Virus record (IMG/VR): IMGVR_UViG_2681812962_000001 | Span: 27,407 to 91,406 of that record | From: a virus | Lineage: Duplodnaviria > Caudoviricetes | Length of the DNA stretch: 64,000 nt | Direction: 5' to 3' (one strand) | In this document: positions 1 through 64,000 of the stretch, one piece after another | How the letters are laid out: every line of letters begins with the position of its first letter | Numbering within the stretch: position 1 is the stretch's first letter | Translations under genes and position numbers: made by a program | The notes under the pieces: generated by a model | What the model was told of the DNA's origin: nothing | The model's database searches: none | The model's input: only the letters and a program-made list of their open reading frames with translations

Positions 1-306
1 CGAGTTTCTAATTTGAAGGTAAGTATTAAACTTATTTTTTAAGTGTGAAGAGATCTCCAGATCAGCAAATGTTTTAATAATCATGAAAAATAACCATTCT
101 TGGCGACCTACGGATGCTAGATCAATCTTTTCTGCTTTTGCTTGTTCAAAGTCAGTAAGAAATTCAATGAGCATCTCTTTTACTTTAGTAGGAGAGAAGA
201 GTGGATAAATGAAAGCATGTACATCTTCAGTAAGCTGTACTTTTTCTTTTTTGTCATACTTCTTAGCATCGCTTTTCAACAACTGTAGCGTTAATTTCTT
301 TGACAT
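1..306 (-). CDS. Phage tail-region protein (YomO-like, possible tail assembly chaperone), partial, runs off the window
   Basis: Translated by hand: ATG at 306 after SD AAGGAGG, MSKKLTLQLLKSDAKKYDKKEKVQLTEDVHAFIYPLFSPTK..., open to position 1. Confidence 0.7.
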   Translation of the reverse strand, partial: MSKKLTLQLLKSDAKKYDKKEKVQLTEDVHAFIYPLFSPTKVKEMLIEFLTDFEQAKAEKIDLASVGRQEWLFFMIIKTFADLEISSHLKNKFNTYLQIRNS

Positions 307-361
307 ATATAATTTCCTCCTTAAAAATCCAAATGAAAGGAGAGGGGGAGACCCCTCTCAA

Positions 362-509
362 TTATTCAACTGTTTCTTCTACAGCAATAGGTTCTGAATC
401 TTGAACTGACTCAGCAGGTTCAGTTACTTCTGGTTCAGGTTCTGGCTCTGGCTCTGGTGTAGCCACAGGCTCTGGCTCAGTAGTTACTGGCTCGACTGTG
501 GCATCCTTA
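362..509 (-). CDS. +1 frameshift extension of the tail tube protein (Pro/Glu-rich tail)
   Basis: ACT CCC TAA G; the +1 frame reads PKDATVEPVTTEPEPVATPEPEPEPEPEV...VE to the stop at 362. Confidence 0.7.
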
Positions 510-1229
510 GGGAGTAGTGGAGCGTGGAACTTCGAAGAAGCGACCAATCTTATTGTCTTCGGTCATTGCGTTAAAGTTTAGCTCTGGTGTTAGAGGTGTA
601 CCGTTCTCGAGAGAAAGTTCGACTGCCCCGGAAGGAACAACGTTATCAAACTGAACATATAGATCACTTACTACAGCATTGGTATCTGGATTATAAGTGA
701 TAGTACGGTATTCCACTTCATAGGACTCAGAGAACTTATCTGCTGCAATTTCAACAAGTTTACCGGTTGCTTCAACCTTGTAAATTGCTTTCAGACGTTC
801 CCCTTGTTCAGCAAAGTCAACAGGGATAGTACCATCTGCAGCTACCTTCTTATTCACACCATCTAGGTTAGTAAAAACAACTTCTCCTTCTGCTGGAACT
901 TCACTCAATGTGAAGGCTCCTGCATCTCCAACCGTTACAGTTTCGATTTTGTTAACCAAAGCCTTGCCGTCACGTTCAACAGCAACACCTTGAGTCATTG
1001 CGAGCCATTCTAGGTCGAACAACGCGTTTCGTACTGCAAGAGAAACCTCTTTAGCACTACGGATTAGAGCGATATCGCGGTTACCAATACCACCTTTAAG
1101 CCGTTCTTCTGTCACAGCCTGAGAGATAGATGCCATCTGCGCCTCAGTTGTGAATACGATGTGGCCATCTCTTTTACGCTTAAACGTTACGTCAGCTGTA
1201 TCAGAGATAACAGTTTTGTTAATAGACAT
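507..1229 (-). CDS. yomU: Putative major tail tube protein (YomU-like)
   Basis: 240 aa, strong SD AAGGAGG, position after head-tail joining genes, ends in a CCC-TAA shift site. Confidence 0.7.
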   Translation of the reverse strand: MSINKTVISDTADVTFKRKRDGHIVFTTEAQMASISQAVTEERLKGGIGNRDIALIRSAKEVSLAVRNALFDLEWLAMTQGVAVERDGKALVNKIETVTVGDAGAFTLSEVPAEGEVVFTNLDGVNKKVAADGTIPVDFAEQGERLKAIYKVEATGKLVEIAADKFSESYEVEYRTITYNPDTNAVVSDLYVQFDNVVPSGAVELSLENGTPLTPELNFNAMTEDNKIGRFFEVPRSTTP

Positions 1230-1255
1230 TTAGTTTCCTCCTTGTAAAATGCATA

Positions 1256-1285
1256 TAAAAAGACAGCTATTAGCTGTCTTAAAAA
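1256..1285. terminator. Hairpin terminator between the yomV-like and yomU-like genes
   Basis: AAAAAAGACAGCT-ATT-AGCTGTCTT, with a T-run following on the minus strand. Confidence 0.55.
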
Positions 1286-1998
1286 GCTTTCTTAATTTCA
1301 TTGAACTGACCTTGAGATAGCTCATGTCTTTCTTCCTGGTAAAGATCAATGTGTTTTGACCAACTGTCAATTTTCATTTTTTCGGCAGATACAGTCGCAA
1401 ATAGGGTGGCTGTTTCGTAAGCAAATCCCTGTGCGATACGCTGATACTCCATGAAAAACTGATAGATGGTCAAGTTGGCTATCGCATTATATGAAGGCTT
1501 ACTACCAAACACAGAAATACTAGTTGCCATATCAGAGAACGAAATCATCTCAGCATCTTGAGCTTTTACACGCTTACTTCTCTCCCAGGCTCGTTGAATC
1601 TCTGGGTTAGGGTTAATTAACTCTTCTTTCATGCAATTCATTCTCATGACCAACTGTCTTATTTGTTGAAAGTTATCCTCGCTGATCCGATTCATGATAG
1701 TGTCATCATTGAAAACATGACTGAAGACTTCTGAATAAGCTTCATTGAAAGAAGGTAAATTGCCGCTAATCTGAAACAAAGTTACTCGATCATCTTGAAA
1801 GACTTCTATGAGCATATCATGTTTGCCTGTTTTATTGTCTTTGTGAAGCTCGTTGATAATCTCTAATTTACTCATTTTTACGTAATTCATGAAGGGCTGT
1901 AAGCGGGGGTAATCTTCTACTTTAATAAAGTGGCAAGTGCCTATATCGGTTTCTATCGGCATCCCTAAGATGAAATACTCCTCATTGTACCGTTCCAT
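1279..1998 (-). CDS. yomV: Phage structural/assembly protein (YomV-like)
   Basis: 239 aa, synteny, coupled to the upstream gene. Confidence 0.6.
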   Translation of the reverse strand: MERYNEEYFILGMPIETDIGTCHFIKVEDYPRLQPFMNYVKMSKLEIINELHKDNKTGKHDMLIEVFQDDRVTLFQISGNLPSFNEAYSEVFSHVFNDDTIMNRISEDNFQQIRQLVMRMNCMKEELINPNPEIQRAWERSKRVKAQDAEMISFSDMATSISVFGSKPSYNAIANLTIYQFFMEYQRIAQGFAYETATLFATVSAEKMKIDSWSKHIDLYQEERHELSQGQFNEIKKAF

Positions 1999-2501
1999 TA
2001 TTGACCCGACCCAAACTGAAAGACGTTACTGTAACCTACGAATTCACTAGGTAAGTTAGCGATTTGGCCACCTCCAGCATCCTTTGTTTTATTGATACCG
2101 GCCACGTTTTGATGCAGGAGTAGCTGACAAATCCGGTCTGTAATTCTCATAGTGCGAAAATCTTCGTTTTCATAATCACTGTGAGCAATAACATCGAATA
2201 TGATCTGCTTAGTGCTGTACTTGTCATTGTTTACATCTGCAGCTCTTCGACCCATATAAAACATTAGTCTGCATTGAGGTGTGGTTAAATCGCTAGTGAC
2301 CTTAGTTTTTTTAATAGACTTTTTAATAATATTCCATTTTGTCTCTTCATCCATTTCAGTAATGTTAGGCAGGTCTTCTGAGAGGGGATCAGGCTGGGTG
2401 TTAAATAAATCTTCAGGGGGATAGTGTAGGAGTCTTAAAAGAGATTCATCGCTACTTAAAGTGTTATAGATATCAGCAAGCATACTATAATTCATTTCCA
2501 T
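1998..2501 (-). CDS. yomW: Putative tail completion/terminator protein (YomW-like)
   Basis: 167 aa, synteny. Confidence 0.6.
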   Translation of the reverse strand: MEMNYSMLADIYNTLSSDESLLRLLHYPPEDLFNTQPDPLSEDLPNITEMDEETKWNIIKKSIKKTKVTSDLTTPQCRLMFYMGRRAADVNNDKYSTKQIIFDVIAHSDYENEDFRTMRITDRICQLLLHQNVAGINKTKDAGGGQIANLPSEFVGYSNVFQFGSGQ

Positions 2502-3151
2502 TAGGAGTTCACCATCCTTTTAGCGTAGATGATGAGTATACCTTTTTCATTAATAACCTTTGTTCTATCAATCCCTACAAATTGATAATTCTGACCGTAG
2601 AATTCATGAATTTTGCCTTCTTCTAGATCAGAATGAACCTTGTAAGGCATCGTAATAGATAAATCAGAATCAGGAACATTGATAGGCTTGCCATCAGTAA
2701 AGGATGGAGCTGATACGCTAATGTAGCAAGGATGACTAGTTGACTCACCTTTAATAATCTTATACTGAGGTTCTTTAAGTTTGTTGTAGCCCAATAATAT
2801 TTTTTCGTCCTTACCAGCCAATGAAAATTCGTTATTGCAAAGGTATATCATTGCCTTTTTATAAGTACGATAGTTTTCTGGCAAAGTGACTACTAACCAA
2901 CTTTCTTCCGAAGTGAGCACGACACTGCCTCTATTAATCTCATCAGGACGACCATATATATACTTACCCATTCCATCTACATTATTGAATTTGGACTTAA
3001 GTAGGATTCTACTTTCTGCACCATCAATTAGGGCGCTTTGAGAGTCATATCCATTTAAGGCCATTTCAACAATTTTACTAGAATCGTGTAGCATCTTTTC
3101 TTCTACAGTAACCTCGTGGTAGTTAGAGTAATCCCTTATTTTCATCACCAC
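2501..3151 (-). CDS. yomX: Putative head-tail joining protein (YomX-like)
   Basis: 216 aa, synteny; exact start uncertain. Confidence 0.6.
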   Translation of the reverse strand: MVMKIRDYSNYHEVTVEEKMLHDSSKIVEMALNGYDSQSALIDGAESRILLKSKFNNVDGMGKYIYGRPDEINRGSVVLTSEESWLVVTLPENYRTYKKAMIYLCNNEFSLAGKDEKILLGYNKLKEPQYKIIKGESTSHPCYISVSAPSFTDGKPINVPDSDLSITMPYKVHSDLEEGKIHEFYGQNYQFVGIDRTKVINEKGILIIYAKRMVNS

Positions 3152-3377
3152 ATTTCAACTGGTCGTTAATCTTGGTGATCTCAGCACTAACTGTCAAAAT
3201 GGTGTCCCTAATTTCTGCTAGAGCTGGATCACTTAACAGTGGTTTATTTAAATATTCCTCTAGCTTAAAAAGGACTCCGTTGTTTTTCTTGCTCAGTCTG
3301 CTGCAGAAAAGATACAGGGACTCATCCTCGAGTTTTCCAGAAGAGGGGTTGTGCTTTGAAATCCAATGATTACTCAT
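3123..3377 (-). CDS. yomY: Small phage protein (YomY-like)
   Basis: 84 aa, overlapping starts/stops with neighbours, synteny. Confidence 0.6.
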   Translation of the reverse strand: MSNHWISKHNPSSGKLEDESLYLFCSRLSKKNNGVLFKLEEYLNKPLLSDPALAEIRDTILTVSAEITKINDQLKCGDENKGLL

Positions 3378-3769
3378 AGGAAATCCTCCTCGTTGTTCAT
3401 AATCAAAACTCTTAGAGCGTCTTTATCTTCAGCTATCGAACTTTCAATTGATCTAATCTGAGCACTGTAATTCCTGAATCCGATGTCACCGTTGAACGGT
3501 TGATATACTCCTTGAAAAGCAGTTAATTGGTTCTTACGAAAAATTAACTTAATGAAGTAGGCTAGGATCAGCAGTTCACTATCGCTTAAAGCCTTATTAA
3601 TAGTTTCTGATGCATCATCACAGGTAATAGCGGTATCCATCTTATTATTGAAGTGCTTAACGCCATTGTGAATGGTTGCATATACCTTTTCTTCTGACTT
3701 AGGTAAGTCGATTTCAGGAAATTGCCCATTGTCCATAAAAGCTGTCCAGATTTGATCGTAGGTAGTCAT
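3374..3769 (-). CDS. yomZ: Putative head-tail adaptor (YomZ-like)
   Basis: 131 aa, SD AAGGGGG, synteny. Confidence 0.6.
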   Translation of the reverse strand: MTTYDQIWTAFMDNGQFPEIDLPKSEEKVYATIHNGVKHFNNKMDTAITCDDASETINKALSDSELLILAYFIKLIFRKNQLTAFQGVYQPFNGDIGFRNYSAQIRSIESSIAEDKDALRVLIMNNEEDFL

Positions 3770-3784
3770 ATAATGACCCCCTTA

Positions 3785-4255
3785 TTATTCAAAGAGAAGA
3801 GAAGGGTCGCCATTTGGAACTTCCATCCACTCTGCTAAAAACTTAGCTTTGCTAGCTGTGAGATCCATCTTTTGAGCAACATCGATTACGAATTGTTTCT
3901 CTTCTTCTACTGTTATCTTGCTTAGCTTACTCTTCATAGCATTTACGTTACCTTTGAGAATGGCTTCGATTTCTTCCTCTGTATGAGTATTCGAAGTGTA
4001 TGTCTCTTTGTCCAAGATATTATCTACAATTTCTGTAACATCAGCATTTGCTTTGTCTTCTACAATGTAGAGTTCACCTTCATCAAAACAACGAGAATTC
4101 ATTGTGAGCCACTCAACAACTTCTTGTGGAATATCTTTAGAATCAATCTTCCCGTTTTTGCTACCATTCCAAGTAAACACTCTACGAGATCCATCTGCTG
4201 TGTAATTAACTACATAAGGGGTGTTACGTCTTCTAGCTACTTTAATTTTGCTCAA
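3785..4255 (-). CDS. yonA: Phage protein (YonA-like)
   Basis: 156 aa, SD AGGAGG plus TTG, follows the capsid gene. Confidence 0.65.
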
Positions 4256-4316
4256 TATAATATTCCTCCTAAATAATCCTAGTAATAGGCAGGGGGGAAC
4301 CCTGCCCGATGGTTAA

Positions 4317-5333
4317 TTAAAGTTGTACAGCTGCGTCTTCTTTAACTAGTCCGATCGCTTCACCAAATACCATAGTTACAGAAGCATCTTGAGTTAGTTT
4401 CATTTTAATACGTTCATCTTCCATGTCTGTTGCAGTAGTTTGTTTCAACCCGCCGTATTCAACAACACTGAATGGTTTCTGAGAAACACCACCGGCAAAC
4501 ATGAAGCCTTTGTTAACTGGCAGCTCTGTTTTGGAGTTAGTTTCGTCCAGGAATGGATTCACTAAAGTCACTGCAGTTGTACGGCCAATAGTAGTAGGGT
4601 TAAGTGCTGTTAGCAATTCTTTCTTAATATCATCTGTAAGCAATTTATTGAAAGTATTGTCTGAAGCTTGTTGCATAGCAAAGTGATCTACAAGCAATGC
4701 ATCGCCAATGAAGACGGGGCGGCCACCATACCGCTGTAGGGTAGATGCTACTTTGTTGTATTGAGTAAGAGTTAGGTTGGATCCAGCTGCGATGTTGGCT
4801 GCAGGGATCTTTCCAGATGCTCGAGCAGCTTCAATAAGCTTGTAGATATTATCCAAGTAAAGACGAACTTTAGCCTGAGCTACATCATTGACTAACTTGT
4901 TGAAGAACTCTACGGAATCACGTACAAGGTCAAGAGGCTCATAGTAGAAACCAGTAGATAGATGCTGTGGCTCAAGAGTTACAGTTTTACGACCTTCAAC
5001 TCGGACTAGGTCAACGCCAGAACCGGTTGCCGACCACATAACCTTCGCTTTGTTTTTCTGAGGGATCTTAAGCTGCTTGAACGTTCCAGGAGCGGCTGTA
5101 TCAAGATCTGCCATAATACCAAGGATGTCTGTAACAACTGGCTTTGCAATTTGATCAGCTTGTTCGACAACCAGGTTGTTAAACTGATGCAACATAGAGG
5201 GATCTGGATTTGTATAACCATCATTAAAGACTGCTTTGATGTAAGACTTAATGTCTGCTTTATCTGTTTCTTGCATTTGGTTTTGACGAACGCGGCTCAT
5301 AAGAGCTCGCAATTGACCAGTATTTAGTTTCAT
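4317..5333 (-). CDS. yonB: Major capsid protein (YonB-like)
   Basis: 338 aa, downstream of the scaffold/protease and decoration genes, followed by hairpin GGCAGGG-GGGAA-CCCTGCC. Confidence 0.75.
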   Translation of the reverse strand: MKLNTGQLRALMSRVRQNQMQETDKADIKSYIKAVFNDGYTNPDPSMLHQFNNLVVEQADQIAKPVVTDILGIMADLDTAAPGTFKQLKIPQKNKAKVMWSATGSGVDLVRVEGRKTVTLEPQHLSTGFYYEPLDLVRDSVEFFNKLVNDVAQAKVRLYLDNIYKLIEAARASGKIPAANIAAGSNLTLTQYNKVASTLQRYGGRPVFIGDALLVDHFAMQQASDNTFNKLLTDDIKKELLTALNPTTIGRTTAVTLVNPFLDETNSKTELPVNKGFMFAGGVSQKPFSVVEYGGLKQTTATDMEDERIKMKLTQDASVTMVFGEAIGLVKEDAAVQL

Positions 5334-5378
5334 ATGTATAACTCCTTTAAGATAAAATTAATATTTTATTTGATTTAA

Positions 5379-5945
5379 TTACTCGCCTGCTACTGGAGCG
5401 GCTGCGACAGGGGAGAGGTCCTCTACTTCAAGTCGGACAATCGGTTGGCCATGAGTGTAAGCCAAATCTTCTTCGTTTGCGACCACCAAGAATTTATTCC
5501 GGGAGCCAGCGTAATCAGCGTGTGGAGCATCAGCTTTTGACACAATAAATACTTTTTCTGCGATGTCAAAGTGGGCTACCATACCATGTCCGATAATATC
5601 TACACCATCATTTTTCTTGAATGCAGAAGTGTCGAAGCGTGTATATCCTTCTTCAAAGATCACAATACGACCGCGCTCACCCTCAGCATTATAAAAAGCG
5701 GAAAGCTCTTCATCTAAGTAACGACGTTCAGGTGCGGCAGCAAGATAGCCTTTTTTAGCTTTATCAGACAATTGCTTTGCTGTACGTTCACCCTCAGCAT
5801 TAAATCCTAGTTCGACCAATGTAAAGTTGTCTACATCCTCAAGGAAAATTGCTCCATGAGCGACAGTCTTAACATGAATAGAATTCAAGTTGCCGACTGC
5901 ATGTTTATCGTGTTTAATTAAGGCTTGTTGTGCTTGTGTAGCCAT
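5379..5945 (-). CDS. yonC: Putative capsid decoration/cement protein (YonC-like)
   Basis: 188 aa, between scaffold and capsid. Confidence 0.6.
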   Translation of the reverse strand: MATQAQQALIKHDKHAVGNLNSIHVKTVAHGAIFLEDVDNFTLVELGFNAEGERTAKQLSDKAKKGYLAAAPERRYLDEELSAFYNAEGERGRIVIFEEGYTRFDTSAFKKNDGVDIIGHGMVAHFDIAEKVFIVSKADAPHADYAGSRNKFLVVANEEDLAYTHGQPIVRLEVEDLSPVAAAPVAGE

Positions 5946-5973
5946 TTTTCATTCCTCCAATAATAATTTAATT

Positions 5974-7410
5974 TTACTCAGAAAAACGACTGAAGAAGTC
6001 ATTTTCAGCTGGAATTAGATCTTGACGAGTACTGTTTAGTGCAAGAGTAGCAGTGCTATGAGCTTCCTCAGCTTTTACAGTTACTAGTTCAACTAGCATT
6101 GAATTTAGCTTCATTGTGGCTTGAGATGCTTCTTCGCCTTCATTAGCTGATTGAGCGACAAGTGTTTGAACTTCTTCAGTCTCATATTGCTCCTTAGCAT
6201 TGAGAGCAGTGAATTTACCCTCGTAATGCTCTTTCTGACTGTTGAGCTTTTGCTCTAGCTTTTCGCTTTCGTACTTTTCTTTGTACGGTTTCAGCTCTGT
6301 GACTGCTTGGTTAAGAGATACTAGTTTTTCACTAGCGCCATTAAACTTGGCTTCAACTGAAGCTTTGTCTTCTTGAGCAGAGTTGAGCTTTGAAGTAAGC
6401 TCAGAAATCTCAGTATCCTTTTGGTTTAAAAGGTTCTGAGTTTCCTGGGGCACAACTTCTTCCCAGTTGCGCTTTAGAAAAACTTCAGTTTTAGAGTCAA
6501 AATCAATTTCTACAGCGCTCTCTGATTTTGAATAGTTAAATTTAAAATACTTGTCATATGCGTCATCTTCAGACCAACTGTAGATGTTTGCAATGAAATA
6601 GTTATCGAATGTATCGCTGATCCAGACATCTTCTTGCTCGGCCAGCTTTTCACTGAATGCTTCATAAATTTTCGAACGAATGTCATCATGTGACAGTTCA
6701 AAAGTCTTTTTGAATTTCACTTTTTCACTCTCCTTAGTATTATTTTGATTAAGTGCCTGAGCCACAAGTCTCTCAAAACCTGCAAATTCGTTAAAACTTA
6801 CAAGCTTAGAAGAATCATAGGCCGGTAGCACAATAGAATGGTTACCACGGTTCTCAGAGTTCAGAACACAGTGACCATCAAAGATGATAGGTGAGAGAAT
6901 ATGCTCCACACCATCAACAAATGAATAATTTTCATATAGAAACTCGCAGCTTGAATGTACCTCAATTCCTCTTACATGCCATTCCTTCAGTAATTCACAT
7001 GCATCAGGAAACCGAGACTTCCACAAAACTCCATCAGCTAGAAGTACTTCTTTTTCTCCATCTTCTGTTTGAATAGTTCCTTTGTATCCAGGGGTAGTGA
7101 AAGTGCCAATTGGAGTGGTATTAAGTTTTAAGCGCTGTTCGCCATTCCGGTTTGTGGAAAGGAATTCTTCATGGGATCCTAATGCATCTGTGGGAGATCC
7201 GGGTTCTTCGACCTGATAGTACCTAGTCACGATGGGTTTATTTAGAAGGGTGTTTGCTGCTTCCAATGCTACTTCCTCGGAAACAATGGCATTATTATTA
7301 CTAACTTCAAAATCAATGATCGAGAAGGTAACTGGAAGGAGAGTGGGGTCATTAGATTGCTTAATTTCATTCAAGCGGAGCTGAAGAGTTTTCTTTTTCT
7401 GCTTTTTCAA
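5974..7410 (-). CDS. yonD: Prohead protease/scaffold (YonD-like)
   Basis: 478 aa, globular N-terminus plus a long C-terminal coiled coil, after the portal. Confidence 0.7.
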   Translation of the reverse strand: MKKQKKKTLQLRLNEIKQSNDPTLLPVTFSIIDFEVSNNNAIVSEEVALEAANTLLNKPIVTRYYQVEEPGSPTDALGSHEEFLSTNRNGEQRLKLNTTPIGTFTTPGYKGTIQTEDGEKEVLLADGVLWKSRFPDACELLKEWHVRGIEVHSSCEFLYENYSFVDGVEHILSPIIFDGHCVLNSENRGNHSIVLPAYDSSKLVSFNEFAGFERLVAQALNQNNTKESEKVKFKKTFELSHDDIRSKIYEAFSEKLAEQEDVWISDTFDNYFIANIYSWSEDDAYDKYFKFNYSKSESAVEIDFDSKTEVFLKRNWEEVVPQETQNLLNQKDTEISELTSKLNSAQEDKASVEAKFNGASEKLVSLNQAVTELKPYKEKYESEKLEQKLNSQKEHYEGKFTALNAKEQYETEEVQTLVAQSANEGEEASQATMKLNSMLVELVTVKAEEAHSTATLALNSTRQDLIPAENDFFSRFSE

Positions 7411-7439
7411 TAATTATCACCTCCTTGAAAGCAGAAAAA

Positions 7440-8957
7440 CTACTCACTAGGAGTATTATTGGAATCAGTTGTAGCAGATTTTATAGTGTTGGGATTTTCT
7501 GAGGTTTCGCTTGAACTTCCTTTGCCAGCATTACCACTCATTACGGATGAGGTCATATAAGGCTTTATTTTCTCTTGCAGATGAAGTACATCAGTTTCAT
7601 AAAGAGTTTGTTCAAGGAAGGTATCCCAATTGACTCCTGGCAACTTGTCGACGAGATGCTTAATAGAAAAGCCTTTGTCCACCAGTTTGGTAAGCACCTC
7701 AATGATTTCTTTAGCTGAAAGTGGTTTTTCTTTGTCATAGATAATGGAGTAGTTATCTAACTGGCTATCAGGAACAATTAGGTTAATTAGCTTTTGATAG
7801 ATGTTTTCAACGTCCTCGAGCATGACTCCCAGTCTCTTATAGAAAAGATCCAACTTAGTATTTCCTGAAGCGTAGTTGTCACCAGTGCTACTAAGGAGGC
7901 CGTAGGAGGACTCAATGTCTTTATTTATATGGTCAAATTTCTTTCCATCTAAGCCATCTACCTTAACATCCGGGAATTCAATAGATGCAAAATCCGGGAT
8001 AGAAACTACATTGACGCCATCTTTGTTGTTAGCTTCTAAAGCGGACTTAACGCCACCATGAATCTTCTGTTTTATTGCTTTATTTAATTCCAGGTTACTA
8101 TATTTGCCATTATTCTTATCTGACCCAATAGTAACCACAGCTACAGCGTTTATGATCTTGTTAGCAATCGATCTCTCTACATCTTTCAACTTTTTCTTAT
8201 GTTGTACATCGAATAGGCCAGAGGTAATCCAAGATGTTCCTTTAGATTGGTTTCTCTTTAAAGCGCCAGTTGTGATGGAAAATGTACGCTCTTGAGGCAA
8301 CTCGACGTATTGTTTATCTGGATCCTTCTTAAATTCATCGTAATGCTGCTGTGTCACGTAAGGGGTGAACATCCTAAACATAAGCTTTCTCTGCTCGTCG
8401 TTAAAGGAATTAAAGAATCTCAAGTCCAGTACACAAGTCCAGTCGTTATTTTTTCGGTATAGCGGCTGAGCATATCTGGTGTCATCAAAGATATAGGCAT
8501 GCGGATTCTTTTTGTCTCCCAGCCACATGCCAACTACATTTCCAGAAGCAGCTGTTTGCTTTAAAATGTCGCGAGTCAATCTCCTATGCTGCACTTTCTT
8601 TAGTTGCTTATGTATGGCCATTTCATGCTTGTCCGATGCTTCAGTCTTTTTGAATGACTCAATACGATAATTTAGAGTGGGGAGAGATTCAATCATCTCA
8701 AAGAGCATGTGGATATCAGGAGAAGAAATGTAGAAGTATTGAGCTAGATTTTCAATTTCTTGCTGATACAGATCAGGATTGGCGAAGTACTTTTTAAGTT
8801 GTTCTGCAGTTACCTCAGTAATAATGCCGTTTGAAAAAAGGCGAGTTATGAAACCACTAGCGAAAGTACCCGCATATGTCTCCATGTCGTTTAACATCAA
8901 TTTGTATTCATCTGAATTTGTATCAATATCTCTAACTTGTATTGTGCTCACCTCCAA
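7440..8957 (-). CDS. yonE: Portal protein (YonE-like)
   Basis: About 500 aa directly after the large terminase; true start may be ATA at 8942. Confidence 0.75.
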   Translation of the reverse strand: MEVSTIQVRDIDTNSDEYKLMLNDMETYAGTFASGFITRLFSNGIITEVTAEQLKKYFANPDLYQQEIENLAQYFYISSPDIHMLFEMIESLPTLNYRIESFKKTEASDKHEMAIHKQLKKVQHRRLTRDILKQTAASGNVVGMWLGDKKNPHAYIFDDTRYAQPLYRKNNDWTCVLDLRFFNSFNDEQRKLMFRMFTPYVTQQHYDEFKKDPDKQYVELPQERTFSITTGALKRNQSKGTSWITSGLFDVQHKKKLKDVERSIANKIINAVAVVTIGSDKNNGKYSNLELNKAIKQKIHGGVKSALEANNKDGVNVVSIPDFASIEFPDVKVDGLDGKKFDHINKDIESSYGLLSSTGDNYASGNTKLDLFYKRLGVMLEDVENIYQKLINLIVPDSQLDNYSIIYDKEKPLSAKEIIEVLTKLVDKGFSIKHLVDKLPGVNWDTFLEQTLYETDVLHLQEKIKPYMTSSVMSGNAGKGSSSETSENPNTIKSATTDSNNTPSE

Positions 8958-8959
8958 TC

Positions 8960-10738
8960 TTAATAGTAAACCAGGTCATCGTCGTCGGCTGTTTCACTGT
9001 TTTTATTTAAGTCACGTTCTAGCTCAGAAGCTATGTGATTTCCATATGAAACGCTACTGTATTTATCTTTACGTTTAGAGCGAGGCTCTTTTAATTTAAC
9101 TTGTCCGGTGTCAGGGTTTGTTTCACCTTCAAGGTTGATCATTTCGTTAATCAATGCAGTTGCCTGCGCATAAGGAAGAATCAATTGACTTTGTGTTTCA
9201 GTTGGTAAGTTCTCATAACCTTTTATTGATTTAAGAACTTCCTTACCATCATTTTCATGCATTAGAAGCTTTAATTTACCGCGTTTCAAAGCGTCTTTCA
9301 TTGTAATAGCGATCTTACTGTTCAAAGAAGCATTACCTTTTATACTATAAATCACTTTTGGAGCAGAAGTGTATACACACCTAGCTTGCATCTTTTCATC
9401 ATTAATACAGTTTAAGGGCTCATATTCTTTAGCTCGTTCTTTATCAAATAAAGGTTGAGAGAGAAGATCAAAGATGGCTAAACCGACGTTTTGTGTATCG
9501 AGAACTATGTAGTCACAATTAAAGTCTTCGTAAAGCTGTCTAATTCTAGTGGACTGTGTTTGAGTATGGCCTCCAACTATGCTTTCCATGTAAACAACAT
9601 GTCTTTCATAGGAACGACCTTTGCTTACAGGTACTAATTTAAGCACTGAATACACACTGGCATCATTGTCTGTGCCTTCCATAGTTGCAATATCACAGCT
9701 AAGTAAGCGTATCTCTCCAGGCGCTTTAGGATCTGGTTTAAAGGAAGAATCTCTTAGTAACTGGTAATAATCCAGGGGATAAAGAGGGGAAGAGAGCTTT
9801 CTGTTTTTCTCCAAATCTTCAAACTTAAAGTAGGCCTTTTCAGATTCTCCAAACCAAAGAGCTTCCATCTCCATTGACCAACCAACTTCGTCAAAGTCGT
9901 CCTCAGACATCTCATCCTTTACTTGATCTTCCATTAACAATCGTTCTTTTATAGCCAATTGGTAGGGAAGGCCACACACAAAGTAGCTAGAGCCATCCAT
10001 CATTGATTTGTAATAGGTAAGGAAACGGTTATATGACCAGTGCACCTTGTACCAACAGGAGGATAAATATATCTCTTTGTTGCGCTCTGTGAGGTGGGCA
10101 TACTCGTCTTTTTGCAGATATCTAGGGGAGCGGGGAGCTGTTAGAAACTTTCGGAGTACTTTAGAGATGATCTGAAAATCAACCATTCTAAACTCATCAA
10201 CAATTAGCAAATTGGCTCGCTTAGAACGCGCTCCATCGTTTGAAGCTACAATTTTGATCCAGCTACCATTGTGGAATTCTACTTTGGGATCATTCGAGGA
10301 GGTCTTTAAATCGGATATTTCTCGAGCAAGGTTTTCAGAGTTCTTTCGCATATCATCTATTTTTTCAATGACTTCTCGTGCTTGACCCTTCGTACCAGAT
10401 GCAATTATGATCTTTGTCTCGGGGAATAATATGGCTCGAACACAGCAAAAGATAGACGTCAAAAACGTTTTACCCTGACCACGACTTGCAAGATACATGA
10501 AATAATGATTGTGCATCATCATGTATAATAAAATACACTGAAACAACTTAAGATTAATCCCTAAATACTCACTAACAAATCTCTGAGGATTACTTCTATA
10601 GAAAGATCCCCATACAGCAATGCCTTCCATTAAACGCTCGGACTTGGTTTTCTTGTTGAAATTACGGCCTTTATTGAATATATTTATGCCTTTATAGGCC
10701 TTGTTTCTATCTACTTGGAAGTTTTGATGAGCGCTCAT
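8960..10738 (-). CDS. yonF: Terminase large subunit (YonF-like)
   Basis: Walker A ASRGQGKT, Walker B LIVDE, RNase H-like acidic motifs SCDIA, VLDTQ and KDKYS. Confidence 0.9.
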
Positions 10739-11607
10739 GATTTACCATCAATTTCTTCAGCAACAGGATCCTCAACTGTATGCTTTTTAATTTCTTCCCA
10801 GTATTCGTCTGCATATTTATTTTTAAGATTAAGCATTCTAGAGAGATGTCCCAAGAAAAAGACCCTTATATATCTTCCTATATTATCAACATCAGCCCAT
10901 TTAGGATCCGGCAGGGGGACAGGCTTATCATTTTCCCATTTCTTTAGCAAAGTTCCAAAGCTCTCTTGTTCTGCAGCATTTGCTCCCGTTTCTTGAACAG
11001 GCTTTAAATTACCTGAGCCTAATAAATCTTGCAGGGTTTTAAGCTGCTGATCTACTTTTTCCTTGTTTTCTCTACGTTTCTCAATATCTAGTTGTGTAAG
11101 GCAGATTTGCTTAATTACAAGCTCCATACCTTTTGAATCTATCTGATATCTTGAAGTGAAGTCCTCATACTCGTTCTGTAGCCAAGTGTAGTCATCCATA
11201 GAAAAGCCGCGTCCCCAGAACTTAACCAAGAGACCAGCGTTTTCTTGAGCTATCTTCTTATCTTCATCCGAAAAGTCAGCGGCAAGTCCTGTATTAGTAG
11301 TTGCAGTGTCGCTGTCAGCCCATGTTTCAAGCCGGAATTTCTTTAATGAGATATTTTTAAAATACATTCCGAATGTATCTTTCTCGTCTGCAACTGAAGC
11401 TTCCCAGAGTTCTCTCTTGAAAGGTCGATCACATACTCGAAGAATCTCTTTCATGGATTCCTTATCACCATGCGCATTGTCGAACTCTTGTTTAAGACAG
11501 TCTTTGCACCATGGCATTTTCTCATCTGTATGCCATTTGCTATACGACTTATAGAAATTAGCCTCATGTTTATCTCTTAAGCATTTTAAGCATTGTTTAG
11601 TGCTCAT
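10735..11607 (-). CDS. yonG: Putative terminase small subunit (YonG-like), N-terminal Zn finger
   Basis: CxxC...CxxC; ATGA overlap with the terminase large subunit. Confidence 0.65.
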
Positions 11608-11633
11608 TAATAATCACCACCTATATAAAAGGA

Positions 11634-11807
11634 TCGAAATATCCTTTAGAAAGTGCCCGGCAGAAGTGGAAAGGGGAGACCACTGCCAGACACTTGTAAA
11701 AGATATTTCGAGGTGTGAAGCGGGGAACTTAAAATAAAATCACCAATTTATCCTGTTAATGATTTATGCAGGCATGAAAGAGGGGAGGGCTAGGCTCCAT
11801 CCCCTAC
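11634..11807 (-). ncRNA. Two long RNA stem-loops with C/U-rich loops (candidate cis-regulatory or small RNA)
   Basis: On the minus strand AAGUGUCUGGCAG pairs with CUGCCGGGCACUU using G-U pairs; outer stem UCGAAAUAUC/GAUAUUUCGA; loops UCUCCCCUUU and CCCUCCCCUC. Confidence 0.4.
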
Positions 11808-11814
11808 GGTAATT

Positions 11815-13008
11815 TTATTTCACTTTATCTAAACGAATATAATACTCACTTTCTAAGCCATCTTCTTTATCAAAAACAAAGAAAGATTGAGCGGGTTTTC
11901 CGCCATAACGTCCTGAAGTAGAGTGGTCATCCGCTCCAATCAAACTTGGATTGACGTGAACTCTTGTAACACCATATTCTTTGCTGAATTTGTGATGAAT
12001 ATGTCCTGTAAAGATATGCTTTGGAATTACACCTAGAAGCTGAGGAAGGCGATTTACACTTTGATTTGGATTGTCAAAGTTTCCGTGTGCATATACAACT
12101 TCTTCATCAAAAATCTTGTCTAAGATATAACCATCTTTGTCAGTCTTAATAGTTACATTAGGATGGTTTCTCAAACGTGCCTCCATATACCACGGAATGA
12201 GATACTCGTAATTCTCTTTTAAGCCAACTTCGTCTTTCTTGCCGGATCGACCATGGTTGCCGATGACGTTATAATAAACAACCTTAGGAAAGATAGAGGA
12301 GAGGTGTGATACAATTTCGCTGAGAACTTCAGATACGTATTGAACTTGTTCTACTAAATCTTCGTTTGATTGCACTCTGGTGCTTATATGTATGGTACCA
12401 CTAATTTGGTCTCCTAAATTAGCAACATGTAGTGTATGTATTTCGTTCTTGAGTCCATAGTCTACAATCTTTGAGACCAATAAATTAACCCTAGCATCAA
12501 ATATCTCTTTATTGAATTTATTAACAGAGTTATCTACTTCCATACCGAAATGCCAATCACTGAATAAAGCTAGTCCATGCTTGACATTTTCGACAGTTGA
12601 ACTAGAGGGTTTAAAAGTAAGAGGCTTCTTTCGCTCGAGTAACTGAATCCCATCCTGCAAATCATCTCTCAATTTCTCAAATCTTGCTTGATTTCGGATA
12701 GCTTTGTTGTATTCACGTTTCTGGTCGAGCTTTCGAATTTTCTCTTTCTCTGCCTCAACCCGCATTTCTTCGTATTTATCTAGGATTTCTTTATCGAGGT
12801 TCTTGGAAAGGATGTAATCTTTCCAATTGCAATATTCTTTAAAGGATTTGCGCCATTTTGATTCTCCATAGTTGCTTCCATATTCTTTATTTAACAAATC
12901 AGCTATCTCATCAAAAGATGTTTTATAGGTATCTTTATTAGAGAAGAGTCGAACTTGATAGTCTAGAAAGCTTTCATTATTTCCTCTTTGTAAAATGTCG
13001 TGAGTCAT
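11815..13008 (-). CDS. yonJ: Calcineurin-like metallophosphoesterase (YonJ-like)
   Basis: Motifs SDWH, LGD, GNHG, AHG and GHIH. Confidence 0.85.
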   Translation of the reverse strand: MTHDILQRGNNESFLDYQVRLFSNKDTYKTSFDEIADLLNKEYGSNYGESKWRKSFKEYCNWKDYILSKNLDKEILDKYEEMRVEAEKEKIRKLDQKREYNKAIRNQARFEKLRDDLQDGIQLLERKKPLTFKPSSSTVENVKHGLALFSDWHFGMEVDNSVNKFNKEIFDARVNLLVSKIVDYGLKNEIHTLHVANLGDQISGTIHISTRVQSNEDLVEQVQYVSEVLSEIVSHLSSIFPKVVYYNVIGNHGRSGKKDEVGLKENYEYLIPWYMEARLRNHPNVTIKTDKDGYILDKIFDEEVVYAHGNFDNPNQSVNRLPQLLGVIPKHIFTGHIHHKFSKEYGVTRVHVNPSLIGADDHSTSGRYGGKPAQSFFVFDKEDGLESEYYIRLDKVK

Positions 13009-13020
13009 CTAGTCACCACC

Positions 13021-13227
13021 TTAGTCTATAGAACTATCTAACTTATAATTTTCAAGTTCTGATGCTTCCTTGATGGTGATATCAATCATACGATTTTCTC
13101 CTTCAAAAGCGTCAAGTATTTCTTCTAACTGGTAAACTTTGATTTCGTCATCATATTCAGTCAGGGTGCCCGCTTCTAAATCAATCTTTGCTTTTTTAAA
13201 CGTTTGGGTGATGTTTTGCTTCGCCAT
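13021..13227 (-). CDS. yonK: YonK-like small protein
   Basis: 68 aa, SD AGGAGGAG, directly upstream of the yonJ-like gene. Confidence 0.7.
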   Translation of the reverse strand: MAKQNITQTFKKAKIDLEAGTLTEYDDEIKVYQLEEILDAFEGENRMIDITIKEASELENYKLDSSID

Positions 13228-13451
13228 ATTAATTTCTCCTCCTAATTGATCCTGTATTTATTTATACTTTGTATTTAACATCTCACAAACTGAGTTGATT
13301 TATATTTGCATTAAATACATCTGTAGAATCAGCTGTATTTTGATACAAATATTCTAAAAAACCTCCCCAAATTAGAAAGGGAGATTTATTAAAAGTTTAT
13401 TAGGAAAGCTAATTTTACTATTGTAAGAATCTTTACACTTCATTTCCATTA

Positions 13452-13479
13452 TTGACATACCATACCAGTGTGATATGTT
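13452..13479 (+). promoter_or_regulatory. SigA-type promoter for the lipoprotein moron
   Basis: TTGACA-16 nt-(TGn)TATGTT. Confidence 0.5.
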
Positions 13480-13514
13480 GGAATGGAATGTAATGGAAGG
13501 GAAGGATTGGCTTT

Positions 13515-14315
13515 ATGAAGAAATTAACAAAGGTTTTTTATTGTAATGTCGCTCTATTATTGCTTGTGCTGTTGCTCGTAGGGTGTTCAGGCGGTACAAA
13601 CGATGAAGCAAAAACTGATGCTTCAAATAGTGAAGCCACTCAAAAATCCGACGATAAAACTAACAAAACAGAAGAGAACAATCAAGTAGATAAAGATAAA
13701 TCCGAATCTACAAAAGACACAGAAGTATCTGGAACAGGGAGTTCAGATGAATCTACTACAGACAGTTCTGATGCATCTACAACGCAAGAGACTACAACAG
13801 ATGAGTCCGAGAGTACTTCAAAAGGAGAATCTTCTGTAAACGAATCTAAGGAAACCTCTTCAGATGATGCAAAAAAACAAGAATCGGATAGTGGATCTGA
13901 ACCCAAAGAAGAAGATGAATTATCAAATTATTCAGCTGCTCAGATTGAATACGCCCGAGTTTGGTTACAACTTGGAACTATAAAAGACATAGATGAATTA
14001 AATATTCGACATATTGCAGCTGGTGAATTAGTTAAACCTGATAATAATGAAAGTGCTGCTTATCCTGAAGATGTTATCCAGTTAGCAGGTGGTCGCTTAG
14101 TTGATGGTTCGGTAACATATAGTAGTAATGGTGATGGCACAATTAATGTTTACTCCGTTCCTTTGCGCTGGGATGGTGTTCCTGATGATGAACTTGGAGA
14201 AGGAGTAATTCGTGAAATAACAGAGGATATCATTAATAATACAAAGAAAGTTTCTGTTGATACGGGCAACAATGAAGAAATCATTAAGCTCATTGATTCT
14301 ATGAACAGTAATTGA
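13515..14315 (+). CDS. Lipoprotein with a Ser/Thr/Asp/Glu-rich linker and C-terminal globular domain (moron)
   Basis: Signal peptide with lipobox LLVGC; orientation opposite to flanking genes; own promoter and terminator. Confidence 0.8.
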   Translation: MKKLTKVFYCNVALLLLVLLLVGCSGGTNDEAKTDASNSEATQKSDDKTNKTEENNQVDKDKSESTKDTEVSGTGSSDESTTDSSDASTTQETTTDESESTSKGESSVNESKETSSDDAKKQESDSGSEPKEEDELSNYSAAQIEYARVWLQLGTIKDIDELNIRHIAAGELVKPDNNESAAYPEDVIQLAGGRLVDGSVTYSSNGDGTINVYSVPLRWDGVPDDELGEGVIREITEDIINNTKKVSVDTGNNEEIIKLIDSMNSN

Positions 14316-14354
14316 CTTAGATATCACTGTCACCGATAATATTGAGATTACTAT

Positions 14355-14392
14355 AAAAAAGGGGCGGTTCGTAATTTTTATGAACCGCCCTA
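14355..14392. terminator. Terminator between convergent genes
   Basis: AAAAAAGGGGCGGTTCGTAA-TTT-TTATGAACCGCCCT. Confidence 0.7.
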
Positions 14393-14400
14393 GTATTAAA

Positions 14401-16257
14401 TTAAAATACTTGAATAGCTTTTGCGTAATACATCTCTCGGTTTGCTAAGTGATTTGTACCACCATTTACTCTTAACGTCACAGCTCTTACTGTTGGATTT
14501 GTATCACATAGCGCATTCATATTATTGTTATGCCACCAGAATCCTGCGCTAGTCCATGGATAATGAGAAGCGACATAATTAACACCTTGGTTTACTATTT
14601 CTGGATCACCAATTGCTTTTGAGAAAGCAGTATAGTTGTAACGACCAGTTAATTGAATATAACCCCCTCCTTTGTACTTTGGACCATCGCCTGGTTGTGT
14701 ATTACCTAGTTTAACACCTTTGGATGTATTGTATTCATAATCCCATCCACTGGCTAACTCTGTTCTATATACCCCACATGCTGATTCCTGACTACATTGG
14801 GCAAGAAAATGAGTGATTCTAGAACGAGTTGTAATATGATATCTTTCTAAACAGCTATTTAAATCTTTTAACATGGCATCTGAAATTTTTGAACTTGGCC
14901 ATCCAATGTGATTTAGCTGACTTTCGGATACATATTTACCTGTTTTACCAGTTCCACCTTTGATTGGAGTCGAAGTATCCTTTCCAGTATCACTGCCACT
15001 ACCATTGTCATAAACTTTCAATTTTTGGCCAACCTGAAGCTTGTTCGGATCACTGATACCATTTAACGATTGGATTTGGGACAATGTCATTCCAAAACGT
15101 TGTGCGATGCTACTCAAGTTATCTCCGGATACAACGATATATGTAGTGGTTTTTTGGGTTGGAGTATCCTTCCCACCATCATTGCTGCTACCATTATCAT
15201 AAACTTTTATTCTTTGTCCAATCTGAATTTTATTTGGGTCACTGATATTATTCAAAGATTGAATTTGTGCCACCGTCATGTCATAACGCAGTGCAATACT
15301 ACCTAGGTTATCTCCAGATTTAATAGTATAAGTAATGGTTTTACGAGAAGACCCTCCACTTTCAGACCCGCCCGAAGAGGAATAGACTTTCAATTTTTGA
15401 CCAATTTGAAGCTTGTTAGGATCACTAATGTTATTCAATGATTGAATTTGAGCCACTGTCATGCCATATTTCTGTGCAATACTGCCTAGATTATCTCCAG
15501 ATTTAACTGTATATGTAGTAGTCGGGCGAGTAGAACCGCCAGTTGAGCCACCTGAAGAGGCATAAACTTTCAATTTCTGACCAATTTGAAGCTTGTTTGG
15601 ATCGCTGATATTGTTCAATGATTGAATCTGAGCTAACGTCATGCCATATTTCTGTGCAATACTGCCTAGGTTGTCTCCAGATCTAACTGTGTACGTAGTG
15701 GTTGGACGAGTGGAACCGCCTCCCGTAGAACCACCTGAAGTAGAGTAGACCTTCAAATTCTGACCGATTTGAAGCTTATTTGGATCAGTAATGTTATTCA
15801 AAGATTGGATTTGAGCCAGCGTCATGCCGAACTTCTGTGCGATACTGCCTAGATTGTCTCCAGATTTTACTGTGTATGTAGAGGTTGGACGAGTGGAACC
15901 GCCGCCTGTAGAGCCACCTGAAGAAGAATAGACTTTCAATTTCTGACCAATTTGAAGCTTGTTTGGATCAGTAATGTTATTCAAAGATTGGATTTGAGCC
16001 AGCGTCATGCCGAACTTCTGTGCGATGCTGCCCAAATTGTCTCCAGATTTAACAGTATAAGTAGTAGTCGCGCGTGTGGAGTCGCCACCAGTAGAACCAC
16101 CAGAAGTGGAGTAGACTTTTAGTTTTTGACCAATCTGAAGTTTATTTGGATCAGAAATGTTATTCAAAGATTGGATTTGAGCCAGCGTCATGCCGAACTT
16201 CTGTGCGATGCTTCCTAGGTTGTCTCCAGATTTAACTGTGTATGTAGTAGTTGCCAA
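14401..16257 (-). CDS. Seven LysM domains plus a C-terminal glycoside hydrolase family 19 (chitinase/lysozyme-like) domain
   Basis: Seven YTVKSGDNLGSIA...LQIGQKLKV repeats; GH19 motifs HFLAQCSQES, YKGGGYIQLTGRYNY and VNGG; no signal peptide. Confidence 0.9.
   Translation of the reverse strand: MATTTYTVKSGDNLGSIAQKFGMTLAQIQSLNNISDPNKLQIGQKLKVYSTSGGSTGGDSTRATTTYTVKSGDNLGSIAQKFGMTLAQIQSLNNITDPNKLQIGQKLKVYSSSGGSTGGGSTRPTSTYTVKSGDNLGSIAQKFGMTLAQIQSLNNITDPNKLQIGQNLKVYSTSGGSTGGGSTRPTTTYTVRSGDNLGSIAQKYGMTLAQIQSLNNISDPNKLQIGQKLKVYASSGGSTGGSTRPTTTYTVKSGDNLGSIAQKYGMTVAQIQSLNNISDPNKLQIGQKLKVYSSSGGSESGGSSRKTITYTIKSGDNLGSIALRYDMTVAQIQSLNNISDPNKIQIGQRIKVYDNGSSNDGGKDTPTQKTTTYIVVSGDNLSSIAQRFGMTLSQIQSLNGISDPNKLQVGQKLKVYDNGSGSDTGKDTSTPIKGGTGKTGKYVSESQLNHIGWPSSKISDAMLKDLNSCLERYHITTRSRITHFLAQCSQESACGVYRTELASGWDYEYNTSKGVKLGNTQPGDGPKYKGGGYIQLTGRYNYTAFSKAIGDPEIVNQGVNYVASHYPWTSAGFWWHNNNMNALCDTNPTVRAVTLRVNGGTNHLANREMYYAKAIQVF
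15010..16250 (-). repeat. Seven tandem coding repeats of about 180-190 bp (LysM plus Gly/Ser linker)
   Basis: Near-identical nucleotide blocks such as gattggatttgagccagcgtcatgccgaacttctgtgc. Confidence 0.9.
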
Positions 16258-16314
16258 AATTATAACCTCTCTCTTTTTATTAATAGTTGCTGCGATTAAT
16301 TCTGTGTTGTAATT

Positions 16315-16608
16315 TTATTTTACTTGTATGGATATTTTTTTTACCACCTCCTTAAGCTCTTTTCCAGCCTTAAAGGCAGGGGTTTTACCCGAAGGAATGA
16401 CCATTTCTTCTTGAGTATGTAGGTTGCGAGCTTTTCGTTCGGCACGATTACGAACTTCAAAAGTACCAAACCCAACCAGTTGCACTTTTTCACCTTTTGC
16501 TAAGGTTTCACTAATTGTTTTGAGTGTGCTTTTAACCGCCGCTTCAGTGTCTTTCTTGGAAATTCCCGTTTTAATTGCTACCTCTTTAATTAATTCTGCT
16601 TTGTTCAT
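16315..16608 (-). CDS. hup: HU family DNA-binding protein (YonN-like)
   Basis: MNKAELIKEVA...VQLVGFGTFEVRNRAERKARN...PAFKAGKELK; start ATG at 16608 after SD AAGGAGGG. Confidence 0.95.
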   Translation of the reverse strand: MNKAELIKEVAIKTGISKKDTEAAVKSTLKTISETLAKGEKVQLVGFGTFEVRNRAERKARNLHTQEEMVIPSGKTPAFKAGKELKEVVKKISIQVK

Positions 16609-16642
16609 ATTTTGTTCCCTCCTTATCGAATATAATTTTATT

Positions 16643-17527
16643 TTACTTTTTACTAACAAATTTAGTTATGTCTTCAATATTTTCATCGAAGAAGATATAT
16701 TCATTATTGTCTTTGATGTAAAACCCAAGCACATGATCCATTTTAGATTCATTGTCATCCAATACGATATATTGCTTACAAGACTTATCGACTATGAAAT
16801 ATTCACCATTAAATTTAAAATTGTTTTCAGTATCTATGTAAGACCAGTTTGATATGTAATCAGCATCTATCGGAATTCTGCCATTTCTGCTTTCATGTAT
16901 AAGTTCTTTGCTAAAGTGTATAGTGCTTCCATCAAACTTAGGGTATTCAGCAGACCATTCACCCGCTTCGTTCTTCTTCAAATCATATGTAAACACATCA
17001 TCATCACCTACCTCAATGTACTTATCTTTAGTGCTGTAGAGAATATTCATTTTATAAGTTTTAGTATCTCTCCACTTTTTAGCTTTTGCTGAATCTCTGT
17101 ACTCAGCGTTTATAGTGGGGGAGAGCTCTGGGATAATCTCATTTCGGTAATCTTCAATAAGATCTTGGTCAATTGACTCGATTTCAGCAGAATAGAATCC
17201 CTGATCGTTGTTGAATTCAGAATAGCCGTATAAGTAATCATATACACTTTGATTAGCCAAGTTTGATATAACGGTTTCTCGCTTATTAATCGTGGAGTAC
17301 TTGTCAGGTGTAAGGATTCCACCTTCCTGAGTTTCACGTAGAAGGTAGTTAGCGCAATCGAGTAACATCTTTCTAGTGCCATGGAAGGTAGTATAGTTAG
17401 TTATGTAGTTATCGAACTTATCTAATATGTATTGCTGTACCTGATTAACTAATTCAGTACCTGAATCAGAAGCACTTGAGTGTAATGTATGCATCCCGCC
17501 ATTAGGGAGGTCTATTGTAAATATCAC
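16643..17527 (-). CDS. Hypothetical phage protein
   Basis: 294 aa ORF with SD GAGGGAG. Confidence 0.7.
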   Translation of the reverse strand: MIFTIDLPNGGMHTLHSSASDSGTELVNQVQQYILDKFDNYITNYTTFHGTRKMLLDCANYLLRETQEGGILTPDKYSTINKRETVISNLANQSVYDYLYGYSEFNNDQGFYSAEIESIDQDLIEDYRNEIIPELSPTINAEYRDSAKAKKWRDTKTYKMNILYSTKDKYIEVGDDDVFTYDLKKNEAGEWSAEYPKFDGSTIHFSKELIHESRNGRIPIDADYISNWSYIDTENNFKFNGEYFIVDKSCKQYIVLDDNESKMDHVLGFYIKDNNEYIFFDENIEDITKFVSKK

Positions 17528-17575
17528 TTTTATCTACTCCCTCACTTATATATAATCGGTTTTTTTTGATGAAAT

Positions 17576-18304
17576 TTATCCGTTTTGCGTCATGGTAGCG
17601 CATTTCTTACATTTAGACTTAAATCCATTGCTCTTTTGTTTGTCTTTTATAAAGAAATCTTCGGTTAAAGGTAATACCTTTTTGCAATAAATACATTCAG
17701 AGTAGTTCCATTCAACTTTAATGTAGTTTTCATCGGCCATTGAGTATTTCCACTGCTTGACATATTGATCTCTGATCTTCTTACAAGCTGTCTTTAGGTT
17801 TTTGGTAATTGCTTGTGCTTTCTGATTATAGAGTAAGGCAATATCAGCTTCTCGTAGTCCTGCTTCAAACAGTCCAATTATCTTTCGTTGCTTATGAGAT
17901 AGCGGTACTTGGTGAATGTAGTAATCTAAATCTCCGTAAACAGCTGAAATTTCTGGATTTGTTTGGGCTAGGTGAGAGGCAGAGATGAATTTTTCCCAGA
18001 GAGAAGGATCATATCTATTCACCATAAGTCTGACAGGCTTAAACTTTATATGTAAAGGTATTTCTCCATCTTGCTGCTTCTTTAAAAAAAGCTCTTTTCT
18101 ATGAATGTTAAGTCGCTGTTCGGCGAGCGTTATGGCAATATTGGCTACCTCTTCTAAATCAAACTGTTGAGATGTACTTAATTGATAAAAGTCATCGAAT
18201 TCACTTCTATTTCTAATTAATCCTTCTATTACTTCCTCATCACTGAAGGAAAGAAAGCGGAAGGGATGTTCATGTTTATGTATATCACGTTTAACTGCTC
18301 CCAT
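17576..18304 (-). CDS. Putative transcription factor: sigma70 region 4/LuxR-like HTH plus C-terminal CxxC..CxxC Zn finger
   Basis: LSHKQRKIIGLFEAGLREADIALLYNQKAQAITKNLKTACKKI; CIYC...CKKC. Confidence 0.6.
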   Translation of the reverse strand: MGAVKRDIHKHEHPFRFLSFSDEEVIEGLIRNRSEFDDFYQLSTSQQFDLEEVANIAITLAEQRLNIHRKELFLKKQQDGEIPLHIKFKPVRLMVNRYDPSLWEKFISASHLAQTNPEISAVYGDLDYYIHQVPLSHKQRKIIGLFEAGLREADIALLYNQKAQAITKNLKTACKKIRDQYVKQWKYSMADENYIKVEWNYSECIYCKKVLPLTEDFFIKDKQKSNGFKSKCKKCATMTQNG

Positions 18305-18337
18305 TAATTATTCCTCTCATATATAATTTTATTTTAC

Positions 18338-18526
18338 TTAATAAAATAGATTATTCTCAATTTCACGTTTTAATAACTGGTATGTATAACGGCCGGTGTT
18401 AATAGTTCCATTCCATTTGTAGTCCTCATACAATTCTAACTCATCATCATAGGCCAGGTTGTCTTTAATCTTTTCCTCAAGATACTCAATCACCTCACTT
18501 GAAGTAATTATAAAGTTGTATTCCAT
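18338..18526 (-). CDS. yonP: YonP-like small protein
   Basis: 62 aa, SD AAGGAGG, first gene of the leftward unit as in SPbeta. Confidence 0.55.
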   Translation of the reverse strand: MEYNFIITSSEVIEYLEEKIKDNLAYDDELELYEDYKWNGTINTGRYTYQLLKREIENNLFY

Positions 18527-18560
18527 ACGCTGCCTCCTTCCTTATGTACCTAATAACCTA

Positions 18561-18589
18561 ATTTTATAACGCAACGAAGTATTAGTCAA
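18561..18589 (-). promoter_or_regulatory. SigA promoter of the leftward yonP-hup unit; transcription divergence point
   Basis: Minus strand TTGACT-17 nt-TAAAAT. Confidence 0.65.
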
Positions 18590-18672
18590 TTATATTTTAT
18601 TTTATTTGCTGGACAAGATAAGTAAAATTATGTAATGTTTATTGTGAACAAGTTAACAGGGAGGTGAGACTA

Positions 18673-18837
18673 TTGACTGGAAAAGAACTAAAGATGATGA
18701 GGATAGGGTTAGACATAAAAGCATGCGATATTGCAAAAAAGCTTGTACTATCTAAACAATACATAAGCATGATGGAGAACGATAAGCGCCCGATACCTGA
18801 ACACTTATTAAGCAAATGGACTGCACTATTAAAATAG
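18673..18837 (+). CDS. XRE/Cro-family HTH protein (54 aa, missed by the ORF track)
   Basis: SD GGAGGTG, TTG start, MTGKELKMMRIGLDIKACDIAKKLVLSKQYISMMENDKRPIPEHLLSKWTALLK. Confidence 0.75.
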   Translation: MTGKELKMMRIGLDIKACDIAKKLVLSKQYISMMENDKRPIPEHLLSKWTALLK

Positions 18838-18850
18838 AGGAGAGATATTA

Positions 18851-21049
18851 ATGGAGAACAATTCATTCGAAATACTAGTTAAACCAGTGAGACAAGTATT
18901 TTACGATACAGCAACGGGCTATGGAGTATATGCATGTGATACTAAGGAAAAAAATAAGGTTGAGCTTAACAATTATGGCAACTTTACTATAAACGGTAAT
19001 TTACCATTCAGGTTAAATCTATACAAAGAATATAAAGCAAATGTTAAAAGGGAGAAGGGTAAATATGGAATTAGCTATAAGGTAAATTCAATTTTCGAGC
19101 CTATACCTGAAACAAGAGAGGGACAGATCGAATACCTTAGATACATACTTACAGATAAACAGGTAGAAGAAATACTTAAAGTTCATCCTTCCGGAAATAT
19201 ACTTAAACTTATCGAAGAAGATAAACTCGATTATAAAAACATCTATGGTATTGGTGTCTTTATTTATGGAAAAATTAAAGACAGAGTAAGAGAGAGTAAG
19301 GAGTACCAAGCGGCTTTTGCATTTCTAGGTAAAGCTTCACTCCCTCAGAACCTAGTTATAAAGTTAATTAAGCATTTCAAGACTTCTGCTCAGCTTATCT
19401 CAGAGATGAAGAAAAATCCATATTGTATCACTCAAGTAAATGGCATAGGGTTTAAAACAGCGGACCCAGTTGCGCAAAGCCTCGGTGTTAAAGCCAACGA
19501 TCCTTATAGAATACAAGCAGCAATTGAATATGTAGTTGATCAAGAATCTAATAAAGGTCATGTTTATTGCACTATCGATAAAGCAATTGATGAAGTACAT
19601 GCACTTATTAATGTAAACCACACATCAATTAGTGAGCAGATTCATAATACACAAGGTCTCTATGTACATAATGATCGGCTCGCACTTAAGTCCCTATACA
19701 AAGCTGAGAAGACCATATCAGATAAAATAAAACAATTATCAAGTTGTGGTAGTGGCGTTTTAGAACTTGATGTAGAGAGATTTTTAGATGAGGAAGCAGA
19801 GCAGAGTGGCATTCAATTAAGTGAGGAACAGCGAAGTTTCTTCATTAATATGTTTAAATATAACTTTCAATTGCTGGTAGGTAACGCGGGAGCAGGAAAA
19901 AGTATGCTGGTTTCAATTCTAATTAAGATTATCGAAACATTGGGTAAAACGTATTCCATGATGTCTCCAACTGCCAAGGCTGCGAAAGTATTAGCACAAT
20001 ATACTGATAGGCCAGTTACAACCATACACAAGGCAATTGGAGTGGGATTAAGTCCAGATATGGAAGAAGCCCAGCAGGTAAACAGTGAGTTTGTAATAGT
20101 GGAAGAGACTTCTATGTTGGATTCGGTATTGTGTGCGAAGCTGCTAAGTAAATGCGTAAATCCTAATGTCAGGATACTATTTATTGGCGATAATGCACAG
20201 ATTCCTTCGGTAGGAGCTGGAAACATATTGCACGATCTTATTAATAGTGACATTCCTAAGACAATTCTTACTCAAGTATTCAGACAGAAAGAAGGGGGCA
20301 TTTTAGATATAGCAACAAGAACCAGGAAACAGGAGAGATTCCTCGATAATTCAGATAAGGGGATAATTGAATTCGGTAACAACTGTACTATAGCATGTGT
20401 TCCCCAAGAAAAAATGGAAGATGGGTTTATTTATTACTATAAGAAACTACTTGAAGAATACGATCCTGAAGAGATAATGGCTTTATCACCTACAAAGAAG
20501 AATGGGTTTGGGACAGTCGAAATCAATAAATACATACAATCCGTAGTAAATCCTGAATCAATTGAGAAGAAAGAAATCACTCATGGTCAGGATGAAGTTA
20601 CTTTTAGAGTACAAGACTACACTATGAATACAACAAATACTTACAATATCGAGGATGTTCAGGGCGATCTAACTACAATTGTTAATGGTGATACCGGTAA
20701 AATTATCGATGTTAATCCAGATAAAAAAGAGATTATCGTAGATTTTGGATCTTCTGAGATACCTTTAGAAGCACATCAACTGAAGCAATTGATGCACTCA
20801 TGGTGTATAACATTACATAAGAGTCAAGGTTCGGGATCCCCTGCAGTAATAATGCTTATAGACAAATCTCATAAATTTAGCCTTAATACCAATTTACTGT
20901 ATACAGGAATTACAAGGGCTAAGGAGAAGCTTATTATTATTACTCAGGCTGAAACTTACAACTATGCGTTAAAGAAAATGACCAATCTTCAAAGAAATAC
21001 TTTTCTTAGAGATATGCTAGAAGAACAGGAGCAAGGATTTAGTTTCTAA
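18851..21049 (+). CDS. recD2: RecD2/TraA-like SF1B helicase
   Basis: HhH motifs (GIGFKTAD), Walker A GNAGAGKS, GDNAQIPSVGAG, ITLHKSQGS, YTGITRAK. Confidence 0.9.
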   Translation: MENNSFEILVKPVRQVFYDTATGYGVYACDTKEKNKVELNNYGNFTINGNLPFRLNLYKEYKANVKREKGKYGISYKVNSIFEPIPETREGQIEYLRYILTDKQVEEILKVHPSGNILKLIEEDKLDYKNIYGIGVFIYGKIKDRVRESKEYQAAFAFLGKASLPQNLVIKLIKHFKTSAQLISEMKKNPYCITQVNGIGFKTADPVAQSLGVKANDPYRIQAAIEYVVDQESNKGHVYCTIDKAIDEVHALINVNHTSISEQIHNTQGLYVHNDRLALKSLYKAEKTISDKIKQLSSCGSGVLELDVERFLDEEAEQSGIQLSEEQRSFFINMFKYNFQLLVGNAGAGKSMLVSILIKIIETLGKTYSMMSPTAKAAKVLAQYTDRPVTTIHKAIGVGLSPDMEEAQQVNSEFVIVEETSMLDSVLCAKLLSKCVNPNVRILFIGDNAQIPSVGAGNILHDLINSDIPKTILTQVFRQKEGGILDIATRTRKQERFLDNSDKGIIEFGNNCTIACVPQEKMEDGFIYYYKKLLEEYDPEEIMALSPTKKNGFGTVEINKYIQSVVNPESIEKKEITHGQDEVTFRVQDYTMNTTNTYNIEDVQGDLTTIVNGDTGKIIDVNPDKKEIIVDFGSSEIPLEAHQLKQLMHSWCITLHKSQGSGSPAVIMLIDKSHKFSLNTNLLYTGITRAKEKLIIITQAETYNYALKKMTNLQRNTFLRDMLEEQEQGFSF

Positions 21050-21173
21050 AATAAAATAAAACTAAGTGATACGGTTATATAGGAGTCTCTGAGACGATAT
21101 TAATTGTTTCGAGTGTCATTACACTCGGAGACACTACAGCGGCTCTAAGACCCCTTAAAAGTAAAATAAAAGG

Positions 21174-22184
21174 ATGGTCGAATTGAATACAGATGGTTTA
21201 AAAGAAGGATTAATAATTAAGAACTATAAGGAGCTTTGCTCTTTGTTAAAGATTGAGTTCAAGACGAGTAGTAAAAACAGAGAATACCAACTGAAGGAGC
21301 TCAGCAGATACTGTATGTTCACTAAACAGGGGCATAAGTATCTGATTAATGATGTTTATAATACCCCCCTGCCTAAACAAGACAACAGGGGACTGAGCAA
21401 AGGCAGTCGTGGAAATCGAAATGTATACGGTGATTATCTGCAGATGCTTATATTGGAGCTACTAATAAGAAGTAATTCAGGGAAGGAGCTGCTGATTAGT
21501 CGTTCCAGACTTATGAAGGCGTTAAAGGTAGTTAACGAAAATTATCATCGATTCATTAATCGGCCAGATAAATTATCAGAAGTGGTGGATATCAAGACAA
21601 GCACCATAAAGGACTTTTATGCCACTACGGATAATAACTTGAAAAATGCTATTGAAACGGCATTAAAGAAGCTGCAAAATAAAAGGTTGCTTATGTATAA
21701 AACGAGTCAAATAGTAGTTACACAGAACAACGAGCTAAGGGAACCAACATATGAAGAAGCACAATTAATTATGAATCTGGAGAAGACAGTACTTAATACG
21801 ATGGGATATGGAGACATAGACAGCGTGAGAAAATCCAGTGGTTGGGAATTATTCAAGGAGAACGTTAAAGAACTATTGGCTAAGAACAGTGAGATATCAT
21901 ATTATTTCAATGCTTACCACATTACATTAAATGAGAACCACGCCAATGAAGAGCATCAACAACTAGCCAACCAGACAATTAATGTAGCGCTTGAAAGTGG
22001 AGCTGAGAACGTTAAGAAAGTAAATAAGAAGGTAATTGAGAGTCTTAATAAGAATGCAGCAAGAAGGCATGCAAAAGGATTTCTAAATGGCAAGAGCGGT
22101 AAAGTTAGATCAGAAGAATCTTATCCGAAGGACGTACAAAGCTTAACCTCTATACTGATTGATCGTAAGGCAGATACAATGTAG
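21174..22184 (+). CDS. Hypothetical basic, probably DNA-binding phage protein
   Basis: About 336 aa ORF, Lys-rich, followed by a palindrome cluster. Confidence 0.65.
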   Translation: MVELNTDGLKEGLIIKNYKELCSLLKIEFKTSSKNREYQLKELSRYCMFTKQGHKYLINDVYNTPLPKQDNRGLSKGSRGNRNVYGDYLQMLILELLIRSNSGKELLISRSRLMKALKVVNENYHRFINRPDKLSEVVDIKTSTIKDFYATTDNNLKNAIETALKKLQNKRLLMYKTSQIVVTQNNELREPTYEEAQLIMNLEKTVLNTMGYGDIDSVRKSSGWELFKENVKELLAKNSEISYYFNAYHITLNENHANEEHQQLANQTINVALESGAENVKKVNKKVIESLNKNAARRHAKGFLNGKSGKVRSEESYPKDVQSLTSILIDRKADTM

Positions 22185-22185
22185 A

Positions 22186-22517
22186 TATGTCTTTTCAAAA
22201 GTTCCCGAGGAGAATGGGTAGTAAATATGTGTTTTCATACATTTAGATAGATAATATAAAAAAATATGCCTTTTCAAAGTACCTAATATATATATACTTA
22301 GGATGTTTGAAAAGGCATATTTTTTGTTTTCTGCCTATGTATTAATATTTAAGACGATTAGTACAAGTGATTTTCTTGTACTAATCAATGTGTTATTTTG
22401 CGTCCTTTGCAAAGTAACACCCATATTTTACGTAACTTAACTCTGTATATTAGGACTATATATAATACAACTTATCCTACCCGCTTCGCTGCTAGTCTAA
22501 ATTGTATTATATATAGT
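22186..22517. repeat. Cluster of inverted repeats in an AT-rich non-coding block (candidate origin)
   Basis: ATATGCCTTTTCAAA/TTTGAAAAGGCATAT at 22264-22320; GATTAGTACAAG/CTTGTACTAATC at 22356-22386; ACTATATATAATACAA/TTGTATTATATATAGT at 22455-22517. Confidence 0.75.
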
Positions 22518-22551
22518 TTTGTCATCCCCGAGTTTCGGGTCTGACACTTGT

Positions 22552-22749
22552 TTATATGGGGTCTATGGTGTCATACTTACCTGATCTAATGTCCGCAAGT
22601 AGAGGCAGAATGAAGGATTTAAAGTAGGGGAGTCTAACGTGTCTTATTTCAGTAAGGTAGTATATGTATTCTCGATCTGTATTTGTATCTCTGAAGGTTA
22701 TAACTCGTTCACCCATGTCTCTTACAACGGAGACTAACTCATAGCGCAT
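22552..22749 (-). CDS. Small hypothetical protein
   Basis: SD GGAGGTGA plus ATG at 22749, MRYELVSVVRDMGERVITF... Confidence 0.6.
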   Translation of the reverse strand: MRYELVSVVRDMGERVITFRDTNTDREYIYYLTEIRHVRLPYFKSFILPLLADIRSGKYDTIDPI

Positions 22750-23194
22750 ATATATCACCTCCTATTTAGATGATACATTTATTAGTTTAAGCAGGTGTTA
22801 GGAAAATGTTAAATAAAATTTAGGGAATTAGGGCGCCATATTGAGGATGAGGAAGAAGCCGTTCAATCGTAAAATTGGAGCTTATGGACAAATGAAGATG
22901 CATACTGAGTGATATGATTAGGCTAGATGGAGGCATATGAAGATTATTGAATCGCAGGATAGTTGGTATAAACGAATATTAAGACATGTGGAGATAAAAA
23001 GAGGGAGAGATAATAGTAAGTGGAGGAGGAGATATATGCATAGATCAGGAGGCTGACGATTGAGTTGACGATTAAAATGGGAACCGGGCAAGGGAAAACG
23101 CAAAAATAGTAGAGGTGTGTAAATGTAAGAGCTACAGGAATATTTGGGATAAGAAGCTGAATTTTGGATGTTTTTGTACCCCCCTTACACTAAA

Positions 23195-23226
23195 AACCTG
23201 CGCATAAGATACGTTATGCGCAGGTT
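23195..23226. other. Symmetric tyrosine-recombinase-type site (dif/lox-like)
   Basis: AACCTGCGCATAA-GATACG-TTATGCGCAGGTT: perfect 13 bp arms and an asymmetric 6 bp spacer. Confidence 0.55.
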
Positions 23227-23538
23227 ATGGTTAATATTGGTAATTGTATGTATTTAGAGAATCCAGTTTTCAGAGCCGAGGAAGTAGCTTTTTTTAAAAA
23301 TAGATTGTTAACAGTCAGCTTGCTCCATAGGGCGTTAATGCTTTTGAAATCGTATTGTAACAGCGGCTGGGATTCCGACTACATCTATACTCACTTTATA
23401 CAATACAACTATATTTATTAATCTATAAATCCATCTATCATATCAAATATTTACTTAATAAATAAACAAGTAAAATAAAATAATTATTGTAATTGTATCG
23501 ATTTTCCTGTATAATATTACTTATAGGAGGTGGTAATA

Positions 23539-23703
23539 ATGTTTGATTTAATCTTGCTCTACGTAGCCAAAGTTACAGCAATCCTGCTAGCTTTCATCAC
23601 AATAGCAGAGAAAGTCCAAAACATGGCATACAAGAAACAAGAAAAGCGTTCCAAACGTAAGCGCTCGGCGACCAACCAAAAACGCAAACGTAAGAAACGC
23701 TAA
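23539..23703 (+). CDS. yonT: YonT-like type I toxin (54 aa, missed by the ORF track)
   Basis: SD AGGAGGT; MFDLILLYVAKVTAILLAFITIAEKVQNMAYKKQEKRSKRKRSATNQKRKRKKR is one hydrophobic helix plus a polybasic tail; promoter TTGTAA-17-TATAAT upstream. Confidence 0.7.
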   Translation: MFDLILLYVAKVTAILLAFITIAEKVQNMAYKKQEKRSKRKRSATNQKRKRKKR

Positions 23704-23790
23704 TCAAATCATTATCTAGGGAAGGGGTTAAAAACCCTTTCCCATATCACTTATCTATAATATAACACCTTATAAGGAGTGTATGCAAGC

Positions 23791-23967
23791 ATGAAGAAAC
23801 TAATACAATATTCCTCTAAATACTCATTTTTTGTATTCGTATTACTTTATCTTACTATACGTGATTATCCTTTTGGAGATACCTTACAGACAATAGCGGA
23901 TATAGCTTTACTTGTTGCAACTATAGTCACCATCATTTCAATTGTAGTTGAAAGACGTACCAAATAA
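23791..23967 (+). CDS. Small two-TM membrane protein (position of yoyJ in SPbeta)
   Basis: SD AAGGAG, MKKLIQYSSKYSFFVFVLLYL...; directly downstream of the YonT-like ORF. Confidence 0.55.
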   Translation: MKKLIQYSSKYSFFVFVLLYLTIRDYPFGDTLQTIADIALLVATIVTIISIVVERRTK

Positions 23968-24464
23968 CATGATAAGTAAAGAAGGGTATGCTTTCCCTTC
24001 TACATACTGAGATAAAATAAAATTATATAACAGACCAATCAACTTAAAGCGGTAACTTATTCATTAAATATCAAAACGTATAACAGCACGTCCGATTAGT
24101 TACGGGGACTTTTTAGCGGATCCTCAATTCAAGAGGAGGACTCAATGGACCCTTAAGCAATGACGAGTTAAAAGATTCAGCTTTCATACGCAAAATAACT
24201 AATTAAAGGTGTAATTGAGTTGTTTGAACGATATGCATTAAAAGAAAGGGTATCACAATCAAAATTCCAAAGGAACGGGAAGAATATTGTTCAACGCTAA
24301 ACTACATGCTACATTGAACCGTTAATTATAATACCCTGATCAATTCCAGTTTGATACAATAGTGGGTGGTAGAGACTATAAAATACTTTGAAGTATACTT
24401 TTAAGTCTTTTGCAAATCATTGAGAAAAATGTCTTCTTAGAATTAAATAACCAGGAGAGTAAAA

Positions 24465-25433
24465 ATGAAATATTTTTATATTGCTAGATTAAACGGACTG
24501 AAGATTGAAGGTAAGTTAAATAGAGGGATTCAAGTAGTAGACAATTTACGTATCTCCAATAACAAAGATAGAATAGAAAAAAAATGTGACGATTTTTTTA
24601 AACACCTGGTTGGTAAGTTAGAATATGATCATTTATTTGAAGGTAGTTATGTCTATGCTGAAGGTGATTACGAATTTGATAAGCATAATGATGAAGCAAA
24701 GAGAATGGATCTATTAAACTATTTCTTGAAGGTAAGTCAAGTTGTAAGTTCTTGTCTTTGGTTAATTAAAGATAATAGTATTTCAACAGAACAAGGTTTC
24801 TTATATATTTACGGAAACGAATTCATAAAAAAATCTGTTAGTTCAAATGGTAGAACAAATAATTTCCTAAACGCTACCGGGAATAGAGTGGAAACATTAT
24901 ATACTTTAGATGAGCTTAAACAAGGCTTAGATATCAATCAAAAACAATTCAACAGTAAAGATATGGCTAGGTTAGATAATGCAGCAGCGGCTGATATGGT
25001 TACAAATAAGGCTACTCGTTTAGAAAGGTTTAATAATTTCCTCGATACTGCAAGAACCGAGATTTATGTACCAAACAAAATTTCGACGTATTGTACTGCC
25101 TTAGAAACACTCCTTTCAACCGATAACCAAGAAATCGGGCATAAAATAGCAGAAAGACTAGCAAGATTATTAGGTAAAGACTCTACTGAGAGAATAGAGA
25201 TCTTTAACTTTATCAAACTAGCCTATGGTATTAGGTCAGCAAATGTTCATGGCGATAAATTGCCGAAGAAGTTTCGAGATCTTAATGCACAGTATGAAGT
25301 GTCAATTAAGCTAGATAATTACATACGTAAATTTTTCACACTTGTTTTAGAAAATGAAGAGCTGATTACCTTATACGAAGGTGATAATAAAGAGGATTTA
25401 AATATGTACTACAGAGAGCTAATTTTTACTTAA
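24465..25433 (+). CDS. HEPN-domain protein (ApeA-like C-terminal HEPN), candidate anti-phage RNase
   Basis: YCTALETLL...IAERLARLLG...AYGIRSANVHG with an RxxxxH motif. Confidence 0.7.
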   Translation: MKYFYIARLNGLKIEGKLNRGIQVVDNLRISNNKDRIEKKCDDFFKHLVGKLEYDHLFEGSYVYAEGDYEFDKHNDEAKRMDLLNYFLKVSQVVSSCLWLIKDNSISTEQGFLYIYGNEFIKKSVSSNGRTNNFLNATGNRVETLYTLDELKQGLDINQKQFNSKDMARLDNAAAADMVTNKATRLERFNNFLDTARTEIYVPNKISTYCTALETLLSTDNQEIGHKIAERLARLLGKDSTERIEIFNFIKLAYGIRSANVHGDKLPKKFRDLNAQYEVSIKLDNYIRKFFTLVLENEELITLYEGDNKEDLNMYYRELIFT

Positions 25434-25544
25434 TAAAATGAATCCCAATCTTTAACAGAATCGGATATCACTCCTTTAGCTAAGGATATTAATACCAAAT
25501 TAAAGAACCTTGAATAAGTTAGACAATATTGTGAAAGAAGTGAT

Positions 25545-26282
25545 TTGATGAAGGTGAATGTGAAGAGCATGTGCCCTGAATGCAACAGAACAAATAGAGA
25601 TAATTCCCAGCTAATTGACGTTAATGTACCTTTAAATGAATCGGGTATATATACAGTGGAGTGTAGTTTTGGACATAAGACACGACATATTATGGGTGTT
25701 CAGCATTTCGAAGTTTTATTTGAGTTAGGTATTATGTCATTATTAGATGGATACTATCGGGAAAGTATACCAAATTTCACTGCCGCGTATGAACGCTTTT
25801 ATGAGTACTGTATCCACCTATTCTTGATAAAAAACAATGTGGGGGTAAAAGAAAGAAAGGCTACTTGGAAAAGAGTGTCAAATAACTCAGAATATCAAGC
25901 TGCTGCATTTTATTATATGTATCTAAATGAATTCAAAGAAGTACCTCCTGAAGTAGATCAGAAAAAAATAAAGGCTTTTCGCAATAAGGTTGTTCATAAA
26001 GGTTACTTTCCTCAAGAAGAGGAAACTCTTGAATATGCTAGGTATTGTTACGAATATATTGTTGGGATTCTTCAGAAAATGTTTTCAAATGAAGAGTTTC
26101 GTGTTTCCTCCTTCCACTTTGATGTAGAGGGTAGGTTTTCTCAAGAGGAAGGTTTGGATACGACAAGTATAGTTCCAATTACAATGATAGGTACACAAAC
26201 TGGAGCACAAGATTTCAGTGATCGTGATTTTGATGAAAGATTGGATTATATTAAAAACCATAAACGTTGGATTATTAAATAA
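25545..26282 (+). CDS. Zn-ribbon plus HEPN-like protein
   Basis: CPEC...CSFGH; GYYRESIPNFTAAYERF; FRNKVVHKG (RxxxxH). Confidence 0.6.
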   Translation: MMKVNVKSMCPECNRTNRDNSQLIDVNVPLNESGIYTVECSFGHKTRHIMGVQHFEVLFELGIMSLLDGYYRESIPNFTAAYERFYEYCIHLFLIKNNVGVKERKATWKRVSNNSEYQAAAFYYMYLNEFKEVPPEVDQKKIKAFRNKVVHKGYFPQEEETLEYARYCYEYIVGILQKMFSNEEFRVSSFHFDVEGRFSQEEGLDTTSIVPITMIGTQTGAQDFSDRDFDERLDYIKNHKRWIIK

Positions 26283-26394
26283 AGCATCCCAAGTAGGGTG
26301 CTTTTTCTATTAGAGTTGTAGATAACTACGACGGAGCCTAGGGCAACACGCATAAAAGGAAAGGATTGAAATTGAAGAAATACATACTGGATGC

Positions 26395-26631
26395 CTATGA
26401 TCTTGATTCGATAAGATGATATGGATCTTTTACCCTTGATCTGACAGTGTGCACTTTTGGATGTGCTCTATATATTTCGGCTATTGCATTAGCATGTGTT
26501 TCTAATTAGCTGAATCTTGTTTTATGATGATTGAAAATATCAACCAAACTTGTCCATACGATACCTATTTCATTAAGCATTTCTTGATTTATATCATAAT
26601 CCTTAAACAGTAATTTCTTTACTAATGTCAT
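26395..26631 (-). pseudogene. Truncated RelA/SpoT-domain (small alarmone synthetase-like) gene remnant
   Basis: SD AAGGGGG plus ATG; in-frame TAA at 26508-26506, then LETHANAIAEIYRAHPKVHTVRSRVKDPYHLIE, the RxKxxxxxxxK-type synthetase motif. Confidence 0.6.
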
Positions 26632-26846
26632 TTGTAATCCCCCTTATCTATTGTATTATCATACCTCTGTGTGTATTAAATGTGCATTTAATATCTCGAA
26701 CTGAAGATCTATTGTATAATGTAGGGTACTACTAACAATTGTGGTTATTAATACCTTATATTTTTAAGTTAAAGATATATTAGGAGTAGTAATCACTTCA
26801 GCTGACAATTAAATTTCAGTTTTATAGAGAGAAAGAGAGAGATACT

Positions 26847-27533
26847 ATGGCATTTGAAGATACCTATAACAATATAAAATCAAAAGTAGCGACTATGGAA
26901 GCAACAGTAAGAGTAGATAAAATTCAACAAGATGGAATATTAATTCATACAGTAGAGGACTTTCTGAAGCTGTGTAGCACTTTAAAATCAGAAATAGTAT
27001 TTTATCAGTACATCAGTTATGATCCAGAATCCTATCTTATACGGACAGACAGAGAATATCACAACGTTAAAGCCTTAAACGATGAAATAATTAATAAAAT
27101 AATTGGATACAATAATTCGCTTCCAGGTTTCAATTCTGATGAACCTATACAACTTATTGTTTACCAAGTTTGCTTTGGTCAGATCTATTTCTATTATGAG
27201 GTCAACGAACGTTATTTGCATCTAGTTGAACCAGACATAGAATTAGAAAATATCATATTAGATGTGACAGAGAACATAAGTGATCAAGAAATTAATGACT
27301 TAAGAAATCAAGAGATTAAGGCTAATAGGAATCAGCTCAGTGAGGTAGTAGAAATCATAACCAATCATAAAGTGTTCCAAGCAGCAACTAATGAGGCTAG
27401 CACAAAAGAATTTGCTATAAGCTTTTTTGATGAGTATCCAGAGTATTATAAAGTTATTAATAAAGCTCAACACATTCACCCTATTAAGTATGTTATAAAT
27501 TTGGGCATTAAATATCGCAAAGCAAATAAATGA
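26847..27533 (+). CDS. Hypothetical protein
   Basis: 228 aa ORF in the accessory block. Confidence 0.65.
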   Translation: MAFEDTYNNIKSKVATMEATVRVDKIQQDGILIHTVEDFLKLCSTLKSEIVFYQYISYDPESYLIRTDREYHNVKALNDEIINKIIGYNNSLPGFNSDEPIQLIVYQVCFGQIYFYYEVNERYLHLVEPDIELENIILDVTENISDQEINDLRNQEIKANRNQLSEVVEIITNHKVFQAATNEASTKEFAISFFDEYPEYYKVINKAQHIHPIKYVINLGIKYRKANK

Positions 27534-27575
27534 ATGGTTATTAGGATAAAATACGGATTTTATTAAACGGTAAGA

Positions 27576-28403
27576 GTGGAGGGTATATTCTTGAATGAAG
27601 ACAAAAAAAACGATAAACAAGGTCACTATTACTTAGCCACATTACTCGTAAGGCTATTCCCGAATCAAATAAGAACTATTAGAGAGAAAACTACACATGT
27701 GGCAAGAGATTTATTAAAGGCTCTGCAAGAAATGCAACAGGATATTGAAATTATAAGTGAGGTAGAATCTGAGTTAAAAAAAACTCTACTTCAATTAGGA
27801 TTCCCACCCAACTTGGATCATCTATATACTAGAAGCTATAGTGAACTACTATGCAAAATAAGGAGCTCACATACTGAAGATCAATTACTGAAAGATCTAA
27901 ACGAATATATGTGTAATTTATTTAATGATGAGGTTATTGACGAAATTTTTATGGAATGGGAAAGTTTTCACTCAATTAATAGGAGACGAAAAATCTTACA
28001 TGAAATTATAGAGTGTCACAAACACGGATTTTATTTTACATCTATTCCGGCTGCCCTTACTCAGATTGAAGGGAGCGTTATGGATGCTTTCAAAATCACT
28101 GGTGAAACGAAAAATGGAGCTCATTATATTATGCTGGAAGAGCTTTTAGAAACTGATTTTGAAAAAGAGGTACATGTTTTTTATACAGATCATATTAAGG
28201 GAAGGTTTATTTTAGGTGCTGATTTAAGAAACGCTATAGGAAGAAATGCGATACTTCACGGCTATGATACTGGTTATGGTACAGAACTAAGTTCGTTAAA
28301 AGTCATTCTATTTTTAGACTATCTATTCAAAAGAATAGAACTTTTAGATGATAGTGATATAAAACCTTTTTTAGAAAGGAATAGAAATAGAATATTTAAA
28401 TAA
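27576..28403 (+). CDS. Protein with a C-terminal HEPN-like domain
   Basis: SIPAALTQIEG...GRNAILHG (RxxxxH). Confidence 0.6.
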   Translation: MEGIFLNEDKKNDKQGHYYLATLLVRLFPNQIRTIREKTTHVARDLLKALQEMQQDIEIISEVESELKKTLLQLGFPPNLDHLYTRSYSELLCKIRSSHTEDQLLKDLNEYMCNLFNDEVIDEIFMEWESFHSINRRRKILHEIIECHKHGFYFTSIPAALTQIEGSVMDAFKITGETKNGAHYIMLEELLETDFEKEVHVFYTDHIKGRFILGADLRNAIGRNAILHGYDTGYGTELSSLKVILFLDYLFKRIELLDDSDIKPFLERNRNRIFK

Positions 28404-28793
28404 GGAGCATACTTGTTTGGAGTTTTAGTTAATCAAAACTTTTTGAACAATGGATAAACAAGAGGCATTCCAGAAGGCATTTTAGCCATATTTCTAATGG
28501 TGCTTTAAAGAGACAAAATAGGGGGTGGGACAATAGATTTAAATAAAACCAGTAAACCAGTCTTTTATTTGTTAAAGTTTTAGATATAAGCAATGAAGAT
28601 GAAAGTTTATTGAAGGTGGACTTGAGGATGACTTAATTCCTTCCCTTGTAACTTTACATAAGAAAAGACCGGTCAAAACTTTCTAGTGTGTAGAAGTGGT
28701 TACGACATATAAGTGAAATAAAATAAATTATTGACCTATAATTAGTATAGTTTTATAATTTAGTTCTAATCAAATTAGTGGGGTAAATTAAAA

Positions 28794-29117
28794 TGAACTT
28801 AATTAAATGGGCAGTGAATGATATAAATAATCTTATCTGACTGAGTTATGGATCGAGCGAGATGCTTATATTGATACTTTAGAATTGCGAGGTATAAGAC
28901 CAGTTTGTCATCTAGTGCGATTACAAGTAAAACAATCAAAGATTACCACGAGGAGTACAACCAATATAAGCAAAACTGTTTAGATATTCGGATTCCATAC
29001 CATTGTTTCGATAGTTGGTTACTAAACCAGAGTTTAGAGAAGAAAGGATTAAACAAAGAGGGAAAAACTAGCTGTATTAGGCTCAATGCCATAACTCAAT
29101 TAAAGAGAAGGCTGTAA
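28794..29117 (+). pseudogene. Degraded phage early gene
   Basis: Promoter TTGACC-17-TATAAT at 28731, SD plus ATG at 28794 with an early stop, downstream fragment 28905-29117. Confidence 0.35.
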
Positions 29118-29713
29118 TTAGGAGCAGACTGAAGAACGAATTTAGTATTGAAGTTTATTCCAGAGGAGGGCAACGTTCTTTGTGAGCATTAAATTTGTAT
29201 ATTAATATATAAAATAAAATTACATATTTATTTATATTTGTTAAGTTGTAAATAGAAAAAAGACGATAAATTAACAAATGATTTAGCTTGCTTGGAGTAA
29301 AAAAACACCTCACCCCTTGATATATAAATTCTGTCAGCATAGACGATTCAATCTAATGCAAGCCATAATGGCAAGTTTGCCAATAGAATGGTTAGCCAGT
29401 ATAACGAACAACATTATAAAACAACTTTGTATGTAGAATTTAGATAATGCAGGTCAGTACACTTTTTTAGTTAAAATGAACCTGAAGGAAAACTTGAAGA
29501 GCGATCGGTTTTTAAACTTTGAAGATGTTTATGAATAAGAGTATAAGTTAATTTAATTCACTTATATATAATTAATTTGTATACTAATTAAAAGGCACAT
29601 TTTATCTCAAAAACCTAGATAAATTTGGGTCTTTTAGTTGTGTTCTAAAATCACATATGATAAGATTTATTCAAATAAAATAAAATGAATGGAAATATGA
29701 GTGGAGGGGTATA

Positions 29714-29881
29714 ATGTTAACAGAGATCTTTGATTATTATAAGAGAAACATTCGTCGGTTGAATGAAAAACAATTGAAGAAAACTTTGCATGATATCAAT
29801 AAAACTCAACGATTGCTGCATGTGGGAATCAATGAATTAAAAGTGAAACAGAAGGAAGAAATGAGGTGTCTAAATGGGTGA
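29714..29881 (+). CDS. 55 aa protein heading the repressor operon (missed by the ORF track)
   Basis: SD GGAGGGG, MLTEIFDYYKRNIRRLNEKQLKKTLHDINKTQRLLHVGINELKVKQKEEMRCLNG, overlaps the next start. Confidence 0.6.
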   Translation: MLTEIFDYYKRNIRRLNEKQLKKTLHDINKTQRLLHVGINELKVKQKEEMRCLNG

Positions 29882-30894
29882 TTCTATAATAAAATTTCCG
29901 AGCACTTCACTTCAAGAAGATATCTACATATATCTAGAAGAATTGCAAAATCACTCACCTAATACTCGAGAAAGTTATGAGAGGGATATCAGAGAGTTTT
30001 TCTTTTTTAAACCAGTTGAAAAAAAATTAGAACATGTATATGAAAACGATATGAAACAAATTAGAAAAACTGATTTATTAAGTTATAGAAACTATCTCTC
30101 TACAATAAAGAATAATAGCAATAAAACTATAAATATTAAGATCTATTAAAAGTTTCTTTCGTTTCTTTGCTTCAGAGTTTAATCTTAACCTATCTATTTT
30201 TGATTTCAGACAATTAACTGAACCAACTGATAGAACATATGATCCAATTAGTATTACTGAAGTTGACTTATTTACAGATGCTGCATTAAGATTTGAACTT
30301 CACAACGCTAGATCTAAATGTAATCTATTGAAATTTGCAGCCAGAACCTCTTTAAGGCTTTCTGAGTGTCTAAACATCTTAAAAAGAGACTTGGTGGTAT
30401 GTAAGGACTATGTAAAAGTAAAAGCATTACAAAAAGGAAAGAAAGAATTTGAAACAGCAATCTCTATTGATTTTTATCGAGAGTTATTAGAGAGTGGACT
30501 AAAAAATTTGTCGGATAATGATAAAGTCTTTGGTGAACTAAAAGCAAGAACAATTGAGACTATGATTCAAAGGTTAAAAAAGCACATAGGATTTTCTGAG
30601 GATCGTAATATAGTGTTTCATAGTTTTAGGGGAGTAGCAATAAATTATGAGTACGATGTCTCAGGGGATATTAAGAAGGCTATGCTACAAGGCAATCATA
30701 GTAATTCTGTAACTACTTTCAAATATTATCTTGATAAACAGAGAGACCTTTCAAATGCACCAGGCGTTAAAATGGATAAAGAAGAAAATAGAGAATTCTT
30801 AAAAGAACTCTCCAAAGAAGACTATATGAATTTTTTTGAGAATGTTAAAATAGATACATTAAATGAATTAAAAAGATATTTGAAGAATAGATAA
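29874..30894 (+). pseudogene. yopP: YopP/SroD-like integrase-fold protein, frameshifted near 30140
   Basis: The N-terminal SAM-like half (SPNTRESYERDIREFF) stops at 30149; the +1 frame continues SIKSFFRFF... through TSLRLSE, HSFR, GNHS and TTFKYY. Confidence 0.75.
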
Positions 30895-30908
30895 AAAGGA
30901 ATGATTTC

Positions 30909-32237
30909 ATGGTACAATTACTCACAGAAGAATCGGTTTCGACATTAACCGACAAATTAATCGAGACAATTGACTCTTTAAGACACGAAAAGAAATTTAC
31001 AAGTAACATTAAACAATTTTTAGCAACTAATTACAGCTTGTCTCCAGGACAGGTGCAAGGAATTATTAATGATACTTCTAAAATAAAAGGACTTAACTCC
31101 CCAGAACTCTATGTGTATGCTGAAGCAGTCTACAACTTTACTGAAAAGGAGGAAGTAGATCCTGATAAATATTATCCAACGAGAATGGCAAAAGAGATAG
31201 CTACAGAATTTAAGGGAGAAACAGAGGAAACTGTTTCATTTCCGTATGTATTTGAAGGTATTGAACAAGTTGCTGAGGACGACTTTATTGGTACTATAAA
31301 AGCCTCTGAAATTAAAAAGCTAATGGATAGTCAACTTATACAATATAACTTTGATACTCAAAGAGAGGCACGACTAAGAAAAAACAGCAAGACAGAAGAA
31401 ATAATCCCAATTCCTAAAGTCAATGAATCAAGTGTGAATGAAATAGTTAATCTAATTAAGAATGATGATTTAATTTCTTCAATGCTTACTTTTAATGCGC
31501 GCTTAGGATCTGGAGACACTCCTGGAGAAGAAATAATATATAATTCAGATGATCGGACTTTAACGATAAATCCTGGTACACTGTTTGACTGTATGGATGG
31601 ATTTCACCGGGTCTCCGGAATTGTAACTGCATTACTACAATATCCTGATAAGGACATGATCTTTAAGATAAACATTCTAAACTTTACAGTGGAGAAAGCT
31701 CGAGCATACTTTGCACAAATGAATACGGTTAATCCAGTATCAAAAGCACAGATTGAGCGTTTTGCTAAAAAGAATTATTCTACATTTGTTGTAGAACAAT
31801 TAGAGTACTCAAGTGAACTTAAGAGTAGAGTTTCAACTTCTCATGGTATGAATAGTAAAGCAGTAGTAACCTTTAATACGTTAACGGCAGCAATAGATGA
31901 AAATTGGTCACTAAAAAATAAGTTTGAAGCTATTCAACTAAGTAAATATCTTGGAGAGTTTATAAATAACTTGTTCTATGCATATCCAGAGGAATTTCTA
32001 GGAGATAGTAAAACATCTCGGCCATATTTAACTATGAATAATATGTTTTTCGGTTATATGAAATTGGCTAAAAGGATGCAGGAGAATAATGTTAGTCTAA
32101 TGAATTTAAATAGCATTTTAGATAAGATAGATTTTTCAAAAGATAGTAAAGACTTTACAAGCACTAAGGGAAAAGGTGCTAAACAACAGTTGGATATTAT
32201 AAGGAATGTGTTTAGTGATATTAGTGTTACAATTTAG
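30909..32237 (+). CDS. yopQ: YopQ/SroE-like repressor (DndB/ParB-like DGxHR domain)
   Basis: CMDGFHR, YFAQMN; located between two integrase-fold genes. Confidence 0.75.
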   Translation: MVQLLTEESVSTLTDKLIETIDSLRHEKKFTSNIKQFLATNYSLSPGQVQGIINDTSKIKGLNSPELYVYAEAVYNFTEKEEVDPDKYYPTRMAKEIATEFKGETEETVSFPYVFEGIEQVAEDDFIGTIKASEIKKLMDSQLIQYNFDTQREARLRKNSKTEEIIPIPKVNESSVNEIVNLIKNDDLISSMLTFNARLGSGDTPGEEIIYNSDDRTLTINPGTLFDCMDGFHRVSGIVTALLQYPDKDMIFKINILNFTVEKARAYFAQMNTVNPVSKAQIERFAKKNYSTFVVEQLEYSSELKSRVSTSHGMNSKAVVTFNTLTAAIDENWSLKNKFEAIQLSKYLGEFINNLFYAYPEEFLGDSKTSRPYLTMNNMFFGYMKLAKRMQENNVSLMNLNSILDKIDFSKDSKDFTSTKGKGAKQQLDIIRNVFSDISVTI

Positions 32238-32248
32238 GAGGAAATCTT

Positions 32249-33232
32249 ATGGCTAAGCTGTACAATAATGAAATGAAAGAGGCTTTCTTAAGACATTTAG
32301 AAAAAACCCATAATGAAGAAACAGCTAAAGTTTATATGTATTCTTTAAAGAGAGCAAAGGAAATGGAAGAGTTTTTAAATAAAGATCTTTCAACATTTAC
32401 AGAGAAACAAATTTTAGAAGTAATAATGGCTGGGGATCATGCTAGTGAAACTGCAGCTAGAAGTGTATTAACTCATTTAAGAAGTTATATTAATTGGGCA
32501 ATTGTAAATGGCTTAACCTCTTCTAATATTAATATGGCGGATAGAATTACAACAGATCATTTAAAAACAGCGATTGGGCACAATAAGAAGTTCCATATAA
32601 CCGAAAAGGATTTAATCGAGCTAGAAAACAACCTTGTTAACGCGCAAGATAAGGTGGTTGTTCGACTTATATTTGAAGGTGTATTTGGTAAACAATTTGC
32701 AGAGATAAGAAATTTGAAAAAAGATGATATAGATACAACAAATAATAGTATATTGTTAACTGATTTGAAAAATGAACAGAGGAATCTTAAAGTTAGTAGT
32801 ACATGTATTAAGGTAATTAAAGATGCTTTAGATCAAGAGAATTATGAATACAATAACGGTAAGTCTACAACATCAGTAAAAGATGCACCACTATTAGATA
32901 ACGGATTTGTAATAAGACAGAAATTGGCCGGAAGAAACCGAGAAGGCTCAAATGAACCTATACCTAGTTTTCATATATATCGTATTTTTGATGTGTTAAA
33001 AACAGTAACTAACAACCCATATCTAGATCCAAACAAAGTGAGACAATCTGGACAGCTTTATTGTGGATATAAACACCTAATGGATGGCGGCACTTTAGAC
33101 AATGACTTTTATGATAAATTATCAGATCGGTTCAATATATCAAAAAGACAAAATTTCCATAAGTTAAAAAATGAGGTTAATGAAGAGTCAATTAATAGTT
33201 TATATAGCATTAAAGAAAACCATCCAAGCTAA
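32249..33232 (+). CDS. yopR: YopR/MrpR/SroF-like master repressor (degenerate tyrosine recombinase fold)
   Basis: LYNNEMKEAFL..., NAQDKVVVRLIFEGV, EIRNLKKDDID, KVRQSG; canonical R-HxxR-Y set not intact. Confidence 0.8.
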   Translation: MAKLYNNEMKEAFLRHLEKTHNEETAKVYMYSLKRAKEMEEFLNKDLSTFTEKQILEVIMAGDHASETAARSVLTHLRSYINWAIVNGLTSSNINMADRITTDHLKTAIGHNKKFHITEKDLIELENNLVNAQDKVVVRLIFEGVFGKQFAEIRNLKKDDIDTTNNSILLTDLKNEQRNLKVSSTCIKVIKDALDQENYEYNNGKSTTSVKDAPLLDNGFVIRQKLAGRNREGSNEPIPSFHIYRIFDVLKTVTNNPYLDPNKVRQSGQLYCGYKHLMDGGTLDNDFYDKLSDRFNISKRQNFHKLKNEVNEESINSLYSIKENHPS

Positions 33233-33248
33233 GAAGGGTGGTTTTTTG
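33217..33248 (+). terminator. Intrinsic terminator of the repressor operon
   Basis: AAACCATCC...GGGTGGTTTTTT. Confidence 0.55.
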
Positions 33249-33448
33249 CTGGAGTTAGTAAAATAAAATACAAAAAAATGTGGTAACCCGGGATATCTTA
33301 TAGTAAAATGGTAGCAAATCAACTTAAATATGTAAAAAGAATGCCCTTACAGAAGATGCGGAATTCACATTTAGTAAAAAGGTAGTAATCCATTTAGATC
33401 GCTGTGCATTGCAGTGCAGGGAGAAGCCATCTCCCTGCACTGCGGAGG

Positions 33449-33565
33449 TTATTCTTTATCAACCCACTCAATAGATCGTCGTCTACGCGGCAATTTAGCG
33501 CAAAGGCGATTTAACGGGCTGTAGCAATGTTCATTGATGGTATCTGCCCGGTTACATAGTTAAGC
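33449..33565 (-). pseudogene. Remnant of a YopS-like XRE HTH gene
   Basis: Minus strand LNYVTGQIPSMNIATAR*IAFALNCRVDD, then a frameshift to EWVDKE*; position matches yopS. Confidence 0.5.
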
Positions 33566-33778
33566 CTATATCTTCCAAAATCTAGCTAATTCAAATAATG
33601 ACCCTTTCATGATATTGTCAACGGACAGTCTCATCGTGTTAAATTGCTTGCATGTCAGCTGGGTAATGATACCTATTATTAGTCCTATAAACGTTCTGCT
33701 TATAGGCAATACATTACATAAATTTGCATATTTGCTGGAAAAATGCACGAACACAATGTATAATTAAAAGAACAAAAG

Positions 33779-33792
33779 CGAACATTTGTTCT
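33779..33792. promoter_or_regulatory. Bacillus LexA (DinR) SOS box
   Basis: CGAACATTTGTTCT (GAAC-N4-GTTC) downstream of TG-TATAAT, upstream of the 33838 ORF. Confidence 0.7.
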
Positions 33793-33837
33793 TATTTAAA
33801 TTAAAATGGCAAATTTTATTCTTAGGAGAGAGATAAC

Positions 33838-34083
33838 TTGAGTAAAAAAATAGCGCAGGTAAGCCTTACAGTCAATGTAACAGTTCTAGTAGATGTAGAA
33901 CAGGATCCAGCAGACACCGAAGAACAGCTCAGAGAGGCTGCAATTGAAGCTCAAGATGATCTCTATGTTACTCAAGATGGGGAACGCAAAAAGTTAAGAA
34001 TTGAAGGCATACACGTTGATGATGCTTACGTACTTGAAGATGAAGAAATAACTGGATCATACATAGAAGATCTTGAAAGGTAA
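33838..34083 (+). CDS. Small acidic protein, probably SOS-inducible (yopT position)
   Basis: SD AGGAG, TTG start, LexA box upstream, terminator at 34087-34119. Confidence 0.6.
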   Translation: MSKKIAQVSLTVNVTVLVDVEQDPADTEEQLREAAIEAQDDLYVTQDGERKKLRIEGIHVDDAYVLEDEEITGSYIEDLER

Positions 34084-34479
34084 AATAAAAAAAGAGGCTA
34101 ATTATTAGCTTCTTTTTTTATTTTACTTGTCGATAATTTGATGGAAAAAGAACAAATTATATCAAATTTATTTGGCGCTTATAGAGAGGAATGATTAGAA
34201 ATGAGCTACGTTGAAGGGCATAAAATAACAAGCAATAAACAATAGTAGCCAGACTATACTGAAATAACCCTGATTAAAGAAGCTAAAGCTGTGTACTGCT
34301 CTTTTTAACACAAACAATAGCTTAGTAAATGAATGCTGATGGAGTATTTTTGATTAACAATATTGATAAAAAGTGAATTTTATCGCATAGATCATTAGCA
34401 TATTTTTTAATACCGTTATGCTAATCCACCTCATTATTTTTACCACGCATACACTATTATTAGGAAAGAGGTGGAAAAT

Positions 34480-34921
34480 ATGAATAGAGGAAACCCATTT
34501 AAGCGGAGAAGGTATTGGAGAGAACAGAAAGACTGTCCATGCCCTGTGGCCCATTGTGAAGCAAGTGAGTGTGAAGAGCGAAGAGAAGCATTTTCTTCTG
34601 GAGGAACTTATATTGCAGACAATCCTAGTATAGGACTTGTTGAATATTATAAGCGAACTGACTAGCTTTTATAAATGCAAAATGTGTACAGAGATACCTG
34701 GATTTTCACTGGCAACAGTAGATCAGTTAGCCATAGCTGCTGGGGATTTTTTGACTAATGGAGAACCTTTATGTCCAATGTTAATTTGGGCGCAACGTAA
34801 TGGTATGCCTGTACTCGTACGTGTTGATCCATCAAGCTCTAGTCCAATAGTTGAAATTAACGAGAAGATTTCCCACAAATGTTTAGCTTACAGTGTGTGT
34901 TCTAGAGTACTTGTGCCATAG
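34480..34921 (+). pseudogene. Cys-rich protein paralog 1, +1 frameshift near 34637
   Basis: The two ORF halves together align with paralog 2 (RGNPFK..CPCPV..C..; CTEIPG; LCPMLIW..NG.P.LV; C.AY.VC). Confidence 0.6.
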
Positions 34922-35162
34922 TCAGCCGTGAATAATCGGCTAACTTAATCCGAGTGAACAAAGTAGAACAAAATAAGTAAATTAAAAAAGGAAAATATCG
35001 CCTTAGTTTTTTGTACCATGAATATATTTCAATAAAGTTGAAGTTAGGCTCTTTCGTTCAAGGGTCTAACGGTTAATTAGCACACATTCTTTGATATCAT
35101 TATGAAGTCAACTTCCATAATGGGAACCACTCATAAATAGTAATGAGGAAAGAGGTGAGAAA

Positions 35163-35599
35163 ATGACTCGAGGAAATCCCTTTAAACAAAGAAGATATCT
35201 GAGAGAACAGAAAGGCTGTCCGTGCCCTGTAACCCCTTGCGAATCACTTGAGTGTGAAGAGCCTCGGGATGATTTTGAATCTGAAAATCCACACTTTTGG
35301 CAAAATCCTGATCCATTAGGAGTTAACTTAAACTTTTATTTTGTTAATGAGTTGTCAGGATTTGAACCATGTACAGAACTTCCTGGGTATGACCGCCCGT
35401 GCTTTCAGAGATAATCCAAATTAGTTCATCATTTCAAGTTGATGGTTGCTTCTTATGTCCTATGCTGGTATGGATTACGAACAATGGCATCCCAACTCTA
35501 GTGTTATTATCTCCTGATAGCAATAGCCCCGTTAGAATATTAGCTACACCTTCCTTAACTTGTCGTGCTTATAAAGTATGTGTTCGACCTGTTTTATAA
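35163..35599 (+). pseudogene. Cys-rich protein paralog 2, -1 frameshift near 35398
   Basis: Same motifs as paralog 1, broken at a different position. Confidence 0.6.
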
Positions 35600-35699
35600 C
35601 ACGCCAATGCTTACCGGCTTGTCTACATATATATAAGTAAAACTATCTTTTTATTTGTAGGAGGAGCAAGACATAGAAGGCAATAGATATAGGAAACTT

Positions 35700-36305
35700 A
35701 AAGGGAAAGTCTTTTCTCACAGCGTATTTCTCCCAAGCAATCCTAAATACTCGTGTAGTTTTAAGTCACTGTCCCCATCATGCCACTCAGATATTCTATA
35801 GTAAACATTATCGTTAGTGAGTTTCATACTTACAATCTTTTCTTGATCAATGTAGATTCTAATTGGTATTCTTACGTCTTTTAATACTTCTAGAATCGTT
35901 TACCTTTCCCCAGTCGAACAAATCCACTTCTTTTGCTTGTTCACTATTAATAGATCGTACGCTACCATCTTCTTTCAGTATCTGGTACGATATTATTGTT
36001 TTGAATACATTCTCTTCTCTTAATATGTACGGATATATCTTTCCAGTTTTGTTTTCAACAACATATCCTTGAAATTCGTTAAACCTAGGATGCTCTTTAA
36101 AAATAATTGTTGGATTGCTTTTAGAGCGAAACCAATTTAGTAGCTTATTTTAAGTAAGTACGCTACGATAGCAAGTACTATAGCTGTAACAAGTCCACCT
36201 ACAGCACTTACTATAATCTGATCAAGTAAAGTGAGCTTTGTTTTTATTAGATAAGATAGCATTATAATTATCCCTTCTATAATGGTGTTGCTACTAATAT
36301 AACAT
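35700..36305 (-). pseudogene. Degraded membrane-anchored protein gene
   Basis: Hydrophobic fragment (DQIIVSAVGGLVTAIVLAIVAYLL) and a long start-less frame (NKLLNWFRSKSNPTIIFKEHPRF...) separated by shifts and stops. Confidence 0.35.
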
Positions 36306-37178
36306 TAAGCCTCTCTTCCTTCTTGGTAAAGATAAATTCTGAAAGGAAGGCAGGATTTTTATACCCAAATATCAAAGAATCTTTTCAGCCGTGGACTTAT
36401 ACGATTGAGTTGCCAGGCGCTACTATGACCAATGACACGCTCTGGCATTCCTATGCAATAGATTCAGGAAAAAAGGTTTTGAACTTTATTAGAGAGTAAA
36501 AAAGAGCGACTATTTTAGTCGCTCTAGTTGTTTTTGTGGTTTTCTGAATTGTTCTTCGAACATATCTCTAAAACTTTAAGAAGATATTGACATAAACATA
36601 TAAGTAAAATAAAATAATAATTATATAAAAATAGAGGTGATAGAGTGAATTTAGAGGAACTGGATAACATCTTAGACATGGAAACCGATATAGAGAAACT
36701 TAGAAAAGTGGATAAATCACTACATAGTTAAGCAAGCGATTAAGTTAGAGAAAAAGATAGTCTCAAGACTGTGAACTGCAGGCAGAATGGATATCACGGA
36801 TGGGAGATATATGCTTCAGGTTACATAAAAGAATATCAAGGGGCAAGCTTCTTCAAAATTAAACAGATAAATAAAAGATTTGTTTTATAAGAAAGACGAT
36901 TGAAATTTTTTAAAAGTATTAATAAGATGACATTGCCTAAAAGATTCAGAGCATCATCATATTAAAGACGTGATTATGGAGGAGAAAATAAAATGAAAAA
37001 CCCAAGATGCCACTTAGTTCAAAAAGGTCTTTGTAATGGCAAATTTATAGCTGAAGCAAAAGAGGAGAAAGAACAGTTCTGTTTATGCAATTGTTAAAGA
37101 AATTAAGAAACAAATTAAGGGTGATAAAAGCACAAATATTAAATAAAACAAAATCAACTACCAAAAGGAGGCTGTTGT

Positions 37179-37484
37179 ATGAAGGATTATCAAAAGCATT
37201 ATAATGAGTTTTGGAAACAGATTATTGAGGACTCAAACGGCAATGTCAGAATGGATCAACTAATGCGAGAGCTCTCAGAGTACAGCGACATAATGAAAAA
37301 TGCTACATATGTTTACTCTAGCCTTACGCCGGTAAGCAAGTTCAACACTGATCCAACATACATAGTAAATTACGTTAATGACACCATGATACATAGAGAG
37401 ATGGCAGCAGATGATCTTGAAGAAATGACAGATGAAAACGGGATGGTATCCTTGGAAGACATACAGCAATATTTGAGTACATAA
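37179..37484 (+). CDS. Hypothetical phage protein
   Basis: 101 aa, SD AAGGAGG. Confidence 0.75.
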   Translation: MKDYQKHYNEFWKQIIEDSNGNVRMDQLMRELSEYSDIMKNATYVYSSLTPVSKFNTDPTYIVNYVNDTMIHREMAADDLEEMTDENGMVSLEDIQQYLST

Positions 37485-37521
37485 CAAGTAAAATAAAATA
37501 TAAGCAAATGAGGTAATAAGG

Positions 37522-37797
37522 GTGAATAATGTATTATTAGTATTTGTAACAGAAAGTGACCATCAAGCTTTCTTGGAGGAACGTGACTATAAATTGGATG
37601 AATTCCTCTATACTGGATCGATACAGAGGGGTGCTCGGTCAGTAAACATTAAAGGAGTATCAGCTTTTAACACAGTTGTTTTTATAAAAGAAAGCAAGCG
37701 GCCTATTGATTATCAGTGGTACGGGGAACAGATTGCTCAATTTGTTTCAGATCTAAGAGGATTAAAACTTACTAAAGATTCAACCGTTTTCGTTTAA
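37522..37797 (+). CDS. Hypothetical phage protein
   Basis: 91 aa, SD GAGGT plus GTG. Confidence 0.65.
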   Translation: MNNVLLVFVTESDHQAFLEERDYKLDEFLYTGSIQRGARSVNIKGVSAFNTVVFIKESKRPIDYQWYGEQIAQFVSDLRGLKLTKDSTVFV

Positions 37798-38389
37798 AAT
37801 TTAAATTTAATAAAGAAATAGGGAGATTTTATAAACATATTTTGCCTATTTATAGTATTGGCTGCGAAGAGTCATTTTAGAGACAGGGAAGCAGCTTCTT
37901 AGTAAAGATCGTTCTTTGGAAGGCGTAGCCCTAAAAGGCAGATTTAATCTATAGGCATGAAACTCGTACTCTATACTGGTTAAAGGTAATTAATTATCAA
38001 TATAAGACAGTCTTCATTACAAGAATACATAAGAACACTTTGGAATGCTGCACCATTTCAAGATGGCTCTCCTGCAGAAATATGGAATTTTTAGAAGCAA
38101 TCTGAAAAGAAGAAACTCTATGATGTATATAGGCAACATGTAGTAAAGAAACAAAAGGTTTTATCAAGATCCTCGACTTCAAGGAGTAGTTAGATATCGG
38201 AATTTAACTTGTAAGGGACATTATCGAATACTTTCGTTGAAAGTTGAATTGCAAAATCCCCATCAAGGGGATTTTTTTATTTGAATTCACAAAAAAAGGA
38301 CTTCCCTGTATTGTTAGAAAGCCCTATGATGCATTTCCCTTTAAAAATACCTTGTTTTGATTGAGGCTCCATAATAGACTAAGTTTAGA

Positions 38390-38965
38390 TTAAGCACGTT
38401 CCTTTTTTTTAATCTCTCTTGTAGCTTTCTGACTCACTATTTTCGATAGAGTGTAATTACTTCGGCTTCCTTTTACAGTCCTTCTACATGCAGGACATTG
38501 ACTTTTAAATCGGCCGAAAAATGTTCTCGTTTCAATCATTTCACTCTTACATTCAGTACATAATGGAGATGAAGAGACTTCCACTTCAAAATCTCTTCCA
38601 TTATAATCAGCATACAAATCGTATGACCAGACAAATCCGTGAAAATCAATTTCCCCTGTTCGATCTGGTCTTCTGGGTGATACGAAGCCATAAAAGCTAT
38701 ATTCATATTGCTTTTTATCCAATCTTTTCTTATTTAACTTAGCAATAGATTTTATTGACCAAGCTAAAAATAACAAAAAAAGAATAAATAATAAAATTTG
38801 AGTCTGAGTAGATGACAGATTAAAGAAACTAGATAAAGATTCATAATAAAGCGTTTGCTTACCTGTTGCCTGTTTTTGTATAAGAGAGATTAGATTAAGA
38901 ATAGTCACACAGGTAGGCAATAGAGTACTAAATATAAATGAGAAGATCTTAATTATAGTTTTCAT
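38390..38965 (-). CDS. Two-TM membrane protein with a C-terminal Zn ribbon (reverse-oriented moron)
   Basis: SD GGAGG plus ATG near 38965 (MKTIIKIFSF...), CTEC...CPAC. Confidence 0.65.
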   Translation of the reverse strand: MKTIIKIFSFIFSTLLPTCVTILNLISLIQKQATGKQTLYYESLSSFFNLSSTQTQILLFILFLLFLAWSIKSIAKLNKKRLDKKQYEYSFYGFVSPRRPDRTGEIDFHGFVWSYDLYADYNGRDFEVEVSSSPLCTECKSEMIETRTFFGRFKSQCPACRRTVKGSRSNYTLSKIVSQKATREIKKKERA

Positions 38966-39273
38966 GAAAAACCTCCATAAACATATCCTATTGTCTTTTA
39001 CATTATATGTACAAATTATAAGAGCGTAAACTAAAGATACCCTCATTCTGTAAGTTTTATAAGCGCAGCTCAGAAAAATATAGGGTAAAAGATAATACCT
39101 CCAAATTTAGAATGACTTCATTAACTTCCTAAGAAGTAATTTTAAAGACAAACAGAGGCTCCATCACTCTATTGATAAATCTCTCTCAATAAAAAGTTGA
39201 TTTTATTCTTAACTTTTGCCCTCAATTAGCCGATATATACCGAGCAATAATATTGAAAGTAGGTACTATTTAG

Positions 39274-39474
39274 ATGGCGAAGGTTACTTTTTATCGAGAT
39301 AAAGACACAGGTAAGATGGTGAAGGTTACAAAAACGCAAGGAAACGAAGTCAGAGAAACAGTATCAGAAAAGCATTACGATAACTGGGAAGGTATGCGAG
39401 GATGTGCAGGTTGTCTTGGTTTCTTTTTAGTTTTAGGTTTTCTATTATGGTTTGGGGCTAACATTCTATCTTAA
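39274..39474 (+). CDS. Small protein with a C-terminal TM helix
   Basis: 66 aa, GCAGCLGFFLVLGFLLWF. Confidence 0.6.
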   Translation: MAKVTFYRDKDTGKMVKVTKTQGNEVRETVSEKHYDNWEGMRGCAGCLGFFLVLGFLLWFGANILS

Positions 39475-39597
39475 CCAAAGCCAGTATGAAATTCATATTG
39501 GCAAAAAACAAATAAAAATTAATCATAAAATAAACTTTACAAGTAAAATAAAATTATGTACTATGTAATAGTAGTGAAGCAAAGGAGGTGAAAAAAA

Positions 39598-39906
39598 GTG
39601 ATTGAGATCATGAAGTTGAACGACAAGGCTTATACAACATATAAGCAAACAGTAAGAGGTAATCGAACCATTACCAAAAGTGAAGCAGCTAAAAAGCTAA
39701 CGCGAAATGTCATTCTAGCTAGGGAATACTTTCCTGAGCTGATAAAGAAGAACGTTTTAGGAATTACATATGTCTATGGAAATCTACATATTAAAGTAAG
39801 AGGTAAAACAATTGTAAGCATTGAAAATTACAAAGGCGGTTGTAATCATATAGATATACCAGGAAGTAGAAGAAGAGAATTATCAATACAACTTGGAATT
39901 TGGTAA
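39598..39906 (+). CDS. First gene of the replication operon (YorE position)
   Basis: SD AAGGAGGTG; promoter TTTACA-17-TACTAT at 39536-39564. Confidence 0.7.
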   Translation: MIEIMKLNDKAYTTYKQTVRGNRTITKSEAAKKLTRNVILAREYFPELIKKNVLGITYVYGNLHIKVRGKTIVSIENYKGGCNHIDIPGSRRRELSIQLGIW

Positions 39907-39939
39907 ATGAAATAAAATTAATAATATCGGAGGAAATAA

Positions 39940-40878
39940 TTGATGAGACAAAACAAAAATGAACTACGTGAAGCAGAAAATAATGCAGTGATCGAGGGAG
40001 TACTCTTGGAAAAACGTTTTGAGGACAAAGGCGAAGGAGACAACCGCGCGTTAACTGGAGAAATTGATATTGAAGTAAGAGAGAACGAAGTACATACTGT
40101 ATCATTTTACACTAAATATAAGAAAAACGATGGATCAGAAAACGGACTAGTTAAAGGTTTAAAAACAGTAGAAGAAGAGTACAAAACGGTAGCCGAGGTC
40201 GGACGAGAAGAAGCTGACAAAGTTAGAGTAGATAACGCAAGTATTCGCCTTAATGAATACTATGGACAAGATGGTAGCTTACGTTCATTCCAGCAGATTA
40301 GCACAAACTTTGTAAATCGTGTCAAGGCTAATGAAGAATTTATCCCTCGAGCTGAATTCTCAATTGAAGGTGTTGTTAAAGCAGTAAAAGACGAAATAAG
40401 CAGCAACGAGCCAACTGGTCGTAAAGAGTTAGAATTGCTTGTGCCCCTTTATGGCGGACAGATTATTCCATTGAAGTTTATTGCTCCTGAGGGAGATGCG
40501 GCAGAGTACATTGAAAGTGAATACGAAAAGGGTAGTACAGTAGCTATCCATGGAGACATTGTAAACTACAAGGAAATAAAAGTAGAAAAGAAACAAGCGG
40601 CCTTTGGATCAGACAAAGAGAAAGTCACTCACATTACAAAGCGCGAGAATGTAATTACAGGCGGACAAGAACCATATGATGAAGACAATAAAAATGCATA
40701 TAATCCTCAGCTAATTGCTAAAGCTTTGACTGAACGAGAGGTAGCTTTGGAAGAGAAGAAAAACAAGAAGAAGGATGGAGACAAAGGCAACAAAGGTAAA
40801 AAAGGAGGATTTGGAAGTAAAGCATCAGGCGATAAGAAAAAAGCAGGCGGGCTAAAGGCTGACGATCTACCATTCTAA
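39940..40878 (+). CDS. yorF: YorF-like putative single-stranded DNA-binding protein
   Basis: Two OB-like halves, flexible tail ending DDLPF. Confidence 0.75.
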   Translation: MMRQNKNELREAENNAVIEGVLLEKRFEDKGEGDNRALTGEIDIEVRENEVHTVSFYTKYKKNDGSENGLVKGLKTVEEEYKTVAEVGREEADKVRVDNASIRLNEYYGQDGSLRSFQQISTNFVNRVKANEEFIPRAEFSIEGVVKAVKDEISSNEPTGRKELELLVPLYGGQIIPLKFIAPEGDAAEYIESEYEKGSTVAIHGDIVNYKEIKVEKKQAAFGSDKEKVTHITKRENVITGGQEPYDEDNKNAYNPQLIAKALTEREVALEEKKNKKKDGDKGNKGKKGGFGSKASGDKKKAGGLKADDLPF

Positions 40879-40945
40879 TAAATAAAAACGGAGGGAACAG
40901 CCCTCCTCACTATAAATACATATTAAGAGGAGATTGATTATATAC

Positions 40946-41929
40946 ATGGCAACTTTTGATATTATGAATCCACAAATTTCTACTGTAGCAAAAGGACTTG
41001 AAGGAAAGGTTATCACTGTATACGGCGGAAATAACCTTGGTAAAACAAAACAAGCCACACGGATGAAAAAACCGCTATACTTCCCTTTTGAAAGAGGATT
41101 GAATGCTATTGCAGGAGTTCCTTACTTCCCAATTAATAGCTGGGCTGACTTCAAGAAATACAACAAAGCTTTAACTAAAGATCCAGCTAAGGTAAAAGAG
41201 AAATACAACACCATTATTATTGATGAGGTTGATGCTTTCGCAAAGTATGCAACTCGATATGTAGCAAATCAGTATGGTGTTGATCGAATAAAGGATGGTA
41301 ACGAAGGCTTTGGTCTTTGGAAAGAATACGAAACTGAAGTATGGGAAGAGATCAACAAACTAATTGGTGTCGGATTTACTGTTATCTTTATCGCTCACGC
41401 CCAACCTAACAAGGAAGGGAAAATCTTCCCCAAAGGAGATAAGCGAGTGCTTGCACCTGTTATAGACAATAGTGATATTGTTGTTTACCTAGAATCTAAT
41501 GGTGTAGATGAAAATAACCAAGTCATCAAATCTAGCGCTTGGCTAGCAGAAACAGAAAATGCATTTGCTCGCAGCAGATGGGACTATATTGACACATTTA
41601 TAGAAGAATATACAGCAGAAAATTTAGAACAAGCTATTATTACAGCAATTGAACGTCAAGAAGAAGAAGAAGGGTTTGCTGCTGTTTCCTTTGAAGACTT
41701 TCAAGAGAGCCAGCAAAGTGAAGACCTTGACTATGATAGCCTTATGGCACAGATCACTGAAATTGGAACACAGCTGCACGAGGATGATCGAGCAGAAGAG
41801 GTAACTGAAATTGTTGAACGTAACTTGGGTGCTGGTAAGAAAGTGGGACAGGCAACTAAGAAGCAAGTAGAAGTATTAACTGTTATTCTATCTGAGCTTC
41901 AAGAACTTATCGAAGAAGACTCTGAATAA
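40946..41929 (+). CDS. yorG: YorG-like AAA ATPase (Sak4-type recombinase-like)
   Basis: YGGNNLGKT, IIIDE, FIAH. Confidence 0.75.
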   Translation: MATFDIMNPQISTVAKGLEGKVITVYGGNNLGKTKQATRMKKPLYFPFERGLNAIAGVPYFPINSWADFKKYNKALTKDPAKVKEKYNTIIIDEVDAFAKYATRYVANQYGVDRIKDGNEGFGLWKEYETEVWEEINKLIGVGFTVIFIAHAQPNKEGKIFPKGDKRVLAPVIDNSDIVVYLESNGVDENNQVIKSSAWLAETENAFARSRWDYIDTFIEEYTAENLEQAIITAIERQEEEEGFAAVSFEDFQESQQSEDLDYDSLMAQITEIGTQLHEDDRAEEVTEIVERNLGAGKKVGQATKKQVEVLTVILSELQELIEEDSE

Positions 41930-41980
41930 GTCAATTAAAACTACAATGGGAGTCGAAAGACTTCCTTTGTTTATAACGAG

Positions 41981-42463
41981 GTGCTTAAGGTGGGCAGGCA
42001 GGTAAAGTGTCCTTACTGTGAAACAAAACTAGATCAGGAAGATGCTATCTCGCATCAAAAACGCTATTACCATCCTAATTGCTTAGAGGCAAAGAAGAAC
42101 GAGTCTCAAGATTATAAAGACCTCATTGAGTACATCTGTGAGTTACATGGCATATCTAGACCTACAGGCATGATGGTTAAACAAATTAAGGAATTCAGAA
42201 ACGACTATAATTACAAGCTAAAAGGCATTGAATTGGCATTAAGATATTTCTATGAGACAGAGAGCAATCCAGTTAGGGAAGGGGATGGCATTGGTATTGT
42301 TCCCTATATTTACGATAAAGCAAGGGATCATTATGTAACGATCTTAAATGTGGAAGAGAGCGTTGAGAATGCTGAACTACCTCAAGAAAAAGTAGTATCT
42401 GTGCTGTCACCCAAGCCAAAGAAGATAAAGAGAAGAAATCCAATTAACATAAGCACATTATAA
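41981..42463 (+). CDS. yorH: YorH-like Zn-finger protein (possible helicase loader)
   Basis: CPYC...HPNC, GIGIVPYIY. Confidence 0.7.
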   Translation: MLKVGRQVKCPYCETKLDQEDAISHQKRYYHPNCLEAKKNESQDYKDLIEYICELHGISRPTGMMVKQIKEFRNDYNYKLKGIELALRYFYETESNPVREGDGIGIVPYIYDKARDHYVTILNVEESVENAELPQEKVVSVLSPKPKKIKRRNPINISTL

Positions 42464-42475
42464 AGAGGTGAAAAA

Positions 42476-44008
42476 ATGAGTCTGTTTGATAAGCGAAGTG
42501 CTTTTCAAGTGCTAGGCAACCTATCCCAAAAGCCTTCTTTACTTGATGATAAGCAATACAGATTAAATAAAGATGACTTCAATGCAGCAGACGAATCTGC
42601 CTTCTATATGATTATTTTTGGAGCTATACATAATCTGTACAATGAGGGGCTAGAAGAGGTTGATGCAATTGCAATAGATAATTTTTTGAGTAGTTATGAG
42701 AAGCAATATAAAGTTTTTAATGAAAACAACGGAGCTCAATACATTCAAGAGGCCATTAATCAGTCTCACTTACGTAATTTTGAATATTATTACAAACGAT
42801 TAAAGAAATTTAGTCTACTGAGGCACTATGTTGATCAAGGCATAGATGTTAGTGATATCTATGATGATTCAATTGTTGATCCTAGAGAATCAGAAGTACT
42901 GATGGCCGAATTTGATAAGAAGTCTGTTGCGGATATAATCAGCGATATTGACCGGCGAATCTTCCAGGTAACTAAAAAATTTGTTGATTCTACAGATTCA
43001 GAGAGGATGCATGCTTCAGAAGGAGTTAAGGAACTGCTAAATAAATTTAAAGAAACTCCTGATTACGGAATTTCTTTGATTGGAAACTACCAAAATACTA
43101 TCTTTCGTGGTGGTAAATTAAAGACATTGAGTCTTAGATCAGCACCCTCTAACTTAGGTAAAACACGTCTTGCTTTAGGTGAAGCTGCAGATATGGCAAT
43201 TGATGAAATGTACGATTGGAAGAAGAAGGAGTGGTTGAAACGTGGCAATACAGAAAACGTCTGCTTCATAACCACCGAGAACGAGGCTGATGAGTTGCAA
43301 CCTACGCTTCTTGCTTATATCTCTGGTGTAGCTGAAACAAAGATTAAAGATGGTGATACTACAGAAGAGGAAGATGAGATCCTACAAAAAGCTGTAGAAG
43401 TCTTAGAAAGAACTAATTTTCAAATTGCTTACATTCCTGACTTCGATATGCAGCAGATTGAAACAGAGATCAAAGATCAGATACTCGAGAATAATATACA
43501 GTATATCTATTTTGACTACATACATATTAGCCTTCAAATACTCACAGAGCTTGCTGAGGCATCCAACGGCATGAAGATGCGTGAAGACATGGTCCTCTTT
43601 ATGTTTATGAACAAACTCGATCAAATTAGAAAGAAATATAATGTCTTCATTAAGACAGCAACGCAGGTAAATGGTGAATGGAAAAACGTACAGAATGCTG
43701 ATTCAACACTACTTCGAGGATCAAAAGCTCTAGCCGATAAAGCAACTTCTGGGATGATAGCTCTATCTCCAACAAACAAGGATCTAGAAGCTATACAACC
43801 TATACTCAAGAATGGTTTTTATCCTGGAGCTCCTAATGTTGTTTACCACATTTACAAGAATAGACATACAAAGTTCAAGGACATGAAACTATGGCTGTAT
43901 GTGGACTATGACACTATGCGTCAGCACGAACTATTCTTAACAACAAATAACTATGAGATGGTAGACATATCTCCAACTAACATACAGGCCATGGCAACTG
44001 CAGAATAG
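42476..44008 (+). CDS. yorI: DnaB-like replicative helicase (YorI)
   Basis: SAPSNLGKTR, FITTE, YFDYI, TATQVN, LRGSKALADK. Confidence 0.85.
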   Translation: MSLFDKRSAFQVLGNLSQKPSLLDDKQYRLNKDDFNAADESAFYMIIFGAIHNLYNEGLEEVDAIAIDNFLSSYEKQYKVFNENNGAQYIQEAINQSHLRNFEYYYKRLKKFSLLRHYVDQGIDVSDIYDDSIVDPRESEVLMAEFDKKSVADIISDIDRRIFQVTKKFVDSTDSERMHASEGVKELLNKFKETPDYGISLIGNYQNTIFRGGKLKTLSLRSAPSNLGKTRLALGEAADMAIDEMYDWKKKEWLKRGNTENVCFITTENEADELQPTLLAYISGVAETKIKDGDTTEEEDEILQKAVEVLERTNFQIAYIPDFDMQQIETEIKDQILENNIQYIYFDYIHISLQILTELAEASNGMKMREDMVLFMFMNKLDQIRKKYNVFIKTATQVNGEWKNVQNADSTLLRGSKALADKATSGMIALSPTNKDLEAIQPILKNGFYPGAPNVVYHIYKNRHTKFKDMKLWLYVDYDTMRQHELFLTTNNYEMVDISPTNIQAMATAE

Positions 44009-44010
44009 GG

Positions 44011-45147
44011 GTGAGACCTCTGAGGATTGATAAGGATTTTGCGGACTCTCTAAAGGAAAAAATGACCGAAGAAGACATACACAAGATTTTGCTAGATTTA
44101 GGGAGCAAAGAACCGGAGCAGGACAAAAATGGTGACTTAAAGTTCACTACAGTTTGTCATGGGGGAACCAAACATAAACTTTACTACTATCACGAATCCA
44201 GACAATTCCATTGTTATACAGATTGTAGCGATAACCTTGATATCTATGAAGTTGTAATTAGGACAAAAAAAGAACAAGGAGTAGACGTTACTTTTCCTAA
44301 GGCCGTTGAGTATGTATCTAGAGTAACGGGTAAGACTCGTGGCTTTGGGTACACAGGCTTGAAAAGTAATAAGGACTTGATTAATGATTGGGATTTTATT
44401 AGCAAATTCTCGCGTAAAGCTAAAAGTGACAGAACTCTCCCTAGCTATAATGAGAATGTTTTAGATGTATTTATGTCACTTCCACATGAAAGCTGGCTAG
44501 AAGAAGGCATAAGCTACGAGACGATGGAGAAATACGAGATTGGATATTACTTTCGAGAGAAAGAAGAGGGCATAGTAATTCCTCATAGAGATATCAACGG
44601 TCGACTAATTGGTATACGCCGGAGGAGCATGATACAGGAGCAAGTGGATGCTGGATACAAATACATGCCTCTAACAGTAGGGAATACAATGTACAACCAT
44701 TTAGTAACTGCTAATTTGTACGGCTTAAACCATACAGCAGAAGCAGTTAAGCGTTTAAGAAAACTAATGATATTTGAATCTGAGAAGTCTGTGCTTAAAT
44801 GCCAAGATTTTTATGGAGAATTGAACTTTACAACAGCTATTTGCTCGAGCAATATATCTGATTTTCATCGAGACATTGCTACATCTCTAGGTATTGAGGA
44901 AGTTTTTATTGCGCTAGACAAAATGGGATATGAGGAAGATGAAGAGAAATTTGAAAAGAAAGAGCAAGAGTATCAGGAACGGATCCTAAAGTTCGCCAAG
45001 AAGTTTGCACCCTATTGCAGAGTCTATGTATTGTGGGATGACGAAGGGCTCCTTGACTGGAAAGACAGTCCGGCAGATCGTGGAAAAGAAGTATTAGAAG
45101 AAATGATGAAGAATAAGACAGAGATTACTATGGAGGGAGCAATTTAA
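44011..45147 (+). CDS. yorJ: DNA primase (YorJ)
   Basis: Zn motif CH...CYTDC, Toprim FESEKS...ALD, KDSPAD. Confidence 0.8.
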   Translation: MRPLRIDKDFADSLKEKMTEEDIHKILLDLGSKEPEQDKNGDLKFTTVCHGGTKHKLYYYHESRQFHCYTDCSDNLDIYEVVIRTKKEQGVDVTFPKAVEYVSRVTGKTRGFGYTGLKSNKDLINDWDFISKFSRKAKSDRTLPSYNENVLDVFMSLPHESWLEEGISYETMEKYEIGYYFREKEEGIVIPHRDINGRLIGIRRRSMIQEQVDAGYKYMPLTVGNTMYNHLVTANLYGLNHTAEAVKRLRKLMIFESEKSVLKCQDFYGELNFTTAICSSNISDFHRDIATSLGIEEVFIALDKMGYEEDEEKFEKKEQEYQERILKFAKKFAPYCRVYVLWDDEGLLDWKDSPADRGKEVLEEMMKNKTEITMEGAI

Positions 45148-46862
45148 TGCAGTATAAGCTTATTGGAGATAATAACATTAAAAAGCCTTTAGAAACGGTT
45201 CTTAGCAATAGAGGGGTAAAAAACTTGGAAGGTTTGATAGATGCCAATGAGAATAATGAACACCATTATTCGAAATTAAAGAACATGTCTAGGGCAGTTG
45301 CTTTATTGCTAAAACACGCTAAAGAGAAGAACAAAATTTTTATTCAAGCTGATAGTGATGCCGATGGTCTTACAAGTACTGCAATTCTCTTAAACTACCT
45401 TAAGCGAGCTTTTCCAAAGCTGGAGATTCAGTATAGGCTTCAGGATGGGAAAGAGCATGGAGTACTAGTGGAAACTATACCTGAGGACGTAAAATTAGTT
45501 ATTATACCTGACGCAGGATCTAGCCAGTACGAAGAGCATAAGCAACTGTATGACAAGGGTATAGATGTATTAGTTTTAGATCACCATGAAACTGAAAAAG
45601 AGTCCCAGCATGCGGTAGTTGTAAATAATCAGCTATCACCGAATTATCCAAACAAGGCTCTTACAGGGGCGGGAATAGTCTATAAATTCACACAGGCTTT
45701 GGATGCGGAATTAGGCAAGAACCATGCAGAGCGCTACTTAGATTTAGTTGCAATTGGTAATATTGCAGATATGGCTGATTCGAGAGACCTTGAAACAAGG
45801 TTTTACATGAAAAAAGGACTCAGTAAAATACGCAATCCATTAGTTAAGGTATTGTTTAAAAAGGTAGAGTTTAGCACCGGCGGTGAAAAGACCATAACCA
45901 ATGTACAGTTCTATGTTAACCCACTTATCAACGGAGCAATTCGAATTGGAACTATGGAAGAAAAGGATCAGCTCATGAGAGCTTTACTGGAGTCTAAGGA
46001 GACAGTACCTTATAAGAAGCGCGGCAGCAACGTTGAAGAAATGGTTCCGATTACTCAAAACACTGCACGGCTTCTTACTAATCTGAAAGCAAAGCAAAAG
46101 CGCATAGTCGATAAAGCTACTAATGAAATACAAGAGCGGATAATTGAAAAAGGCTTGCTTAACAACAAGATTTTGATCATCTACATAAATGATATTCTGG
46201 ATAAAAAACTGACTGGATTAGTGGCCAATCGGCTAGTAAAACTACATAAAAGACCTGTTTTATTAGCTAGATTGATGGATAATGACACTCTAGGAGGATC
46301 GGTAAGGGGCTATGAAAAAGGATACATAAAAGATATTAAGAAGTTTCTTACGGACACAGGCTTGTTTAATTACTGTGAGGGGCATGCCAACGCACATGGA
46401 TTCTCGATTGAGATAGACAATTTAGTTAAAGTAAATGAAATAGCCAATGAGCTTCTAAAAGATGTGGAAATTGACAGCGGGGAAATTGAGGTTGATTTCG
46501 AAATTCCAGCTGATAAAATAAAGCCATTGTTTATCAAAGATTTACATAGTTATAGAGAGCACTGGGGACAGAATGTGGAAGCTCCTTTATTAGCTGTTAC
46601 TGACTTGGAAGTTAATAAGGATGAGATTTATCTTAATGGTAAGCAGAAGAATGTTATTAAGTTTACTGTTAATGATGTGTCCTACGTCAAATTCTTTTCT
46701 AATGAAGAAGAGTACGAGGAGCTAGTAAGCCATGGTGATCACTTGATTCTAACTATCATTGGAAAGCCAGATGTCAATGAATACAATGGAGTCAAAACAG
46801 CACAAGTTCTAATTGAGGATTTTGAAGTTAAGGCAGCAAAGAAGAAAAGATACATTTTCTAG
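45147..46862 (+). CDS. yorK: RecJ-like DHH-family ssDNA exonuclease (YorK)
   Basis: DSDADG, PDAG, LDHH, IADM, GSVRG, GHANAHG. Confidence 0.9.
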   Translation: MQYKLIGDNNIKKPLETVLSNRGVKNLEGLIDANENNEHHYSKLKNMSRAVALLLKHAKEKNKIFIQADSDADGLTSTAILLNYLKRAFPKLEIQYRLQDGKEHGVLVETIPEDVKLVIIPDAGSSQYEEHKQLYDKGIDVLVLDHHETEKESQHAVVVNNQLSPNYPNKALTGAGIVYKFTQALDAELGKNHAERYLDLVAIGNIADMADSRDLETRFYMKKGLSKIRNPLVKVLFKKVEFSTGGEKTITNVQFYVNPLINGAIRIGTMEEKDQLMRALLESKETVPYKKRGSNVEEMVPITQNTARLLTNLKAKQKRIVDKATNEIQERIIEKGLLNNKILIIYINDILDKKLTGLVANRLVKLHKRPVLLARLMDNDTLGGSVRGYEKGYIKDIKKFLTDTGLFNYCEGHANAHGFSIEIDNLVKVNEIANELLKDVEIDSGEIEVDFEIPADKIKPLFIKDLHSYREHWGQNVEAPLLAVTDLEVNKDEIYLNGKQKNVIKFTVNDVSYVKFFSNEEEYEELVSHGDHLILTIIGKPDVNEYNGVKTAQVLIEDFEVKAAKKKRYIF

Positions 46863-46914
46863 TTGATATAAGTAAAATAAAATTATATAATATTAAAATA
46901 AGGGAGATGGTTGA

Positions 46915-49900
46915 TTGCAAGAACAACTAATAGGCTGCCACTGCCATTCTGATAAGAGTAATATACGACTTCTCGATTCGACTAACAGAGTCAGTGATCT
47001 GCTAAAAACAGCAGTGCAATTAGGATATAAGGGATTGGCTATTACGGATCATGAGGTATTGTCAGCACATGTAGAAGCTATCCAGACAGCAAGAGAAATG
47101 AAGGCACAAGGCAAGATGGATGCTGACTTTAAATTAATCCTAGGTAACGAAGCTTATCTTGTTGATTCCTTGGAAGAAGTGAGAGATAACTATCAGTCAG
47201 GTGTAACTAAGTTCCCACACTTTATCATGCTAGCAAAAGATGCAGTTGGGCATGAACAGTTGAGAATTCTTAGCAGCCGTGCATGGAGCAATTCTTTCTT
47301 TACAGGAACTATGGAAAGAGTGCCAACCGTAAAAGCTGATGTTGAAGAGATAGTTCGTGGTAATCCAGGGCATCTCATTGCTACGAGCGCGTGCTTGGGA
47401 AGCGAGCTTAATATTTACATATTGGCCTTAAATCAGGCTGAGCAAGATGAGGATGAAACCTTAGTAAATGAAATAAAAATTAAATTGAACAACCATATCA
47501 ATTGGTGTGTTGATGTTTTCGGTAAGGATAACTATTTCTTTGAGTTACAGCCAGCTTTAAGCGAAGAACAGATCATTGTTAATAAGAAACTATTGGAGCT
47601 TTCACTAGCCTACGATATCAAGAAAATCGTAGCTACTGATGCGCATTTCCTTCGTCCAGAGGATAGGGTTGTACATGAAGCATATCTTAACTCAAAGGAT
47701 GGAGATAGAGAAGTAGCAAGTTTTTATGAAGCATGTTTTTTACATACTACTGACGAGATCTACCAGCGGATGGATTACATAGCGAAGGAAGAAGTTTCGG
47801 AGTTAATTGCTAACACAATGCTCATCGGAGATATGATCGAAGAATATACGATAGAGCATGAGCCCATTATACCGAAGATGGAACTGCCGGACTTTGAAGT
47901 AAGGCATCTATTTGAGCCAGCGTATGGCAAGTATGTATACATTGACAAAATGGCTCATTCAGAAGAAGAGCAAGATAGGTATCTTATAAAGCTACTAGAA
48001 GACGGTTTTGACGATAAGCTTAGAAAGCCTAATCTAAGCAAGGAAGAGTTTCATATTATGTTAAACCGTTTGAACACAGAGCTTGGCGATCTATGGGAGA
48101 TTGGGGCTAAACTTAAGCAAAGTATGCCTTCCTACTACGTTACCATTTTAGAAATTATTAATATCATTTGGGACGATGAATGTGGTGGCAATAGTTTAGT
48201 TGGAGCAGCAAGGGGTTCTGCTGCAGGGTTCTTGGTTAATTATCTCTTAGATATTACTCAAGTGAATCCAATCCAATATGACCTTCCTGAATGGCGTCAC
48301 ATTCATAAATCACGGCCTGACTTACCAGATATTGATATTGATACAGAGGGAGCTAAACGGCAACAAATCCTCAAGGCACTTAAAAATCGTTTTGGGAATG
48401 ATCGAGTACTGCAGATTGCTACATTTGGCACGGAGGGCTCCAAGTCTGCATTGCAAACTGCGTGCAGAGGCTTGGGTATTGATAGTGATATAGCTCAATA
48501 TCTAAGTGGAATGATTCCATTTGAGCGAGGATCAAATTGGTCTTTGAAAGATTGTTTTGAAGGTAATGAGGAGAAAGGTAGAAAACCTATAAAAGACTTT
48601 ATTCGAGAAGTCGAAAGCTATCCTAACCTAAGAGAGACTGCCTTAAAGATTGAAGGTCTAGTTAATAAGAGATCTAGTCATGCTGCAGGGGTAATTATCT
48701 TCAATGATGTATTCACAAAAACAAACGCTATGATGAAGACGCCAAAGGGTGCTGCTATAACTCAGTTTAATATGGGAGATACAGAAGCCATGGGGTCAGT
48801 AAAGTTTGACTTGTTGACCATTGAGGCGCTCGACAAGATAAGAGTTACTCTTGATCAATTGCTAGAACATGAAGAGATTGAATGGCAAGGTAACTTGAGG
48901 GCTACTTATAACAAGTATATTCATCCCGACGTATTAGAATATGATGATCCAAAGCTATGGGAGATGGTCGGTAACGGCGAAGTAATGGATCTATTCCAGT
49001 TTTCAACTCAAGTTGGCCATCAAACGGCCATCAAAGTAAAACCTAAGAATGTCCTGGAGGCAGCTGTAGCAAACTCTCTCATGCGCCTTATGGCTGATGA
49101 AGGGGAACAGCCGGTTGATATATATGTGAAGTTTAAAGACGATATCTCCTTGTGGTATAAGCAGATGAAGGACTATGGGCTAAGTAACACCGATATCACA
49201 GTCATGGAGAAGTATCTAAAAGAGATATACGGAGTAGCCGATACACAAGAAGTTGTTATGCAGATGGTAATGGACGCGAAGATTGCCGGTTTTAGCATCA
49301 AAGAATCTAACCAGTTAAGAAAAGCCATAGCTAAGAAAAAGGAAAAGGTTCTTAAAGAAGTTAAAGAGCTCTATTACTCGAAAGGAAAGAAGCTTGGAGC
49401 TTCAGACGAATTACTAAATTACGTATGGGATGTACAGTTCAAGCGACAGTTTGGATATTCGTTCTCCTTGCTGCATACTTTAGCTTATTCAATTATCGCG
49501 CTTCAGGAGCTTAACCTTAATTACAATTATAATCCGATCTATTGGAATACAGCTTGTCTTACTGTCAATAGCGGCGGGGTTGAAGATGAGAATGATTCGG
49601 GTAATACTGCTTCCACAAATTATGGAAAAGTTGCTGCAGCAATAGGAAACATACGTCAAAGAGGAGTAAAAGTTGATCTACCTGACATTAACAAAGCCAA
49701 GTTTGGGTTTACTCCAGATGTTAAGAATAATTCGATTGTCTTTGGATTAAAAGGGATGCATGGTATAGGGGATCAAGTAGTTCATGATATCATATCTAAC
49801 CGGCCGTATAATTCCTTTGATGACGTACTAGAAAAACTGTATAAAACTAGTATTTTAAAGAAAGGTCACATTATACAGTTGATCAAGGGGGGATGCTTTG

Positions 49901-50835
49901 ACGGATTTGGAAAACGTGAAGACATTATGAAACAATTTATTACTCTGATCTCTGAGCCTAAAACGAAGCTTACCATGCAAAATATTAATATGATGATTGA
50001 ACGCGAATTACTGCCAGAGAAGTTTAATTTAAATGTGCGGTTCTACCGATTCAAAACTTATATTAGTAAGAGAGTACATAAGACAATTGCAAAACCCAAG
50101 GACAGATTATTCCTATTGGATGATATGTCATCTCAATTTTTGAACACTCACTTTGATGACGAGTGTATAGTTGATATGCATGAAGGAGAATTGGTTGTCT
50201 CAGAGAAAGCATTTAAAAAACAGTACGATAAGCTCATGGAACCAGTTAAACAATGGCTGGAAAGCCCTGAAGCCCTAGCCCTCCTGAACATTGATTTACT
50301 TAACTCAGAATGGGAAAAGTACGCATCGGGTTCCTTAAGTAGATGGGAAATGGATTCTTTGTCTTATTATTATCATGAGCATGAATTGTCTGGTGTGAAT
50401 AGAAGTAAATATAGCATTGAAAACTTCTTTGATCTACCTAAAGAACCAATTAAAGGTAGACCTTATACGTGGCGAGGCAAGCAACTATATGAATATGAAA
50501 TAACTCGAATCATTGGAACGGTGCTAGACCGAGACAAAACTAAACATACTGTCACACTTTTAACACCTGATGGAGTTGTAACTGTGAAAATGTATGGTGG
50601 AGCATTTGGACACTATAATCGCCAGATTTCCGACAAGGTTGGAGACAAGAAGCAAGTGATAGAAAAATCCTGGTTCACAAGAGGTAATATGTTGCTCTTT
50701 TCTGGTTTTAGAAGAGGCAATAACTTCATACCAAAAGTCTACAAGCAGTCTATATTCGCACATACTGTGGCCAAGGTGGACTCCCTCGACCTAGATGGCA
50801 ACTTGAGTATTACAACTGAAAGGGTTCAGATTTAG
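46915..50835 (+). CDS. dnaE: DNA polymerase III alpha subunit, DnaE-type (YorL)
   Basis: PHP HCHS/TDHE, RGSAAG, PDIDID, KFDLL, FGYSFSLLH; no intein evident. Confidence 0.95.
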   Translation: MQEQLIGCHCHSDKSNIRLLDSTNRVSDLLKTAVQLGYKGLAITDHEVLSAHVEAIQTAREMKAQGKMDADFKLILGNEAYLVDSLEEVRDNYQSGVTKFPHFIMLAKDAVGHEQLRILSSRAWSNSFFTGTMERVPTVKADVEEIVRGNPGHLIATSACLGSELNIYILALNQAEQDEDETLVNEIKIKLNNHINWCVDVFGKDNYFFELQPALSEEQIIVNKKLLELSLAYDIKKIVATDAHFLRPEDRVVHEAYLNSKDGDREVASFYEACFLHTTDEIYQRMDYIAKEEVSELIANTMLIGDMIEEYTIEHEPIIPKMELPDFEVRHLFEPAYGKYVYIDKMAHSEEEQDRYLIKLLEDGFDDKLRKPNLSKEEFHIMLNRLNTELGDLWEIGAKLKQSMPSYYVTILEIINIIWDDECGGNSLVGAARGSAAGFLVNYLLDITQVNPIQYDLPEWRHIHKSRPDLPDIDIDTEGAKRQQILKALKNRFGNDRVLQIATFGTEGSKSALQTACRGLGIDSDIAQYLSGMIPFERGSNWSLKDCFEGNEEKGRKPIKDFIREVESYPNLRETALKIEGLVNKRSSHAAGVIIFNDVFTKTNAMMKTPKGAAITQFNMGDTEAMGSVKFDLLTIEALDKIRVTLDQLLEHEEIEWQGNLRATYNKYIHPDVLEYDDPKLWEMVGNGEVMDLFQFSTQVGHQTAIKVKPKNVLEAAVANSLMRLMADEGEQPVDIYVKFKDDISLWYKQMKDYGLSNTDITVMEKYLKEIYGVADTQEVVMQMVMDAKIAGFSIKESNQLRKAIAKKKEKVLKEVKELYYSKGKKLGASDELLNYVWDVQFKRQFGYSFSLLHTLAYSIIALQELNLNYNYNPIYWNTACLTVNSGGVEDENDSGNTASTNYGKVAAAIGNIRQRGVKVDLPDINKAKFGFTPDVKNNSIVFGLKGMHGIGDQVVHDIISNRPYNSFDDVLEKLYKTSILKKGHIIQLIKGGCFDGFGKREDIMKQFITLISEPKTKLTMQNINMMIERELLPEKFNLNVRFYRFKTYISKRVHKTIAKPKDRLFLLDDMSSQFLNTHFDDECIVDMHEGELVVSEKAFKKQYDKLMEPVKQWLESPEALALLNIDLLNSEWEKYASGSLSRWEMDSLSYYYHEHELSGVNRSKYSIENFFDLPKEPIKGRPYTWRGKQLYEYEITRIIGTVLDRDKTKHTVTLLTPDGVVTVKMYGGAFGHYNRQISDKVGDKKQVIEKSWFTRGNMLLFSGFRRGNNFIPKVYKQSIFAHTVAKVDSLDLDGNLSITTERVQI

Positions 50836-50869
50836 GAGGTATAACATCGGAAGTAAAATAAAATGTAAT

Positions 50870-51574
50870 TTGATGATCGTTGGAGGTATGTTGGGGGTAG
50901 TTGGAGTAAGTCTTATGCTACCTGATCAGGAATTAGCGGAACATCCACCGCCCAGTTACTTGGCTTCCAGTATGGGAGCCGAGGTGCTGGAAAAAGGTAG
51001 TCCTCATAAGCTTGAGCAGCCAGTGCCGATTAGCAAAATGATGGATGAGGTGAAGCGCTTAGAAAATGAACAGCGACTCGAGAGAGCTCGAAAAGCAGTA
51101 GAAAAAAAGAGAAAGGGAGAGGAGAAGCGAAAGAAAGAGGAAGAGGAGAAGCGCAAAGCTGAGCAGGCAAAGCTGGCAGAAGTACAGAGAAGACTTGAAG
51201 AAAAGAAGAAGATGAGGGAGGGAGCAATGAATAGGAAGAGTAGTGAAAAAGTTGCGCAAGAGAATTCTTCAGTTACTATGGAAGCAACTGCATATACCAA
51301 CGGCGTAGAAAGTACAGGAAAGCAGCCAGGTGATAAGGCTTATGGCATTACTGCAAGTGGAAAGCACACTCAAGAGGGGTTAACGGTGGCTTGCCCACGA
51401 TCTTTTGGGATTGGGACTTGGGTAAACATAGAGGGCATTGGTGACAGACGCTGCGATGATACTGGCAAAGATATAGTTGAGGGTAGAATCGATGTATATA
51501 TGAGAAATCTTTCGGAAGCTCAAGAATTTGGTAGGAAAGCCGTCAAGGTCACAATATTAAACAAGGAGGGATAA
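50870..51574 (+). CDS. yorM: 3D-domain cell-wall protein (YorM-like)
   Basis: N-terminal hydrophobic segment, coiled coil, ATAYT...GITASG...DDTG...RIDVY. Confidence 0.85.
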   Translation: MMIVGGMLGVVGVSLMLPDQELAEHPPPSYLASSMGAEVLEKGSPHKLEQPVPISKMMDEVKRLENEQRLERARKAVEKKRKGEEKRKKEEEEKRKAEQAKLAEVQRRLEEKKKMREGAMNRKSSEKVAQENSSVTMEATAYTNGVESTGKQPGDKAYGITASGKHTQEGLTVACPRSFGIGTWVNIEGIGDRRCDDTGKDIVEGRIDVYMRNLSEAQEFGRKAVKVTILNKEG

Positions 51575-51575
51575 T

Positions 51576-52085
51576 ATGAAAGATATGCTTATCTTCATTG
51601 AGGGAACAGACTGTAATTTTAAAAGTACAATAGCAGCAATTCTATCTGAAGAACTCAATTATAGCGTTACAAAAGGATCTTCTTTTGAACTTGCTTCTAA
51701 AGGTAATAAGGAGCTGTATGTACATTTTAGAGCAATAGCAGACTTAGAGAAGGGAATTGTAGATCGCTATATTTACAGCAACTTAGTTTATGCTTCTAAG
51801 TATAGGGATTTTTCTATCATCAATAATACTCAGAAAGTACACCTGGAAAGCCTTCTCAAAGACAAAAGTGTAGTTCTATATCTGTTTGCAAGTGATGAGG
51901 TTGTACAACAGCGTATCGAACAAAGAGGAGACGAATACATAAATACTAAAGATATCTCCGAATTAAACAAGAGTTATTCAAAAGTTATGGAGTCATCAGG
52001 GATGACCGTATTGTCATTTGACACAAGTAAGAACAGTAGCATTGAAATTGCTGAAAGTGTTTTGAAATGGCTGAAGAGAACCTAA
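51576..52085 (+). CDS. yorR: YorR-like deoxynucleotide kinase-type P-loop protein
   Basis: IEGTDCNFKST, DRYIYSNLVYA, RIEQRGDEY. Confidence 0.8.
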   Translation: MKDMLIFIEGTDCNFKSTIAAILSEELNYSVTKGSSFELASKGNKELYVHFRAIADLEKGIVDRYIYSNLVYASKYRDFSIINNTQKVHLESLLKDKSVVLYLFASDEVVQQRIEQRGDEYINTKDISELNKSYSKVMESSGMTVLSFDTSKNSSIEIAESVLKWLKRT

Positions 52086-52324
52086 GGACACTTGAAATCA
52101 TTAAATCTCTTATACTTAGAAGCAATGGAAAAATTACCACAGAGAAGCAATTACTTCTTACATATTGGATGAAGATAGACAATGTTAGCATGGACAAAAC
52201 GAATATCATAACAATAGACTTCTTAGAAAAAGCGACAGACCCCTGTTACATACTAGACTCCTTATCGATGCTAGAAACTATTGAGGGGAGGCGCCTGCTA
52301 GGAAGTAAAAGAGGAGCAATATAA
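52067..52324 (+). CDS. Hypothetical protein
   Basis: 85 aa, overlaps neighbours within the operon. Confidence 0.55.
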   Translation: MAEENLRTLEIIKSLILRSNGKITTEKQLLLTYWMKIDNVSMDKTNIITIDFLEKATDPCYILDSLSMLETIEGRRLLGSKRGAI

Positions 52325-52695
52325 TGAGCATCAAACAACACCGTAAAATAAGAAGATTGAAAAAGGAAATAAAAATCCTTAAAGACAACTTACAAATAAA
52401 CCTGAACAGAAGCGTTAAAAAGTATCTTGCCAGTCAGAATATAGAAGGTTCTAAAAAACAGCGCCACTTCACCGGGCTCTATGACAGATTCAATCGTCCA
52501 ATACACGATGACGATATTGTATATTACCGTCCTTTTTTTGCTAATGATCTTACTAAGGGCAGGGTTTATTTCTATCGAGGTCAATATAAAGTGGGTAGTA
52601 GCAGCTTACATTTAATACACGACAGATGTGAAATTGTTAAGAACTTTAGCGAAGGTAGCAAGCATAAATCTCCAAGTAGTGGAATAAAGAGGTGA
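52324..52695 (+). CDS. Protein with a YopX-like C-terminal domain
   Basis: FTGLYDRFNRPIHDDDIV resembles the YopX QxTGLxDxNGxxIYEGDI motif. Confidence 0.55.
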   Translation: MSIKQHRKIRRLKKEIKILKDNLQINLNRSVKKYLASQNIEGSKKQRHFTGLYDRFNRPIHDDDIVYYRPFFANDLTKGRVYFYRGQYKVGSSSLHLIHDRCEIVKNFSEGSKHKSPSSGIKR

Positions 52696-52700
52696 CGCTT

Positions 52701-52895
52701 ATGAGAGACAGTATATCTAAGGATCAAGCTGTATTACAATTGGATGAGATAAAAAGGCAGTTAGCAGACCTTCAGAATTACATAGAGAATTATTTTCCAC
52801 GCAGCTTAAGTACTGAATGGAGAGTTATTGACACTTTGATGGAAGACATAGATAGAAATATTAAAGACTTAGAGAGCAATATTTACTGGATTTAA
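52701..52895 (+). CDS. Small coiled-coil hypothetical protein
   Basis: SD GAGGTG plus ATG at 52701. Confidence 0.55.
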   Translation: MRDSISKDQAVLQLDEIKRQLADLQNYIENYFPRSLSTEWRVIDTLMEDIDRNIKDLESNIYWI

Positions 52896-53018
52896 ATAAA
52901 ATAATTATGAATTACCCGTTGACATAGGTTATTAAACACGCTAAATTAGATATATTAAGTAAAATAAAATTATGTTGTTGAGGTGATTTGTAAGCAGGGA
53001 TGAGGATTAATATTAGGA

Positions 53019-53201
53019 TTGTACTATTTTGAAGCGTGGTGGAACGGAACGAGAGTTCAACGGAAATTTTCCACAGACAAACAAGCAGAATTATACTTAA
53101 AGAGAAGAAGAGCATTGAATGGAGAAATCCGAAAATGTAGTATAGATGGTACTACACTCAGCACAAGGCAGTTTAATCCTTACGTTGGCCAAGAGGTCTA
53201 A
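53019..53201 (+). CDS. Small hypothetical protein, start uncertain
   Basis: 60 aa ORF downstream of promoter TTGACA-17-TAAATT at 52919. Confidence 0.4.
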   Translation: MYYFEAWWNGTRVQRKFSTDKQAELYLKRRRALNGEIRKCSIDGTTLSTRQFNPYVGQEV

Positions 53202-53496
53202 TTTTGAGGAGGTGATTGATCGCAGAATGCTCCCAAAGAGAGAATGGCCTATCGTTCCTTATGATGGGTTAAGGATTATGTAGGGCCAGTAAACCCAGAA
53301 AGGTTTATGATTTTCATCTTAAAGGAGAGCCAAAGCTGAACATGCAAACTATGTTAATTCCAAGAAATAAAGGCTGAACAATACTGGTTTAATAGTCTAA
53401 GAGCTAAAGCTATGCAGCTAGTAAGTGAGGACTCAAACTACAATCGCCAGCTTACTTTACGCCACTTGAAAACAGTAATGAACAGGGGGTGTTCGA

Positions 53497-53772
53497 TTGA
53501 GTAAAAAATATTATACTCATAGAAGCAGCGTGGTTACTGTGGAGCAGATAAACGGCACCTCTGAATACAAGGTAACTGATTGTCATGGAGAGGTCAGTTA
53601 CACAACAGAGTACGGTCTAGAATCTCAGTTTGTTGAAGTGAAAAAAGCAGATCATTCATTTTCTTTGGAAGAAATAGCTGCAAGATATGCATCAATGATG
53701 CAGTTAAATCAAGAAGAAGATGAGCACTACATAAAAGGTACGGAAGAGCTCAGTCTAAATAGATACAAGTAA
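53497..53772 (+). CDS. Hypothetical protein upstream of RNR
   Basis: 91 aa, SD AGGGGGTG plus TTG. Confidence 0.6.
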   Translation: MSKKYYTHRSSVVTVEQINGTSEYKVTDCHGEVSYTTEYGLESQFVEVKKADHSFSLEEIAARYASMMQLNQEEDEHYIKGTEELSLNRYK

Positions 53773-53798
53773 AATAAAATAAATATAGGAGTGATAAA

Positions 53799-56090
53799 TT
53801 GACGGTAATTACTAAAAATAGCGGCAAAAGAAAACTCGAATTTGATCAAGATAGGCTCTCTGCTTTTATTGAAAAGCTAGCTGCAGATTATCCAGAACTC
53901 CAAACAGAAAGCTTGCAGCGAAAGGTTGCTGGATATGTGACTAGCAGAGACGAGATGAAAGCTTCAGAAATAACTGCTGAACTGACTAGAACTTCTTTGG
54001 AACGTATCCAGAAAGAAGAGCCTAATTGGACATATGTAACTGCAGCTGTGCATCTAAAAAAACTCTATAAGTCAGCAAGTAAGAACAGAGTATACGAAGC
54101 TTCAAAGAGGTATGGAGAATTCTATTCTTTGATTACTACGTTAACTAACATTGGTATTTACAACCCTATGTTACTAGAGACGTATTCTAAAGAACAAATA
54201 AATGAACTAGAATCAGAAATTGACGCTGATAGAGATAAGCTCTTTACTTATATCGGGCTGAGAACACTTGCCGATAGATATTTAGCGACTGATCATAAGG
54301 GCAATGTTTACGAATTGCCTCAAGAGCGATTTATGATTATTGCCATGACAGTTATGAGTAAAGAACCAAAAAGTATGCGTATGCATTACGTTAAAGAGGC
54401 ATACTGGGCACTAAGTAATTTATATATGACAGTAGCCACACCGACTTTATCAAACGCTGGAAAGAGCTATGGCCAACTATCTAGTTGTTTCATTGATACA
54501 GTGGATGACAGCCTACAAGGAATTTTTGATAGCAATACAGACATTGCTAACTTGTCTAAGAACGGTGGGGGCATTGGTGTCTACCTAGGCAAAATTCGTA
54601 GCAGAGGCAGCGCAATTAAAGGATTTGAAGGAGCTTCGTCTGGTGTGCTTCCGTGGATGAAGCAGCTAAACAATACAGCAGTTAGCGTCGATCAGCTAGG
54701 TCAGCGAAAAGGTGCTATAGCGACTTATCTCGATATTTGGCACAAGGATATTTATCCTTTCCTCGATGCTAAACTGAACAATGGAGACGAACGCCAAAGA
54801 ACACACGATATCTTTACTGGAGTTTGCATCCCAGACATCTTTATGGAGCAGGTACAAAAGCGAGGAGACTGGTATTTATTTGACCCTCACGAAGTTCGCC
54901 GGGTAATGGGTTATTCTCTAGAGGATTTCTACGATGAAAAACGTGGGGAGGGTTCATTCCGAGAGAAGTATGATGAATGTGTAAGCTGCAATGATTTAAG
55001 CAAGGTTAAAGTTTCTGCTATTAATGTCATGAAACGAATTTTGAAAAGTCAACTAGAAACAGGCACACCATTTATGTTCTATCGTGATGAAGTTAACCGT
55101 CAGAATGCCAATAAGCATGCAGGTATGATCTATTCCAGTAACCTTTGTACAGAGATCATGCAGAATCAAAGCGCTACAGTTATGACGGAACAGACTACAA
55201 AAGACGGTAAGATTATCATTACTAAGGATCCTGGTGACTTCGTTGTATGTAACCTTTCATCCATTTCTCTGGCTAAGGCTGTTATAGAAGGAGTTTTAGA
55301 GCGACTTATTCCAATACAGGTACGTATGTTAGATAACGTGATTGATCTAAATACAATACCTGTGCTACAGGCTCAGTTTACTAACCAAAAGTATCGTGCT
55401 ATTGGGCTTGGAACATTTGGCTGGCATCACTTGCTAGCACTGAAACAGATTGAATGGGAAAGTGATAAAGCTGTTGCATATGCAGATAAACTTTATGAAA
55501 AAATTGCTTACCTGACAATTCAATCAAGCATGAAGCTGGCAGAAGAAAAAGGAGCTTATCCTATCTTTGAAGGATCTGAGTGGTCTGATGGCACTTATTT
55601 TGAAAGAAAAGGTTACACCAGCGCTGTATCTGAGCTAGATTGGAAAGAGCTTCAAGCTCAAGTGAAGCAATTCGGTATTAGAAATGCTTATCTTATGGCT
55701 GTGGCTCCTAACTCATCAACAGCTTTAATTGCTGGAAGCTCAGCTACAATAGATCCAGTTTTCCGTAATGAGTATTCCGAGGAAAAGAAAGATTTCAAGA
55801 TACCTGTTACAGCACCTGGGATCACAAAGGAAAACTTTGAGAAGGTGTACAAAAAGACAGCCTATCTAATTGATCAACAATGGAGCATTAAGCAGAATAC
55901 AGCTCGTCAAAAGCATATTGACCAAGCATCATCGTTTAACCTATACGTTCCGAATACTATTAAAGCAACGGATATGTTGGATTTACATATTGCAGTATGG
56001 GACTCAGGCATTAAAACTTCTTATTACTTTAGATCAACTAGTAGTAATGATGATATTAAAGAAGAAGTATGGGAGGAAAACTTGGATTGA
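53799..56090 (+). CDS. nrdA: Class I ribonucleotide reductase alpha subunit with an ATP-cone-like N-terminus, lacking the C-terminal CxxC
   Basis: VATPTLSNAG, QLSSCF, SSNLCTEI, VVCNLSS, VAPNSS, TSYYFRS; the tail DDIKEEVWEENLD has no Cys. Confidence 0.92.
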   Translation: MTVITKNSGKRKLEFDQDRLSAFIEKLAADYPELQTESLQRKVAGYVTSRDEMKASEITAELTRTSLERIQKEEPNWTYVTAAVHLKKLYKSASKNRVYEASKRYGEFYSLITTLTNIGIYNPMLLETYSKEQINELESEIDADRDKLFTYIGLRTLADRYLATDHKGNVYELPQERFMIIAMTVMSKEPKSMRMHYVKEAYWALSNLYMTVATPTLSNAGKSYGQLSSCFIDTVDDSLQGIFDSNTDIANLSKNGGGIGVYLGKIRSRGSAIKGFEGASSGVLPWMKQLNNTAVSVDQLGQRKGAIATYLDIWHKDIYPFLDAKLNNGDERQRTHDIFTGVCIPDIFMEQVQKRGDWYLFDPHEVRRVMGYSLEDFYDEKRGEGSFREKYDECVSCNDLSKVKVSAINVMKRILKSQLETGTPFMFYRDEVNRQNANKHAGMIYSSNLCTEIMQNQSATVMTEQTTKDGKIIITKDPGDFVVCNLSSISLAKAVIEGVLERLIPIQVRMLDNVIDLNTIPVLQAQFTNQKYRAIGLGTFGWHHLLALKQIEWESDKAVAYADKLYEKIAYLTIQSSMKLAEEKGAYPIFEGSEWSDGTYFERKGYTSAVSELDWKELQAQVKQFGIRNAYLMAVAPNSSTALIAGSSATIDPVFRNEYSEEKKDFKIPVTAPGITKENFEKVYKKTAYLIDQQWSIKQNTARQKHIDQASSFNLYVPNTIKATDMLDLHIAVWDSGIKTSYYFRSTSSNDDIKEEVWEENLD

Positions 56091-56299
56091 GACATCTATT
56101 TGAATACAAACTTAAGGGTGAAGAAGAAACAGACGAACAGGCTATTACCACGGAAACTGAAGAAGAAGCGAAGGCTCTAATTAAAGAAAGAATTGCTGAC
56201 TTTAACTTTATTGAAGAATCTGAGATTGAATGGGTCAAGCACATTGGCTCATCAAACCCTAAAGGGGATACATATTACGAATGTGAAGGGTGCACTTGA
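56087..56299 (+). CDS. Small acidic protein ending in ECEGCT, the RNR-alpha C-terminal redox motif (stand-alone or reached by -1 frameshift)
   Basis: TTG overlapping the nrdA TGA, SD GGGAGG at 56071; alternative ATG at 56069. Confidence 0.7.
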   Translation: MRHLFEYKLKGEEETDEQAITTETEEEAKALIKERIADFNFIEESEIEWVKHIGSSNPKGDTYYECEGCT

Positions 56300-56700
56300 T
56301 GCGCCCCTTCATTTATCTTGTCTATAGCTCAATTAGTGGAAATACGAAAGACGTAGCTCAAATCATAAAAGGGAAAATGGCTAGTCTTTTTGATGTGATT
56401 GAGTACCGCATCAGCGACTTCGAAGTCCCCCCGACTATAGAGCAAAATGATGTACTTATCATCGGATCCTATACATGGGGGTCAGGAGAAACACCTGCAG
56501 AAGTTAAGGACTTTGTTGCGGAACTAGGTATCAAACCAGATACCGTCTTCGCTTTTGGTACTGGAGATACTCAGTTTGGTGGAGATGAGATGTTTTGCAT
56601 GGCAGCTGACAAGCTTACCAAGTTCTACAATTCACCGCTTAAGTCGCTAAAGGTAGAGCAATCTCCTAGAGGGTCACAAGAAAGAGAAATCGAAGAATAG
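56299..56700 (+). CDS. Flavodoxin (RNR-associated, NrdI role), possibly truncated by a premature TAG
   Basis: YSSISGNT, GSYTWGSG, AFGTGD, FCMAAD. Confidence 0.85.
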   Translation: MRPFIYLVYSSISGNTKDVAQIIKGKMASLFDVIEYRISDFEVPPTIEQNDVLIIGSYTWGSGETPAEVKDFVAELGIKPDTVFAFGTGDTQFGGDEMFCMAADKLTKFYNSPLKSLKVEQSPRGSQEREIEE

Positions 56701-56717
56701 ACGAAAGAGGTAATGAA

Positions 56718-57755
56718 TTGGTTAAATTAAATCGAGCTACTGTACTAGAGCCTTCGAATCCCAATAAATCCACTGCTTTGTTTAACGGAGATGCAAGTGG
56801 GATTCTACACTGGGATAACGTTGCTTACCCACACTTTTATGAACTAAGAAAAACAATAAGAGCACTATTCTGGACGGCTAATGAAGTGAATATGGTAGCA
56901 GATACAAAGCAGTTTGCCCAACTGAGTGAGAAGGAACGTACGGCATTCCTTAAGATTATCGGTTTGCTAGCGACACTTGATGCACCACAGACAGACATTG
57001 CTTCTAAGATTGCTGCTTTTTCAACTGATCCAAGTGTTAAATCGATACTGGCAACAATTGCTGACCAGGAAAGCGAGCATAACCATAGCTACACATATGT
57101 ACTTGCTTCAGTCACAAACTATGATAACCAGATTGCTTCCTTTAATGAGGGTCGAACAGACAAAGTACTTCTAGAACGCAATGAGAGAATCGCTGCAATC
57201 TATAATGAATTTGCTGCCGATCCTACAATTCAAACCGCACTTAAGGCAATGGTATATTCAAGCCTTTTAGAAGGATTATTCTTCTACAGTGGGTTCGCGT
57301 TCTTCTATAACTTAGCACGCAATCAGAAGATGGTCGGTACATCCACAATGATTTCCTACATCAATCGGGATGAACTCCACCATGGTAGATTTATCAGTGA
57401 ACTGTTCCGTGCGACACTAACTGAGAATCCAGAATACAATAACGATGAATTCATTGAATGGGTATATAATCAATTCCGCCATTCTGTCGAGCAAGAAACA
57501 CGATGGAGCCGTTATGTCTTGGATGGTATCGATGGGATCAACTTGGATGATATGGAAGGCTACGTAAAATATCGTGCGAACAAAATGCTTCGTATGCTAG
57601 GGTTGAGTGAAATTTACGAAGGCTACGAAAAGAACCCCATGAAATGGATCAAAGCATATGCAGACAACTTTAATGGAACTAAGTCTGATTTCTTTGAGCA
57701 GAAGTCCAGACAATACACAAAAACTAGCGACCTTAATGGATTTGACGATCTTTAA
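56718..57755 (+). CDS. nrdB: Class I ribonucleotide reductase beta subunit
   Basis: Metal ligands D, ExxH, E, ExxH; radical Tyr in HNHSY; LEGLFFYSGF; DFFEQKSRQY. Confidence 0.92.
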   Translation: MVKLNRATVLEPSNPNKSTALFNGDASGILHWDNVAYPHFYELRKTIRALFWTANEVNMVADTKQFAQLSEKERTAFLKIIGLLATLDAPQTDIASKIAAFSTDPSVKSILATIADQESEHNHSYTYVLASVTNYDNQIASFNEGRTDKVLLERNERIAAIYNEFAADPTIQTALKAMVYSSLLEGLFFYSGFAFFYNLARNQKMVGTSTMISYINRDELHHGRFISELFRATLTENPEYNNDEFIEWVYNQFRHSVEQETRWSRYVLDGIDGINLDDMEGYVKYRANKMLRMLGLSEIYEGYEKNPMKWIKAYADNFNGTKSDFFEQKSRQYTKTSDLNGFDDL

Positions 57756-57775
57756 TTAAAGAGGAGAATAAATAT

Positions 57776-58024
57776 ATGAAACTATTAAAACTAGAACAGC
57801 CAGATTGCAGAGGTTGTGTAGAAGTTGGAAACATTCTTAACAACTCAGAAGTAGAATACGAAGCTATTGATGTAGTGGAAAATCCAGAAGTAGCTGATCG
57901 CTATGGTGTTATGGGGCTGCCTTTAACCTTGTTGGTCGATGATAAAGGCAAGACATTACAGCGCGCCGTTGGAGTAGATCGGCCGGCAATTGTAGAGATG
58001 ATTGAAAAGATAAAAGGAGCTTAA
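57776..58024 (+). CDS. Thioredoxin/NrdH-like redoxin (YosR-like)
   Basis: CRGC, VMGLP. Confidence 0.85.
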   Translation: MKLLKLEQPDCRGCVEVGNILNNSEVEYEAIDVVENPEVADRYGVMGLPLTLLVDDKGKTLQRAVGVDRPAIVEMIEKIKGA

Positions 58025-58032
58025 TTACATAC

Positions 58033-58539
58033 ATGACTAAACAATACAACCAAGTTAAAGAATTTCATAAAGCATTTAGCCATCAGCAAAGCGACCAGCC
58101 TACTCCAATGAGTGAGGAAGTAGCCTTAAATCGAGCAGTTTGGTCTGGGGAGGAACTAATTGAACTACTATATGCAACTGTAGGAGGAGAAATTGGGCGA
58201 TTTCAGGAGCTTTATGAGCAGTTCCTCAAAGGATTGCAAAATGCTAAAGAAAAGATGGTACGCGAACGAAAAACGGTAGATGATATCTTGACTGCCCAGG
58301 CTGATGCACTTATTGACGAAGCATATTTTAATAATGGATCCTTTACTATCTTGGGTGTAGAGCCGGGTCCTTTGTTTGATATTGTACATGCTGCCAACAT
58401 GGGTAAACTGCACGATGGTGTTCCTAAGTATCGTGAATCTGATGGTAAAATTATTAAGCCAGAGAACTGGGAGAGAGATTTTGCACCAGAAGGTAAGATC
58501 AAAGCTGAGATCGAACGTCAAAAAGGTTTTAGTAAATAA
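58033..58539 (+). CDS. MazG-like all-alpha nucleotide pyrophosphohydrolase (likely dUTPase)
   Basis: VKEFHKAF, EELIE, QADALID, VHAANMGK, DGKIIKP. Confidence 0.8.
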   Translation: MTKQYNQVKEFHKAFSHQQSDQPTPMSEEVALNRAVWSGEELIELLYATVGGEIGRFQELYEQFLKGLQNAKEKMVRERKTVDDILTAQADALIDEAYFNNGSFTILGVEPGPLFDIVHAANMGKLHDGVPKYRESDGKIIKPENWERDFAPEGKIKAEIERQKGFSK

Positions 58540-58582
58540 AATAAAAGTGAATATTAATTAAGGATTTAAAAGGGGGACATTC

Positions 58583-59494
58583 ATGTCAATAGCTGACGTT
58601 AAATACAAAGAGTTGTTACAAGAAGTGCTAGATAACGGTGTTTGGGATTCTAATGGCGAAGTTCGGCCGACCTATGACGATGGAACTCCCGCATATTCCA
58701 AGAGTTCATTTGGGCATCAAGTAAAGTTCCAGCCAGGGGAGTTACCTATCATTGGTTCAAAGCATACGCCAGTTAAAGGATCCATTAATGAAGTTGTGCA
58801 GCTATTCTTCAAGATGAAGAGTGTAAGGATAGAGGATGCGGAAAAGTTAGGAATTAAATATTGGAAGGAATGGGCTCAGGATGATAGTACGATTGGTAAA
58901 AGCTATGGATATCAGTTGGCACATCAGAAAGAGCTTGTCACTATAAAAAGGGATACCAAGCTTGAGAGACACGAGGATAGCAAATACTATTTGCAGGACG
59001 TAAAGGCTGGAGAACAGATATGGCTCAATCAGGTAGACAGTTTGCTGTACAATCTTAAGGAAAATCCATATTCCCGTAGACTAATGTTCTCATACTGGAA
59101 TCCGAAACATGTATACGATAAATCATTACAGGAATGCGCATGGGCAGGTGAGTTCAATATTAGGGGAGATCAGCTAGATTTCTGTCTTATCCAAAGATCA
59201 GTTGATCTACTACTAGGCATTCCGACTAACTGGGTAGGATACTACGCTCTACAGTGTGCATTTGCAAATATACTTGGCTTTAAAGTTGGTACATTTACTC
59301 ATCAAATGGGGAATATTCATTTATATGATAATCAGATTGAATTAGCCAAAAAAGTCATTACAGCAGAAGAATATGATCAGCCAACACTGTGGGTTAACCC
59401 TGAAATTAAATACTTCTACGATTATAAAGTAGACGATATTAAAGTTTTCGACTACCAACATGGCGAGAGAATCAGATCAAAGCCAGCGATTTAA
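58583..59494 (+). CDS. thyA: Thymidylate synthase
   Basis: YWKEW, GKSYGYQ, PYSRR, LQECA (catalytic Cys), QRSVD...N, NIHLYDN. Confidence 0.9.
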   Translation: MSIADVKYKELLQEVLDNGVWDSNGEVRPTYDDGTPAYSKSSFGHQVKFQPGELPIIGSKHTPVKGSINEVVQLFFKMKSVRIEDAEKLGIKYWKEWAQDDSTIGKSYGYQLAHQKELVTIKRDTKLERHEDSKYYLQDVKAGEQIWLNQVDSLLYNLKENPYSRRLMFSYWNPKHVYDKSLQECAWAGEFNIRGDQLDFCLIQRSVDLLLGIPTNWVGYYALQCAFANILGFKVGTFTHQMGNIHLYDNQIELAKKVITAEEYDQPTLWVNPEIKYFYDYKVDDIKVFDYQHGERIRSKPAI

Positions 59495-59546
59495 TAATAG
59501 GAGGGCAGTATTCGTTAAATAAACAAGATAAAAAGGAGATCAATAA

Positions 59547-59780
59547 ATGAACTACACACACGTTAGATGCTTATCAACTATTACTGAAGGAGACATTACA
59601 TATAACTTGCAAGGCCGCACATACGAGATTATTAGCATGGATACAGTAGCTAACACTGTGCAAATTGAATGTGAACCATTTGACGCAACTTTAGACGGTA
59701 CCACTACTGACGAGTTTGAATTGAAAATGGATGACAAACGGATTGAGCTATTCATTTTTGATCCGATCGATGAGGTATGA
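59547..59780 (+). CDS. Hypothetical protein
   Basis: 77 aa, SD AAGGAG. Confidence 0.6.
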   Translation: MNYTHVRCLSTITEGDITYNLQGRTYEIISMDTVANTVQIECEPFDATLDGTTTDEFELKMDDKRIELFIFDPIDEV

Positions 59781-59827
59781 ATATGTATCTCATAAGAAAA
59801 GCGTACAATTAAGTACGCTTAAACCTA

Positions 59828-60115
59828 TTAAACTACTGATATAGATTTAACAGCAGATCTTAGATATATTGTTTCGTTTTTTCCTTCACCTAATGCAAAG
59901 GCATCATGAGAGAGAATAAAGCCTGTAATCCCTAGGTGATCGCCAGTATTCAGAGCAGAGGGAGAGCCATTAGTATCTCCTTCTAATGTACCTACGTATT
60001 TTATAGATAAGTAAAACTCTTCGTTATTCTCACGAGGAGCATTATCAATACCGACTAATACTGTTTCATTTGTTACTTCGATACTTTGTCCATCTAGCAA
60101 GTTAATTAGAATCAT
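59828..60115 (-). CDS. Hypothetical protein, reverse-oriented moron
   Basis: SD GGAGGTG plus ATG at 60115, TG-TATAAT upstream. Confidence 0.65.
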   Translation of the reverse strand: MILINLLDGQSIEVTNETVLVGIDNAPRENNEEFYLSIKYVGTLEGDTNGSPSALNTGDHLGITGFILSHDAFALGEGKNETIYLRSAVKSISVV

Positions 60116-60268
60116 AGAATCACCTCCATCAATAAGAATATTATACCAAATTAAACTTAGTGGAGATAAGAGGAGCAAGAGGAAGGCGAGTTCGGTAATA
60201 CATCCTTAAGGTATGTAAAAGCCTTAATTATGAGATTAGGAGCTAGAAAGGTGAAACAAGTAGATTAA

Positions 60269-60523
60269 TCATAGCGAGATTAGTCCGGCAGTATGTAGTG
60301 TAGTGAGGCAATCTAAGAAGAAGTCGTGGTTGTCGTATCCGCTATACTCATAGAATTCTCTTTCGTTAAAATGTTGTCCCTCTTTTTCCAATCTTGCTAA
60401 AGCAACCAGCATAGCAAGCTCGTCTGAGCTTAGATCGAATTGTTCTGCAGATTCAATATCTATAGCAAATGATTCCGTATCAACAAAAGCAGTGTCGTAA
60501 GCGTATTGGGTAACTTTTAACAT
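60269..60523 (-). CDS. Small acidic protein, possibly winged helix, reverse-oriented
   Basis: SD GAGGTG, 84 aa. Confidence 0.6.
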   Translation of the reverse strand: MLKVTQYAYDTAFVDTESFAIDIESAEQFDLSSDELAMLVALARLEKEGQHFNEREFYEYSGYDNHDFFLDCLTTLHTAGLISL

Positions 60524-60699
60524 CCAATCACCTCTAATCTAGTAGTGAATTAATATTATCATAAGAAAGGTGGAGCTACTATTAAGCTTGTGCTTAAGTT
60601 GTATTATAGTAAACTATTCAAACACATCAGGCGCAAACAGTACCATAAAGCATATTAAAAGCTTGCTTATCAGAAAAAACGTGCAAAAAGGAGAATTAG

Positions 60700-61266
60700 A
60701 TGGCCAATATAATTATTACTCAAGCTCAAGCGAATAAACTTCGAGAGGTGTTAAAACGATATACAGTCGAACAAGTAAGCGATAATTTCGGGACAGAAGA
60801 TAGCTATTGGGATCCATTATCACCAGAATGGGATGGAGTACCTTTAGATACACTCAATAGAGCTCTATACCAGCCTTACGATATTGCAGGATTTACATTA
60901 GGTCAGTGGATAGTACAATTAGAAGATAAAATGACGCTAGAAGTTCTTCAAGACAACATTCAGTTTATCAATGAGAACCATACAAAATATCGTAAAGCTA
61001 CGCTGTCAGAAGAAAGAGAAGGAAAACGTAGAAAACAATTCATTATTTCCGGCAGAAAAGTAGATGAATATAAGCGAAACGATCTAATTAGAATCATGGA
61101 TGACGCTGATCGCTACATATTTCGTATTGTGAAGGATGTTAACCTGGATGGAGTAGTTGTTGACTCCGATCGAGTAGTTGAAACAAGTATTGGTGAGAAG
61201 GTGTATTTCAATAATTGTATATTAGTCTGTCCGGTGGAAAAGAGACTTGATATGGACATTAAGTAA
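60700..61266 (+). CDS. Hypothetical phage protein
   Basis: 188 aa, SD AAGGAG. Confidence 0.7.
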   Translation: MANIIITQAQANKLREVLKRYTVEQVSDNFGTEDSYWDPLSPEWDGVPLDTLNRALYQPYDIAGFTLGQWIVQLEDKMTLEVLQDNIQFINENHTKYRKATLSEEREGKRRKQFIISGRKVDEYKRNDLIRIMDDADRYIFRIVKDVNLDGVVVDSDRVVETSIGEKVYFNNCILVCPVEKRLDMDIK

Positions 61267-61308
61267 TATGTAAGGAAAAGTTGTAAATAAAATAAAATTA
61301 TATGAGGG

Positions 61309-61848
61309 GTGGATTATATTCTTAATGAAGGAAAGATATTTGAACAACAAATTAAAGCTTCAGCTAAAAAGCAGGGTGTCTATATGTATCGTATTAAAGA
61401 TACTTCCCCTATACAGCTTAAAAGAAATGTTAAGGTTAGCCCGAATGTGTTTGATTGTTTTATATTCTCAGATGGTTTTCTTTTCCCAGCGGAACTCAAA
61501 TCCACTAAGCAGAAAAGTATTTCATGGGATGAAAGGATAATTAAGCAACACCAGATCGACAGTCTTAAAGAAGCTGCTATATACAGTAATATTATACCTG
61601 GCTTCATATTTAATTTTAGAGAGCCAGAAGACAATACGTATTTTGTACACATTAATGACTTTCTACTATATAAGGATATTGCCGAGAATGGTAAGGAACA
61701 CACGTACAAAAGCAAAGTTAACAAGTCATCTATTCCAATTGGAATCTGCAGAGAAATAGGTGTTAAGTTGATTTCAATTAAAGCAAGAACGAAGTATACA
61801 TATTATATAAATCAAATGTGTAGGGATTTAATTAAGAAATACTCATAA
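61309..61848 (+). CDS. recU: RecU-like Holliday junction resolvase (PD-(D/E)xK)
   Basis: NEGKIFEQ, FD, ELKST, IKQHQIDSL, GFIFNF. Confidence 0.8.
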   Translation: MDYILNEGKIFEQQIKASAKKQGVYMYRIKDTSPIQLKRNVKVSPNVFDCFIFSDGFLFPAELKSTKQKSISWDERIIKQHQIDSLKEAAIYSNIIPGFIFNFREPEDNTYFVHINDFLLYKDIAENGKEHTYKSKVNKSSIPIGICREIGVKLISIKARTKYTYYINQMCRDLIKKYS

Positions 61849-61894
61849 GACAAACTTTGAATTACATAGTGATGAGCAACAAGGAGGGGAATTA

Positions 61895-62158
61895 TTGTTC
61901 CAGGTAAAAATTAATGAAGACGAGTTGAAAGCGATCTATTTAGAAACACTTCAGCAGCATATAGAGGAAATCGACAAAGAATGCATCTTTTGGGATTCAA
62001 AAGAATTAATGAAACAAACTAAGATGAGTTGGAATACTATTCAGGATAAGTTTTTCTATGACTCGCGTTTTCCTAAGAAAAAGATAGGTGGGAAATGGTA
62101 CTATCATGGAGAAAAGACTAAACAATTTTTATCTTATTGGTTTGCTGAACAGGACTAA
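61895..62158 (+). CDS. Excisionase/recombination directionality factor-like HTH protein
   Basis: FWDSKELMKQTKMSWNTI...FPKKKIGGKWYY; last gene before att. Confidence 0.6.
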   Translation: MFQVKINEDELKAIYLETLQQHIEEIDKECIFWDSKELMKQTKMSWNTIQDKFFYDSRFPKKKIGGKWYYHGEKTKQFLSYWFAEQD

Positions 62159-62166
62159 AAAACATG

Positions 62167-62196
62167 CCCTTAACCCTAGCGGTTGAGGGTTTTTTC
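62167..62196 (+). terminator. Intrinsic terminator
   Basis: CCCTTAACC-CTAGC-GGTTGAGGG-TTTTTT. Confidence 0.75.
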
Positions 62197-62208
62197 AATA
62201 GGGTGATT

Positions 62209-62249
62209 TGACCACCAATTTGACCACATTTTGACCACCAAATGACCAC
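62209..62249 (+). repeat. Four direct TGACCAC repeats, integrase arm-type sites
   Basis: Copies at 62209, 62221, 62232 and 62243 (11-12 bp period), about 100 bp from the att core. Confidence 0.7.
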
Positions 62250-62351
62250 CTGGAAGTAAAAAAGCATGAAATTGTTTGAAAAGCTATTTTTAAGAAACGT
62301 TGATTTCATGCGATTTCTCACACCTATTCATATCCCTAAATACCCCAATAT

Positions 62352-62408
62352 ATGTTCCGCACGCAAGTACATCCATGGGAACGTTCTCAGTATATGGAGA
62401 ACTTCTAA
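62352..62408 (+). pseudogene. glnA: Displaced 3' end of glutamine synthetase, the prophage att junction
   Basis: Translates MFRTQVHPWERSQYMENF*, the conserved Bacillus GlnA C-terminus, with no upstream glnA body. Confidence 0.85.
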
Positions 62409-62421
62409 TCTATTAATCTGT

Positions 62422-62456
62422 AAACCTCTGATACTATTTGTATCGGAGGTTTTTTC
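62422..62456 (+). terminator. Original glnA terminator
   Basis: AAACCTCTGATAC-TATTT-GTATCGGAGGTTTTTT. Confidence 0.75.
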
Positions 62457-62685
62457 GTTTAGTTGTTTTTATTTCAGTTTCTAACGCTAACGGCTTCAAA
62501 CATTACACTTCGCATAAGAAGTCGGGCAGAATAACATAATTTTTATGTAGTACAGAATTAATAGGTGACGATAGGAAAATTATGGGTTATGCTATTGTAG
62601 CAGGAATTACCGGCTTTCGAACAGATGCCACTGCTCTAGATATCTAGAGGATAGAGAAGGTTGACTGGCAGGAGGAATTTAATAA

Positions 62686-62802
62686 TTGATTACGGATATT
62701 ATGTGGGAAATCGAATTTTTAATAGACAGAGTATTATATCTTGGAGCAATACCTGCAATTATTTATGCATTATATTTGCTGCAAAAGATTTCAAAAAAGT
62801 AG
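62686..62802 (+). CDS. Small single-TM protein (38 aa)
   Basis: SD GGAGG plus TTG, MITDIMWEIEFLIDRVLYLGAIPAIIYALYLLQKISKK, hairpin downstream. Confidence 0.45.
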   Translation: MITDIMWEIEFLIDRVLYLGAIPAIIYALYLLQKISKK

Positions 62803-63079
62803 GCTGCCTAACGAATGGCTCATTCTGAATAAGGAATGGGCTGTTTTGTTTGCTTGAATATAACAACTGAAAGTTATAATTTGATTAATTTCTTGTGAAG
62901 TATTCATACAAATGGTGTGTGTAATGTGCTTCGGTAATTTATGATTAAACAGAAGTATTATGGATTGCAGCCTTTCCTAATCATTGAAATAAGGCGGCCT
63001 ATTATAAACTGGAATAATTAAAACGCCGTGGACAGCCCTGAGCTCTTACGTACGATAAACCGAAAGGAGCTATATACGA

Positions 63080-64000
63080 ATGGCTAGAGTATCATTAGAC
63101 ACGTTGCTGCGTCGTTCGGAAAGAAATATGGGGAACGGCATGAATCCTATCGTGAAGCAGAGCGCGCTGGAGGTAATTCGGCGGGCATATAAGGAAGGCA
63201 TCCATGTTCAAATCTCCCAGGGGATGCGGACATATGCAGAGCAGAACAGATTGTATGCGCAAGGCCGGACTGCGCCGGGAAGTATCGTAACAAATGCTAG
63301 AGGCGGTCAGTCGAACCATAACTTTGGCCTGGCGGTAGATTTCTTCCTCACTACTTGGGACGGCACGAAAGCCACTTGGACAGTAAATGACAATTGGCGT
63401 CGGGCTGCCGCTATCGCTAAAAGTCTCGGCTTTGAATGGGGCGGTGACTGGAGAAGCTTTAAGGATTATCCTCATCTCGAGATGACGGGAGGTCTTTCTA
63501 CAGCGCAGCTGCGCGCGGGGAGTAGACCAAGTCTGACGGATCGTACTGGCACTGCGACACCGTCTCCTAGCAGTAATGGTGGTAACGGCAGCAGCCCAGC
63601 GCCTGGCGGAACGGAATTGGTTAAAACAGCACAAAGATGGGCGAACCAATACAAGGAAGAAGCAAGTTTTCGGGAGCTTGATGTAGATGGATTGAATGGT
63701 CCGTTAACAATGGACGCGTTGCTGCGAATTTGCCAGCTGTTCGGTAAGACAGCCATTGATGGCATATGGGGACCAAGAACAAAAGCTTCTGTGCCAGAGC
63801 AGAGTATAACCGACCATCAGCCTGGCTGGACACGTTTAATTCAAGCTACACTCGTATGCTTAGGATACAACTTGAACATCGATGGTATTTACGGCACTAA
63901 CACAAGAGGCGCGATAAGTGCTTACCAGCGCAGCCAAGGTATTGGTGTTGATGGTATTGCTGGTCCAGAAACATTTGAAGAATTCTTTAAAACTGCGTAA
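63080..64000 (+). CDS. M15 family L-Ala-D-Glu peptidase (CwlK/Ply500-like) with C-terminal peptidoglycan-binding domains; outside the prophage
   Basis: RTYAEQNRLYAQGR, SNHNFGLAVD, WGGDW, DYPHLE; DGIYG/DGIAG PG-binding repeats; visibly higher GC. Confidence 0.9.
   Translation: MARVSLDTLLRRSERNMGNGMNPIVKQSALEVIRRAYKEGIHVQISQGMRTYAEQNRLYAQGRTAPGSIVTNARGGQSNHNFGLAVDFFLTTWDGTKATWTVNDNWRRAAAIAKSLGFEWGGDWRSFKDYPHLEMTGGLSTAQLRAGSRPSLTDRTGTATPSPSSNGGNGSSPAPGGTELVKTAQRWANQYKEEASFRELDVDGLNGPLTMDALLRICQLFGKTAIDGIWGPRTKASVPEQSITDHQPGWTRLIQATLVCLGYNLNIDGIYGTNTRGAISAYQRSQGIGVDGIAGPETFEEFFKTA

What the first reader, a model, noticed from the sequence alone, without database searches (positions are those of the whole stretch)
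55990..56299. Split ribonucleotide reductase: the C-terminal redox dithiol of alpha is encoded by a separate overlapping ORF
Seen: the alpha ORF keeps all catalytic cysteines and the YY pair but ends ...YYFRSTSSNDDIKEEVWEENLD* with no cysteine. The next ORF (-1 frame, about 70 aa, own SD GGGAGG, TTGA start/stop overlap) ends ...TYYECEGCT*. Established: class I alpha subunits end in a CxxC or Cx4C pair that carries electrons from thioredoxin/NrdH to the active site and is needed for multiple turnover. Inference: the phage either supplies this arm in trans as a stand-alone redox shuttle (redoxin 57776 to small protein to alpha), or fuses it by a -1 frameshift. The only open window for a shift is 56060-56087, which contains G-GAA-AAC. 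The extra 60 or so residues look like a small domain rather than a normal tail, which argues against a simple single-base lesion.
Basis: partly seen in the sequence, partly recalled or inferred. Interest (0 to 1): 0.85.

Follow-up and report, generated by a model that had tools for sequence, protein, structure and literature searches.

The report
Ribonucleotide reductase with detached redox tail
The prophage's ribonucleotide reductase large subunit, like the host bacterium's only one, lacks the usual terminal cysteine pair, and a conserved, previously undescribed 70-residue protein carries that tail motif as a separate gene, so the enzyme's electron-delivery arm appears to be supplied as a separate protein.

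Summary
The class I RNR alpha gene (53799-56090) ends without cysteines. A 70-codon gene (56087-56299, TTG start, SD at 56071-56076, TTGA overlap) ends in YYECEGCT.

It is not a frameshift or an assembly error:
- The same genome has a second tail-less alpha followed directly by a terminator, and an unlinked, monocistronic paralogue of the small gene.
- All 12 genomes of the genus (Terribacillus, by identity to named records) share this layout. dN/dS of the small gene is about 0.05.
- These two tail-less genes are the only RNR alpha genes found in the genome.
- A second mobile element and an unrelated 204-kb viral contig also pair a tail-less alpha with a small-protein gene. The tree shows two independent tail losses.

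AlphaFold2 gives a confident beta-beta-alpha-beta domain followed by a disordered tail. Pfam, NCBIfam, PHROGs and the fold searches give no significant match.

Best reading (about 0.65): a trans-acting redox tail, analogous to NrdJb of the split class II RNR.

Caveats: 13 other genomes carry the small gene beside a normally tailed alpha, some temperate phages carry it with no alpha gene, and no binding or activity test could be run. By NCBIfam the alpha is not a canonical class Ib NrdE.

The parts
53799..56090 (+). Class I RNR alpha (catalytic) subunit, 763 aa. The catalytic Cys/Asn/Glu and the YY pair are intact and there is no C-terminal Cys pair. It ends in a 15-residue acidic extension, SNDDIKEEVWEENLD.
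   Evidence: Pfam PF02867 at 7e-156 and PF00317. NCBIfam NF006665 scores 1300 bits (cut-off 1057) and matches profile positions 8-752 of 761, so the last 9 profile positions are unmatched. TIGR04170 (class Ib NrdE) scores 391 bits against a cut-off of 750. Invariant residues.
56060..56087 (+). The only stretch where the alpha frame and the small-protein frame are both open. It holds no canonical slippery heptamer.
   Evidence: The 87 nt downstream fold at -4.2 kcal/mol, z +1.56, and 189 of 200 shuffles fold at least as well.
56071..56076 (+). Shine-Dalgarno GGGAGG, 10 nt before the TTG start of the small gene.
   Evidence: Read.
56087..56254 (+). Small protein, residues 1-56: folded beta-beta-alpha-beta domain, the inferred docking module. 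The TTG start overlaps the alpha stop (TTGA).
   Evidence: AlphaFold2 on 20 sequences gives pLDDT 93-95 for residues 1-50, strands 2-9, 15-21 and 47-56, and helix 25-39. The start position agrees with the ATG starts of homologues (MQRYLFEYK...).
56255..56299 (+). Small protein, residues 57-70 plus the stop: disordered tail SNPKGDTYYECEGCT. The CEGC dithiol motif (codons 56282-56293) lies one residue from the C-terminus.
   Evidence: Segments 61-65 and 68-70 have pLDDT below 50. C-E-G-C is invariant in 21 of 21 aligned members. It has the same position and pattern as the alpha tails ...[ED]CE[SW]C.S* of relatives.
56299..56700 (+). RNR-associated flavodoxin. The ATG at 56299 overlaps the small-gene stop (TGATG); a GTG at 56290 is an alternative start.
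   Evidence: NCBIfam NF006747 scores 119.6 bits (cut-off 104). TIGR01754 flav_RNR scores 124.7 bits (below 163.8). NrdI TIGR00333 scores only 27 bits against 74.65. Pfam Flavodoxin_1.
56718..57755 (+). Class I RNR beta (radical-generating) subunit, 345 aa.
   Evidence: PF00268 at 7e-71. NCBIfam NF007184 scores 411 bits (cut-off 310). Class Ib NrdF TIGR04171 scores 131 bits against 355.
57776..58024 (+). 82-aa thioredoxin-fold candidate with a CRGC motif, the possible reductant of the small protein's dithiol.
   Evidence: Only weak matches, all below the curated cut-offs: Thioredoxin_3 21.7 bits and Glutaredoxin 21.2 bits, NCBIfam thioredoxin 26.8 bits against 96.8. The motif is read.

Best explanation
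The 70-residue protein is a separately encoded redox tail for a class I ribonucleotide reductase whose alpha subunit has lost its own C-terminal dithiol.

Shown: alpha is catalytically complete but tail-less. The small gene is real, conserved and translationally coupled between alpha and the flavodoxin. It consists of a compact beta-beta-alpha-beta domain and a disordered C-terminal peptide that ends in the same CE-x-C-plus-one-or-two-residues pattern as normal alpha tails.

Inferred: the folded domain docks on alpha and replaces the covalent link. The flexible YYECEGCT peptide enters the active site after each turnover and reduces the active-site disulfide. The oxidised CEGC pair is then re-reduced by a thioredoxin-fold protein, either the CRGC protein at 57776 or host thioredoxin. 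The host bacterium runs its only RNR in the same way from three unlinked loci, and the prophage carries its own cognate set.
For: 1. Tail-less alpha is a lineage trait. All 12 chromosomal alpha genes of the genus end ...YYLRSTSN*, 11 of 12 followed by a hairpin and T-run in the printed flank.
2. G000 (99.98% complete) has only two PF02867 genes, both tail-less, and no PF13597 gene.
3. The small gene occurs in 12 of 12 genomes of the genus. It lies 190-250 kb from alpha in the three genomes where both genes lie on one contig (G017, G146, G168). It has its own promoter-like site and a 16-bp-stem terminator. Median dN/dS is 0.05, with dS up to 0.83.
4. A second element (G127 contig 12) has alpha (...YYMRSTSN*), the small gene with its own SD and a stop just before its ATG, then the flavodoxin and beta.
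5. Viral contig L090 (204 kb) has a tail-less alpha (...YYVRSRALTV*), beta, one ORF, then a small protein of a second subfamily (...NYIACEGCAS*).
6. In the alpha tree the Terribacillus chromosomal, window and G127 genes form one clade (96/98) that is sister to a tailed alpha. L090 lies far outside it, so the tail was lost twice, each time with the small gene present.
7. Tail loss is rare. Seven of 7 cultured-phage relatives are tailed. In the family sample of 201 genomes, every listed row outside the genus reaches residue 69-70 of a tailed query, while the genus rows stop at 60. The 15 genomes spot-checked from the lower-scoring genera each have a tailed alpha.
8. The structure is a confident domain plus a disordered tail.
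9. The role of the alpha tail dithiol is established for B. subtilis (C695/C698; PMC11903788, passages). NrdJb mediates dithiol exchange in the split class II enzyme (PMC4520616, abstract).
Against: 2. Thirteen of 13 non-Terribacillus genomes with the small gene have normally tailed alpha genes (14 of 14 genes). The family therefore does something even where alpha has its own tail, or is dispensable there.
3. Three complete proviruses (45-56 kb) and two fragments carry the small gene without any alpha match. Salibacterium copies sit directly behind a phage amidase.
4. Outside the mobile elements the small gene has no conserved nrd neighbour.
5. A tail-less alpha could in principle be reduced directly by a redoxin or a low-molecular-weight thiol. 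Authors suggest this for cysteine-less class II C-termini (10.1101/2022.04.23.489257, passage).
6. No RNA data were found.
Confidence: 0.65

Rival explanations
1. Tail mimic acting as a modulator. The small protein binds alpha or the thioredoxin system through its alpha-like tail and tunes RNR (inhibitor, decoy, or adaptor that recruits a particular redoxin). The tail-less alpha is re-reduced directly by a redoxin or a low-molecular-weight thiol.
For: The family co-exists with tailed alpha genes in 13 of 13 other genomes. It is carried alone by temperate phages, partly at moron-like positions behind the lysis genes. The Trp of the thioredoxin-docking aromatic triad of B. subtilis NrdE (PMC11903788) is replaced in 4 of 5 tail-less alpha rows, and the window's own row is ambiguous. 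This hints at a changed reductant interface.
Against: A mere modulator does not explain why the gene is core (12 of 12) exactly in the one genus whose only RNR lacks the tail, while it is sporadic elsewhere (10 of 401 genomes in the order sample). It also does not explain why both independent tail losses have it in the same module. The invariant CEGC at the exact distance from the C-terminus that alpha tails use fits a redox-active arm.
Confidence: 0.17
2. The protein is unrelated to RNR. It is a small CxxC protein, for instance a metal-binding protein that dimerises through a Cys4 site or a peptide precursor, and its position next to nrd genes is coincidental.
For: Most copies (24 of 26 named genome loci) have no nrd gene within 4 kb. 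No family or fold match assigns any function.
Against: Three different elements place it inside the RNR or nucleotide-metabolism module (window; G127 contig 12; L090). In the window it is translationally coupled on both sides. Its tail copies the alpha tail pattern, and it is universal in the tail-less genus.
Confidence: 0.08
3. Frameshift or artefact. Alpha and the small ORF are one gene, joined by a programmed -1 ribosomal frameshift in 56060-56087, or split by a sequencing, assembly or mutational single-base deletion.
For: The two frames overlap by 28 nt and the overlap contains an A4 run (GGAAAAC). More distant relatives have one continuous ORF with the tail.
Against: There is no X XXY YYZ heptamer and no downstream structure. 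Homologues begin exactly at the TTG position with their own ATG. In G127 contig 12 a TAA directly precedes the ATG. In the chromosome and in L090 the genes are apart. The roughly 56-residue domain has no counterpart in tailed alpha genes. The contig re-assembled at depth 356 is identical, and contigs of a second study show no gap across the junction. Rfam finds no intron.
Confidence: 0.02

Closest known systems
Split class II RNR NrdJa/NrdJb of Pseudomonas aeruginosa (PMC4520616, abstract read; PMC9669993, passage read)
   Same: The catalytic polypeptide lacks the C-terminal cysteines. A second, separately translated polypeptide mediates reductive dithiol exchange. Both are needed in that system, and it occurs in a free-living bacterium.
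   Different: It belongs to a different RNR class (B12-dependent class II). [quoted passage not shown] Here the 56-residue domain has no counterpart in fused alpha genes and no Pfam match, the genes are unlinked in the host, and the small family also occurs beside intact alpha genes. No homology between the two was tested.
Ordinary class I alpha subunits with a C-terminal CxxC tail (for example B. subtilis NrdE C695/C698, PMC11903788; phage Eldridge and Listeria phage LMSP-25 alpha)
   Same: The barrel, the catalytic residues and the YY pair are the same. The small protein's last residues (ECEGCT) copy the pattern and end distance of their tails (EECESCHS, EECEWCSS).
   Different: In those enzymes the tail is 10-15 residues and covalently attached. 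Here alpha stops right after ...RSTS(N) or carries a cysteine-free acidic extension.
Genes-in-pieces NrdA of Aeromonas phage Aeh1 (PMC3045599, search listing and start of the abstract only) and intron, intein or HEG-split phage RNR genes (PMC3653736, passages)
   Same: A phage class I alpha function is delivered by two polypeptides.
   Different: Those splits are caused by mobile elements inside the catalytic core, and the pieces are parts of one ancestral gene. Here no mobile element, intron or intein is present, and the break removes only the redox tail.
NrdH, thioredoxin and glutaredoxin as RNR reductants, including the Grx domain fused to NrdB in Facklamia ignava (PMC6187632, search listing and start of the abstract only)
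   Same: They are small CxxC proteins of the RNR electron path, and variation in how the reductant is attached has precedent.
   Different: Those proteins have the thioredoxin fold with CxxC at a helix N-terminus, and they reduce the alpha tail. The small protein has another fold, carries its CxxC in a disordered C-terminal peptide, and would replace the tail itself.

Membership tests
Class I RNR alpha subunit (NCBIfam NF006665 / Pfam PF02867 + PF00317) | Ten-stranded barrel domain and all-alpha domain score above the curated cut-offs | tested here: met
   PF02867 520 bits, PF00317 83 bits. NF006665 1300 bits against a cut-off of 1057.
Class I RNR alpha subunit (NCBIfam NF006665 / Pfam PF02867 + PF00317) | Active-site Cys pair, thiyl Cys, Asn and Glu, and the YY radical-transfer pair | tested here: met
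   C230, N448, C450, E452, C484, Y742 and Y743 are invariant in 14 sequences. Their assignment to roles rests on recalled homology to E. coli and B. subtilis numbering.
Class I RNR alpha subunit (NCBIfam NF006665 / Pfam PF02867 + PF00317) | C-terminal CxxC (or Cx4C) redox tail | tested here: not met
   No Cys follows Y743. Profile positions 753-761 are unmatched. The tail is present in 7 of 7 phage relatives and in 14 of 14 alpha genes of 13 other genomes.
Class Ib NrdE / NrdF / NrdI | Scores above the cut-offs of TIGR04170, TIGR04171 and TIGR00333 | tested here: not met
   391 bits against 750, 131 against 355, and 27 against 74.65. The operon is a different class I subtype with an RNR-associated flavodoxin.
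Split RNR with a separate redox subunit (NrdJa/NrdJb type) | The catalytic chain lacks the C-terminal cysteines and a second chain carries them | tested here: met
Split RNR with a separate redox subunit (NrdJa/NrdJb type) | The second chain is homologous to the C-terminal domains of unsplit relatives | tested here: not met
   Unsplit relatives have only a 10-15 residue tail. A search for proteins longer than 133 aa containing the small protein found none (weak evidence). There is no Pfam domain.
Split RNR with a separate redox subunit (NrdJa/NrdJb type) | The second chain binds the catalytic chain and is required for thioredoxin-dependent turnover | not testable with these tools
This needs biochemistry.
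Programmed -1 ribosomal frameshift | Slippery X XXY YYZ site in the overlap, a downstream stimulatory structure, and an overlap conserved in relatives | tested here: not met
   No heptamer. Fold z +1.56. Relatives have a stop before the ATG or unlinked genes.
Thioredoxin-fold redoxins (NrdH, Trx, Grx), tested for the small protein | Thioredoxin fold with CxxC at a helix start | tested here: not met
   The model is beta-beta-alpha-beta with CxxC in a disordered tail. No Pfam or NCBIfam redoxin hit.

The most novel reading that the evidence does not exclude
The small protein is a portable RNR redox arm. It is a mobile, largely phage-borne family that plugs a surrogate dithiol tail into host or phage class I RNR to drive or hijack dNTP synthesis. 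Its presence made the enzyme's own tail dispensable. The tail was therefore lost at least twice, which left a whole bacterial genus with an obligately two-protein catalytic subunit encoded at unlinked loci.
Probability: 0.35. Interest if true: 0.85.

Novelty: new variant of a known kind. Interest (0 to 1): 0.8.

Why it matters
Re-reduction of the active site is the least conserved half of the RNR cycle. In class I enzymes it has been treated as a job of the alpha subunit's own tail. My literature searches found a separately encoded redox subunit only for class II, which its authors called a unique split RNR in a free-living organism, and class I splits only where mobile elements cut the catalytic core.

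If the reading holds, a free-living Bacillota genus and its phages run their only RNR with a detachable arm. This would give a natural system for studying tail docking and electron delivery in trans. It would assign a function to an unnamed protein family of 41 clusters, all labelled hypothetical or uncharacterized apart from one automatic DUF2922 label. It would also suggest that temperate phages carry the arm alone as an auxiliary gene acting on the host's RNR.

Tried and rejected
- Group I intron or intein between YY and the tail: Rfam at E up to 10 gave only two chance-level hits. The insert is coding-like and conserved as protein, so this was rejected.
- Near and protein searches of the cultured-phage collection with the junction DNA and with both small-protein subfamilies found nothing.
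- The single-sequence word search found only the window's own protein. The 'longer' search for fused forms found none, which is weak evidence.
- Fold searches of the small-protein model gave no hit at E <= 0.001 against PDB or BFVD. The PDB sequence profile gave nothing below E 0.38. ESM Atlas scores were below 0.9, with DUF3906 at TM 0.66 as a lead only. One UniRef record calls a member DUF2922, but Pfam scans of 21 members gave no such hit.
- Conserved neighbours of the stand-alone gene across genera: none.
- A homologue of the prophage redoxin in the host: only one weak match.
- RNA evidence: no RNA holder is listed, so expression is untested.
- Runs X2 and X3 cover only parts of the stretch.
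- Supplementary files of papers were not consulted.
Full report
**What is in the window**

The stretch lies in a nucleotide-metabolism operon of a large prophage. PHROG matches elsewhere in the window include DNA polymerase, RecJ-like exonuclease, DnaB-like helicase, primase, terminase and portal. The window is contig 3, positions 330906-394905, of a 3.39-Mb bacterial genome.

The gene order is:

| Coordinates | Gene |
|---|---|
| 53799-56090 | alpha |
| 56087-56299 | 70-codon gene |
| 56299-56700 | flavodoxin |
| 56718-57755 | beta |
| 57776-58024 | thioredoxin-fold candidate with a CRGC motif |

- Alpha ends ...KTSYYFRSTSSNDDIKEEVWEENLD* and has no cysteine after the YY pair.
- The small ORF is in the -1 frame and ends ...GDTYYECEGCT*.
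- GGGAGG lies 10 nt before a TTG that overlaps the alpha stop (TTGA). The small stop overlaps the flavodoxin ATG (TGATG).
- The two frames are jointly open only in 56060-56087.

**Naming correction**

By NCBIfam the enzyme is not a canonical class Ib NrdEF-NrdI system:

| Protein | Best model above cut-off | Class Ib model |
|---|---|---|
| alpha | NF006665, 1300 bits (cut-off 1057) | TIGR04170, 391 bits (cut-off 750) |
| beta | NF007184, 411 bits (cut-off 310) | TIGR04171, 131 bits (cut-off 355) |
| flavodoxin | NF006747, 119.6 bits (cut-off 104); also flav_RNR TIGR01754, 124.7 bits, below its cut-off of 163.8 | NrdI TIGR00333, 27 bits (cut-off 74.65) |

The NF006665 match stops at profile position 752 of 761. 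The profile therefore expects nine more C-terminal residues than this protein has.

**Not an artefact and not a frameshift**

- A contig re-assembled from the probable source run matches 55700-56700 with no difference at depth 356. Two 151-nt contigs of a different study cross 55952-56106 without gaps.
- Rfam finds no intron.
- The overlap holds no X XXY YYZ heptamer. The 87 nt downstream fold no better than shuffles (-4.2 kcal/mol, z +1.56).
- The comparative data below show that the small protein is made on its own in relatives.

**The host does the same**

- The same genome has a second alpha gene on contig 7, 80.6% identical. It ends ...YYLRSTSN* and is followed at once by a hairpin and T-run.
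- A flavodoxin-beta pair lies on contig 6.
- A stand-alone 70-codon paralogue of the small gene lies on contig 4. It reads MQRYLFEYK...HYYECEGCT*, is 45% identical by alignment (47% by tblastn), has a promoter-like site (10 of 12) and a 16-bp-stem terminator.
- These two alpha genes are the only PF02867 matches in a genome that is 99.98% complete. No class III gene (PF13597) is found.
- All 12 genomes of the genus have the tail-less chromosomal alpha and the small gene. The two genes lie about 190-250 kb apart in the three genomes where both lie on one contig.
- The genus is Terribacillus. The chromosomal small protein is letter for letter that of named Terribacillus records.
- The small gene is under strong purifying selection: median dN/dS 0.05 over 66 pairs, with dS up to 0.83.

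**Further elements**

- One genome of the genus (G127, contig 12) has another element with alpha (...YYMRSTSN*), a small gene (69 aa, own SD, a TAA directly before its ATG, so fusion is impossible), a flavodoxin and beta.
- A third copy in that genome sits in a prophage next to a 147-aa ORF that looks RusA-like by eye. No alpha gene lies in that 3.2-kb locus.
- A 204-kb viral contig (L090) has alpha ending ...YYVRSRALTV*, then beta, one ORF, and a small protein of a second subfamily ending ...NYIACEGCAS*. Genes that look like thymidylate synthase and DHFR follow.
- In a maximum-likelihood tree of 21 alpha sequences, the Terribacillus chromosomal, window and G127 genes form one clade (96/98). 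This clade is sister to the tailed alpha of Aquibacillus. L090 lies far outside it.
- The tail was therefore lost at least twice, and each time the small gene is in the same genome or module.

**How unusual is a tail-less alpha?**

- Seven of 7 cultured-phage relatives inspected end ...EEC.xC.S*.
- In a family-level sample of 201 genomes, 191 have a match to a tailed 70-residue query. Every listed row from outside the genus reaches residue 69 or 70. The listed rows of the genus stop at 60. Fifty-one lower-scoring rows were not listed.
- Fifteen genomes from the lower-scoring genera were checked separately, and each has an alpha match reaching residue 68-70. G144 also has a second match that stops at residue 60, in a longer 893-aa frame that was not followed up.

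**The small protein family**

- AlphaFold2 on 20 sequences gives mean pLDDT 85.7, with strands 2-9, 15-21 and 47-56 and helix 25-39. Residues 1-50 score 93-95, and segments 61-65 and 68-70 fall below 50.
- C-E-G-C is invariant in 21 of 21 aligned members and always lies one or two residues from the end. This is the geometry of the alpha tails of relatives ([ED]CESCSS, EECEWCSS).
- No Pfam, NCBIfam or PHROG family matches. There is no fold match at E <= 0.001 in PDB or BFVD.
- A profile search of 5.8 billion proteins finds 41 clusters, labelled hypothetical or uncharacterized apart from one automatic DUF2922 label.
- The family is sparse: 10 of 401 genomes and 6 of 133 genera in an order-level sample.

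**Results that complicate the simple 'split' story**

- Thirteen of 13 other genomes that carry the small gene have normally tailed alpha genes (14 of 14). Where a class II enzyme was seen, it has its own zinc-finger tail.
- In most of them the small gene has no nrd neighbour and no conserved neighbour at all.
- Some Salibacterium copies sit directly behind a phage amidase.
- Three complete proviruses and two fragments carry the gene without any alpha match.
- The 56-residue domain has no counterpart in tailed alpha genes.
- The family is therefore not a piece cut off alpha. It looks like an independent, often mobile protein that bears an alpha-like tail. Only in Terribacillus, its elements and L090 has alpha given up its own tail.

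**Mechanism**

- Established: in class I enzymes the active-site disulfide is reduced by the alpha C-terminal cysteine pair, which thioredoxin then re-reduces (B. subtilis C695/C698; PMC11903788, passages). In the split class II enzyme of P. aeruginosa the second polypeptide mediates dithiol exchange (PMC4520616, abstract).
- Shown here: the alpha genes are tail-less and are the only RNR found. The small protein is conserved, carries the tail motif on a disordered end, and is translationally coupled in the prophage.
- Inferred: the domain docks on alpha, the CEGC pair shuttles electrons, and a thioredoxin-fold protein recycles it.
- The prophage carries its own copy although the host has one. 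The small protein is the most diverged of the four shared proteins (47% identity, against 81% for alpha, 90% for beta and 57% for the flavodoxin). This fits a cognate, co-adapting pair, but that is speculation.
- I put this reading at 0.65, a modulator or decoy role at about 0.17, an RNR-unrelated role at about 0.08, and frameshift or artefact at about 0.02.

**Novelty**

The literature searches and the passages read show three kinds of split RNR:
- class II NrdJa/NrdJb, called a unique split RNR in a free-living organism in the abstract of PMC4520616, and phage phiYS40 nrdJ-a/b;
- alpha genes interrupted by introns, inteins or homing endonucleases;
- the Aeh1 genes-in-pieces NrdA.

I found no report of a class I enzyme whose redox tail is a separate small protein, and nothing on Terribacillus RNR. 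The library does not hold most subscription-journal papers, and supplements were closed. I rate the finding as a new variant of a known kind, with high interest.

**Limits**

- The association rests on related genomes, which are not independent. The independent events number two.

Noticed in passing
window 1-64000 (e.g. 46915-50835, 45147-46862, 42476-45147, 7440-10738): The window is a large prophage. It has a 1306-aa DNA polymerase, a RecJ-like exonuclease, a DnaB-like helicase, a primase, a Sak4-like annealing protein, a terminase, a portal and a LysM endolysin. Its alpha and beta are 81% and 90% identical to the host's own genes, so the RNR set was exchanged recently between host and phage.
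   Followed up: partly
G000 contigs 7, 6 and 4 (L005, L006, L008): The host's RNR genes are scattered over three loci: alpha alone with its own terminator, flavodoxin-beta, and the small gene as a monocistronic unit. They do not form one operon.
   Followed up: yes
window alpha residues about 676-684 (near 55824-55850); alignment: The Trp of the aromatic triad that docks thioredoxin on B. subtilis NrdE (W623 F624 F625, PMC11903788) is replaced in the tail-less alpha genes (DRYY, DRFY, AKIY, SPYY; the window's own row is ambiguous because of a 2-residue insertion). It is kept in 8 of 8 tailed bacterial rows and lost in 4 of 7 tailed phage rows. This may mark a changed reductant interface.
   Followed up: partly
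L057, L060, L065 (Salibacterium); L026/L066 (genus of the window); L085-L089 (IMG/VR): Temperate phages carry the small gene without any alpha gene. In Salibacterium it sits directly behind a phage amidase, at a moron-like position. In the window's genus it sits next to a 147-aa ORF that looks RusA-like by eye. Three complete proviruses of 45-56 kb have no alpha match.
   Followed up: partly
L085-L090, L095; P0021, P0023, P0025: A second subfamily of the small protein ends ...GDNY(I/V)ACEGCAS and is 71-75 aa long. It is found in viral and metagenome contigs and in records named Paenibacillus amylolyticus, P. taichungensis and an Aerococcus MAG.
   Followed up: partly
window 53799-53980: Alpha has an N-terminal extension of about 60 residues (VITKNSGKRKLEFDQDRL...) that resembles an ATP-cone by eye. 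One phage relative's record notes an ATP-cone. Pfam did not report it for the window protein at E <= 0.01.
   Followed up: no
window 56043-56087: The prophage alpha carries a cysteine-free, acidic 15-residue extension (SNDDIKEEVWEENLD). The host alpha and the G127 element lack it. It might be part of the interface with the prophage's cognate small protein.
   Followed up: no
L002 4773-6583 (Bacillus phage Eldridge): In this relative the beta gene is annotated in two pieces around a NUMOD4-motif (homing-endonuclease-like) gene. This is an ordinary split caused by a mobile element and serves as a contrast to the window.
   Followed up: no
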